Shown here piece by piece: positions 1 to 64,000 of a stretch of DNA of 64,000 nt. The notes below the pieces were generated by a model. The model was not told the origin of the DNA. It did no database searches and worked only from the letters and a program-made list of their open reading frames with translations. The stretch is from NCBI GenBank assembly GCA_000708835.1, contig DF236972.1, positions 124,001 to 188,000 of the forward strand, given 5' to 3'. This DNA comes from Klebsormidium nitens (Eukaryota > Plantae > Klebsormidiophyceae). Made by a program: the position numbers and the translations under genes. Each line of letters opens with the position of its first letter. Within the stretch, counting starts at the first letter, position 1.

Positions 1-493
1 CATTGAAGGAAAATGTCTTCTAAAATGTTCGGCAGCCCAAATAATTATTTAATCAAAAACGAAAACAAACACTGATACGGTACTCAATGCCTCGGTCAAA
101 GAAGTACAACTTTGACAAGCTGTGGTGGTTGCTCCCCGACAGAGCGCTTGGGAATGCAACTGACTAAGATCACAAGCCGGCTTCAGAGGGGAAGCAAATT
201 CGCTCTTCTCACATAAATGAAGACGATGCGCCATTTTTATTCCGGGAGTCGGAAAGCACACGTACCGTAAGGTTCGCAGGACTTTATACCATTTAGCGAA
301 ATGCTTTCTTACCTCAACTGCATCGCCTTACAAGAAAGGGTGCAACAGATCGTCTTTAGCAAGCACGTAAATGGACGTCCGAACGGTGGGGGACTGTACG
401 TAACAAGAGTTTCGGATCGCAGAGCTTTGAAAAGACTGTCACCCGAGCTGTATAAGGCTGACTAGAGAGGCAAGAGTTGCCAAACTTGCTTAC

Positions 494-3400
494 CGAGAAG
501 AGGTTGGGCTCTTGGGAGACGAGCCCGATGTGCTTGCGCAGCCACTTGAGCTGCATCTTCTTGATGTCGACTCCGTCTACCGAGACGGTTCCTGCAGAAA
601 CAGGCGGGACTTTAGAGAGCGGTCGCAGGTTTTCGTGGATGTCTATTGCCTTGCATTACCCAGTCTGTCTCGCGCGCGAAAAACGGCCGACGTCATGCTT
701 CTCAGCGGTTCGCCAGAGTCTGCTGAAAAGCTGAGCTCAGCGATGCTTGTGTAACAGGGCGGAGAAGGAGAATGAGCCTTGAGTGACATCATCAGCAAAC
801 AGGCTACATACAAACTCCTTCCGAAGAGATCTAGGGTGCTGGGAAGCGCAGTGCAGTCATCCAAGATGAATGTAGGCGTTTTGTGTTTGAAAACTTGATA
901 CGGTGGTCCCTATGATCAATACCAGGTTCTCGGCAACTCGAACAAAGTCAGCAGGATCGGAGAAATCCGAAGCGTCAGATTGTCGACGTCAAAGAAACGA
1001 CGGCAGCGCTACGACGCGCAATCGGCCCCCAGCCAACTCGTCCTCCTGCGATCCGGCTCACGAAACAACCGACACGGCTTCCAGTGCGACAAAGCGTGGT
1101 CACGAGGGGGAACCCCGTAGACTGTGACATACCTGTCGCGGGGTCGTAGAACCGTTCGATGAGCGCGATGACCGTCGATTTGCCGGACCCGCTCTCGCCG
1201 ACGAGCGCCACCGTCCGTCCGGACTCGATGTCGAAGCTCATGCCGCGGAAGATCTGGACGTCCGGCCGCTGTACGGCAAAAAGACACGTGGCATCAGCAT
1301 TAAAGACCGCTCGAAAGGACACGTGGAGCTGGCAGATCAGACATCACTGTCTGTCCGGAGTCCGGACTCGATGTCGCAGCTCATACCGCGAAAGATCTGG
1401 ACGTCCAGCCGCTGTACGAATCAGAGACATGTGGCATCAGCACAAGGACGGCTCGAAAGTATATGTGAAACTAGCACAGCAAATGTTACTGTCCGTCTGG
1501 ACTCGATGTCGCAGGTTGGAAAAAGTGTGTTTTGTCTCTCGCTTCTTGCAAGATCTGGACGTTTGGACGCTGTACGGACCAGAGACACGTGGCATCAGCA
1601 CAACGATCGCTCAAAAGGGTACCTCGGAGTAGCAGGCAAAAATTTTGTTTTTTCACGTCGGAGCAATGGCGCACAGAATGTGGACGTCCGCACATTGTCG
1701 CACATGACAGACACGTGGCATCACAAGAGCGGAAGCCCTGGAAGGCACGTGGCACTGGCATGCCTCAAAACTGCCAAAACCACGTGAGAATTGCAGAGTG
1801 CACGTTGCTCGTTTATGCTGATTTTCGTGGCTGAAGCACCTTGAGTAGAACGTGAACGCAAGATCGGGCAGCCCCAAGCCTGAAAAGGGAGGGACAAGAA
1901 AAAACCCACCAAAGGGGGCAGCTCAAGACCTTCAAACGAGAACAGAAAAATACAAAACAGAGGAGGCATCTCACGGGCGCAGAAAAGAATGACAAAATAC
2001 AAAACAATGAATTGGACGAAAAATCAAAAAGCGACCTTACCTGCGGGTATGCAAAGTGCACATTCCGGAACGCGATGTCGCCCTTCACTGCAGGAAGGGT
2101 CATGCCGGAGGTATCGTCGGAGTCGATCTGCGGGCGCCGATCCAGGATCGCAAAGATCGAGGCCACCGCGTTGCGCGCCTTTTGAAGATCGGGGCCCATG
2201 GAAGCAGTCTGGGAGATGCCGATGGCGCTCAGCACAATGGCGAAGAACACCTGAAAGAGAGAATTCCATGATCTCAATTTTCGAAAATTTTGGAATTTTG
2301 GATTTCAAGAAAATTTGAGGCCACCGCGTTGCGTGCCTTGTAAAACTCGGAAGCAGTCTGAGAGATGTCCATGGCGCTAGCACGATGACGAAAAACACCC
2401 GGCACAGAGAAAGGGTGTCAAAGCTTTAAGGGAAATGATTAATTACATGTAAGCGAAGCTTTTGGCTCGAAGAAACGGCAAAATTGAGGCGAACGCGTTG
2501 CACGCCCTGGTGAGATTGGGGTCCATGGAAGCAGTCTGAGAGATGCCCATGGCGCTCAGCACGGCGAAGAACACCTGGAAGAAAAAGAGTCCTTTTTATC
2601 AGAAATTGGTTCACTGACTCACAGTGAAAGCCGTTCCACTGCACGACTCTTGCAGAATCCGAACAAATTCGAAATCGACCGCAAAGGATCAATCAAACCG
2701 TCGATGTCTCGCAACCGTTTCAGCGCCTTGGCGACCAAAGGCTTGAAGTCCTGTAAACGGGAGGCCTCGACATCATAAATTTGACAAGGGTACCGTGAAA
2801 GTGTAACTCTGCGCTTCGTTTCTCCACCCGAGGTTCTCTCTAAATTGCTTGACCCCTGAAGTTGTCCAGGCTCTCGAAGATTCTTCATAAACCGAAAGAA
2901 GCCCACAAAATGCTCGCTTCTGTCACCAGCGGATCGCTCTTGCAGCAAGCTAAGTCCCGCTGGACGAGTAACACTGCCAGCAGATTCAAAACCCTTAAAT
3001 TTTTCTTAACCTTCACACGCACTGAGAAACAAACAAACTCTGAAACATAACAGCAGTGCTCATTTTGAAGCACATCTGTAAGAAACGCCGAACCCTGCTT
3101 GACGAGTAACCCGCTTTTCTCGTAGCCGAGCCCGGCATACTATTAAATGCGGCAGCTGTCTTAACTCTTCAAGGTCGAAGACAAAACCAGATACACTTTG
3201 AAACAAAGAAAAGCTCACTTTAGGGACGTCTTTGAGAAACTTTGGAGCCCCTCCAAGAACAAGCTCCCGTACAAGTAGCTGCGGCCGGCATCATCGAAAA
3301 ACTAAATGGAGAATTACTAATATGGGGCTTAAAGCGCTCTTATTTGTTTTTGTAGATGGGAGAATTACTAATAACAAAGTTCAAAGGAAAAAGAGCGAAT

Positions 3401-6400
3401 TTGTGACACAGGAAACAGTGCTCACTTGTAGGACGTCCTTGAAGGACGCCTGACCCCGCTTGACGAGCAGCCCGCCGTACCAGTAGCTCAGCGCATATGC
3501 CGCAAAGACCACGAATTGGGAGAAGGCGAAGGAGACGCCGTTGACCTGGCTCGAGCGCATGCCGACGCGCTCAGGAATCTCCACCTGCGAAATGAACAGG
3601 CACGAAAATGAAAAGGCTAATAGAGAGCCAAGGGCAAATCTGCTCCGAGACTTGCACGCTAGTAAAGAGCGGCGGGTATACTGGCGCGCGGGAAGATTCG
3701 AGCGAGTAAAGCAATCGGGCAAGCGTGGTGGCGTGACGAAAAGGAGGAGAACAACAAGCCATGGCGTTGAGCTTGCACGAGTAACAAACTCTGCTTTTCA
3801 AGTCGCAAGTTTTCGCAGATTAGGTCCGCAATCGAACGGCATCCAGGCTGCCATCTTATACGGTACGTAACATTGATAACAAGAATCTTTGTTGGGGAAG
3901 GAAAACTGAGGAGCGAATATGTGACGCCGAAGAAGGGTAAGCCTTTGGATTTGTAAACCAAGGAAACCAGAGAAGAGCCGACCTGTCTTAAAAGTACGAC
4001 CAACGATGGGTTCAAGTGGGTTAAGATGATTTGAGCCATGGATTCAAGATACTCGGCGAAGAAAGCCCACCTGTCTCCTATACAGCCCCAGAATCTTGTC
4101 CTCGGCTCCAAACGCTGCCACCGTACGGATGTTTCCGGTCGCGTCGTTTGCCACCTGGCTGGCGGCTTCGTACATCTGCTTCGCCTTCACCGTGCCGTCC
4201 TTCATGCTCTTGGCCTGCAAGGAACGGAAAATGAAAAGTGACGTCAGCGAAAGTATGCACACGTCAGCATCTTCGCGGGCGATCTATGACGACGTCCTTA
4301 TACGCAACGGACGGCGACCCTCGGCTGATGATGAACTCGAAGCAGAAACGTACCGGCTGATTCTGTTCAGGTCTGCCGCCGACTGCCTTGATGTCGAGTC
4401 GAACTTGGGAGGCGGCGAGGTGACCCTCGTGTAACCCAGAGCGCGTGGAAAGGTCGTATTTTGATCAGTCTTACGCGCCACAAAACGGAAGAACTTTTGC
4501 TGAATGAACTGAGTCGGATCCGGCAACGCATTTCTGGGCCTGGTGTATGTCAACAAGTCCGCCGAATCAAAGACAACAGCTGCAAGACCGCGACCCACCT
4601 TGCCTGTTTCTATGGAGAAAAAACTTCATAAAAACTTCAAACGGACAAGAACCCCACAAGACCACCATTTCAGACTTCAAACGGACAGAACCCCACGGAC
4701 CATTTGCAAGGATAAACTTGTCATTTGCAAGGATAAACCTGTCATCTTCGTTCGAAGAGATTCCAAACGCTCTTTCAAAGACCAAACCCTTTTTTCACTG
4801 AAAGTTACGGTACAATCTCGACCCTTCAAAACAGTGCCCCTTACCTGGACATAGCCACCGAAAATTAGGAGCGGCGCGATCGACAGCACGACGAGCGTCA
4901 GGCGCCACTCCGACCGGAACGCCAGGATCAGCCCCGCGGTAATGGTCGCCAGGTTCTGAACCGTTAACCCCAGTTGGTCAACCACCAAACCCTTGATCCC
5001 TTCCGCGTCAGCCGACAAGCGCGCGCCGACGGAACCGGAAGCATTTGCGTCGTCGTCGAACCAGGAGATCTCTTGGCGCAGCACGGCGGCGAACGTCATG
5101 CGGCGCACGCGGTGGATGAGCCGTTCGGCCATGATTCCGAAGCAGGCGAACTGAAAAAAGGCAAGGGCGGCGCCGCCGCCCGCGAGAACCTGGTAACGAA
5201 CGGTTTAGGGTTTCAGGGTGTAAGGATTTGTGTTTTCTGGGTCAGGGTTTATGAATCTTAGTGAAAATAAGGTGGATGAGTCGTTTGGCCATAATACCGA
5301 AGCAGCAGAATTGGGCGAAAGCGAGGGCAGCACCGGCACCCGCGAGGACCTGGTAACAAACAAGTTGTACCGTTTATGCTGAAGGTCTATGTCCGGCTTC
5401 CCAGGTTGTTCAGGTACCATGAAAAGCGGGAAAAAGCGGGCATGTGAAGTCTATTGTTTCGAAAAGCAAATCTGAAGCCTCATCAAAGTAAGTACATACA
5501 GGCTGTCTGCAAAAGTCGTGAATCTGCCACATGAAAAAGCACCAAGTGCTGGCTAGTCGGCACAGTCTTTGATCCAACCAGGAGTAGAGACTTGGAGAAT
5601 CTACAAACTTGCATGGTTCCTGCTGCAACTGCCCGGTGCAACAAAACTTTTGCAGAGTACGGCTGTACAAGACAGGAGCAGCGGGCCTCGACCAATTCAG
5701 TAACGTCCCGACAACTCACCACAAACATCCCAGCCCAGAAGTTCGCGTCGCTCTTGAGCTGCGACGGCGGCTCGTAGAACACGGTAATGATCTCCGACAG
5801 CAGCAGCGAGAACATCGGGAACAGCAGCCCGTTCCCGCTAGCCGTTACCGTCCCCACGAGGGCGAACGGGAGCTCCGGGCGCGCCAGAGCGGCGAGCCGG
5901 ACGAAAGATACGGGTTTGGGCTGGCTTTTGGTTGACCCGGTCTCGAGGTCGCCCGGGGGATCCCCCTCGGATTTGCTGCTTGAGATACGGTGCCGGAGGG
6001 TCTTGGTGTCGGGGGCTGGGGAGCTGGGCGGAACGGAAACGGACGGAATTGTTAGCAGGAATCACTCCAAGCGGCTTGATTGGCTGGGCTGTAATAGGAT
6101 GCGGAGTCTTCGGAGAGAAGCTGACCAAACGCTGCAACTCTGCGGACAGGCCGGCAAAAATAGCCACTTTTTGACCCCAGACTCAATCATTTGGCCAAGA
6201 GAAAGTTCCAATCGGAATTGGTTCATTAAGCATCTTCTACCATTTCAAGCAATGGGCACTTGCTCCTCTTTCCAGGTCCTGTGGACAGGCTTGTGTGGAT
6301 GCTTTTGGCACTCGAGTCCAATGAGGGACGGCAGATGCACATCCGCGAAATGACTTGCAATCAGCGAATCTCATACTGCTTTCACCCCTTCTGCTTTCGA

Positions 6401-9400
6401 TCCTATTGGTGCAGATTGCGAGCGATACAGAACTCGCTCCGAATTGGGGTGATAGGGCTCAGTTCGCATCCCACCTCTTTCCCGCTTCCTTGTCGCTTAG
6501 TCCGCTCGCGGTGAGCTGCAACTGCCGCAGACCGCCGGCGGTCTTCAGACCGGAGTGGCTCAGAGCAAGGACCGGTTTCTGCTGTGGGCGGCTCTCTTCC
6601 AGGGCCTATGTAGGGAAAGAGAACTGGGTCTTAGCTGACGCTTTGGACGTCAATATGCACAACGGCTTGTTCAAAATGAAAACTGCCACTCGCGCACCTA
6701 AGCTTCGCAAGAACTGGGCTCCATCTGATGGGAACATGTCAATACGAATGCGACGTTCCTGAGTAGGCTCGAAAGCGGGTCGGGAATGATGCTTTCCAGG
6801 TCGGACCGCAAAAACCGTTTGTGGATCGTTCACCTTGGCGGAAAGTGCGCAAAGGATGCAACCCTACGTAAGTGATGTAGCGATTGTAAGTGTGACTACT
6901 GGATTGACTATCCACCCTAGCCAATAAAGTTGAGACGCCTGCAAAGATGCGAAGTGGCCGCGAGCGTAAGGCTGATCAAGAACGAAAACGGGAAAATAAG
7001 GATCCCCCATGCGCTATAGCGCAACACTCTTTCCCCAAAAAATAAAGGCACTCCAACCAGACAATGCAGCGTAGTGTGAAGTGCTCTCAGAAACAAACTG
7101 AATGAAAAGCGAAGTGACACTAATGCACAGAATAGGCACTGCTCACACAAGAAATGTGTCAGAAGAGCAAATAAAGACCGGAACCTGGGATTGACATACA
7201 CATGGGCGTCTAGAATACTTTGCTCAAGTGCTCTCCTAACGCAGATCTAAACCGAGCCCGGCTGGGTCCGAAAAGCAGATTATCAGGAAAGCAGATCCTT
7301 CGAAGCTGCCTTTCCACAAACGACGACCGCAAAATGGTACATTCATGAAGCAACTTTACAACACCCCAGAAAAAGCAGCGCTTCATACAACTGCCCCCCG
7401 AAAGCGCACCTGCAAACGAACAAGCGCTGCATATGCGCCGTTGGGGCGCGCCATCAGCTCGCCGTGGCGGCCCTCCTCGACGATCGCTCCGCGCTGGACG
7501 ACGGCGATCTTGTCCGCGTTCATAATGGTCGTCAGCCTGCGGAGTGGCCAGGAATACAAGAGCTTACGACGGTCGTTAGCGTACAGAAAAGCCGGATGTT
7601 TGTTGTTGGATGGATAAGCACAGTAGTGCGACTCAGGGCGGCTTGAAGGGGAGCCATCTATAGATGAGGTCCGAGATCGAACCGATACCAAATTCGGACC
7701 AGTTTGACACAGTTCGACGACGTAATTCGTCCGCCGCCCCTGAACCGAAAGAGAGCCACCGAGTTCCCAAGTCCAATGAGAAAACGGATTGTTTCAGCAG
7801 TTCCCGTGGGCCAAGGACAACACCGGTTTTCCCAACCATGACGTGGTCCGATGTGCTTGGCACCTGACGGAAAATTTCCATTCACACTGTTTCGGAACCC
7901 CAGAGGTCAAGTCTTCCAACCTTTCATAGACTAAGATTCAAACGGACGCACCTGTGTGCGACAACCACCGTGGTCCGCCCAACCATGACCCTGTTCAGTG
8001 CGTCTTGCACCTTCCGCTCCGATTCAGAATCCAGCGCGCTCGTCGCCTCGTCCAACAACAGGATGCGCGGGTCCTGAGGAAAGCAAGTGGTGATACGTCA
8101 GTGTTGGCGCAAGATTATGTCTGCAATGCTGGACAAAGACGCCAGTCAGGGTCGGTCTGTGTCGGTCTGAAATCCAGCGTGCAAACATCAACCTTGGATG
8201 GAGCACCAATTCGCAGAAGTCGGTGAAAAGGTTTGAAGGAAGATGGCGGGGGCCACCTTCTGCCAGATGCATGCCGGTGAAGCAGACATGATTGCGAACC
8301 ATTGAAAACTTTAACAATCCAAGTGACAATTGTTGACCAAAAAGCTGCCGTTCCCTTAACATGACCTTAAAGCCACCACACCAACCTAGACAGCTGTCCA
8401 AAGTCAAACAGCTTGCCAAAAAATGGAAGACGTCTTACCCTGAGCACCGCCCGTGCAATCGCAACCCTCTGCTTCTGCCCGCCTGACAGCTGGATCCCGT
8501 GCTCGCCCACCTGCACCGGGTTAGCAAGCAAGGGTTAGTGCAAATGCAGGGAAAAACCTGAATAAACAAGTGGGAAGCAGCATGACGATAACCAGGCGAT
8601 ACTTGAAGGATGCGAGCTTTGGTTTGTCAACCTGGGCCGTTATCCTGGGCAAGGGCCCTCGGAATTGAGGGTTCCCGATCCACTCGTTGATCCACGGGGT
8701 GGATAGCTCTCAGGCGAAACAGAACGAATCCACTGCTTTTCACAAAGTCATGATCTGGGATAACATCGCAGGATGATTGCCAAGGCTGGAGACCTTAGGC
8801 GATATTGTCCTCCTCTCGGGTCGCTACCAATGGGCCAATAAGCGGAAAGGGCGCGTTGGGGATGAGAACCCAAGAGACTCGATTTCAAAGCGGAAGAAGC
8901 ACTGAAGCAGCGACGTTCTAACAGAAATGTTAAGGACAGACGACCTACTTCGATTGGCGGATCAGAAGCTTAGAATAAGACTTCAAAAACGACAGGAGGG
9001 GCCAACTGCCGGCATGAGTTGTGAGCAGCAAGCAATACCGAGCAACGAAGATTAAAGCGAGCCCGGAACAATCCACAAGGCAGAAGTTCGCTTGCTCTCG
9101 ATGCTGCTTGCAAGAGCTGTTCTCAACTTCAGCCTCCGCACAATCGTCTGTTGAATGTTCCAAAAAACTCAAAGACGAGTCTAAAGCATCCTGGCATTGC
9201 GAAACGCAGAGGACGCTCACCTGCGTATCATAGCCGGCCGGCAGCTTCGTGATGAACTTATGGGCGTTGGCGGCCTTCGCAGCAATGACGATCTCGTCCA
9301 TAGTCGCGCCGTCTTTGCCATACGCTATGTTCTCCTTGATGCTCGCCGTGAAAAGGGCAGGCTCCTGCACCGAGCAAAGCTTTCGTTTAGATCCGTCTAA

Positions 9401-12400
9401 ATTCCGTTCAGACTCCCCCACAGAGAGTGACAGATCCCTCAGTAACACTCTCTTTCATACGAGTTGAGATCTCGAAAGGAACCTCCGTTGAGTACGCGTA
9501 ATCCGAGAGGAGAGGAGTCACTTCCTCTGACTTCGCATAGAACCAAGAGGAAGAAGATTCTCAAACCATTTCGAACTCGGGAAACCACATTATACTTCTG
9601 GATGATTGTAAGCTTTGAGACCAACCTTTCAAGTCTGAGCTCTTTTGAGGAACTCAGAATGAGGACAGTGTGAATAGCGTTTCATCTTTGACGACCTAAA
9701 GCGGCGACTGCCGATCACAGCTTCTCGAAAATCTCTCTTCGTGGTATATTGAATTTCTGACTGGCTTGCCTAATGTCAGTCTCTCTTTCGGCGTGTCATT
9801 GCAGCTCCCCCAGTGTCTGTCAGAGGTCAGCAGTAAATGCAATTACAATCTCACTTGAGACACTAGCCCGATCTGCTGTCGGAGCCACTTGAGCTGGAGC
9901 TTTCGGATGTCGACACCGTCCAGGGTGACGCAACCCGACGTGACGTCATAGAAGCGCTCGATGAGCGAAACCACTGTCGACTTGCCTGCAGGTTCGAAAC
10001 ACAGCAGAGTCGTCAAGACACACGTCGCATATTTCTGACGCCACACAACCTATGAAAACCCAGATTCGAAGCACTTTCCTCAGGGGTGTAGATCCAAACA
10101 TGCACGATGTTCACAGAGGTATTCTGGAGCGGGAGGTCCCCAAAGAGATGCTGGAGCAAGAGAGCTTACCGCTTGATCAACCTGAGCGAAGCGGACCATG
10201 CTGACAAAGCGAACGCAGGCAGAAACCGACAGCTCATTTTGACAGGATCAGCAGAACAGTTGCACTGTCCGAACACGCAAGTGGCTTTCAGAACAGCTGA
10301 AATTACGAGGGCCCAGTCAAAGGTGAAAACAAAACCAGAAGGACCACACTGTGATGTGATTAAGTTCCAAGTCATGTTATTCAAGGAGAAGGACGAACTT
10401 AGAAACAACGCAGTAGAGGAGGATTGAAACACTCACCTGAACCGCTCTCCCCAACCAAAGCAACCGTCTGCCCTGCCCGGATGCTTAGACTGAAGTTGGT
10501 AAACAGCTTGACGTCGGGACGGGCAGGGTACGAGAACCCCACGCTCCTCAGCTCGATGTCGCCATTCACGCTGGCAGGCGTCTCGCCGGACAAGTCATCC
10601 ACATCGATCGGGGGGTTGCGCTCGATCACCTGAAGATATCAAAGGTGCGCAGTTTTGATGTGCGCGCAATCAGAAGTACTCGTGTTCGTTGTTGAGGTGC
10701 TCGGTGTTTGTTTGTGAAGGCGCTGCCTTAAATGCTGACAGGACTTTTCCAAGAAGGGACAGCCTGAAGCTCTTGCTTGCGCGGCTTTTGCAAAAACGTC
10801 CGAGAAGGGAAGGGGCCAGCTTAACACGCAAAGAGGTGATGTCACGAGGGTATGGCGGGATGAGAAACGCACCGAGGCTTGGGTTTGAGAACAGTTCGAA
10901 TGGCGAGCTGATTGCAGAAGCTCCTACAAACTGACTCAAAGCGCCTGGAGATTGGACGGACGATCTAAAACTGTTGGACCAACCTGGAACATCTTGTAGG
11001 CTGCAGCCCGGCCAGAGGCGATGGCGGCGAGGTTGGGGGATCCCTGGCCCAGGCTCATGCCGCCAATCATGACGGCGAACAGGACGTTCATGACGTCGCC
11101 TCCGGTATAGTCACCCTGCAAAAGGAAGTCCGAACTGTTTGCTCAGTGGAGCTTTGCTTCAGGGTGGAAGAGCAGACGCCGCATTGAAACTGCACCGAAA
11201 TTGCTTTTTAAGGGGGGCTGACGAGCACTGCGATGACTCTGACTCACTCATTTGTCACGACATGATGCTGTGAGGCTGGTCCATCAAGGGTCCTTTCACA
11301 CAGAGAAGGTGTTTTCTTGTTTCGAGCGACGGTATAGCAGGGGTCGCGGTGCCACCGTCGCCAGAAAAAACACCGCAGGTGTTTTTTCCAGTTCGCCGAC
11401 TCGTACAGTCTTACGTCAGCAAAACAACCGCGGTGTTCCAAATCGTCACCACGCTCCAGAGCGTGGTGCGATGACAATTTCACCGTCGCACGGGACCACT
11501 CTTGCGTGCGAAACGATACCCCCAAAGTGACACAGTAAACTTGGGCAAATCAACACCTTCGGTTCCCGGCGAAATGCTCAAGAGTTCACCCGCTCTGTGT
11601 GTATAGCCCCCGAAAAGAGCATTGGAATTTTTCCAACGAGCCATTGGTTTTGCTGTTCCTGGCTGCTACCAGGAACAGTGGGAATCGACGCGAACCTTGA
11701 GAATGAGCCTCGACCCGTACCACAGCACCGGCGCATTGCCGAGAGGACAACCGCAATGCCCTAATCCGCATTCACCCGAATAGGAAAGTCTGAACTTGAG
11801 ATGCAGAACAAATGACGAAGCGTGGAAAAATAGCGACAGATGCGCACCTTGAGGATGAGCCTCGACCCGTACCACAGCGCGAGCGCATACGTGCAGAAGA
11901 CGACCGAGAGGAACACGGCCATGCCACCCCCGATCGCAAACTTCTGCCGCACCCCGACCTTGTACGCTTCCTTGCACATCGAGTCGTATGTTTGGACGGC
12001 CTTCTTCTCGCCAACAAATGACACCACCGTCCGAATTGCGCCGATAACCTGTGCAGAAGAGAAGAGAGAGGATCGTCAGGAGTGGAGGTCAGATCGTCTC
12101 TGACGCACTGTTTCGGTCAGGACAGCAATCACACTCGAGACGGATTGAATATCTTTGTTGGATCTTTTCATTGTCGCTCTTGTCGGCCACGAGCGTAATC
12201 ACTGTCAAATTAAGCCGACAACCTCCTTAGACGAACTCTGAAGCAAATCCAAGACAATAAATCTGGCAAGAATGCCTGAATGAAGCACCAAGGCTGTGAA
12301 AGGCACAATATAGTTTTCAGAATTTGCTAAGGGTAGGTGGAAAGCTAGGATAGGCTGAACGGCTTAGGTCAAAACTGCTACAACCAAAAAAACGAACAAG

Positions 12401-14773
12401 GAGCAATCCACTGATGAGGAAGCAATATACGCAACAATTTTGACCCGAAACTATTCACAGCCGAACGACCTCTATGGACTCACAACAATGACGCCAGAAT
12501 GGCCGTTTGTCTTTCTTGACAACTGATCACTTGGATCTAACGCGACGAGAGCCCCGAGAGATAAGGAACCCTCAGAATTAGCACTTGATCACCACAGCGC
12601 TATACCCCCGAACAACTAAATCTCTGAAGATCAACCTCACCTGCTCAGCGAGGCTGCCGGCCTGCGCATATGATTCCAGGCCACGGGCGGCTAGACGCGT
12701 CATTGAGAACGTCATAATTGCTCCGACAACGACCAGCACAGGAGTGACGGCCAGGAGAACTAGAGTGAGGAGCCAGCCCTTCGAGAAGGCGATGGCGAAA
12801 CCGGCGATGAACTGGACGTTGAGCCGGATGTACTGACCAACCTGTATGAAGGGAACTCTGGTGGTTTCAGTAAACAGTCCGACTACCTTATGAGATTTGT
12901 ACATTGAAGCGCCTTGGGTCTTTCTTAAACCACAGGCATTGGTAACAAATCTTAACGTATCTGGATCCAGCATAGTATAGAGGAACGTCTATAAGAAAGA
13001 CTTATTGAAAAGATGCATTGAAGTTTTCTCAGGGTTCCAAAACCTCAAAAGCGACTAACGATTTCGTCACTATTTGGTCGCCTTTGATGAAGTTTTGTAA
13101 TTGAAGACTTCCCCCCCACCAACGACCAAGAAAGTTTCCTGCAATCAAACATCGGACTGACCGAATCTCAGTGAAAACAAACTTGCCTTAAAGCAGCAGA
13201 CTGAGCAGTAGTTTTCCAGGACCCACTCACCTTCTCTCCGATGGCCTGCTCAATCATCAGCGTATCTCCAGACATTCGCCCCACAACCTCGCCGGTTGAG
13301 GTCTCCGTATCAAAGAATCCAATATCCTGCCGCAGGATCGCTTTCAAATACTTGCTGCGGATCCTGGCAGACTGGCGGGTGCCGGCCAGGGACCACAGAG
13401 TAACCTCTGCATAAGCAGCCAACTTGAGGAATAAGCTATGATCAGGGGTAGACCTTCGTACGGCAGCTCATGCATTGCAGAATCGTAGTGCTAATTCTAG
13501 TTCACGATCTGGAGGAGCATTTGTAACCCATGCACGTTGCACGGATAGATTCATCCAACATGAGAATCCATGGCATGAGACCTTCGGATTAGGTGGGTAG
13601 CCAAGTTGCCCTCCAATGTACGAAAAGCCAAACTCCACAAGGGCGTAATGACAGCGAAGTCCTGCCTCTTCTAAGCACAGTCAAGAATGACTTACCACAG
13701 TACGCGGCGACAGCCGCTCCTATTGCAAGATAGACAAACAAGGTCGCCACCTGGACAGGGACCACCACAACTATCAGATCCCTATATTCAACCCTGCACG
13801 GTCACTACACCTTCAAGTGTTGGCCCGCATTTGGCTGGTGATAGCACGGCCCGTTAGATCTAAACATCTGATCAGCATACGAACTTATATCAGCATCATA
13901 AGAGGACCCTTTTTGCCAAGCAGACCAAGTTCAATCTATACTGGTGGAAAGTTTTGAAAGAAGTGGTGAGAAATGACAGGTCTGTGCAGCTAGATCTATA
14001 CTGATATCTAACTACACTTTCAAACCGGATTTGTGCACCAACTGACTCTGCTCATGCCGACTCCACTACTGAGGCCACTGTTCCTACTTTCCTTTGTTAC
14101 ATGCATACACAACTTTCTCACAGACCATCACTTTGGTAGCATTACGATGCCACCTTGACCACCGCTGTACATCAAGACAGAAACCCTGAAGCATAGTTTT
14201 TCATTTTTCAAAAGGAATCAAACACACATCCATCAAAGCATGCCAACACCTCCACAACCTCATGTCGCTATCAACAACGCGCCCACCGTAGAGATCTCCG
14301 ACAGACCACTAAAGAAAGCCCTTTACTGGAGACGAAGCAGATGAAACCCTAATATCAGACCCCCTCCCACTCACCGTCTTCACTTGCTTGTAAAGCTCGT
14401 CGGGGTCGGTCGAGTTGTTCCCAAACGCGTTGATCAGCCGCCCAAACAGGAGCGTCAGCAAGGGCATCGCAGCCCCCATCGCTACAGCCCCGAGCGTCCC
14501 GACCACAATGCAGATCCAATCCAGCTTATCGGCATATGTGAATAGTTTCCGGAAGGAAACGGACTTAGCAGGCCCGCCCTTTGCGCCCTCTGCAGACTTG
14601 GTCTCAGTGAGGGGTTCCATCGTGCCGGACGGGGGCACAGCGCTCGCACCCGCCAGGGGGGCCGCTGAAGCTAGCGCTGCAGCTGGTTGTGTTGACCCTA
14701 CTGGCGAGTTTTCTATGTCCAGGGGGACACCCTGGGCCCCCTCCAAGGGCTGACCATCCGCCCCTTGTCCCAT
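494..14773 (-). CDS. ABCB: Full-size ABC transporter, subfamily B (MDR/P-glycoprotein, TMD-NBD-TMD-NBD); 3' end lies beyond the left edge of the window
   Basis: Phase-consistent GT-AG exons (minus): 14375-14773, 13696-13750, 13231-13406, 12641-12841, 11848-12048, 10984-11115, 10437-10629, 9855-9985, 9221-9364, 8439-8510, 7952-8073, 7410-7536, 6475-6605, 5720-6023, 4845-5189, 4071-4214, 3426-3584, 2041-2250, 1133-1268, 494-591. Motifs: [12 protein letters not shown]-terminus, Walker [10 protein letters not shown] twice, Q-loop VSQEP twice, signature LSGGQKQR, Walker B/D-loop [13 protein letters not shown]-loop VVAHRL, typical ABCB TMD segments ([18 protein letters not shown]). Confidence 0.96.
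1269..1760 (-). repeat. Intronic degenerate tandem copies of the acceptor and 5' part of the ABCB NBD2 exon
   Basis: Units at about 1352-1445, 1490-1605 and 1680-1725 repeat ggactcgatgtcg...agatctggacgtc...gctgtacg...gacacgtggcatca. Confidence 0.9.
2317..2582 (-). repeat. Two intronic degenerate copies of the start of ABCB exon 2041-2250
   Basis: 2486-2582 reads (minus) cttccag|[30 protein letters not shown] versus the true [31 protein letters not shown]; 2317-2402 is a more decayed copy. Confidence 0.9.
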
Positions 14774-16240
14774 GCTAGCGGCCCAAGTGGAGAGAGCAAT
14801 CAACCACTCGGACTGAGAACTGCTTCCTGGCGTGGATTGTCCAGAGATGAGGTATTGCTGACCTTCTCCGCAGCTCCCGCTGGCACCAGTCTGCAAGAAT
14901 ACAATCGATCCAACGGAGAAACCAAACGCTCCACCACCTTCAGATTCACAATAATCTATCTTGATCCTTTGCCTTGGCCTTAGGCTTCGGTTCCTATCCA
15001 CTAGTTCTTCTGGGCTTGCTATACCACAGCAAGCCCGTGGATAGCTTTAACCTAGGACGGTAGCGTATCTCCCTTTCAACTTGACCGTCGTTCTTCAAGA
15101 ACGTTTTCACCGAAGTACGCGCGCGAAAAGAGGTATCGTACCGTGTGAAAGTCAAATGGTGACGTCAGAATGTCAAGGTACGACACTGCAACTCTGACGT
15201 GGCATGTGTAAAGTACCCCGGTAGAGGACCTTTGATGAAGAGTGAAAACCTCTAGGGTTCCACCGGGTGCTACCGCCATTGCTTCTACCCTAGGCCGGAC
15301 GATCGGCTGTGGTGCACCGGTCACTTTGAGCCAGCACCGGTGCTTGCGGCAGTCGCTTTTCTGACGTGGAAAGCTTGCGGGCCACGAAATGCATTGGGAG
15401 TGTGCGCACTGCGCAGCCTCAGGCTTCGAGCTGCCGTGTGCCTGTTAAACCGTTGCGGAGTGCGAAGCTTGTGCCGACACGTGTACCGGGTTGCTTTATG
15501 GCGCGAACTCCGATCCCCTTGATGTGAATACCCTCTGAAGCGGGTCCCCGGCTAAGCAACCGTTAGCTGCCGCCGCCGGCGGTCAGGCTTTTCGATTGAC
15601 TGTTGCAGACTCGCTGCTTTTCACTAACATAGGTATCCAAGGAAAACGGCGTGACGCTGTAGCCGTGCTAGGAGCTTCTCGAGAGAATTCACACTCAACA
15701 GGAAGCAGAACGCTGCAGAACTGAAGGGCATTTGAAATCGAAGTTGCTGAATGGGCCAAGGGCGCTGAACACAGCTGCATAGGTATTATAGGGACGCTGT
15801 GACGCGGTTTCTGAGCTTTGACCTTCTCACTCAAGTAATTAATTTGAATTATAAATATTATTAATTGGAACTTGAAGCGAGGCTTGCACGGCTGCCACTA
15901 ATTACCTATTACGAACTACCGTAGCTCTCATACAGTAGCTCTGCCATGGCGGACAATCCATCAGAAGCTCATTTCAGCAGCCAAGAGAAGTCGGGGTACC
16001 CAGCTGTTTGGATGTTTATGAGCTCTCCCTTGGAGCCACCAAGCCCATTCGATCAGGCACTCGTGTTTTCTTCTATCTCCACTCTATCTCTTCTAGGAAG
16101 TGTGAAGCGGGGATCATGTGCGGTGCGTCTCTTACTTTGGGTGCGCAATGCCAACGAGCCGCTTCATTGCTGAGCGTGTAAAACAAGCTCAAATAAGTTC
16201 TTTGTAAGTTATTGGGATTTGTGAATAGACTTAGGAAAGA

Positions 16241-19200
16241 ATGGCGCCAATCCCTTCCACAGCAACAGCTGGTGTGCTTCACACAGGACCTGCACAAACG
16301 TGTAGTGTGTTACAGCTAGCAGGACAGATACGGGCTTGCACTCAAAACCCTAATAATGTACATAGAGCTCCAAGGGCAGTCAGCCTGCACGCGTTGAACT
16401 GGAATGCAAAAGAGCTTTTCGAAAATAGGAACAATTTGCCTCCGAGCACCTTAAGACATGGAAACTCTCAATTCAGTGGCAATACAAGTGAGTTGCTTCA
16501 AGCCAGTATTGACATTCCCAAGTATCTGCTAGTTGTACATAAGAATAGGGGTTGTACTATTAGCAGCAAGTTCCATGGGGACCCCAACAGTCCTAGGCAG
16601 GCTCGCATTAGGCGGTTGAATCAATTGTACAACAAGCTGGATTCTTCTGGAGTTACAGAGCTCCAGAGCTCTACAGGTAAGTGCTTGCTGCAATTGCTGA
16701 GCTTCTAAGCTTTCATCAAACAAGAGTGCAAATATATGAATCACAAAGTAGTCATTGTTGACTGAATGCATTGGAAAGACAATGGACTGAATCAAGCTGC
16801 CAGTGCTCATCAGGGTTCATTTGCAAGATACCGAGCATTTATGAGTCCCTCTTTTAGCTGACTTGAATCTTACTACATTTAGTCTTTACTTTGTGTAGTG
16901 CTGCTACGCAGGCTTCTGATGCATGCACTTCAATAGGTAGCTTCCATCCGTGACCGCTCTGCAATTATGTGGGTCTCCTCAGCAGAAGCATTGGCTGTCC
17001 TATAGGTCAATACTCTCCTCTACACTATCCTCTACGAATTCTGTTTTCTTTTATCTGCTCTTCATGATTGAGTGCGCTTCATTGTAGGGCTTCTGATTGC
17101 ATCTGCATGGTGTTTCTGGCGATTCTTGACCTATTTTCTGCAGGCAGCTAGACAGATCCCCTTTGCAGGTATTTCTATTTTCACCCAACCACCCCCCTGT
17201 ATTAACATCTGTTCATCATCCTTCCTCTGCAGGCCAGGTTGGCATCATCAGTACGGCGTCGGAGCCAATGCATTCTGATGAGAGCATCAGTGCATCGCTG
17301 ATACACGAGCTTCCGCTCTGCTTCGTGCCTTGGGCGCTGCTCCCAGGGTCCCAGGAGATGCTGCACGTGTATGAGCCACACCATGTACATTGTGAGAACT
17401 GCCTCTTCCGGTGGTGGTCATACTGCCGTACTCTTTGCCTTTCTGGACACAGCAATTATGTATCCTGTAGAGAGCTCTGCATCATTTGAGCAGCTGGTGT
17501 CACAGAACGAACGCGGTGTATCGCTTGCAGCTGTTGAGTTTAGTGATACAACTGAGAGGGAATCCGTTAGGTTCAGGTTCAAAGCTGGCCCCTCAGTGGC
17601 AGGGGGGAAAATCAGCAAAATGTATCCCTGTCCTGTAGACGGCACCAGAGCTACTCATGTTGTAATACTAAAGCTGACTACTTAGGTGTCCAGCTTTCTC
17701 GTGTAGAAACTCAATTCACCAGGGCGTTCAAAAGGCTTGTACGAGCAGCTTGTAAAAGGAACTCTCCGGTCAAAGCTTCATATTGGCGCCGCTCACTGCA
17801 TAGAGAAAGAAAGACCCTCATAGTCAGGCCCCTGCTTTGCAGTATTTGAGACGATACTCGCTCAGCCACGACCGTGGAAGTACGGCCATATTCTCGCATC
17901 GCCGGGCCGCCGCCAGCACTTGATTGGGGTTGTTGCGGAAGTACAGGAGGTAAGCCTATCTGAGATTCAGCTTGTTTGCCTTGTCTTCTTGACGTGCAGT
18001 TTTGAGTTGAAATGTTAGAGTGTTTGCCAGCACATTCTGAGCAGCTGAGGACCCTTGCCACCTGACTGGGTCCCAAAGTAAGCACTGCAAGTGCAGACTC
18101 CTTCAGTCTCCTCACAATCAAATTCTTCCAAGCGGAAGGTCTGAGTAAAAAGTGAGGTATTCTTTTTGTTCCTTATGTTGGTTAGAAGAAAAGCATCTTG
18201 CTGCGGAAGTTAGCCGCTGGTGAGAGCGACGTGTTTCCCAGCTTTCGAACAGAGACTGATTCACGAACTTGTAGAAAGGCTTCGAAGAGTGTATTCTAAA
18301 CCACATTGTCGTTTGTCATCAAGATAACTTGTTACGCTTGTTGTTCGTCAGGGAAAAGCAGGTTGTGCTGGTCAAGTGTGGCGCCATCCTTCAATGGATG
18401 AAATCCTGGATGGAAGCAGCGAGATGAAGTTGGTTTAAATAAATTGCTTAGATGATTCCTGAGCGAAGTCTAATTGATATACGAATGCCCTTTGGGCCTC
18501 TTTTGAAAGCTCCAAACGAGTTTGGGCGACTTCGGAATGAAGATGACTGCCTGTGGAGGTCCACACTTCCAGCCCCGGCGGCGCCGCTGGTGGCAGCAAC
18601 GTGCTTCGCAACTTTCTGACCCCAGATCCATGGTCTTTAGCGCCTCTGTCCTTTTTTTTAGGGTCTGGTTCTAGCCCGATCCTGTTATCACTTTGACAAC
18701 AGCAATGTCTGGTTCTTGACTAGTGCTCTCCTCGCTTTTTTGGTTCGGTTCATAAAAGATGTGCGTTGCAAAATCCGATATGCCAGCAGTCTTCGAACAG
18801 CGTGTGCCTCAAGCAAAACAGCGACTACAATCTTTCGTGGACTGGCTCTCCGTTTGCCACAGAGCAACACGACTCCCGACGCTCTCTGCTTTCACTCTCT
18901 TTTCCCCCTCTCATTTCCTTCCCCTCCCCCAAACGCGTTGTGGAAACCGACGCTTTTCCCTGATCTCTGCCAGGTCGAGCGGTTCAGCGACGGGCGTATG
19001 CTTCTCTTGGTCGCTGCGACCGCCAAGATCCGCGTCCTCCGCCCCAGCCAAAAGGTGCCGTTCGTTCTGGCGACAGTCGAGAAGGAACACGACGAGGAGG
19101 AGAGCTTGGTGGGGGCGCTTTACCCGGGGTCAGAAACCGGGTTAGGAAAACCGTCCGCTAACAAAAACGGGGTTAGGAGCAGCGGGCCAGAGTGGGATCC

Positions 19201-21383
19201 GGAGGTGGCCGCCGCGGCGGTGATGACGCACGAGCTGCGGAGGAGGGAGAAGGAGCTGTGGGACTGCTACGATCAGGTGAGGGAATCACGTGCTGCCACG
19301 TGTCCTTCAGCGGTGTGTCCAACTTCGAAGCGCACTCTGCGGAATCTGCTTAAAAGACATCATCCTCGTTCGCGATGGTGTCAACGGGCGTTTCTGATTC
19401 TACCGGAATTGTGCGGCTTGCTCGTCACCACCTGGAAATTGTTTCCTCTCTTCATTCAGGAGCTCGGAAGGTCCAAGCCCTGGTACGACGTTCGACGTTA
19501 CTCAAGATGCATACGTCTCGATTGGAACAGCGTCACGCTTAGTGTGTGTCCGATAGCTGGCCGGTAGTGCACGAACTATGACACCGGCAGCCTTACACCC
19601 ACTTGCCGAAGGCCGGAATGAGCCAGAAGCTTCTACCGCAGCTAGTCCATGTCTTCCAGATACCGCCTCAGAAATCAAGTCACTCACGTGGCGCCTGATC
19701 CGGGCCCACAGATGGTGGCGAGGAAATGTTTTGAAAATTGACCTCCCGTTTGTTAAGTCGCAAGCACCCGACTGAGACGCTTTTTTATGCAAGAACAATC
19801 AGCCCGGACTTTTCAACCGGTTTCGAAAGATATGCAGGAGGTCGACGTCAAGCACGGAGAGATACTTGATTGACTTCCCGTCTTTCTTACCCGAGCACCT
19901 TCCCCTTCCCCCAGGTCCGCCTGCTCACGGCCAAGCTCCGCATGGACGCCCGGGGGATCCCCCCACCCTCAACCCTGCTCGACGCCCGGGAGATCCCCCC
20001 TCCCTCCGCCCCGCTCGACGCCCGAGGGGAACCCCCGTCCTCAGCCCTGCTCGACGCCCGGGGGATCCCCCTGCCCGCAGCCATGCTCGCCGTCCTGCCC
20101 CCGGGGCGTTCCACAATCCCCAATAACGGGGGATCCCCCCGGCCGCGGTCGGTGGAACAAGCCTGGGAAGACCCGGCCGAAGTGGTGGGCCGGGTGCAGC
20201 GGCTCTCGTACGCGGTCGGCGCGGCGCTCCCGGACGTCCGGCGCGCTGAGGGACGGCAGGCGTTCCTGCAGGCGAGCAGCATACGGGAGCGAATGGATCT
20301 GGCTGCAGGTAGGCAGATTGTTTTTCCTAGGTTCCAATTTTAGTTACCAGTCTAAGCTCTTTTTTTCTAGGCTTAAGAAACGTTCAAGGGGCGGCAGGTG
20401 GTCCTGCAGGCGAGCAGCATACGGGAGCGGATGGACTTGGCTGCAGGTACGTGGAGCGTTTCTTTTTATGCTTTGAGTCCTGCTTATTTCTGTCCACTTC
20501 TCAATATTGTGGCTGCGCAGAGGGCCGGCAGTACTTGCTGGACGTTTAAAGTATACTGATGAATCGCTCCACGCCGGAATCGGGGTGTTGTCTAGGATTT
20601 AATCTCCTGGGTGTAGTTGGATCGACACTTCTGGTTTGTGAGGCGCGCCCGTTCCTTCAGGCGAGCAGTGGACGAGAGCGGACGGCTTCGATGCAAAACT
20701 GCGACTCCGCCTCGTTTTCGTACGACAGCAAGAGACTTGGTGAACGGACTAGATCATGTGCATTTGATGTTCGCAAATGTGTGTTACAAATCACGGCAAC
20801 TTCCCTGGTTGTATTCTGCCTTGCTTGAGCTCTTATAACGGTTTTGCCACTGTACTCGAAGTTAAAGCTGGAAGGTTCGTTTCAAAACATCTTCTCGTTG
20901 CTTTCTTAGACGAGACCTTCAGCGAGGCTTCGTATCACTGCCCTTCAGATAGTAGGGTCTGAGGTCGTTCTAGGTTGATATTCAACTTGGGCCAATCATT
21001 CTTTTGCAGTGTGGTCGTCAGAACGGCTCGCATCTTGAGATCGGCCCTGACCAACTTAAATTGGGTTAAGCGGCCAACTTCAACCGAGCCTTTCATAAGA
21101 TGATTGAAAGACAAAGAGTTGCAAGGAAGCAATCTAAAGCGCCGACTCTTCTTACCCGATGCCTTACTCTCGGTTCGGTACCCTGGAACTGCGTTTCGAA
21201 TGGACATGGTATCAAAACATCTCGTTGAACAACGGTAGGCGTCAATCTGAGTCTTGATCCAGCACGTGACTCTTCTTTCGCTTCCTCCCTGCAGATTTGA
21301 TGACGCAGCGTTGCAGGGAACTGGCTGCTCGTGTTGCAGTGAAACAGGCGCTCACCGACACTTCTACCAATTTAGGAGGTTAA
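16241..21383 (+). CDS. LON peptidase N-terminal (substrate-binding, PUA-like) domain protein without ATPase/protease domains; N-terminus possibly an organellar transit peptide
   Basis: Exons 16241-16676, 17233-17391, 17843-17949, 18974-19276, 19915-20308, 21295-21383 splice in frame. They give ELPLCFVPWALLPGSQEMLHVYEPHHVHLFETIL...GVVAEVQE|VERFSDGRMLLLV...PFVLATVE...LSYAVGAAL...RQAFLQASSIRERMDLAADLMTQRCRELAARVAVK, matching the LON_substr_bdg pattern (LPL..LLPG..LH.YEP; DGR; RQ.LL....ERL). First exon is less certain. Confidence 0.82.
19945..20090 (+). repeat. Coding minisatellite, 4 x 36 bp (12-aa DARGIPPPSxLL repeat) in exon 5 of the LON-domain gene
   Basis: Repeated gacgcccggg(g/a)gatcccc units translate as DARGIPPPSTLL / DAREIPPPSAPL / DARGEPPSSALL / DARGIPLPAAML. 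Confidence 0.9.
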
Positions 21384-21682
21384 GTAACCGCGGTGACGTG
21401 CCGATTGTAAGAAAGTAGTGACGTAGGCAGATTTGTGTACATATACCGGGAGCCCAGCTTTTTTTCGGCAGAGGCGCTGTCGATTTGTAAATGCTAGCCG
21501 TCATTACACATAGGGACTCGACAACCGTCCCTGGTTCATACGTTGCTCCATGCAACTCAAGACTGCTAGCCTTTGTAACAGTGAAGAAACTTTCATGACA
21601 GGTATGTCGTTGACAATTAGGAAGTGTTGGCAAACCATCAAATAGAATACCTCAAATCGATGTTTCGAGAGTTGCAGAGCAG

Positions 21683-21772
21683 TAAGTTTTCTACCCTGTC
21701 GACCCTGTCTTATCAATCTGGAGACGCTAAGTTTCCTACCCTGTCGACCTTGTCTTATCAATCTGGAGACGC
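21683..21772. repeat. Tandem duplication of about 42 bp
   Basis: aagttt(t)ctaccctgtcgacc(c/t)tgtcttatcaatctggagacgct occurs twice in tandem. Confidence 0.9.
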
Positions 21773-22910
21773 TATGTACCATATCAACAACTTCGTTCAA
21801 TCGAGCACACCTAGAAATTGAGTTCGTGGGTCGATGTCGAAATCGGCCGAAGATGTTGCCAGCTGTTGCTCGTCACATGCAGCTTAGGACTTGTGGGCTC
21901 GTGGCATACATTGGCATGGAAATAAAGTGAACAGTACGTTTGTGCCCGGCCATTCTTGACAAATGCACCATGAGCACCAGATTTCAGCTGGCGATCTCCT
22001 ACCGGCGGCGGCGCGGTATGTAATGTAGCACTTAGTCGAAACATCTGAATTCCATGGCATTCTATGGATCCGTATTTGTTCGACCTTGGACTTCGGAGCT
22101 CTGCACGCAAGCTGAATATGTTCTGTTTGGCATACTTAGGCCTGGCCGCGGCCGGCCGGCATGCATAGGGGCTAGCTAGCGAGGTGCAGTAAAGTGAATT
22201 AATTCAACGCTTATTCAACGCTTATTAATTTATTTCCAAAAATCTTCAATTTATGTATCTGAATGGTGGAGAAATGTGCTCGTCACCATATTATCGAACA
22301 GAATTGTGGCGAAGAATGTATTGTAGTTTGAGTCTATTCCTCGAAGCACGTACATGCAGATTTTTCGTACTGTTGCATGAAAGTTGAGGATATACAGTTG
22401 ATAAATAATTGTTGACAGAAAATTGCTCAGCTAGAATATCAGGTTGTGTACTTTTCCATGCGACGAGCAGTGGTTGTATATATATGCAACGGTAGTTGGT
22501 AAGTTAAGTTTTGACATAGAACAGATAAGAGGTCAATGTTCCATTTACTAAGATATGGTTCTCTAGCTTGCCGCAAAGATTGTATGTATGAGCATTCATC
22601 CGCAAGACGATGACAAAAAGTTAAGTGATCCAATGTGACAGGTTGTTTGGTGGAACGTTGTCAACAGATATTCCTCATAATTATCTCGTCGCAAAAAGAG
22701 TGACACGATGTGACAAAAAACATGTGTGATTATTGAGAAATATCATTCGTGGCAGAATGTGAAGACAAAACTATGAATGCAAAAGGTATACATACAGTTC
22801 ATCTTCCACAATTGTACAAGTACAACTCGCAAAATGTTGATTCTTTCAACCCCTACTTAGTATACAAGGCTGCTACACTGTACAACAAAGTCCTTCAACG
22901 CAACACTCTC

Positions 22911-24111
22911 TTAAGACTGGGTGTCCTCCTTGGTGACAGACCCGCCCTTGGAACCCATCTCCTTGTAACCCTCAGTGCCCAGCTGCTCGCTGCGAGCCTT
23001 TCCGCCCTTGCTGCGTCCCTCCTGCTGCCTCTCGAAGGCCTCCTGCAAAAAACGAAGGGAGAAAAGCGTTACACTACGGGCTGAAATGTTGAAAGGTGAC
23101 CACTTGGCGGTGGTTTAGAAAGGTTGTTATGGAGGAGAGTACCAATCAATTGGGTGTGGGAAGTAGCGCTCCAACTAAAGCCACAGTCAGCAGTTTAGTT
23201 AGTTAGTAAAGGTAAGTCGGTGTTAAGATGGAGTCAAGACGGAAGCGAGGTTGGAGTAAACCAGCGACTAACGACTCAAAGATCCCCGCTTCCAGGCTCT
23301 CTTTCAACTCATAGTCCCTTTCAGTCGTAGGGAGCCTGACACAGATTTTACCCTGTTCGGGACACCCTAAACATGAGTTTACCATCAGTTTCAAAGACGT
23401 TCGGACTGCTCCCTAGATGCGAGAAAAGAGCCCATGCCCCTCTAAATTGAGGGATGTGACATACACCATCTTCCCTCACTATTAAGAGTGGTTTACCAGT
23501 CAACAGTCGACTTTTACCAACGGTAATATATGAGCTACCCCCAAATCCACCCAGATCATCTTTTCTGTCAAGTCAGAAGCTCCTGCAAAACAGATCACAT
23601 TCTACGACAGAGGAACCAGTACAGTAGCCATACAATTGAAGGACGTCAATGTAAGGTAACGTCACTGGCCAGGAAAGCAAAGTCAGAGAAGTCTGTGCAA
23701 CTGCAAACGACACTCCAGACTTTTGTTCAGTTAATCTCAACCTCAACGACCAAGCTAGTACCAATATCTTGTGAAGCCCCACATGCCAAGGTTAACAGAA
23801 ACCTCTTCGTTTCGAGACTGATTAGGTAGGGAGAGCATAACATCTCTCGTTCACATAGAGTGACCAAGCAATGTGCCAATCCAACTGTCTCCCCACTCCA
23901 GCAGATTGTCACAAGACATGAAGACGCACCAAAATACCCTTCAAAGTGTACAGACGTAGAAGATGCTCGCACAAAGACAAGGAATAAACAAAGTTTGAAA
24001 ATCTTGGGACGGGCTGCTTTTTACCTGGCTCTGTCCGTCGGGCTTCTTGCTCTGGTCCATGAGCTCGTCCTTGCTCTGGGTCGCGGGACCGCTCTGCTGG
24101 CCGCTCGACAT
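22911..24111 (-). CDS. Group 1 late embryogenesis abundant protein (Em-like, LEA_5), 72 aa
   Basis: Exons 24025-24111 (MSSGQQSGPATQSKDELMDQSKKPDGQSQ) and 22911-23042 (EAFERQQEGRSKGGKARSEQLGTEGYKEMGSKGGSVTKEDTQS*). The GRSKGG..R.EQLG.EGY.EMG.KGG 20-mer is the Em/LEA_5 hallmark. Confidence 0.92.
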
Positions 24112-24365
24112 GGTGGCGACGTATAGAGAACTTGCGAACTTGGGTGTTTTGTTTAGAGAATTGGAGATTGCTTGCAAATGCGTAATGTGGGCGGTTTGGA
24201 ATGAGGACTGCTTGGCGGAGACGGAGCTTTATACCTCAAACGGAGAGACGGTCTTGAGTCCGAAGTTCACCTGCTTGAATCCTTGGCTGCTTTCAGGGCG
24301 CATTACAGGCTCCCAAACTGGAGAGAATGTGGGAAATCAAGAGCTCAACGGGAAGGCCGCCTGCT

Positions 24366-24703
24366 GACGTGTGCCGGGCGCTGGATATCGTTTGCTTCAG
24401 TGGCGCCGTCAGAAGGGCGCGACGTCAGCGCGGATGGCGCAACCCGCCTGCATGACGCCCAGGTTGCGGATAACCGTCACGTGTGCTCGGTTAGCGACTG
24501 GCGTGTTCGCCATGCACTGACGGACGGGACCCCGAAATTTGGAGAATCTCTGCATGCAAGTCTGCAGTTGAAATCAGGGTGAGTCAGACTGGTGTGACTG
24601 TTCAGCAACTATAGGGTATGGCGTTGCATGCAATAGGAACCGGTCCCTTTTACCGGTGCTGCCGCTGCATGCACAGTTCCGGACTTGGCGGAACCTGCAT
24701 GCA
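24366..24703 (-). promoter_or_regulatory. Cluster of RY (CATGCA) elements plus G-box/ACGT cores upstream of the Em-like gene
   Basis: CATGCA or its complement at about 24449, 24511, 24553, 24627, 24668, 24698 (four as palindromic TGCATGCA); CACGTG at 24478; further ACGT cores at about 24367 and 24422; 250-600 bp upstream of the ATG. Confidence 0.5.
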
Positions 24704-26733
24704 GACCGGGTTAAAGCCTGGTTAGGTCGTCTTCTTGCCCAGGTGGTCAGGATCGGTAAGCGAGCCACCGTCTAGCTGTAGCGCCGTCGGTTCGCCGGAT
24801 GATAGGGTGTGCACTGTGTTCGTCCTGAATCTTGTGCACCCCAGTTCTAATACCGGGTACTAGACGCTAGACTGCCCGGTACCCCTGTTGGGTCTTCTGA
24901 AACCGCAGAAGATAACGAGCCCGGTTCTGCTCTGAAAGTAGAGAGGTTCAGCACAGGGTTAACATCAAAAGACCGACGGTTGAAGATAAGTTGTCCGGAC
25001 GCACGCCGGCCGCGTGGATGAAATGCGGGGGTTTGCGGGAGGGTTAACGGGTTGGCATTGAGTCAGACGCGGCCGCGTCCTGGAAGTCAGGTGAACGGCG
25101 CGCGCGGCCAGGAAGCGCGGCTGGCGGCGTATGCGAGCGCGTCACAAGTGCGCGCGAGCAGCTGCCGCTAGGCGCACGTGCCCCACCTTAGTAGCGGTTT
25201 TTGCGGCCAGGGGCGCCGGCGCTCCTAGTGCAGAGGAGCTCACAGATCAGGAATTCCCGTGAACATCTTGATCTGCTTGACGGCACCCGGATAAGACTTG
25301 CTTCTTTACCCTGAGTTCATGTCATGCTCCAAAGACAATGAAGCATACAGTACACCAGAGGGACCACCAGAGCTGGTACGAGTCACGTTGATCTTTTGGT
25401 GATGCTGGCCTGTGAGTGCGCACCAAAATGGACTTCACAGTGTACTTGCATCTTTTCAGGCTTGCGCAGCGCTTTGAACCATTGGTGATTCCGACTCCTG
25501 TCGAAAAAACTGACGACCAAGACTATTGCAAGACTTGAGAGTCTCTCGATCGATCTGCGGTTCTCTGAGAGATCACGACAGTAGGAAACAAATGAAGTGG
25601 TCTACGAGTCTGGCTCAGGCTGACGTTTGAAAATACCGTGACTGAATTCAAAATAGTCGAAAGTGTCAAAGTGTACCGTCGAGTGTCATGCGGAAGATCG
25701 TCTGTACGGGGCAGGGATTTTGGCGGGCGCGCTTCGCGGCCATGTGGTCTGACGATGGCAAAATCGAGAGCTGACTCAAATTCCAATCCCTGATGTCGAC
25801 ATGCAGACAAGAAACCCTCAAAAAACGATTCCAGCTTTCCATGGGGAAAGGGGGAGACTTTGGAGGACCAGAAAAGGAAGCCAGAGCTCGTCGGCCAAGG
25901 CTTTGAGGTACCGAAATAAGGGGCAGATCTTGTAAGAGAGGACAAGCGTCTCAGCAACAGAGGAAAAGCACCGGTTCCGGGTAGGCTGAAAAGAGAGGTT
26001 TGGAAGCAGCACGGCATACAGACATTGGTGCTCGTCTCTCTTCTTCCATTCTCGCGTCCTGCGAGTTTCCATTGCCCTCCTGGTCATTTGCCAGTGTCTC
26101 TGATTGCTCATCGGGCTACCTTTTTGCTCATCTTCGTTTGAGACGGGGTAGTGACGCGTGGCGTCATCTGCTGCCGGAGAAAAGGGCGCCAATCTTACGA
26201 CAGGCAGGGCAGCGCGCCTTCTTTGCTCGTCATTAATTTTCCTTTCAGAGTTGGAGCTGAGTACAACGGTGAAGGGACAGCGACTTCATTCATGCCAATT
26301 CCGTTTTGTGTGAGCGGCAGTACGTGCAAGCAAGCTCCAATTGATCTTGCCGTTGAAGTGCCCCCTTCTCAACCGATTAACTTCGTCGTCACTCCGTTCC
26401 TCTTCGTTGATGTGGGCGAAAGTAAAACAAGATTAAAGACTGAATAATGTTATCTGCTGATCTTTAATCTCATCCTGCCTACACTTCTAAGCTGTTCAAT
26501 CGCATATTTGTGCTGCGCGCTTTCAGAAGCCCATCTGCAGCGTAAACTTGTCGTGCTTCGACCATGCAAAGTTCCCCGGAAGCTCACTTACCTCCATAAT
26601 TCACCTTTAGGTCCTTCCAATCAAGTTCGAAAACCGGGGGCAAAGTTTTCAGGTCTCGTGAGTTGGTGGAGCAAGGCTGCGAGATTCGTGGGATCCTCTG
26701 TTTTGAGAATCTGTGTCGTCCTGCAATCAGAAA

Positions 26734-29590
26734 ATGGAGACCGGCAAGCAGCGCTCCCGTGCCGCCCAATTCCTTCTGGCCGCCGCTCTAGTTGCCGCCT
26801 TCACCGCGTGCGCTTCCGCCGCCGATCCGGACCCCCTCAGAGACTTTGAGCCGCCTGATTCCCCAGCCAACTACAACCCTCCCGACCTCTACTTCAAGTT
26901 CGATCTGAGGCACGCGGCAAATCCGGCGGATGGCCCTGGGGGGATCATCTGGAAAGCGAACAGTGCGAACTTTCCCGCTCTGAGGTGGGCAGCCCAACAG
27001 CGAATTCCGTCAAGCACCGAACAATTCAAATTTCTTGTGAGGTTTCGTGAGGCCGCAGGTGCTTCCGTGGTATGCTGTGGTTTGTGACTTCTCCTTCGCG
27101 GCTTTTCAGGCTTTGTCTGTTCCCGCAGGCCACATACGAATCTGTAACCGCACATCTTGAGGGGCTTTCCAAGACTTGAAGTCAGAGTGAAAGACCTTTG
27201 ATCGGAGGAGCGAAAATTTGTGTTGGATCGGTGTACCCAAAACAAAGTCGAGCGTTGACTGGTTGACGTGGGTTGTGGTAGATTGAGGGCTCTGATATGA
27301 GCTGACTGAAGGCTTTATTCTTCCAAGTCTGTGATTCTGCTCTGCGACGTTGTCGACAGCAATTTCCAGAACTGTCGCAGACGCCTCTCCATGCCTCAAT
27401 CCGAGTTGCCAATTCGATGCAGCTCATAGCCAGAGCAATGCGTTCTTTCTCAACGCCACCGCCGTTTCGGAAAACTTTCTTCCGGCCCGTTTTCGACGCC
27501 GTTTCCTGCCGCGCGAACGCAGGCGCCAATTTCGGATACGATACTCTGCCGGCAAAATGCATGAGCATGTTACTTAGAAAGTCAGGAAGTTTCGTCGCCC
27601 TTTTCCAGGTCGCAAGGCCTGTCGAGCGCCCTCTTCGCCATCCGCCCGTGCGGCCAGACCCTGCCGCACACCCACCCGCGCGCGAGCGAGATCGTGTACG
27701 TCATCAGCGGGGGCCCCGTCCTGTTCGGTTTCGTGGACACCAACCGTAAGCCGCCGCCCCCGCGGCCGCCTTACACAAAACCTCACTTCCATTCCCTCAA
27801 ATCCAGCCCTGGGCTAGCCCAGGGAGAGCGTTGTTATCTTGTGTTACATGTTCTGTAAATGGTAAAAGGAGCGGGAAAAAAAGAGAAAGAAAATACAATA
27901 TCCCCAAAACGGGCGCCGTGTCCGGAGTCTTTTCTGGTCTCCTGCACCTTTCGTGTGGTGTGGCTATCTTTAGAAGCTGTTCTCCCCCTTCACCGTAAGT
28001 AGACACGCGGCGACGGTAAAAGCGGAGATTGGGCTCGAAAGTCGCCGCCCACGGGATTGGTACGGTGAGATGTACGGTGAGAGCAAGCAGACACCTCGAT
28101 TTGAAAGTCGCCCTCGGTTCGTTTACAAAGCTCATGTGGATAGATTCAGCCCTAGCGAATCACAAAGACCTACATAGCCTTGAAAACAACCTTGATGACT
28201 GATCATTTAGCCGAAATTGAGCTGATCAGTACCGATGTCCACAGGTTTCCGGACTGTACCTGCAATTCTGCTGAAATCCTCATCTTAGCGGGGCCATGTG
28301 TCGAACCACCTTTTTGCGAGCCGTTAAAGCGACGCCCACCTGAAGGTTCAGTGGCCTGGCCTGTAACCCGGTTAGTCTTCATTCGGACATGGTTGGCAGG
28401 CTAACCCGCTTTTGTCGTGTTTCTGCCCTTCGAATACCGCCCATTTCGACTTTCTTATCTTTTCACTGCTCTTCGACTACCTCCCATCAAACATTGATTC
28501 GCAACCCTCAAACTTCGGATGAACTTCCTTTTGCAGCTCACCACACACCGCCACCTTGAATTTCTCAACGGTTCAAGCTGCTAACCCGGTTTACTCTCCT
28601 TTTAACCCTCTTCACAGACACCGCTCACCTAAACCTCCTGCGTGCGGGCGAGATGACGGTGATCCCCCGGGGCATGCTGCACTTCTCACAGAACTTTGGC
28701 ACGGGTGACGTCATCTACTTCTCCGCGTTCAACAGTCAGAATCCGGGAGTCATTGTGAGCGCACGTACCCAGATTGCGGCCTTATGTTACGACGCGCTGA
28801 TCAAAAGTGCTGAGTGCTATTACCCGCTGAGCCAATCTGAAATGTTGCCGACAGTAGCCGCTTTTTATACAAGTATCGCTGGATGTAGACTTTCAGATGT
28901 CAGAATTCGCGTTTAAGTATTCGAGACCACTGATTTCAGGAACGTAAAAATTTTGCAACCGTTAAGAAGCCTGAAAGGCTGAATCGCTGTCTGCTCTGTA
29001 GATCGGATCGGACGATTTGATTCTTCTAAAGTCGGTTTGGCTTTGACCCTTTCAGGCCACATTCAGACGCAATGAAAGTTCGCACTGAAGCACCTGTCTT
29101 GAGGCAAGATAGAATCTTCAGTCGGCCCTTGTAAAGCGCTCCCAAAATCCTGTCCGGGAAGCTGACTTGGATAAGGAGAAAAATAAAAATGGTTCTCAAG
29201 AGAAAGATGCCGCATCAATCGCAATCCTCCTCGCTCGTTGGTTCTGCAGATTGGATTTGTTCACTCGCGCTTACTGCATTGTAGGGCGCCGCCCTTTACC
29301 GAACTTTTTGTCAAGAGTGCCCACTACCAATCAGCCTTCACTCTTTCCCCTCCCTGCAGACCCAGTCCAAGGGCCTCTTCAACCTCCCCCCCGAAGTGGT
29401 GGCGACCACTTTCTCCCTGCCTCTGGACCAGGTCAGGGCTATCAACGGATCTCTACCGGTCACTACCGCGCCCACTCTAGGCACCTCAAACCAGGGCTGC
29501 GTGCCCGGGGTGATCCCCCCCGAGCTTACTTACCTAGACGTTCTGGCTCCGAAGGGCGACCAGAACGTGTCTGCACCGGGCGGGTATTAG
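26734..29590 (+). CDS. Secreted germin-like / spherulin-like cupin, copy 1
   Basis: Exons 26734-26984, 27609-27745, 28618-28754, 29360-29590. Hydrophobic signal peptide (FLLAAALVAAFTACASA), ADPDPLRDF, germin box 1 RPCGQTLPHTHPRASE, box 2 PRGMLHFSQN, SAFNSQNPG. Confidence 0.93.
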
Positions 29591-30815
29591 GAAGCTGATG
29601 GGCAGGGACTGAATGTGGGTCATATCGAACCGAAGACAGGTTCGTGCGCGGGGGATCCCTCTCGAGCTCAGATGATTGGATCCGGACGGCGACCAGAACG
29701 TGGGCGGGTGAGGAAAGCTGGTGGGCCGGGAGTGATTGTAGGTTGTGCATAACTCGAGAAGACTGCAGTTTTTGGTGTGCTGAGGATATGAACGTAAAGG
29801 GAGTGTAAGAGGGTCTTCTGAGGTGTGCGTGTACGCTAGGAATATTGATTTGAGACGGAAACTTGACGCGCGGAGACTGCATAAATCTGCTTACGTGTGC
29901 CAACAAAAGGGAGGCACTTGAGAACACACTCTGATAGCGGCACCAAGTCAATCCAGACGTTTAATGATTGTCACCTTGTGTGTCCAGTCGCACCTTGTAA
30001 CGTGGCATGTGAGGGCGCCGCTAAATGTAATGTAGGAGCATGCGTCTGTACACAGTGTTCGACGCCTCAGGTCACTTCTAGCGGCGGAACCGATCCATAT
30101 TTCAACACTTATGCCGACCACATCAGCGCATCCATGCACGGGGCCCGGCCTTACTCAGCCGTGAAGTGTACGTGTAAACTGTTCGAGCAATTAGTTCCCA
30201 ATTAGTTGACACCGAATTGTTACTAATGATTGAAACACTGGGTCACGTTTGGGCCTGGCTGGCGCGCGCGCATAGGCGGGTCACGTCGGTTGTCAGTTTG
30301 TGCTTGGATTGTGCCATGGCTAAAGCAAGAACGCGATACCTGGCTGCGCCATACTTCGCATACCGCTGTCAGCCGGTTTCAGCTTTATCCCACAGTTAAG
30401 CCGGCATAGCATATCTCAATGGATACTCCATCGCTCAATCTGGTTCGCACGGTGTTCATGCTAGTGCCAGTAGAAGGCCGCAGAAAGCTCTGCAGAGAGA
30501 TGAAAAACTTTAGTCTTAAATCAAGTCAGCCGCGCGCGACGGGCCGCGGCCGGGTGTCGCGTCGCAGGGTTTAGGCGGGCCCGGGGTTTACTGGCTTTCA
30601 GTCGGCGCGGCGCGAGCCTGCGCGGCTCGCTGAGTCCGTGTTCGCGCCAAAGCGGCGGCGAACGCGACATTCGGAGTTCAACAACGATTCCTTGGCATAG
30701 GCAACAGGCAGCATTGGCGGCAGAAGCCGGCTCTAGACGAGAATAGAGTTCTGTTTTTAGTTGAAGCGCCAAATGTCAAGTAAGATACTGCTCTGAATCA
30801 GTTGGCTAGGCAAGA

Positions 30816-33615
30816 ATGGCATTCGCTGACCTTAGCGACCAGCTTCCACCGCAGCCTGAGCGCAAGGAGTTAGGCGTGGACTTGTCTGTGCACATGGATT
30901 TTGCTTACCGCTCGGGTCTGAAACAGTTCAGCGATAGAGTGATCCGGGTACTTGTTCAGAGGGAGCCTCTAGAAGGAGGAGAAGAACTTCAGCAGCCGGA
31001 TAAAAGTACAAGCCAGGCCTATGCTTCAGGTTGTGTCGCTTCAAAGGAGCTTACGGACTCTGAGCACCAAGTTCAAGCAGTTGACTTGGAGATGCAACCA
31101 GTCGCGGGAAATGAGTATGGAGACGAAGACAGCGAAGGTAATGTACAATCCGCACTTTGTGTTGAATCGGTTCCGAACACATTCATTGAACAGATTGTCT
31201 TAAAATTGATTCCTTGAATCTGCTTGATCACGAGTATTATGAACAAACACAAGGTGCATAACAGGTTCTGCACTACTGAGCAAGCATAAGTACTCTGCAT
31301 GTTGTCCATTTGCATGGTCAGTGAGACATTGGCGGAGACTGGTCCATCAAAGACAACAAGTGCTGGGTGGACTAAGAGTGCCTTGGTTTACTATGCGAGA
31401 GGCCCTCGGGACAATGTATGATCTTACATCATGCTATCTGTGTTTGCAACGCTTCCATACTAATCGAACCCAGAACGTTTGAAATATTTTCCACTTGGTT
31501 CCGATGAGGAGCTTTGTGATCTTAGTAGGCACAAAGCTCCTCATCGGAACCAAGGAGCTTTGTGCCTACTAAAGCACAAAGTAGTAGGCTTTAGTAGGCA
31601 CAAAGCCATCAAAACTCACGCTTTCTGTACGGGACGCCGATTCTGATCCGTTGGATCTGCTGCTTTTACTATAAATCTGCAATCTGCATTGTCAGCCTGA
31701 TACATGCTTTTGAAATACTAAGGACTGCTTCTTCTCGACAGCAGCATGCATTTTAAAAACAGGACTCATTCTAGGCTTGCAAGGGTTCACCCGAACAGCG
31801 TCGCAGGGCGTCTATCAGACGGTCCTTCTGCTCAACGTAACGTTCGACGCCGGGATGTGAATTACTCTTTCGAGAATTGGCCTGCAACTCTCCTTAAACA
31901 ACGTTAACTCGGCGATGATGACGTGGTCGACCGGCCCAGTCACACGCTCTCTTAAACGAATTGGTGATGAGGACGTCTTTAATGCTTGAGCATGCACGTT
32001 GGATTTGAACCTAGTTAAGTGCACTATTCGAAAAATGTTTTTGCTGATCGTGCGTCAGGTAGCTCGTCTTACGACATCCCGGTCAGCAGTGCCGTCATCG
32101 CCGCCCATTCCATGTACTTCCGGAGGATGCTGACGTCAGGCCTTCACGAGAGCCGCTCAAAGGACCAACCGATTGTGGTTGCTCTCTCGCCAAGAGGTGA
32201 GCCATCCTCGCCAAGAAAGCAATCTGCTCCCACCTTCGTCCATGAACAAAGGACAAAAACTGTATGCTTTTGAAAACAAGGACTTCGGTTGTCAGCGACT
32301 CATCTTCTGGCGAGAAAGATGCCGGCTTAGAATTAGAGGAGACACAGGGGAAGGCCTGCCGCATGCACACCTGCCGCACACCTGTTTTCTCAATACGGTG
32401 ACTTTCTCCAGAGAAATTGAGGATTTTGATGACAATCTGCTTCGGATCTACCAGGAAGCAATTTTCTAGCTCTTGAAAAATCCTCGATGCAGGTTTTGTG
32501 AGCTTCTGTCATGGATGATCAGTGCAGGAGGAGACACCTCAACCTTTTTTGCCGGCCTGCTTTTGACAGTCGAAGGTTGATTCTTTCCCATAGATCTCCA
32601 AATAAAAACCAACAACCACAAGTGTTAATGCCCTTGTGCAGAGGCACAGAGCTTCAACGCTTTGATCGAGTTTATATACACCCACGAAATCAGCGCAACA
32701 GTCCGCTCAGACAAGGAAGAGCTCTGCTGGCTTCTCACAATTGCGGACCGCTTCGAAACCGCGGCGTGCGTCCAGATGTGCGTCCAGACGCTGACGTCAA
32801 CACCCACGACGCTCGCTGACGCGGTCATGTACGTCAGCCTGCCGGAGCCTGTGAAGCGGTGCGAGGCAGTTCGCGCGTTGATAGATACTATTTCTACCCT
32901 GACGAACTGGTCTCTTGAGGAGATAGCGGGCGCGGATAGCGTTTGCGATATGGAAGAGGTCACCATCAGGCGACTCGTTCTCGAGCTTCGGGGAAGCGAT
33001 GAGTACGAGGAGGGGCTCTGCAAAGTCTGTCTCCAGTGGTTCCGTTACGAGGGTCAGGACCGGTGGGGAGCTTTTGCGGCCCTCCTTGAGTTGCTCGAGT
33101 TTTGGCGCATCAACCCGACTTTCATCAGAGAGGAGCTAGAGAGCTGCCCCGAGGTAAGCGCTCCGGAGAGGCGGGCCCTGATAGATAAGCTGAAAAGCAT
33201 GGAACCACCTCAGGAAGACAAGACACCGGACGGAGCAGATCAAGTCGGTCATGGGGGCGCGCCTGCGGGCCACGGCTTAGGTCCAGCGGTCGCCGGAAAC
33301 AACGCTCCTGCCGTCTTCCCTGGTGGATCCGTTGGCGTCCGTGTCGGAAGATCTCTCGCATCCTTCACGTTGTTTTTGATCATTTTGGGCGCTATTGAGG
33401 GGTTCGTGGTACCAGTGGTAATCTCCGAAAGGATCGATAAGCATCATCATAAACCTGTCCAGTCTCCTGTTTGGATTGGCCTTCTCCGGGCCTCTGCCCC
33501 TCGGCGGTGCAGTTGCAGGCTTTATAGTAGGCTCCGTTCTCATGTTAGTCTGGTATGTCATATACAGCACCTGTTTGAGGCGAGCTCCTTGAGTCTCTGG
33601 CAGAAGCAGCTATAA
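30816..33615 (+). CDS. BTB/POZ-BACK protein (POB/LRB-like), copy 1; C-terminus frameshifted relative to copy 2
   Basis: Exons 30816-31137, 32059-32196, 32642-33615. FSDRVIRV start, SSAVIAAHSMYFRRMLTSGLHES BTB core, LIEFIYT, ADRFETAAC, BACK-like region (LCKVCLQWFR...LLELLEFWRI). A 1-nt difference near 33451-33466 moves the last hydrophobic helix out of frame. Confidence 0.88.
31495..31606. repeat. Compound perfect inverted repeats in BTB copy 1 intron 1
   Basis: 24-bp arms 31495-31518 / 31530-31553; 19-bp arms 31557-31575 / 31588-31606; alternative 19-bp pairing 31522-31540 / 31554-31572. Confidence 0.92.
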
Positions 33616-34753
33616 CAGGCTAGAAATTATTGAAAGCTGGAACTGTTCATGTTCAGAAACTGCAAACCTTCACTGAGAATCAGAGAAAGCGACCTAGCCA
33701 ACAAAAGGCGAATCTTTAATCTTACTCGGCTACATCGCTTCAATCTTCATACCTTCCTGTCATGCAATATATATTCAAAATTGGCAATTTGAAAATTCAT
33801 CACAGATTGAACATCAAGCACAACATGTGATGGCTATGGTCCAGGGTGTGCAGTGCTTCTGAATCCGATATATATTCCGGCCAGCTTCGATCGTTTGCAG
33901 ATTTCTGGACATGTCATAAATGTGCCGTCACATGCAAAACTACGCGGTTTGGGAAGTATCTATATAGCAACGAGCCTCGGACTCGCTCATGGGTTGTCGC
34001 GCCAGCTAGCGTTGCTGCAGTCGGAGTTTACCAAAGTAGCTAACAGGGTTATACGGTTTGACATGCTGTGCCATAACTTATGATCTGTACGGCACGTGCA
34101 TGATCCGCCCCATGCACACCTTTGATCGATACGCACGGGCTTAATAAAGGTGTCCATCAGCCTGTGAGTCAGGCGGGCGCGGCATGCAGTGACTGGCATG
34201 CATGATTGTTTGAGGCCCTCCGCAAGAAGTGCCGGCGCTGGTACAAATCCGTGTGCATTTCTGTGACCTTTGCACTTGCAGAAATTTGAATAGTACGTTG
34301 GGTACGAGTCAATCGCATATACCTAATCTGGCTGCTAGCTAGCTAGGTGCACCAAATCGAGGGTTGCTTTACTACTAATGTCTAGATGTCAGGCCGGCAG
34401 CTACCTTTTATCATAGTACATATCTAAGAACTTTGCATCTTCGTACAAACGTACCCAATGTCCCACATCTACTAACCGTATCCTTTCTCAAATGTATTGC
34501 TTGTTTTATCGTAGCGCACTCCTATCAACGACCGTATCAACGTACAATGTTACCTTGCAAGCCAAAAATCCTTTGCAGAAGTGATTTCATATGGTGGGAC
34601 CAGATTTATCAGATGCACGTAAGATTCATTCGTCTTGCATGCCACACTAGTTTACAACACCGAGGCCCGCAGGTCTCCGAACTCGGACAGTTCCTCTCGC
34701 AAGCGGACATCCGAATGACATTCCTTTAGCCCCGAACCAGCCTCCCCTGCCCG

Positions 34754-37700
34754 TTAACCGTTAACGCACTTTTGAAGTGTTTGCGGCTGCGTTCGATTCC
34801 GCCTTCTGCTGAAAGAGAACGTTCGCTTCGTTCTCGTCGGCGTAACCGGAGATGGCTCCTCCGCTGGCGCTTCGTCGAGGTACTCGGGGGGCGGGGTGGG
34901 CGGCGGGAAGTCTGCACAGCGTCACGGTCGTTCAACAAATGATTGTGCAGTGTTGAAAAGCACTCATGAAATCCAATCAGTCGCCAGTGATTGTTGGTTT
35001 TTGAGCGTTTCTAGAGAATGTTTGGCTGCTACTGAAGGACTTTTAACAGCACGGATCGTCGCCGGACCGCTGACGACGTTTTGAGAGGAAGCAGATCTCG
35101 GTCTTGGAGAAACGAACACGTGGCAGGTTCTTCAATCTCATCAAAATGGAAAGACGGCATGTCAGCAAGAGATGGTTGTCAATGCAACAAATAGTCGGCA
35201 AACGCATCGGACGCTAGGACTCCCAGAAACAAAGCCCAACCGCTTCAGTCCACCCCTGCGAGTTTGCAGTTGACAGGAAGCTTTCCATGTCGATCATCCA
35301 GGAAGCCTAGGAGTGGGATGACAGCAGAAGGAAGTCACACACGGTCCACCACGTGTATGACGTGCGATGATGTTTTATTCTTCTTCAATCCTTTAGAAGC
35401 CGCGAAGGGTCACTAAACAATTAGCTGCGCAGAGCGAAGACAGTCCCCCAAAGCAACGAGGATCGTTCTTAGGATACTTTTGCGTAGTATTCAGGGTCTT
35501 AGAAATCGGTATCAGGGACTCTTGCAGTCTTTCGGGGAATTGTTAGAGAAGAGATGAGGACAGTGGTCTCAAAAGCTGCTTATGCGAGACGCTTACCGGC
35601 TGGGGGGGTGGGTGCGATCCAGTTGCCGCCCAGTTCGTCCGACCCGGGGGAACCGAAACTGCTCAGAGGGGGCGACACGAAGCTACTGCCGGTGGGGCTG
35701 TCCATCTGCACCGGCGCAGTTTCACGTGGGTTCACTTTTCGTTTACTTCTTATTCTTCCACTTTCAAGTCAAGGCATGCTCCTTCTCGCGAAAGTCGACT
35801 TCCGGCTTTTCTGTACTGACGCGGAGACAAAACAAGCATGCGTTGACTCAAAGCTGGAAGGCTGACTTTGGAGTACGCACACGGCATCCTCCTGAATGCA
35901 TCACACATCCGGCCCTCTGCAGCAAATAACGTCAGGTTTCTTCCGAGCGGAGGTTGTCACCGCACACAAAGCGCCGCCACTAGGAATCGAGCGAAGGGTG
36001 GCCATTCACGCCAAGCACCGGACCCTCACTTGGGCTAACTCCCACCACTCTAGTTGGACTTTCCGGAACAGATTCTGAAACCCAAATCTTGCTGGGCTTC
36101 CGATAACAGGTTCTGAATCCCATCTGTCATGCAAGGAAGTATGGAATTCCGGAGGAAAAAGAAGGAACACGAAATGAACGCCCAAAGTGGCTTACGCACC
36201 CAGGCGCTCTCCGTTGTAGACGGCGGAGGCGTCCATCCAATGTGCCCCTCGTGCTGGACATTGTACGGGTACCCAATGTCCATGTCGTCGAATTTGTCTC
36301 TCCCCCCTGCAGCATAGCTTCTGCGGATCAGATCATAGCCTATCGTCGCGAGGATAAGCGGTGTCTTGAGTGGCCGTGGCTGCGTTTTGTTGGCCTTTTT
36401 GGAAATTGGTCGAACCCACGACTCATGCGAATGCTTTGCGAATCTGTCAGGTGTCGAGTGTGCGGTGCTTCTTATGATGGCGTGATAACGAGCACGGACT
36501 GGATGCCTAAGCAAAAGCAGCGGCGTTCTTAACTCCAGTCAATCATCGCCAGCCGGGCTAGACCCGCCGGCAACATAAGTAGCTGCGTAAAACCAAGGAA
36601 AAGAAGAAAGAAAAACCAAAGAGGATACAAAGGGAGGACATCGGAGGACGTATTATGCAGGACCGTAGGCCTAGAAATGCTTCACGACAACACATCACCT
36701 GCGTATATCCACTAAAGAATGAGAAGATTGAGAACGAGAGAAAGGGGACTGTTGCAAATTTTGAGCGTGATGGGGCGACGACTCACCTGAGAGGATCCTA
36801 TGGAGCTTCGCCTTGACGGTCTTTCCAGGCGAGAAGCCGCACGAGATCGACGCCGGCTCCAAGACTACAAGAAGCGAGCAGAACGCCCAGTGAGAATAGT
36901 CCACAGTTGAGCTTGAGTCTTGCAGTTCGGACGTGGCTAATTGAATGTCATCTCTCTAACAAAACGGCCATACCAGCGGACTTGAATCCAAGGGAGTCCG
37001 TCCTCCTGAAACCCTGCCTTCTCAACTTCGTCTACTGAGCCAATTTCAACCACATGTAGAGCAGTCGAAAATGCCTTTAAATGGCGCGAACTTTAAAGTG
37101 GGCGTCGGGGTATAAAACCCCCGGTTCACGACCAAATTTTGCATCTGGGGTTCCCAGGTTTTGCTGGCTTGACCTAGTGGCAAGCGCGCTCGCTTTGAGG
37201 TCAAGACCTCCGAAAAGAGGTGCAGGTTCGATTCGGGCAACTTTGACATTTTGCTCTGTTTTGCCCCTTCCTTTTTGGACCTTACCGCCGCTGACGTATG
37301 ATGACGTAGCTAAATGGAACCGCGGTACTCTGTGGTACGATACCTGTGGACTGGCCCGGTTCCAGCCTGCCTCCGACGGTCCGCGGGCGCCAAATTTGCC
37401 TGGTCCAGTGTCCGAAACCGGTCCGAAATTTGTCCGAATTCTCTTGACGAAAGGGATCTTTGACCGTTCGATACATTTTAGTCAAATCGACACACCGTTC
37501 GATGAAAATGCAACCGCGGTTGCTACGCCCACGTTAAGCTTCGCAGGAAGGCCTGCCTCATCCGACATGCCGCCCACCCCGAAGACCCAACTTTTGGTCC
37601 GTCAGACCTCTGAATCAGTTGGAAGAAAGCGGGTTCCCAGGGCCGCTATGCACGCTTACATCGGTTACTGCCTGGAGACAGGCCTTGGTTCCTTCCAGGA

Positions 37701-40243
37701 GTTCCGAGCATTGATGGAGTCTTGGCAGCTCGAGGAGTAGCGGGGATGGGGACACTCTTGGTCGCTGCAAGCGAAGCCTAAAAGTCAGCACTCTGTAGGC
37801 GTTCAAAGTCGCTACTTTTTCGCAACGTTCAGCTCTCAATACCACGTGCGACTCTCTCAGCATTTTGCCCGTTCAGGGGCTCGCACATCCATGAGCCGAA
37901 ACGCGCAGAGTTCGCTTTCGACCTCGCACTTCGCCGGAACAGCAGTCCGGTTTCGACTTCTCAAGTCGGGGGCACTTTCCAGTTCCGTCAACTGCAAAGC
38001 ACTTGTTTTTTGTTCAGGTCACGTACCATGGTTATGATGGATTTTCAATGTTCACAGTGCCTCCAGTTGACTGCCCCGTAATCCTACATTCAGAGGTCTA
38101 GGTAAGTGACTCAGTTGCTAGAAAACCTTGCTCCCCAGTTCCCTGAATTCGCTCGTCTTGAAAAAGCTGCCACGGAAACTTGCTTACCGGATTCCTTTGG
38201 AAGCGAGATGCTTCTCTGCTGCACGGCCCTGCTGCCGCCCGATGCCAGAACAGACGCCGGTGACGTCCCGGGGGAGGGAGTGCTCGAGGGGGACACGTGG
38301 GAGAACGTGGGGCTCGTACCCGCCAACACCTCCTGCAAAGAACGGGGAAACCCGGGCCGCTCAAAAACTTGGTGTCAAAAGTTGCAGACCGGAAGCAGTC
38401 TCTGAAACTCCTGTTCCCAAATGGTCCCTTTTAACACATGGTTTGTTCTATGCATGGCTGTCGATTATGGGGTCCTACTTTCTGGTCCGGTGTAATCCAT
38501 GATTCTGCCCTAGGTCGAAATCTTTGCGGGCAGAAAAGCTCATCTCGACACGGCTGCGACTCATTGAGGATCGACTATTGTTGGATTCCCCTTGCCGCTC
38601 TTGCTGACCGTTGAACATGCCTCTTTATGTTCAACGGCCAGGCTGCTTAAAGAGATTCAGCAGACTCGACCATTTTTGGGGATCCCCTCACCGAAGGTCG
38701 AAGCGGCCCGCTCTTGCACCTCCGGTTGTGGAGCACCGGCGGCGGGGGGCTCATTTCGGGCGCGCCTAGTTCCCCTGCCATGAACAACGGCCTTGCGGTG
38801 CGGGATGAAGGAAGAGAGGACTTCTGGAAGTCTGGCGCTCCAGCAGGAACGTCTTCCAAGTTTTTTGCTGCTTCTAATGTTACAAAGTCGAGGATCTCGC
38901 TCGCCGCCACGGCGTCGCTGAAACCAAGCCCCCGGTAGGTGCCATTCTGCGGAGAAAGAACGGGAAAACTTTGCAAAAGAGCTTGGTTTGCTTTTGTATG
39001 TTTCTTTTTCAAAGATGGTTCCTACGATTGTCCATCTTTCCAATATCCGAGGGTTCCCAGTCCGTGGTCTTAAGGCCACCAAATAGCTTTTGATGGATCC
39101 TTGAACCAACGATGAGACATACAAAATGACGAAACTGATATCTTGGGCCTGTCAGGCTAACAGAATGGGCGGTTTTTATTTCCACAAACCAGCTGACACA
39201 ACTAAAGGGAGACAAGTCCAAGAAGCATTTGAGTTCTAGGCATGTGTGTGACTATAGATCGCAAAGACCCCGAGCCACTTCCAGTTGTTCCCTCCCTTGT
39301 CTAATTCGACAACGGGCCCTTCTTAAAAGGTCAGGCCAACGAGTTCGGAGTTGGCTGTTCGCACCTCTTGTTTGATGACGTGGAAGCGTTCTGACAGCTT
39401 GAAATATGCCGATGCTGGCCGAGTTGTCTGGAACAAGACCTGGCCATCCTGCAGATAGAAGAAAAGAATGAGGCTCAACCTTTCTGCATCTTGGACCTGA
39501 TCTGGGGGCTTCGGAAAACAATGCTCTTCGGTTAAGCCGGAATCGGGCCAGCATACTAGCCGGTCCCATCGCTTAAAGGGCAAGCTTCTTGTGTTACTTG
39601 TCAATCACACGTTTTCCTTTTGACGAAGAACTGCTGATACAAAGGAAGGCCCCAAAGTAACCCGCCTCCTTGTTCAAAGGCTGCAATTGATTCTCAGAGT
39701 ATCCAACTGTTGTAAGACGCTTTGACCTCAGAAGGATGATGCTTGCAGTAAAGCCATCAGTAAAGCTTTCAATCAAGTTAAGAAGGATCAATGTAGAACG
39801 ACTTCTATGACTCACTCCTCTGTAAGGAAAGATCCAGCGTGAAGCTTGGCAATCTGAGATGTGAGATCTTTACTCAGCTTCTGCTTAACCAGCACATTCG
39901 AGTCAAAAAGTTGTTCAACCGCCTTCAAAAAGTTGCTCTACCGCCTTCAGAAAGTTGCATTACCTGAAGTTACGCCGCTCCCTTACACAAACCCTGTCGA
40001 ACGACAATTCACAGGGAACAAAGTGTTCCTAGTAAACGTTCCAGACGCATTTCAGGTACTGACCAGGAGGTCATGGAGTTGGCACACAAGAAGCGCGCCT
40101 GCCGCATCTTGGATTTGCAGCTCCCCAATGGCTGGGCAAAGTCGCCAGGGACCTGCGACGATCGCCTCAAAAAGGGTGACGGGACACCGGGCCTGCAACA
40201 TTGAGCAACAGGTCTGTAGAACTTCAGTTTCTACAAGCGGCAT
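34754..40243 (-). CDS. EVH1/WH1-like domain + CRIB motif + Pro-rich protein (WASP-like architecture, no VCA), about 370 aa
   Basis: Phase-consistent exons (minus): 40064-40243, 39365-39448, 38692-38946, 38188-38332, 36787-36864, 36200-36306, 35597-35705, 34754-34911. Spliced product contains VTLFEAIVAGPWRLCPAIGELQIQD...QLHDLLDGQVLFQ...YFKLSERFHVIKQENGTYRGLGFSDAVAASEILDFV (WH1/EVH1 pattern), basic KTVKAKLHRILS, CRIB DIGYPYNVQHEGHIGW, then PTPPA and PPPTPPPEY. Start codon tentative; an upstream exon near 40900-41040 is possible. Confidence 0.72.
37163..37242 (+). pseudogene. Degenerate tRNA-derived sequence (tRNA-Ala-like; possible SINE head) in an intron
   Basis: A-box-like TGACCTAGTGG, then GCGCTCGCTTTG (as recalled in plant tRNA-Ala(UGC)), then GAGG..GGTTCGATTC B-box. 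Acceptor and T stems do not pair, so it is not a functional tRNA. Confidence 0.35.
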
Positions 40244-42647
40244 CACTATACCCGCTTTGAAGCTTTCAGTCTCGGAGAGCGTTCAACGGCTACAAACCAG
40301 CTAGATCGAGTCTGTTCTATGAAGGCGACACATCAATGTAAGTGAAGCTTGCTTTCACACGTCTCCTGAAGTCACTGGTCTCCTGAGGTCACATAATGTC
40401 CCCCATGATGTTACAACGTTGCAAGCACATCTGTGGACTTAATGCACAGGAGGTTGACTGTTTTGCTCCAATGTGGCCCACGAGGCTGGTCAAATCATGC
40501 GGGTGAAAATCAACAAGGGGCTTACCACTCTTGTTGACCTCATACTGATCATCTCAGGAGGACAGGTCGCCCATTGCATAGACCATCAGAAGCCCATTTG
40601 TGCTCCAAAGTGTGCAATGTTCAGATGAGGGGCACTCCCTGCTTTCATCGCAGGGGTGCATCATGAAACCCTAACCGGAGGCTGTAAATTACAAAGCATG
40701 CTGATTTCCGATTTGAGCTTGTTCAAAAGGGAGATTTCATGTCTGGACGGTCACATTTAACTTCCGGCCCGCTCAATCAAAGTCACTAAAATGCAATCGC
40801 AGTCGCTGCGTTCAACCAATTCGTCAACCGATTGCAGTGTGCAAAGCTTGCTCTCTTCGCACAACGTCTTCCAGCTCAGGCATTCCAGCCTTTCTCATAG
40901 AAACGGCCGCCTCGCACAAAGTTGCTGGAGATCATCGCAGACAATCTGCTCAGGACTGCGTCCCATGAAATAAGCTCCCTCGTGCTTTGCTGAGCTTGCT
41001 GAGCTGCCCTGGCAACTGCAGTTTTGACATCTGGGACCATCTGCACCAAATGCGGCCCACGAGTTCCTAATCGACGGCTGGTGTTGGCCAAGCTGTCATG
41101 TCACACTCACTCCATGCGGACGCCCCTGTTATGCGGACGCCCCTGTCATGTCCCACACAGTGAGTCACGACGGTTGAACTTAGAGGCGGCGGCCGCCCGG
41201 GCCCAGCGGGCCGCCGCCGTTGGACATTCGTGATTCAATGAAGCCTAGCTATCATAGCCCTACTCCGTGGCAGATTTTGGAAATTGTCATCGAGTCGGAC
41301 TCAAACCCTGAAACCCGGTCCGGGCTCCAAACGCGTCGGACCGGGCGGCGCGGCGCCATATGGCAAACACATCGCGGCCGCCTCCTCAAATGTGACGCGC
41401 GACGTGTGAGCGTGGCCCATAAATACCGCCCTCATCCTACTAGTATCTTGAACCTTGATAGGATACGAGCTAGCTGCAAAGCACCCATCAAGACTTGCAA
41501 AGATTGCATGCGAGCAGCAAAAGCTCCGCGCCGTTTCTTGGTGCTTAATATGAATTCGTACGTCAGTGGACGGATGGATGGGCGCCTCAGCTTCATGAAG
41601 TAAAGAAGTTGAGAGTCGACTATGGGGACCAAGCAATGTGATCGCGTACTTGAGAACGTGGAATCCACCAGGACTTCACCTGGTTTTGCAAGAGGCGTGT
41701 TGTCAACATTCAGACTAGCATCGGATTCATCAAGCAGATTACATGCACGTCGCAAGTCCGCGGTTTGAATGTTTGGATAAGTTAATAAGTCTGAATCCGC
41801 AGCCGTGTGGAAGGCCTTGAACAGAATGGACCTGCTCGGTCAAGATCATGGCGAGGTCTGGAAAGGCCCGTCCAAGCATATTTCAGCATTGCTGCACGTC
41901 GTTTAGTACATGACAGGTGGCCGACAGGGTATTGTGGTATCTTCAACTTGAGACCGGACTTTGCACTAAGCGGGAATAGCAAGCCTCCAAAACCTAGCGG
42001 AGCATACTCCAAGTTTTTCGAGCACTCTCCAGTACAAGCTTTTGCCGCAGCTGCAATTCAAGTTGCAGCGGTGAGGGTCTCCCTTGAAGGCGCAAGTACC
42101 CGAAATGCTCGACAAAGGAAGAAGGTCAGCCCTTTTCCAAATGCGCGTCATTCAAGTTCTGTGAAAGCTGATAGTCGCAATCAGAGCAGATGAAGAGCAA
42201 CTGCACGCGGAGCGTGACAAGTAAAGTGCGACAGCGCACAATCCGAAAAAGACAAGCCGTCTAACCCTCGTTGTTCACTTGCGCGCGTATACATTGGCAT
42301 ATGATTTTGACCAAGGGCCAAACGACATTCATAGTCGCTTCAAGTGAGGCAGCTTTCCTTCAAACAGAACATGAACACGCCAAAAAGCAATAAGATGGAC
42401 AGACCATCCAGCCGCGTACTGACGTAGCCGACTTTCCTGGCTGGTGTGGCAGTCGATATGCGGCTGCTTGATTGACGCTTAGATGGCATTTCATTAGACA
42501 CCTCTCAAGCAGCAGGACTCGACGAAGTCGTATCAACTGGCTATAGCAATTGTTACGTGAACCACGGGACTTGGTTTTCAATTTTGTCCCTCTTTCGATT
42601 GTTCTTCATCGAAGCGATCTACTTGTTCGCTTAACAGAGAAAGAGCC

Positions 42648-45346
42648 TCACACTAACAGACAGTCATGAATAAAGAACCAGACTATCAATAAAAAGACGC
42701 CGGCTATTAAGCCTACGATCGCACCGCCCACGGGCAGGAGACCTAGAAACGCAGTTGCGAACAGCGCATCTGACAACCCGTGATGATGCTCCTTTACCCT
42801 GGCTGCGAATACCAAGGGTATCACGAAGCCCGCCAGAAAGCCCAAGACGATCAAGATTCCCAACAAGGTTGTCATGACATTTTCGGCAATCGGGCCACCA
42901 GGGAAGGGGGGAGGAGCGTTGTTTCCGGCGACCGCCTGACCCGGGCCTTGGGCTGCAAGCGCGCCCCCCTGGTTTTCATGGACCTCCAATTCCTTGTCTT
43001 CCAGAGGTGGTTCCATGGTTTTCAGCTTGTCTATCAGGGCCCGCCGCTCTGGACTGGAGCTTATCTCAGCGCAGCTCTCCAGCTCTTCTCTAATGAAAGA
43101 CCGGTTGATGCGCCAAAACTCGAGCAACTCAAGGAGGGCCGCAAAGGCTCCCCACCGGTCCCGACTCGCGGATCGAAACCACTGGAGGCAGACTTTACAG
43201 AGCTCCTCCTCGTACTCGTCGCTTCCCCGAAGCTTGAGAACGAGTCGTCTGATGGTGAGCTCATCCATTTCGCAAACGGTCTCTGCGCCCGCTATCTCCT
43301 CGAACGACCAGTCCGTAAAGTTAGATACAGTATCGATCAGCGCCCGGACTGCCTCGCACCGCTTCACAGGCTCCGGCAGGCTGACGTACATGACTGCGTC
43401 AGCGAGCGTTGTGGGGGTTGACGTCAGCGTCTCGACGCACGTTTGGACGCACGCCGGCGTCTCGAAGCGGTCCGCAACGGTCACCAGCCAGCAGAGTTCT
43501 TCCTTATCTGAGCGAACCGTCGCGCTGATCTTGTGAGTGTACATGAACTCGACCAGAGCGTTGAAGCTCTGTGCATCTGCACAAGGGCGTCGAAATAATG
43601 AACAATTGTACGGTGAGGAAATGAAAGCAAAATAAAGACGTGTTATTGACAAAAACAGGGGGTAGATTATTGGGCGTGTCACATCCTGCGATCACCAAGC
43701 ACCGAAGCAGACGATCCAGTTATATGGAACGATTGGTGGAGTCGTGCTCTGCTGGTGAATGCAAAAGGACGTTTCCAATAGATTAACCTATGCCGTCAAG
43801 TCATTTTCAGAAACAGCTAGTGTTATGAAAAGAAGAGAATTACGGCTCGCCTAATAGCTTCTTCGAATATCAAGGCATGTTCCTCGTATTCTTGCGTCTT
43901 GACACATGGACCAAGAGTGAGAAGGTTTGCTTTCTGATGAGGACCGCTCACCTCTTGGCGAAAGTGTAACCACGATCGGTTGCTCCTTCGAGGCGGTGCT
44001 CTCTTGAAGGCCTGACGTCAGCATCCGCATGAAATACGTCGAATAGGCAGCAATGACAATGCTGCTGACGGGGATGTCGTACGACGAGCCTGATGCACAA
44101 GCAATTCTTCCAGAAGTTAGTGGAGCCTGAATAGACCGTGAGTCAGCACGCCCAAGTGGTACACGTCCAATTTACAGGCACGTGTCACATGGAGCAATTG
44201 ACCACGTCAACACCTGTCACCCTTCTGCAGCATTTGATTTTCGAGAGCGAAATTTGCAAACCCGTCAACTCGCGACCCGCAAAGGCTAAGCAGAGGGAGG
44301 TGCTGTGGAGCCGTCCTGTGACGTCATACGGAGGCGCCCCCTGCAGACCGTCTATGCCAGTGAAATTATCAATTTGCAGAAGCAAAGTAACTACGACAGT
44401 CTCGAAAAGCAGAGAACAATTCGTAAGCAAGACTCCGTTGAAAGGAAATCAGGCATCATCCAATTTATCGTTCCGAATTGCAGAATGGAGTTGACGGCCC
44501 AAGTCACACCTGGTAGGAGTTGAAAGTTGATCTGAAAGTGGGAAGTTTGACAAGCTTCCTCCTTCACAAATCCGGTTTCAAGGGTCCTTATGGATGATCC
44601 GATACAGACTGGAACATGATGCAGAGACTTTCTTTCAGTGGAGAAAGCTCTACAAGGAGAATAGGCATGATCCTCAAATCTGCACGCAATCTTGCTCTAA
44701 GGCCGCCTTAAATGCGTGATTAAGACACCCCCTAAAGCAACTCTCCTACAAGGTATTCTTACCTGATGTACCAGTCTCCGATTTCTGATGCTTTGCAAAC
44801 CTGACTGGTGGCCGCTCCTCCACAGCAGTCACCTCAAAAAGCTCGCCTGTTAGACCCTTAAGGCTGTAATGGAAGGGGGCGAAACATGCCGTGCACCTTG
44901 CTTTTGTTTACTGATGTCCATAAGTATTTTTGCTGAACAAACCGGATCAGGATTATCGTTTGACTCAACAACTATGTTCGCTTACCTTGGCTGTCTTCGT
45001 CTTCTTCCGTGTCTTCATTTCTTGCAACTGGCTGCATCTCCAGGTCGACTGCATGGTCTTCGCATCTAGAGTTGGACAGCTCTTGTGAAGCAACAAAATC
45101 TGAACCATGAGACTGTTCAGTCCGAGTTGTAGCTACTTCTGGCTGTCGAAGAGCACCTCCTCCTTCCAGAGGATCTCTTTGAACATGCACCCGGATAACT
45201 CTGTCGCTGAATTGTTTCAGATCTGAGCGGTAGCCAAACGTCATGTGCACAGACAAGCCCGCGCCTGAATCCTTCCGCTCTTGAAGCTGCGGGTGCTGCT
45301 CTTCCGAGCCGGTGGTGGAGTCCATTTTTTGTGCTGTTCCTGCCAA
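42648..45346 (-). CDS. BTB/POZ-BACK protein (POB/LRB-like), copy 2, with a hydrophobic multi-helix C-terminus
   Basis: Exons 44986-45346, 43952-44089, 42648-43576. Same intron positions and phases as copy 1. C-terminal hydrophobic stretches TLLGILIVLGFLAGFVIPLVFA, LFATAFLGLLPVGGAIVGLIAG, VFLLIVWFFI. Confidence 0.9.
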
Positions 45347-46278
45347 CTTCTTTGAGAGCGGGACTACCTCAGGCTCCGGCTCCTGAAAATCAGTGCTCTA
45401 AATTTCCCTGTATTGTAGATTCTGCAGCTTTGTGTCTCGGCCTGTGATGCCCTTCGAGTGACGCGTCCGCGGCCGCTGCCGCGCCAGAGCGGACGATCTC
45501 GGATGGTAAACTCCGCCAAAACCTCGCGCGACCGCCGGCCGCGGTCCCGCGCCCGCCTGAATGATTACATGTTACCTATCAGAGAAGAGAGGATCTAATC
45601 GATCCATGTGCAGTAAGTCGGGGTGCAGTAAGGCGTATAAGCTGGGCATTGGAGCAACGCGCAACCTCGAGTCTTGTCGGAACCTCACAAGCGCGCTAGG
45701 CCGAGGTTAAGTGCAGACATATACGAGTGTTGAAGTCGAAAATTTCATGATTCAAATTGAGTGACAACTCAATGGAACACTCAAGAGGTTCATCTACTAG
45801 CCTCCAGCGCTGAATCGAGCAAGGCCGGTGCATTGATGCGCTCATGTACTGATCCGCATTCGAATCAAATCATGATATTTGATTCCACCGCCCATGAAGA
45901 CCTGAGGCGTCTGTCGCTGTTCCCATGTGTAGATATACTGCATGAGCTTGGTACACTTTTTGCCGCGCGCTCAGATGAGTAACGACCATCGACGGATGAC
46001 GTGACGAACAAACGGTTTGAACGGGGCGGCTACTATGATGTATCCATTCTTGGATTCTTTATATGCTAGCACACGTTCCATGCACAATCACCGCCCCGGT
46101 CGCGTCAGCAAACTCAATTACTTGCGCTCAATCCCCGTTCGAAGTCGATTTTCCTTGTAGAACGCAGAAGAACCCCTCACACTCGCTTTATGTTCGTACA
46201 TTTGCAGAAAGTTCTCAGGAACTAGGCTTTTCTAGGGTCATATGCACAACCTACGATCACTCCTCGCCCATCAGCTTC

Positions 46279-48395
46279 CTACCTTGCGCCCGGTGCAGGC
46301 ACGTTCTGTTCGCCCTTCGGAGCCGGAACGTCTAGGTAAGTAAGCTCGGGCGGAAGCACACCGGACACGCAGCCCTCGTTTGAAGTGCCCAGAGCGAGCG
46401 CTTGAGAGACTGGTAGAGTACCGTTAACAGCTCTGATCTGATCCTGAGGCAGGGAGAAAGTGGTCGCTACCACTTCGGAGGGGAGATCGAAGAGAGCCCG
46501 GGACTGGATCTGCGGGGGGGGCCGTGGAGAAAGGCATGATTTGACTTTTACTAGATATAGAATTGCTTGAAAAGGTAAGCGCCCTCATTCAAAGATGCGC
46601 CCGGCGCCTTCGCGTTGAGACGAGCGCGCTTGAAATGCCTGCAGCTCTCGCAAAATGCTCAGGAGCTCAGCCCGCAGCGTGCCAGAGGGATCTTTCACAA
46701 TCAAAGCGAATTGCGGTCACATGAGATCGATCAAGAAGCCTTCACAATTTTCGCCCTAAATATCAAAATAATCAGGAGGTTCTGCGGTCAGAAATGCGAT
46801 TCGGGTAGCCAGCAAGCCGGGGGCATCGCACGTGCGTTGCACAAAAGGGCAGACGTTCGCAAGACTCCTCAAAGCCAACTCAAGCAAGTGCGACCCTTTC
46901 CAATGGTAGAATCGCCAGATCGACGGCTGCAATGCTGCCACGTGTACTCACAATGACGCCCGGGTTTTGGCTGTTGAGCGCGGAGATGGAGGTAACGTTA
47001 GTCGTGGCGAAGCTCTGTATGAAGTGCAGCATGCCCCGAGGAAAGACCGTCATCTCGCCCTCCCGCAGCATGTTCAGGTGGGCGGTCTCTGGTAAGAGGG
47101 TTAAAACAAGAGTAACGGGTTAGCAGCTGGGAAGGGGGTTAAAATAAGAGTGACCGGGTTAGCAGCCTGGACACGTCACAAAGTCGAGGTGGGCGGTGAC
47201 TGGATCGCCCCAGGGAAAGACCGTCATCTTCCCCTCCCGCAAAATGGTCAGGTGGGCGGTGTCTGGGAAGAGGGTTCAAGTAAAAGTAACCGGGTTAGTA
47301 GCTGGACACGTCACAAAGTCAAGGTGGGCGGTGACTGAATTGCGCAGGGGAAAACCGTCATCTCACCCTCCCGCAAAATGGCCAGGTGGGCGGTGTCTGA
47401 ACAATTGGAGCAAAGAGATTTGGGATTCTCTTAGTATCTTAGTTGCTTCGAATTTCAGGCCTGGAGTCGAATTTAAGCCGACGTTTTGTTAGAGTTTTAT
47501 ATATCAACTGTCGCAGAGCTTGCCAAGCTCCCACAGTAAGGGGGAATCAAGGGGGAACCCAAGTGCAGACAGTTTCACGGTTCGACTTGACAAGATTGCG
47601 ATGGTTCGGCGGGATCTGTGAAGTCAGCATGCACTGAGGTACACTTTCCGCATGGATGACGTCAGCAAGGGCGGCCGCGGATGCGGGCCGCGTGGCCGCA
47701 ACTCACGGTTGGTGTCGACGAAGCCGACCAGGACGGGCCCCCCGCTTATGACGTATAAGATCTCGGTCGCGCGCGGGTGGGTGTGCGGCAGATTCTGGCC
47801 GCACGGACGCATGTTGAATAGCGTATAAGAGATGCCCTGCGACCTGCGAGCAATAGGGACAACGGGTTGACTGAAAACGGTGTGAATTCTTATTGGTGCG
47901 CTGCAGGTTTGTCCCCGTTTCTCCTTGATTGCCAGTCCGCGTTTCTTCTCAGTTGACGGTCAGTCTTTAGGAGAAATGATCGAAGAGGCCCTTGCAAAAA
48001 TCCAAGGGAAAGCTCGGACACGACTGTCCGAAGATGCCTGCCGAGACTGATCGAACGAAAACTCATTTATCAATGGGAAAGACAATGACCTCGAATCGGA
48101 TAGGCGGCATCGAGGCAAGCTTTTGATGCTCATTAGTCGCCTACCTTAGCGCCGGGAAGTTCGCAGACGTTGCTCTGGTGTTGTTCCCCCCTGGGCCTTG
48201 CGCCGCATTGGCCGCATGCAGGAGATCAAACTTGAAATACGCTTCCGGCGGAGCGTAGTTGGAAGGCACTTCCGGCGGATCAAAGTCTCTGAGGGGGTCC
48301 GGATCGGCGGCTGAGACGCAGCCCGCGAGGGAGGCAACTAGAGCGGCGGCCAGGAGGAAGTGGGCGGCGCGGGGGCGCTGCTTAGCGGACTCCAT
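46279..48395 (-). CDS. Secreted germin-like / spherulin-like cupin, copy 2
   Basis: Exons 48145-48395, 47707-47843, 46952-47088, 46279-46509 (identical lengths to copy 1: 251, 137, 137, 231 nt). RPCGQNLPHTHPRATE, PRGMLHFIQ, SALNSQNPG. Confidence 0.93.
47205..47400 (-). repeat. Intronic tandem copies of the acceptor and 5' part of cupin copy 2 exon 3
   Basis: Two units reading cag|ACACCGCCCACCTG(A/G)CCATTTTGCGGGAGGG..AGATGACGGT.TT.CCC upstream of the true acceptor at 47088. Confidence 0.9.
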
Positions 48396-50248
48396 TTTCT
48401 GAGTGCAGAAGAGGGGTAGTCTTTAGAAAGAGAGGAGATTCTGATTCTGAACGTCTCACAGCGTTTTGCCAGCGCGAGAGACCTTTTGTTGCGACTCTCG
48501 AAGTTGAATCAGAACCTCCTTTTGCTGGTCATATGAATGATTAAGTGGGCTGTCAGCAGAATCGGCATCTTCGAATCGCAACCTGGGTTTCTCATAACCA
48601 GCCAACATGTGAGAAGCTGGTTAGAAGCTGGTCAGTTTGTGGTTAGATACTGGAATGTGCCACACCTGGCAAGACACAAAAGCCTGGTTTAAGTCATGTG
48701 AAGGAAGGCGCGTCCGCGAAGAATATCTGATTAGCGGAAATGAGCAATGAGATGCATGCGCCCTGATAAACGAGAAAGTGGGTCGTCGGCCGTACGGTGT
48801 CTCTCACATTGTCAGAGTCACGGTCAGCGATATTCACATGGAATTTACAGACGGGTCAAGGCAGGGTGATTCAATCTCTGAACTCTCGTGTCGCTGGAAT
48901 TCTCGAAGCTGAGAAGTAGAAGCGGATGCATTGGCGCATGACGAGACGACGCCCTGACTTCTTTCTTAAGTTGATCGTATCTACCATCCACTCTTGTTAT
49001 TCTATTCTCGTGTTCCTGTCGATTTTGCGCATTAGTGACTGCTTCTAAACAGCGTATACAATTCCTCTGATCGATACCCGCTCGTTGCAGGGTTTTTTAT
49101 CCATGGTCAATTGCCAGCTGTCCCGCACGCAAATGCAAGTTTGCGGGCTTGTACAATTACCATTTTGCAGCCAGGCTGCCACAATGCGCCGTGGCATTTG
49201 TAATTGCACGAATTGTATGGAGCACGCTTTCGTACGTACCTGTAAGCTCTACCACGGAATCCGATCGGACAACCTGCACCTCGGAACTCGCTGAGTCACC
49301 TCCAAGCTGGCCTCGCCCAAGACAGCAGCTGCATGTCCGAAGGTCATGCGATCATGCATGATGATCGGATCGTACCGTCGTGCAATCATGGCGCGTGTTA
49401 TACTCGATCGTGGCATGTGCAGGAGGTACTACGGCATGTACTCGTTCCTGACGCAGGACGTGACCCCGACGGTCTAGCGCTCTTTGCATTAGTATGCAAG
49501 CTAGGTACGTGCCCGCTAAATGAGATAAAGCCAACTCCAATTGACTGCAAACACCCTAAGGGCTATAGGCTCACAGGCCTCAGTCAAGCATATGACGATA
49601 CCGCGTCGGCAGACTCACTCAGACAAGTCGACTCTTTAGGACACGCTGGGGCTGCATGGCCGGGCGCAGCACGCGGCTGCCAGATACAAGTGCTGGCATA
49701 CAGTATATATACAGATTATGATTCAATCCGACCAAAAGCATTCTTGTTACCATAACGTACCTGCACATGCTGGCGCAGCTGAGCGTGTGTGCATGGCCGC
49801 GGCGCACCTCGTACAAGTTGGACAGATCTTGTGTCAGAGCCGAATTCTTAATGGCCCAATGGCCCAGCGACAAACCTTGGCAGGCACTGATTCTGTTTGG
49901 CCGGCGAGGGGTGCTCAGGCTCACACAGAAGTGCGGCCTGACACAAGTGCAAACACCTTCTGTCACCTTCTTGTAGCAGGTTCGTGGTCTGGAAATGCTT
50001 ATCGGATTCATATATCAATCAGGCGCGTCACTGAATCTGCAGACTACTCTAAGAGTAAACCAATCTTGAACCATCTGTACAGAAGTGTAGAATAATAAGG
50101 AAGCAGGTATGCACAATTTGGTAGCACCTCCAGGGTGCACAACCCGTTTGCAAACCGTTCTTCGTCCATCATTAGAGCACCGTTGGCAAGTTCGCTATAC
50201 CCCTTCCAACGCCCTATAGTGGAACTTGCGCTGCTATGTGGGCCGCTT

Positions 50249-53200
50249 TCACGGACTTCCCATCCCGGGCGACTCGGGATCCTCTTCCAAGTTTCCGATC
50301 AGCGCTTTCGTGTACTCGGTTGTCGTCGACTTGCCGCCTAGATCTCCAGTGCGGTACTTCCCCTCCCCGATCGTCTTGAGCACCGATGCATGGATCCGGT
50401 CCGCGTACTTGTCCAGCCCCATGTGCTTCAACATCATGACGCCGCTCAGCAGAAGAGCGGTCGGGTTTGCCTTATTCTGCAATAGATATTCAGTAACGTT
50501 AGCTACGTGTTTCACAAGTTATGACGAGTGGCCTCGCCGGTTTGAAACAACGATCCAATAAAGTTTCAGCAGAGTGTTAGAGTTGCAGCGAACCGGCTTC
50601 TTCTGCAACGACAGAAGAAAGCTTCACCTAAGCGTTTTGCGGGCACTACAAGGAGGGAACTCCTTATGACGAGCCCTAATAAGTGCATGTCTGTCAAAGA
50701 ACCTCAATGGGGAGTCGCTTTTCGAAATGTTGGTTGAGAAACGATGCTGTCATTGCCTTTCAAGAGAGCGAGATAAAACGAGGGCGCAATTGATCGATGA
50801 CGTTATCCATCACCCTAGCGCCGAGTGCGCGTTCGCCCAGGAAGACAGTTAATATACTCCTGCTTAGGCCTTCCAACGAAAAGCATTCTCGGGGAATAGT
50901 ACTTCCGTGCGGCGCCATATCCTTTCCTCCTCGAGAGCGGACGGGAAAAACATTGGGATGCGGACGAACCGCATGGAAGAAGGGCGTACCTGTCCGGCAA
51001 TGTCCGGCGCAGTGCCGTGGACAGCCTCCATGAGCGCCAAGCCGTCCTTACCGATGTTGCCGCTGCACGAAACGCGCAAAGCAGAAAAAAATCCGTCAGA
51101 AGCGCACTTGTTGTGTCCGCTTTGCTGTCTGCACCTTTCCGCGTTGCCCACTATAAAACTAACCACTAATAACTCGCTTCTATAGGTGCCACCGCACGAG
51201 AGATTGGGTCGAAAACCGCGTGGCAGGTTTCGTAAGCTCATGGTCGTGCTTGTCCCGTTTGCTGAAACCCTTTTTCCGCTGCAACCCTTTTTCCGCTGCA
51301 ACCAAATTTCTGACAGATCATCCAGCCAGCCGATGCCAATTGCGCAAACTCAGTTCACCAAGTCCCACTTGATCCGACAGAAACCTAGAAGAAGCTCTCC
51401 CAATCAAAGTGCACGGTTGAAATCTGGAAAGGTCCAGGCAGGGTGGTGTATCAGTTACCTGGGGGTCAGTCCGAGGCCACCGATAAGACCCGCGCACAGG
51501 TCACTGATGATGTCACCGTACAGGTTGGGCATAACCAGCACATCGAAGAGGCCGGGGTTCTTGACGAGCTGCAACAACGGCGAGGAAGAGAGGCTTTCGT
51601 CAGAGGGATTTGCTGAGATAACAAACGTTTCGGAAGGCTGTTCAGGGGAAGAAGATAATGGTGGATGCTGGTGTCAAAACGATGGGATTGCATCTGTTTG
51701 AGAACCGGCCGTTGTGACGTCACGAGCATCCACGACTTCCCTCGATGCCTTGCACTAAAAACCTGGTCGTAAAGGGCGTGCTTTCGTGGCTCGGAAGCAC
51801 CGGTCTATTCGTTGCCAGCATTTTCCACAAGTGTCCCCAAACAACAGCTGGACGAGGCGACCAAAAGAGTTGTGGTCTTCAGCTTGTAGGGACCAGAACT
51901 CGATGTGTGCGCGAACTAGGTAAGAGAGCGACCTACGATATGCTCTCTTGCAAAGTCTTGGCAGCCTTTCTAGATCGACTTTCTCGAAGGACTATTAAAC
52001 TGCCAGTAATAAGACAGGGAAGTAGGAAAAAGGCATCCGTCAACCGTGTTCGTGGCAGGTAGGAATCAGGCACTTCGAACGGCGCATAAACGGCCTACCA
52101 TCATGCAGCAGTTGTCGATGATGACCTCCTCGTAAGCGATCTCCGGGTACTTCTCCGACACCTCCCGGCAGCACTGCATGAGCGTCGGGAAAGAACAGCT
52201 TCAAATGACGTCAGACTCAAGCTGCTGACACAGCCTGCGGCGAGAAAGGACTTTCAGCACCAACGGTTACGGCACTTGTCCAAAAACAAATCCCTGAACA
52301 AGGGGTTCTAAGGGCAAGGCATACAGTGTTTCAAGCGCTGTGCCAATAATAGGGGATACAATGACAGGCCCTTTTTTGAATCGATGAGGGCGTCTGCAAA
52401 CAACTCATGCACCATAAAATGGCGGTCGGAAAGACGCAACGGCGAGGAAACTGAGAGCCGTGATCAGAGACCATGCTGGACGATTAGCGATTGGAAACGC
52501 ACAGTTCCCGAAATCAGCTGAAACAGACAGGAAAAGTCGACCAGAAGTAAACATCGTGAAAGCAAGATCGGGAAGCAGCTTTACCTGCAAGAATAGGCCG
52601 TCGCTCATGCGCATGATGTTCGCCTTGTGGATGGCAGACACGCGCTCCCGGTTGTTGGTAGCCGCATACTCAAAAGCATACTCCGCTACACGCATGCTTG
52701 CGGCGCGCGTGATGATCTTCAGGCTCTCCACCACTCCCGGAATGACCTGCACAATGGGGCGGGGCGAAGTGTTTAGGTGGGGCGCAAATGGGAGGACCTT
52801 TCTTCCCAGAGTGTAAGCGTCTTCGGCTGGAAATGATCTGCATTATGTTTAAACAGCCAGATGCATTGCTCGTGGTTAACTCTAGAAGTCAACAGGGACA
52901 ATATCAGTTTTGACCAACTTTGATTCTACTCTCATCTGAAATTTGCAATCTGTTTTCTCGCACCATAACTTATCAACTCCTGCAGTGAACACAACTACCC
53001 AAGCCTTCCGGTCGGCCGTAATTTGGTCCATTTGTACTTATTTTAAGTAAGATGGCCGCGAGTCCAATCGATCACTCACATGCCCCAAGGCAGCTTCTTT
53101 GCTTTGGTCACGCTTCACAGACTTTCAAACCATTCCTCTACTTCCAATTCCACCCACCTGGTGCTCTAGCCCGCTGTACTCCCCCTCCGTGTTCTCCCGA

Positions 53201-54790
53201 ATCGTCACTAGATCCACGTTGTCATACCGCGTCTTGTACCCCGGCAAACTGAGGCACGGCCGGACGTTCGCATACAGCCCCAGTTCCTTCCGCAGCGTCA
53301 GATTGAGCGATTTGTGGCCCTTTCCGATGGGCGTCGCCATCGGGCCTTTCAGCCCTATCTTGTTGCGGAGCACGGACTCCATGCTCTCTTTGGTGATGAA
53401 GCTGCCTGTGCGCGGGTCGACCTCTTTGCCGACATAGTGCTCTTCCCACTCGATCGGGGCGCCCGCCGCAGAGAACACCTGCAATGTGAAGTTCCAAAGG
53501 GTTTGGGGCTACCGCTTTTCATGCTCCCCTCGGGTATACTAAGTGGGGGTCAATGTCTTTCCTAAAATGTTGTTCATTCCAGGGAATTGGCGCAGCCGCA
53601 GCAACAAAAACCTGCAAGAAGGACTTGACGCTGTGATGAGGCCGTTTTTCTTAAGCCAGTCTTTTGACGTGAGGCCATTCTCTTGGATCTGAAGAGAGAT
53701 TGGAGGACAGGACTTGAGGATTTCACTCAGAAGGACAGACCTGTTGACGTAATTGCACGAGTGTTAAGATCGTACCAAAGGACTTAGCGGAATGCACAGA
53801 AAGATGGCTGCAATGACTAGATCCATGCTTACAAGATACACAGTACTCATGTAGACAATTTTCTGGCGTTTGAAGGGCCTGTCAGGCTAAACAAGCTGTT
53901 AGTGAACATATAGCCATGGCAACAATGAGCCTTTAAGGTGTGTTTCCCAAAGGACTGATCATACAGATTTCAAAGCAGCATTTTGAAAGGGAGCTTTGAA
54001 CGAAAGCAGAGTCCCACATTCTGCAAAGAGGAATGCACTAGGCAACCAACCAAACCCAATATGGGAACATAGCAGCGACGAATGCTGGTCGCAATCTGCA
54101 AATTGACGACTGGTGCTGACAAAGTGAGATAGTATTCCCGATGAAATCTCGGCAGTGCCCTTGCTGTAGCGCAAAGGGGCAATCTGCATAGCTGGGTTGC
54201 AGCATTGCATGATCAGTGCAGCACAGCGGTGAAGGTGTTGTTTGCAAGCCATTGAGAATGTGTCGCATTGCATGCAGGTTGCTTTTGATTTTCAGGTACA
54301 GCCATGATCCGCAGGTCTTACCTGGCCTCATAGGTGCAAGAAAATCTGACAGAGGTAAGAGCTGGTCCTCATACTTGTCTTTTAACGACTTCTAGATATA
54401 ATTGATATCTGGACAACGGATACCAAGTCCAGGCAATTGAGCGGATGAATGCAGACCCGTAAGATCCCTAGATTTTCCAAAGTAGCTCTAGCTCTTTGAG
54501 GAAAAGCGAGTCCGATCACAATGTTCCGTCTGACAGATCCTCTCTTATCGACCCGTGCGAATGCAGCAAACTCATGAATAATAAACGCAATCGTGGCAAT
54601 CCTTCTTTACCTGCTTCACCGCTTCTGCAATCTCCGGCCCAATCCCATCTCCAGGGAAAAGTGTGGCTGTGTATGTCTCTTGTTCTGCAGCGGCGGCAGA
54701 GAATCCCCGATGCGAGAGCAGCGAAGCACTTCCGAGCCTGACCGATGGAACGAGGGACTTCAGGGCCGCCCCCGCTTGGCGCAAAGCCAT
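50249..54790 (-). CDS. IDH: Mitochondrial NAD-dependent isocitrate dehydrogenase, catalytic subunit (IDH5/IDH3-alpha type)
   Basis: Exons 54611-54790, 53158-53478, 52585-52746, 52099-52173, 51459-51568, 50990-51062, 50249-50476. Presequence-like N-terminus, [101 protein letters not shown]. Confidence 0.97.
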
Positions 54791-54943
54791 GTTTGATAGC
54801 TGGATCTATGCACCTCAGCAGATCTGTTCCTCAGCAAAGAAGGCCGAAGAATTTTAGAAAAGAGCGCCCTTCTTGAGGGGTTGGATTGAGCAGCTTCTTT
54901 GTTTTTTGATGAGGGAGAAGCTTCTTTGTCACCGTTTGTTCTC

Positions 54944-54976
54944 AAAACCCTAATCCCTGGCAGCCGGTTTAGGGTT
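54944..54976. promoter_or_regulatory. Pair of inverted telo-box-like motifs in the divergent IDH / large-gene intergenic region
   Basis: aaaaccctaat followed about 12 bp later by gtttagggttt, about 160 bp upstream of the IDH ATG. Confidence 0.4.
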
Positions 54977-55522
54977 TGTGCTTTGGAATACGAAAAGGTC
55001 CGTTTGAACCGTCGATGTTTGTCCAATTTCAAAACGGTTGCTATCTGACGGCCAGACTGACCTCGGGAGTCTCGGATTTTCTGTCAGCTCATCTGATCAT
55101 GCATTGATGCAAGTGCTTCCTCGCTTGCAAATTCTGTGCACTTGTTGCTGAGATCAGCTGAAGAGCCTGCACTGCTTCAAAGATTTTTTGTGATTCAGAC
55201 TCTCATGGAGTCTCATCACTGTAGGCTTTGATTCAGGGGCCCAAGGATTGACGATGGGCACAACCCTGTTTCAAAGCATCAAAGGCAGACGTCATGCACT
55301 TTTTACAAGAGGGAGAGCGCGCTAAGGAACGAACAACAGGTTTGCTTCTTCAGTGCAGTAAGAAGCGACAACAAGAGACTGCACTGGCTTTGAGGAGCTG
55401 GAGAAGGTCCCTTATATCTGCTGAAGCGTATGCGACCAGGAATCGGGGTCTTCCCAGAGTGGGTGTGAGCACGTCCATGTAATGGGGCCTCGCACGTGAG
55501 TCGCAGCAAAGTTGATCCAAGC

Positions 55523-58500
55523 ATGGAGGGCAACAAGAGAGGAGAGACTTTTCGCCCGGTGTCCGCCCGAGCTGGGAGCAGGAACAATTCACGACAAGGC
55601 CCAAAACAAACCTCAGAGACAGCTCCTATAGTTGGTAGGAGAATCACCAATCCGACGGTGAGCTGGAACTTGGGCGCCCTAACCGCCCGGGTAACCCAGC
55701 CGGTCAGCGAGTCGGCTGGAGAGCAGCAAGCGGTGTCGGACCAGAGGAGAGAGTCTGCAGGCCTTTTGGGGGCTGAACGAACAGAAGAGGTCCCCTTGGA
55801 ATTAGGGGCGGAGCGAATCTCTGCGCTGGTGGAGGGCAACCGAGAGGCCTTGTATCAGCAGAGGCTGCTCGAGCTGAGGCAGAAGGCGCTGGACATCATG
55901 AACGGAAACAGGGCCTCAGAGTTGCCACCTAGTACAGCCCAAAGGAGTGAGCCAGAACTGGGGAACGGACAGCACATTGTGGCACCACCTGAAGCGAATG
56001 GGATGCGCATTCCGCGCGCAGAGGCTGTGCTGACAACTGCAAAAGTACAGGAGACGGCGGGTAAGAAGCCGGTCCAGAAGTCACCCCCCCAGAAGAAGCA
56101 AATAAAGGCGAATGTCCGGCCGCTCAGCTCGCTACTGAAGGAGAGCCAGGACCGGCTCGCAAACATTCACCGGCTCTTAGACGCGGCCACGGAGGAGTCT
56201 CTCTTTGCGCCGCAACGGCCGCAAACGGAGTCTGCAGAGAAGTGGGATGCGGGAGAAGAAGCGGCTCAAAGCAGGGGGCCTGGAACTCCAGGTAAGTAGC
56301 TGCAAATTCGCTGCCACAAAGGATGGATTTGAACATGCCTGGTAGGTAGTAGCTCGACATTAGCGGCCATAATATTGGGAGTAGAAAGTAGGACTGTTTT
56401 CAAGGGGAAGAACGTAGACGTGACTGTATGATGTCACGCTTCAAACATTGCGCCCAATGGACATCGATTTGAGTAGAGAAGACTTGTGAGGAGACAAGAT
56501 CCTGAAGTGTTGACTTAAGGCTGGCTGTGATGCCCTTTCACAGAGAGTAGCTTAACGATATCATTTCTTCAGGGCAGTTCGCACGTGTCCGTTTTTCGTG
56601 ATCTCCTTGACCCTTGTGCTGGTACGACTGAAGTCAGCCAATCGCTCATGCTTCAATCTGGTTGCAGCACACTGAAGCAGGTAAAAAGCCAGCCCTTCCA
56701 TATCCGTTTGTTATCAAGTACGTAATGGCAGCGCTGAAGGAGCCCATTGACTTGTCATCGCTGATTTCTGACAGCCTCATGGTCCTTGTCACTATTTTCG
56801 CTCGCTTACTCACACCCACTGTTCTCTCTTCGCAGCAGGTGGTTCCATCCCCTTTGTAATCCAACCTGCCGGCCCGCCTCCTGACTATGTGAGCCCTGAG
56901 CTCGTGCACATTATCCAAGCAAACGCCCCAGATCATCTGGACCTAGTTGACCCAACTACCACCCGGAAGGCGAAGCGAGACTCAAATGGCACGTATGAAA
57001 ACGGGGCCCACAGAACGGCTCCAAAATCGCAGCAGTTTGCCCAGGCTCGTCAAGCGAACAGTCCCGTCAGAGTTGGCGCGGTATTGTCAAATGATGGAAA
57101 GCGGAGGAGAGCAGTAGATGCGGCCGGGGATCAGGAACTACGGTTTGTAAGTGGACGGTCCGAACGGGCAGCGAAAGTCGAGGCCCTGCTCGTGAAGATC
57201 CAGGAGCGCAACTCGAAGATTGCAGTGCAGAAGGCTGCGACCGAGGAAGGACGCGCTGCAAATCAGGGCCTTTTGAGGCAATATGGGGGATCCCTTCAGA
57301 ACGCGGGTGCGGATCAGAACCGAGTGGGTAACCGCTCACCGGACAGAGGGCCGGGGGGCTATGGTGACATAAGAGGTGACGAGGGGATGAGCGGTGGGCG
57401 GGCGAGCGTGGTGGGGCGCTCGAGGAGCGCGCCGCATCAGCGGCCGGTCAGTCGCGGGGCGACACCTCGGAAAGGAAGGAGAAGCTCGGACGATTCTGAG
57501 CTGGGCGGTCGGATAGCTACGGACGGCGCCGCTGCTGTGGCGGACGAGAGGGCAGCGGGTCAGAAGCAAACAAAACCAAGGGTCTCTACGGAGGAAGCAT
57601 CGGGTTTGCCAGGAGAAAGGAAAGCGGCATGGGCGGAGAAAGCAAGCGGCAAGCTAAAACCAAAGCGGAAGTTTGCGGGGACCCGGGCTAGACCAGCCGG
57701 TGTAAATATCCCCGACATCCTCAACCTCCAGGGGCCTGGAACCGTTTCTGGGGGCGTGGAAGTTGGCGAAAAGGCGTCCGGAGCTGTGCTCAGCACAGGG
57801 GTCAGTACGTCTGTTAGACTGACCGAGTTCGGACAGTCCGTAACCAGCCCAACGCTGTCCGGATGGTCGCAGGACGAGGTGGGGGTCGAGCATACGTGGC
57901 TGTACAGTGCGAACAGCCACGGGCTTGCTGTGAATAAGGGGGATGCTCACGGCATCGCGGAACAAGGCCTTGTCGGAGCAGAGGCGGGGCCGGCAGGAAG
58001 GAGTGTTTTTAATAACGCTGGGCCAAAACAGGGCCTGGCGAGTCTGGCGCAAGCTGCAACTGAAGGCCCTGTTCTTGCTGGGGTCGGCGAGCGGCCTGCA
58101 TTTTACCCTGGGGAGTTAAGGAGAGGCGGGGTAGAACAGGGCCTTGAGGAAGGAGGCCAGCTGGCAAGCCCGCTCGTGCAAACGTTCGCTCTCGGAAGGG
58201 GCCTACCGACACAGGTTCCGAACGAGTTGGACAATTCGAATTGGGGGGGTGCAGAAAGTGCGAAAACCGCCCCTCTGGTTGGTGTGCTGGTGAACGGGGG
58301 GATCCCCTCTGTTCTCGGTCCGGCGAATGCGGGGACAACCGTCGGCATCGCACTCGCCGGTATCCAGGAGAAAGCCCGAGAACAGGTCCGGTCGGCGCTC
58401 GCGAAACGGCCGCAAAGCGCGCCGAGTGTGAAACGGCCCAGTCAAAATTCCAAACCCCAGTCCGTGCCCCAGCCGCACCCCATCTTCGGGGCTCGTTCTC

Positions 58501-61500
58501 ACCCCTTCCTTCGAGCGCCCCCCTCCAAGGGCCCGTTCACACCCCCTTCGCAGCTCAGTGTGAACAGGCCCCCGGGCGAGCGAAGGAAGAGCACCGGGGG
58601 GGCTGATTTGGCGGGAGCAAAGCGACCCCTATCTGCGCAGAGCCGGTTGGGAGGGGAGGAGGCGCAAGAGTTGGGAACGCGAAAGAGTCGGCTGAGTGGA
58701 GAACGTTTGGACGAGGTAGGTGGAGATTCACCATCCCCGATTGCAAAACTGGGCTTATTGGGAAAGATCGTGGTTTCAGATTGAGGTTCTGGAATTGCTT
58801 ATTGCGAGGACTCTGGATTCTGTGTCCTTCAAGCTGCTGGTTTCAGGCGTCTTCAGGCCTCGATGTCAGACCTTGCCTTTGAGCGGAGTGTTCTACTCAT
58901 TATCGCTTGTACTCTCGAACTTGAATCTGTCGGATCCTCCTTGAGCCTTTCGACGGCTTGAAGTGAATCCAACTTATCAAATGCGGACGCTTAGAACCTG
59001 CCTCATACGTCGTCGTGGCAGATTAAGCAGATGAGATGTTGTGAATCTTGCAAACGAAGCGACGCCGGTTGTCATGCGCAGGTGCGTGCCTTCATGATTG
59101 CCCAGCAAAAGGCTCGCAAAACGCAGGAAGCGAGGGAACGCGAGATGCGGCGTGCGGCCGAGGAGGAGCGGTCGAAACAGCTCAAGGCCCTCGAGCAACA
59201 CTATCCGAAAGGTCCGCTGCCTTACTTTCCACTTTTGTCAGAGCTTACACGAGACCCTGTTTGTTCAGGTTGGTGGACTGTGGGTCCCGTCAGGCAAATG
59301 TCTGTTTTACATTCTTCGCGTGCAGGCTTCCTTGTCAGATTTCGACTTGTTTTAACCGCAGGTAGCAACAGGGTTACTGGCCTGCCAGCTTTTGGTCGCT
59401 TCCTTGCCAAATGCTCTTATTACCAGTTTATTTATGCTATTATTACCACGTTATCTGCGTTGTCATCATGCAGCAGCTCTCTCTTCTCGGCCGTTCGATG
59501 GGACATTAGGCCCACTGTAGCCTGAGCGCTTCTCCTCAGACTGCTCTTGGGATGGCGTATAACCCTCAGATACTGCCATTTGTATCTGTTCCTTCTCCTT
59601 TGCTTTCTCACTTTCTGATCCTTCCCTTGCTCCTTTTCCGTCTTCCTTGTGATCTGGTTTTCACGTTCAGAAGAAGGCCACGTGTGTAAGCCCTGTCCCC
59701 CTCCATTTGCAGTCTCTCCAAAGCCCTCCCCGCCTAAGACCCGCCCCGACTGGAACACCTCCGTCACGCCCCCCGAGCACACCCCTCCTCCACAGCAAAA
59801 CGACCACCCCGAGACGGACAGCGTGCTAGCTGAGCAAGGGACCGTTCTTGGAGAAGACCCGGAAAACATCGCTACCAGAATTTCCGCAAAGACCTCTGTT
59901 CCACGCCCCGGAATCGCGCCCCACAATTCGGTCCTCAACGCAGCCAGCAAGCCGGGGTTGAGCATTCTTCCAGGTTCTGCGCCGGGTTTCGCTGCGGGGT
60001 TCACGGGGGTTTCGACAGTGGTTAGGCGAGCAGGGACGAGGGTTCAGCCGTTGCCTAGCAAGACGGCTTTGAAAGTATCAACCGCAGAATCAGTGGAGGC
60101 GACTCTCAAGTCGTGGGTAGGGGGCCACGCGGTAAAGCGGCCGCCGAGCGAAGCCACTAAACCCCTCATAAGCCCTGCGAGGAGCCCGGTAACCCGAGCC
60201 AAACCTCCGGCAAACCCTTCTGGGGTCCAGGCTGTGAGAAGCCCTGTCCGAGACTCTCGACCCGTCCGAAACGCTGACCGCGTTCCAAATTCTGAGACTG
60301 TCCGGAAACCTCAGCTCGTTCGAACGTCCGAGACCGTCCAAAGCCCCGAAAACGTACGATTTCTCGAGTCCTCACAACACCTCGAACCCGTCCGAAAGTT
60401 GGCTGATCTCAGTGGGGCTCCTGTACACCTTCTGAGTTTTGCCACTTTGGCCAACCTAGAGACGCCGATGACGTCAGCTTGGTCCGAGGGACTGGCGCTG
60501 ATATCAGCAGGGGTCGGGGAGGGAGCGGAGCTGGCGGGTGACGACATTGTGGAGCCTGAGAAGTCTGTTGGGGGCATCGGACTGGGCGCAAATATTGGGA
60601 CGCCTGAGAGACTTGCCCCAAGAGCAGAGTCGCTGGGCGCAGTTCCTGAAACCGTGCTGCAAACAGGCTGGTTAGATCCAGGGTTTGCGGCTAACCCATC
60701 AGCAAGCGCAGAAGAGATTGGGGACCGAAGAAGGCCATCTTTGACCGTAGACATCACGGGCGCGGTTGCGGACGCGGTCGGGGTGGCTCTGTCCGGAAGG
60801 GCGACCATGTCGGGGCGGAAGAGAGGGGAGGCAGTCGAGGAGGAGCGGCCGCGGTCGCCGATTCCGGACGCGAAGGCGCGGCTGGCGATGATGAAAGAGT
60901 ACGGACGTCAGCAGGTGCGTCGGAGGGCACCCCTCAGAAGACAATTGTTTCTCGGACTGTTGCTGAGGTGACTCCAAAATGAGTTTGACTCCACGCGAAA
61001 GGGGTCGGTGATAGGTGCCTCAGATGAGTCCTATCGGAGTTGGTTCAACAAGCTTTGATCTACCGCTTTTGATTTCAGGCCTTCTCTGCTGATTGTGATG
61101 CCTGCGCAGCTTGAGTTGTAGTATGCGCATTGGAAGTCTTGGAACTCTAAAACCTTGAAAACTAAAACGAAGATTCTCGTTGCAGCATGGCCTTAGGATC
61201 CGAGCTTTTGCAGCCTGGCCTTGTTTCTAAACGCATTAGTTTTTTACTTGAGTTTCACGGGCTCATTGGCGGGCAGAAGCCCCCTCAACTCCCAGGATGC
61301 AGATTGAAATGCTGTTCGTATGCTCGGAATCTGAACAAGAATGCTCGGAATCTAAACTACCGTACCTGTATTTGATTTCGGCGAAAAATAAATAATTATT
61401 TGGCCGGCTGAAATTTTCAGAAATTATCTTGGGGCGATAATGGTTCGATAATGGTTGTTTTAGCAGGTAACGTCAAGCCTGCTGAAAGGAATAAAAGTTT

Positions 61501-64000
61501 CATAAATAACTATTTTGCGTCGAAGGTGCCGAAATCAAATACAGGTACGGTCGAATGGTCCCCGAAAACGACATTGCTTTTGTTTTTCCTCGCAGCGGCA
61601 AAGGCGGGCTGCCCTTGACGCGGTTCGACGGAAAAAGGAGCACGAGCGCAAGTTGGCCGCCCAAGCGCTGCGGCGCAAGCAGGCCGAGCGTGCGCGCCAG
61701 GCAGAAGCTGCACGGAAGCCCCGAAGCAGCGGAACGCGGCCGGAATCCGGCGTCCGGAGGAGCTCGAGGCCGTCCGTTAGCAGCTTCATCGCGGCCAAAC
61801 GGAAGAAGGAAGCGTCCGAACGAAGCGTGCGGTCGTCCGAACGAGCGCTTAAGGCGTCCGAAGGAGCGCCCATAGCGTCGGACTCAGCTCATGTAATGTC
61901 CGACGATTTCGTGATGGAAGGCGGCGGTGGCACGCACACAGCAATCAATTGGACTGGCTATGGGATGGAGCGGATGAGTGTGAAAAGCCCGCCCCTGCGA
62001 GGGCAGCGTCCGGCAAACTGGCCGGACGGTCGCCGGAGCGTCCGAACCCAAGCGCCGGTCCCAGCACATCCGGAAGTGTCCGAAGAAGGGCCGTTCAGCG
62101 ACGGGAACCGGGGCGGGACGCGCCACGTCATCACCGAAGGGATCCCAGTCCACGCTGACGTCAGCGAAGCCAATCCGGCGGCGCCACAGGGCCGGCCGGG
62201 GACGGCGCCGAGCCGGATTGCGGGCACGTTCGTTCGGACGCTTGGGGCCGTCCGGACGGAGCGGTCCGAACGGCAGGGAGAGTTGCTGAGCCCATGGAGC
62301 GTGCCGAGCATCGAGGAGAGCCTGCTGTTCGATGGGACCTATGAGGAGGTGCCACGTGGCAGGAGCGGGAGGGCGCTCAGCGCTACCAAGATGCTGCAGT
62401 CGGACGGGCCCGTGGTGATGACGTGGCAGCGTCCGGAGCCGCGGCAGGGCGGATGGGTCGGGGGGTCGGAGTCCGAGATTGCAGAATCGGACGTCCGAAC
62501 GGGGGTGGAAAAGTTTCTGGCGGCGAAGCCACGGGTCAAGCGAAACGGAAAGCCGGTTAGGGGCCTGGTTAAGAAGGTTAGCGTGCCAAAAGAGGCGAGC
62601 TTTGCGTCCGACTTCGATGCGGACACGGAGAGCCTGACCCCGGACTCGGTCGTTGATGCTGCGTCCGAACCGGACCGGTTAAGGCGGCGGTTAGCGCGCA
62701 AACGGCGGGGCGCAAAATGGCCCCACGGGGAGGGTTGGGAGCGCGAGGTTTTGGCAAAGGCAGAAACTGACCGGCGGTTGGATGTGCTGAAGGAAATGGC
62801 GGCTCGGATCGCGAAGCGGCTGGAGGCGCTCGCGTTTTCCGGGGGGGAGGGTTCGCGGGCGGAACTAGCCCCCGAGATCGAGGCGATTGTTGGCCAGGCG
62901 GAGAAGCTGCTGAGGGGGGTCGATTCTAGGGGGAGGAATGGGGATGACGACCCCCCCGGCAAGGCGAAGAGGCCAAAGAAGAAGCGGAAGGGGCACAAGC
63001 GGGGGGTTTCGGAGTCGAGAGCTTTGGGAGGTCTAGGCAGCCCGCTTGCAAGCAAGCGGCTGAGTGCGAGTCCGGAAAAGACGGGTGCTCGTTCCAGGCG
63101 GAAATCAATTGAGGCAGCCGCCGAGAAGGGGCCGCGAACGGGTGCCAGATCCAGAGACGCGGCGCCAGCAGTTGCTGACGTCACGGTGACGTCACTGGCG
63201 GCGGCTTCGGAGCGGGCGTTCTCCGACGACGCCTCCCTCTTCAGTCCGGTGGGCGGGTCAGAGAATGCGCTCTCGGTGGGTGTGAACAGCGACAGGGCAC
63301 TCAGGCATAGCCCCAACGTGCAGACTGCCAGAGGCTTTTCACACCCGTTCCCTGAAATTGCTCGAACTCAAGAGGCAATGGTCACCGAGCAAGCTTCGGA
63401 GCAGGAGGGGTCAGAGAGCTCCGCTGCTGACGACTACGTGACGTCAGACGGTGATGAGGGTGATGACGTCATCGCGGACCTCGACGCCGAAATCCAACAA
63501 CTGCTCCAGCAGCGGAGGCTGGCTCCAGCGGCGCGCGTTGGTACTGATTCTGAATCGCCGACTGGGGCGGCCGAGCCTGCGGTGTTTAGAAACGGTGCCG
63601 GTAAGCCGTCAGCAGAGCAACGGTGGGCTTCGCTGGTTGGGACCGGAGAAAGAAGCGCGTCGGAAGGCTCGGAAGAGGAAATGGAAGAGGAGAGCTCGGA
63701 AGGGGAAGAGGGCGGCAGAGTGGCGCCGCTCGCTGATGTCAGCAAAGGCCCACGTGGGCTCGTACAGCCGACTGACGTCAGCAGGGGCGCCCAGGGGCTC
63801 CTTTCGGACCTGTACTCGGACTCTGAGGAAGATGATAAGTCGGATACAGGGCCGTCAAAATCGGCTGACGGGCTGACGTCACACACTCGCGGCGCTAGCG
63901 TCGGACAGATTCGTGTGTCGAAGAAGCCCGCTGGACAGGTGCCGGACGCTGACGTCTCTCGAGGGTCCGCTGACGTGAGCACGGAGCAGAAAAAGGTTAC
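55523..64000 (+). CDS. Very large low-complexity / coiled-coil protein, putatively CEP350/CCDC187-like; continues beyond the right edge
   Basis: Exons 55523-56291, 56836(or 56839)-58715, 59082-59211, 59713-60914, 61596->64000 splice in phase. The last exon appears open for about 800 codons to the window end and is missing from the ORF track because it has no stop. Junction reads RLDE|VRAFMIAQQKARKTQEAREREMRRAAEEERSKQLKAL; a second charged coil reads KARLAMMKEYGRQQ|RQRRAALDAVRRKKEHERKLAAQ. Confidence 0.75.

Follow-up and report, generated by a model that had tools for sequence, protein, structure and literature searches.

The gene KFL_000230250 of the streptophyte alga Klebsormidium nitens encodes a protein in which an N-terminal domain of predicted EVH1-type fold is followed by a basic patch, a CRIB and a conserved proline motif, in the same order as in the N-terminal half of WASP, and which has no VCA region. 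It is likely that this protein is a ROP effector combining the EVH1-type fold, the CRIB and a proline motif in cis, and that it works as a regulatory adaptor with no Arp2/3 output. In its layout the protein resembles WASP; that it descends from WASP is plausible, although we hold this origin only tentatively.

Gene structure and expression

The locus lies on the minus strand of the stretch of DNA analysed here (the window, 64,000 nucleotides of contig DF236972.1). It corresponds to GAQ79045.1 and UniProt A0A1Y1HKD6, annotated as a "CRIB domain-containing protein" of 395 aa. Thus, the gene is not hidden, as a sequence-only reading of the window had proposed. That reading had correctly recognized a green-lineage genome, K. 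nitens being a charophyte, and a spliced gene with GT-AG sites. Indeed, RNA contigs from four runs show that the gene is expressed and contain eight exact minus-strand junctions, every one with GT..AG ends (34911|35597, 35705|36200, 36306|36787, 36864|37660, 37764|38188, 38332|38692, 38946|39365 and 39448|40064), with a contig depth of about 120-360. Among them are the junctions that join the exons at 39-40 kb to the one encoding the CRIB.

Several details of the proposed gene model had to be changed. Instead of eight exons and a protein of about 370 aa, there are nine exons within the span first considered and 10 coding exons overall, and the 10-exon model translates identically to the database protein P0001 (395 aa). 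The start codon placed at ATG 40243 is intronic, and the true first coding exon lies upstream, with its ATG at 40543. In all four RNA runs the exon 2 acceptor at 40193/40192 is spliced from an upstream exon ending at 40526; a loose contig end at 40193 extends for 255 nt, and its first 30 letters equal 40527-40556 (4/4 runs). Therefore, the 17 residues previously placed at the N-terminus (MPLVETEV...) are outside the protein. Similarly, the CRIB exon begins at 36306 and not after the upstream AG at 36320, which breaks the frame. The features of the gene are as follows.

40526..40543, minus strand: exon 1, coding part (MRSTRV); annotated start ATG 40543-40541; translation equal to P0001
40064..40192, minus strand: exon 2, aa 7-49, EVH1-like strands beta1-beta3 with the invariant Trp22; junction 39448|40064 and loose end 40193; acceptor AG 40194-40193
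39365..39448, minus strand: exon 3, aa 50-77, core of the EVH1-like domain (DGQVLF...RFHVIKQE); RNA junctions and conservation
38692..38946, minus strand: exon 4, aa 78-162, last EVH1-like strands and C-terminal helix (to aa 108, position 38854), then start of the Ser/Pro-rich disordered linker; RNA junctions, 100% match to P0001 residues 78-162, secondary structure
38188..38332, minus strand: exon 5, aa 163-210, disordered linker; RNA junctions, pLDDT below 50
37660..37764, minus strand: exon 6, aa 211-245, disordered linker; RNA junctions
36787..36864, minus strand: exon 7, aa 246-271, end of linker and basic pre-CRIB patch KTVKAKLHRILS; RNA junctions, translation
36200..36306, minus strand: exon 8, aa 272-307, CRIB IGYPYNVQHEGHIGW at 36277-36233 (aa 282-296); Pfam PBD, RNA junctions
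35597..35705, minus strand: exon 9, aa 308-343, conserved post-CRIB segment (WMD...PLSSFG.P...NWI); RNA junctions, invariant alignment columns
34754..34911, minus strand: exon 10, coding part, with proline motif FPPPTPPPEYLD (34909-34874, aa 345-356), basic tail (34873-34757) and stop TAA (34756-34754); junction 34911|35597
34500..34753, minus strand: 3' UTR, contiguous with the last coding exon; contigs, with about 230-295 nt more past 34500

The 5' leader in the upstream part of exon 1 measures at least about 255 nt. If translation began at 40579, where there is another in-frame ATG upstream of the annotated start, the protein would be 12 residues longer.

Domain layout and its conservation

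The 395-aa protein begins with the EVH1-type (PH-like) domain (aa 1-108), from which a long, disordered linker rich in Ser and Pro leads to the basic patch; the CRIB, a conserved post-CRIB segment, an [FL]PPxPPxE[FY] motif and a basic tail follow towards the C-terminus. The CRIB exon alone matches Pfam PBD (PF00786) with E 9.7e-5 and 23 bits against a cut-off of 21.3; in a scan of the whole protein the same family scores 18.3 bits, under the cut-off, and only positions 1-18 of the 59-position profile are covered. PBD is the sole Pfam family matched, and no catalytic domain was found by Pfam. The basic region KTVKAKLHRILSGGRDK lies ahead of the CRIB, and FPPPTPPPEY is found 63 aa past the CRIB start, the proline region being one short motif and not a long tract. 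The CRIB, basic patch and PPPTPPP motif had all been noticed in the sequence-only reading, as had the lack of a VCA, and these observations stand: PF00786 is matched by the exon and is precomputed for nearly all full-length orthologues, the patch, in exon 7, precedes the CRIB, and the post-CRIB proline motif is conserved in relatives.

A downstream exon supplying a VCA would make the protein a true WASP. No such exon is joined in the assembled contigs, which drop rare variants; the region 34500-34911 is covered at full depth with no junction, and the RNA runs unspliced through the stop into the 3' UTR. The basic tail ends the protein, with the stop in the last exon, and no VCA (WH2, central and acidic parts) is present in it or in the family members compared. 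In the full-length AlphaFold2 model no helices are predicted after the CRIB, where pLDDT is below 50. With neither the autoinhibitory WAID helices nor a VCA, the K. nitens protein therefore cannot activate Arp2/3, or autoinhibit itself, in the manner of WASP.

Judged by sequence comparison, the family spans from a charophyte alga to gymnosperms. We found 27 relatives, including Diphasiastrum, Ceratopteris, Adiantum, Ginkgo, Taxus and Araucaria, which have the order of parts in common and whose N-terminal domains are 40-49% identical to that of K. nitens. Thus, the co-occurrence of an EVH1-like domain with a CRIB extends to a lycophyte, ferns and gymnosperms, and orthologues in these groups have the complete layout, proline motif included. 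The [FL]PPxPPxE[FY] motif is found in all CRIB-bearing members but one (P0033), about 70 aa past the CRIB start, and is as conserved as the N-terminal domain within an otherwise variable tail. In the full-length AlphaFold2 model of the K. nitens protein, residues 341-360 form an isolated pLDDT peak of 82-86 between flanks below 50, and the alignment to 7lxf, a fusion of ENAH EVH1 with a PCARE peptide, reaches model residue 355. Judging from these pLDDT values and this one alignment range, AlphaFold2 appears to place the proline motif on the EVH1-like domain. We presume that the motif resembles the LPPPEPY core of WIP, which supplies the WH1 ligand of WASP in trans.

Fold and origin of the N-terminal domain

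The N-terminal domain is predicted to have an EVH1/WH1-type (PH-like) fold, with seven strands and a C-terminal helix in about 110 aa. Its pLDDT is 87-94 in the full-length model, a rise in confidence from 72 to about 90 that coincides with a deeper alignment (13 versus 19 sequences) and for this reason does not make a clean test. Foldseek against the PDB matched the Mena/ENAH EVH1 with E 4.9e-6, target TM 0.71-0.74 and rmsd of about 3.1-3.4 Å, and in the ESM Atlas the structure gave TM 0.76-0.82 to WH1, VASP and WASP clusters. The closest language-model neighbours were WH1 clusters (0.89, 180 shared features), and a gymnosperm member showed the same order, with WAS/WH1 ahead of NECAP. The WH1/EVH1 domain proposed earlier is upheld in its EVH1-like sequence and its predicted PH-like fold, while Pfam WH1 stays below threshold. 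Against a cut-off of 22.4 bits, PF00568 scores 14.6-17.5 in just three of 13 members, at the level of the NECAP PHear, and gives no match in the K. nitens protein itself. No sequence method used (Pfam, profile searches of PDB sequences) assigned a named family above threshold; in the PDB-sequence searches NECAP was the only PH-type match, with E 0.3-1. By structural score, none of Dcp1, Ena/VASP, Spred, RanBD, NECAP and N-WASP stands apart from the others, and only domain order and language-model neighbours favour WH1/WASP.

It is possible, though on balance doubtful, that the protein derives from the ancestral eukaryotic WASP (WH1-basic-CRIB-polyPro-VCA), whose WAID and VCA would have been lost along the stem of the streptophytes, the short angiosperm-type RICs being further truncations. 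Consistent with this origin are the shared order of the domains, the subthreshold WH1 matches, which are global (residues 8-109 of a 111-position profile), the first rank of WH1/WAS clusters among the language-model neighbours of two family members, and the presumed likeness to the WIP core. Basidiomycete WH1+PBD clusters of about 260-280 aa are also among the ESM Atlas neighbours. On the other hand, N-WASP ranked under Dcp1, Ena/VASP, CARM1-N, RanBD, Spred and NECAP in the structure comparison, the truncated PBD match and the missing helices past the CRIB leave no WAID, and the homologue searches returned no VCA-bearing intermediate. The literature describes WASP as lost in plants, while the VCA-less short WASPs of fish and basidiomycetes, accepted as WASP derivatives and included in the family, offer a precedent (Kollmar et al. 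2012, PMC3298513). The likeness to WASP may instead be coincidental, a generic PH- or EVH1-like domain having joined a CRIB independently in the streptophyte ancestor; we consider this rather improbable. There is no sequence link to any single EVH1 subfamily, possible plant donors (PP4R3, RanBD, Dcp1, NECAP) appear among the neighbours, and short CRIB motifs are combined with many domains, as in the plant CRIB-RopGAPs (PMC10625565). However, it is the full order of fold, basic patch, CRIB and proline motif that fits WASP, and not just two parts, and conservation of the proline motif equals that of the N-terminal domain. Under such a fusion, the N-terminal domain may bind something besides its own tail, such as a nuclear partner or a lipid.

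The possibility that the N-terminal domain is a NECAP-type PHear and not an EVH1/WH1 is unlikely. Such a domain would read FxDxF/WxxF endocytic motifs or AP-2 and would link ROP to clathrin traffic. NECAP gives the best sequence similarity, still non-significant: DUF1681 (PF07933) was the commonest subthreshold Pfam match (7 of 13 members, best E 0.01), NECAP1/2 were the sole PH-type matches of the family profile in PDB sequences (E 0.3-0.4, over RFFVIRQENGSFRGFGF, compared with RYFVIRIQDG...FIGIGF), and NECAP had the top identity in structural alignments (19-24%), with AlphaFold DB models scoring like those of WH1. However, most DUF1681 matches are local and span only positions 80-121 of the 158 in the profile, whereas those to WH1 run end to end, and no DUF1681 score exceeds 16 bits, the cut-off being 29.2. 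The 108-residue domain is EVH1-sized, while the aligned NECAP chains have 122-138 residues; the top Foldseek matches and target TM favour Ena/VASP EVH1, and the motif conserved as its partner within the protein is rich in proline and predicted to dock. NECAP reads a different ligand class and has no CRIB. As for the Ena/VASP, Homer and Spred EVH1 proteins, identity is 13-16% with no profile match, and the K. nitens protein lacks their EVH2, coiled coil and Sprouty domain.

A putative ROP effector and the RIC proteins

In its action the protein may resemble a RIC scaffold, or the N-terminal, regulatory half of WASP. Going by the properties of the family, the CRIB would bind GTP-bound ROP. The EVH1-like domain is predicted by AlphaFold2 to read proline motifs, its first ligand being the C-terminal motif of the same chain, and this docking would put the protein in a closed or head-to-tail form, the CRIB lying in the loop between. 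ROP-GTP, competing proline-rich partners or both could then open the protein into an adaptor, with the basic tail possibly aiding membrane or nuclear targeting. As in WASP/N-WASP, the EVH1-type fold is followed by a basic patch, a CRIB with an H-x-x-H-[IV]-G-W-D-like core and, last, a proline motif; each of the two would serve as an effector of Rho-family GTPases, and a closed state regulated by the GTPase is plausible. However, the K. nitens protein has no VCA or WAID helices and does not reach the WH1 threshold, and its predicted intramolecular contact joins the EVH1-like domain to its own proline motif, whereas in WASP the GBD contacts the C-helix.

The KFL_000230250 family probably represents the ancestral RIC type, being likened by description to PpRIC of the moss Physcomitrium. 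Its members and the plant RICs alike come from streptophytes, carry a CRIB but no catalytic domain, have the same CRIB core (IGYPTDVKHVAHIGWDG in land-plant members) and share a conserved post-CRIB W-M-D/E segment. As a lead only, streptophyte CRIB clusters make up 46 of the 100 ESM Atlas matches listed for the C-terminal half (best 0.81). In the passage citing Ntefidou et al. 2023 (PMC12630451), PpRIC represents an 'ancestral' RIC type, said to differ greatly in structure from the 11 Arabidopsis RICs, a divergence that, so described, would fit the longer layout seen here. [quoted passage not shown] We tentatively suggest that RICs could be a remnant of WASP: the ancestral RIC would be the WH1-basic-CRIB-proline half, stripped of WAID and VCA and with a WIP-like ligand taken into its own chain as a cis clamp. 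Klebsormidium, lycophytes, ferns and gymnosperms would have kept this form, and the short unstructured RICs of angiosperms would be its further truncations.

In current reviews RICs are viewed as small, unstructured, plant-specific scaffolds, and WASP as lost in the plant lineage. A family with a folded EVH1-type module, a conserved putative self-ligand and a CRIB gives a structural handle on possible early ROP-effector switching, with Trp22, Phe71, the CRIB histidines and the proline motif open to mutation. It also offers a testable path by which ROP-RIC signalling in plants could have come from an ancestral Rho-WASP module of eukaryotes. Should the N-terminal domain prove unrelated to WH1, the family would remain a clear example of WASP-like regulatory architecture with no actin-nucleating output; if RICs are indeed a WASP remnant, streptophytes did not simply lose WASP.

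Gene structure and transcript of KFL_000230250

The gene under study, minus-strand and intron-rich, had its exons rebuilt from sequence and then checked against public RNA data. Each of 20 RNA runs contains 18% or more of the words sampled from the stretch, and contigs of four of these runs, from four studies and with two organism labels, were placed on window positions 34500-40450. Eight identical junctions were recovered in all four, with CT..AC on the plus strand, that is, GT..AG on the strand of the gene, and the depth of the contigs was about 120-360 at the junctions versus 0-37 in the introns.

Splice junctions in RNA contigs of four runs (window positions)
34911/35597, minus strand, junction
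35705/36200, minus strand, junction
36306/36787, minus strand, junction
36864/37660, minus strand, junction
37764/38188, minus strand, junction
38332/38692, minus strand, junction
38946/39365, minus strand, junction
39448/40064, minus strand, junction

For the exon carrying the CRIB motif, an acceptor at 36320 was discarded because it breaks the frame and runs into a stop; 36306 was used instead, in agreement with the RNA contigs. In all four runs the contigs depart from the genome at 40193 and run on for 255 nt, the first 30 letters of which are the sequence at 40527-40556: an upstream exon ends at 40526 (donor GT) and is spliced to the acceptor AG at 40194-40193. The resulting ten-exon coding sequence, from the ATG at 40543, has 1188 nt, and its translation is identical at every residue to P0001, the database protein of this gene. 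The sequence-only reading had described eight small in-phase exons starting at an ATG at 40243. Small exons joined in phase are what the RNA junctions confirm, but there are nine of them inside its span and ten in all, and its ATG is intronic according to the contigs of the four runs, the transcript splicing past it from the exon that ends at 40526.

Nor is the gene hidden, as had been proposed. Exon 4, used as the query of a full HMMER scan, returned P0001 (395 aa), with 100% identity over residues 78-162; this protein is KFL_000230250 of Klebsormidium nitens (GenBank GAQ79045.1, UniProt A0A1Y1HKD6), named "hypothetical protein" or "CRIB domain-containing protein" by its sources. The genome is indeed of the green lineage, K. 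nitens being a charophyte (streptophyte) alga.

If translation began instead at the in-frame ATG at 40579, the protein would be 12 residues longer (MQWATCPPEMIS); the W..PP in this extension faintly resembles the M-K-T-L-G-W-P-P start of land-plant relatives. The 5' leader (window 40544-40781) holds several upstream ATGs, provided that the genome and the 255 nt at the upstream end of the transcript are colinear, and control by upstream ORFs or an alternative start codon is possible for this gene.

Upstream ORFs of the 5' leader, if colinear
~40740 and ~40699, short uORFs
40664-40554, out-of-frame ORF of 36 codons

In each of the four runs, one 855-nt RNA contig spans the whole of intron 6 (window 36865-37659) and reaches 30 nt into the exon on either side. 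This contig has a depth of 10-37 versus 3-10 for contigs over other introns, and that of the spliced junction is about 120-270. These values suggest an isoform that retains intron 6, amounting very roughly to 4-25% of the spliced form and varying by run. Retention would disrupt the reading frame ahead of the CRIB. Inside this intron, at ~37160-37241 on the plus strand, lie GGTTCGATTC, which resembles a T-arm, and a 5' half like that of a tRNA (GCTGGCTTGACCTAGTGGC...). A tRNA or an Rfam family was ruled out there, as neither ARAGORN nor Rfam gives a match; a 23-mer of the stretch occurs once in the window, and a tRNA-derived element that has since decayed is a possible origin. At the window end (56001-64000), G+C rises from ~0.51 to 0.57-0.61, with a positive GC skew (0.06-0.15).

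The N-terminal domain and the family that carries it

Sequence methods put no family name on the N-terminal domain (aa 1-108). The Pfam WH1 profile (PF00568), which had been expected to match, finds nothing in K. nitens even at E 10, whether with single exons, with P0001 residues 1-125 or with the whole protein; 3/13 family members do match, at 14.6-17.5 bits, below the cut-off of 22.4, and these three alignments run end to end (profile positions 8-110 of 111). The NECAP PHear profile (DUF1681) reaches 12-16 bits in seven of the 13 members, with a cut-off of 29.2, most matches being limited to the C-terminal third of the profile. In comparisons of all PDB sequences with one family member and two alignments, only NECAP1/2 were matched, at E 0.3-1.4 (0.3-1 with the family profiles), apart from matches to RRM domains that were dismissed as chance, falling on the GFGF motif.

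Structure prediction is more informative. In a full-length AlphaFold2 model built with 19 sequences, the domain has a pLDDT of 87-94 and forms seven strands and a C-terminal helix. Foldseek against the PDB places the Mena/ENAH EVH1 domain first (E 4.9e-6, target TM 0.71-0.74, rmsd ~3.1-3.4 A), followed by PP4R3 EVH1, Dcp1, Spred1, RanBD, NECAP, Homer and N-WASP (E 2.6e-4). In the ESM Atlas, the model of P0001 aligns at TM 0.76-0.82 to clusters of WH1, VASP, WASP, NECAP and PP4R3. A model of the domain only had a pLDDT of 72 and weak, unranked PH-like matches; its SsgA/SsgB matches were spurious, and the full-length model superseded it. The closest language-model neighbours of P0001 are WH1 clusters (0.89, 180/256 features), and a gymnosperm member has the same neighbour order, WAS/WH1 at 0.86 and then NECAP at 0.82; scores of this size offer a lead but prove nothing. 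A search of AlphaFold DB clusters returned WH1, NECAP and PP4R3 entries mixed, with long meaningless alignments over disordered parts. At the level of predicted structure, an EVH1/WH1-type fold, as claimed in the sequence-only reading, is confirmed; membership in the WH1 subfamily of WASP is not.

Word-indexed searches found 27 relatives of ~300-366 aa, the queries being the whole protein, a profile of the family and one confined to the N-terminal domain. Besides the named ones listed here, all are transcriptome or metatranscriptome proteins; a Logan run and a JGI metatranscriptome are the sources of the divergent members P0024 and P0025.

Named relatives of P0001
Diphasiastrum complanatum, lycophyte
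Ceratopteris richardii and Adiantum nelumboides, ferns
Ginkgo, Taxus chinensis and Araucaria cunninghamii, gymnosperms

The order of parts is identical in every intact member. The N-terminal domain, with RFFVIRQEN..FRGFGF at its core, comes first; a variable linker and then a basic stretch lead to the CRIB, which is followed by a conserved segment (W-M-D-E...P-L-x-D-F-G-Q-P...W-I-H-D-A), by the proline motif x-[LFMV]-P-P-x-P-P-x-[EQH]-[FY] and by a Lys/Arg/Ser-rich tail. The proline motif after the CRIB, already pointed out from the sequence, is conserved; it lies ~70 residues past the CRIB start in the relatives and 63 in K. nitens. In the N-terminal domain, K. nitens is 40-49% identical to land plants, and 20 columns are invariant. 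Neither an angiosperm nor a named bryophyte member was found, a blank that means little in three word-filtered, length-limited searches. The same searches, equally uninformative when blank, gave no N-terminal domain without a CRIB except in two broken gene models: P0026 (Ginkgo Gb_01193), in which 58 unrelated residues extend the N-terminus and the CRIB is lost by a frame change, and P0034, with an intron-like insertion in the domain. Two AlphaFold DB clusters, I1H1S1 (139 aa) and A0A446IPJ7 (112 aa), match the domain at 21% identity and target TM 0.64-0.67. Judging by their accession numbers these are presumably grass proteins, and angiosperms could thus have EVH1-like proteins that stand alone.

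CRIB, C-terminus and a predicted internal ligand

Landmarks of the C-terminal half
36277-36233, minus strand, CRIB IGYPYNVQHEGHIGW (aa 282-296; Pfam PBD PF00786)
34756-34754, minus strand, stop codon TAA in the last exon

The CRIB assigned from sequence is upheld by PF00786 (cut-off 21.3 bits) at 23 bits in a scan of the exon by itself, but the whole protein stays below at 18.3 bits; among the full-length relatives, nearly all carry a precomputed match. The profile was matched at its first 18/59 positions only, so the WAID part (the autoinhibitory helices of WASP) was not seen either, and the full-length model predicts no helix after the CRIB. The absence of a VCA, the Arp2/3-activating end of WASP, is borne out. 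Past the stop codon, the contigs of the four RNA runs stay unspliced through 34500 and for ~230-295 nt more at full depth, and join no downstream exon; as Logan contigs drop rare variants, minor isoforms are possible. P0001 ends with the proline motif and a basic tail.

Beyond residue 116 the pLDDT of the full-length model is below 50, except at residues 341-360 (82-86), a peak that coincides with the conserved FPPPTPPPEYLD motif (aa 345-356). The alignment to 7lxf, in which ENAH EVH1 is fused to its PCARE peptide, covers model residues 1..355, with five aligned residues more than other ENAH entries, as expected if the FPPPTPPPEYLD motif occupies the EVH1 peptide position. The motif is therefore predicted by the model to dock on the EVH1-like domain, although the deeper alignment may account for part of the gain in pLDDT. 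In a manual alignment to Mena, the triad Tyr16/Trp23/Phe77 presumably corresponds to Phe/Tyr14, Trp22 and Phe71. The first is near-invariant in the family and the other two are invariant, and together they would be the counterpart of the EVH1 aromatic triad.

Relation to WASP and RIC proteins

No plant is known to have a WASP, according to Kollmar et al. 2012 (PMC3298513), who accept proteins of fish and basidiomycetes with WH1 and CRIB but no VCA as WASP derivatives. The KFL_000230250 family shares the regulatory layout of the N-terminal half of WASP; however, it lacks the VCA, the defining feature of WASP, as well as the WAID, and therefore stands outside the WASP family. That the gene is a relic WASP linking WASP and RICs, as the sequence-only reading proposed, we consider plausible but less likely than not. 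Its observations are partly confirmed, and its interpretation is partly supported.

RICs (ROP-interactive CRIB-motif proteins) are generally small and unstructured (2024 review, PMC11194304). As plant CRIB proteins with no catalytic domain, the family members fall under the operational definition of RICs, to which they add a folded domain. PMC12630451 describes the moss ROP effector PpRIC as "ancestral" and "structurally very different" from Arabidopsis RICs. PpRIC may belong to the KFL_000230250 family. Ntefidou et al. 2023 reportedly place part of its action in the nucleus. The open literature covered, which leaves out that study, gave no link between RICs and EVH1/WH1, and nothing relevant on WH1/EVH1 with RIC, PpRIC, MpRIC or Klebsormidium; the newness of the EVH1-type domain call is uncertain for that reason.

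In such a protein the CRIB would bind ROP-GTP. The EVH1-like domain would grip the proline motif of the same protein, leaving the CRIB on the intervening loop, and the resulting state would be either closed or head-to-tail. Binding of the GTPase or of competing ligands would open the protein, which could then act as an adaptor, and the basic tail may direct it to the membrane or the nucleus. The KFL_000230250 family is a variant of RIC and WASP-like CRIB effectors, both known kinds.
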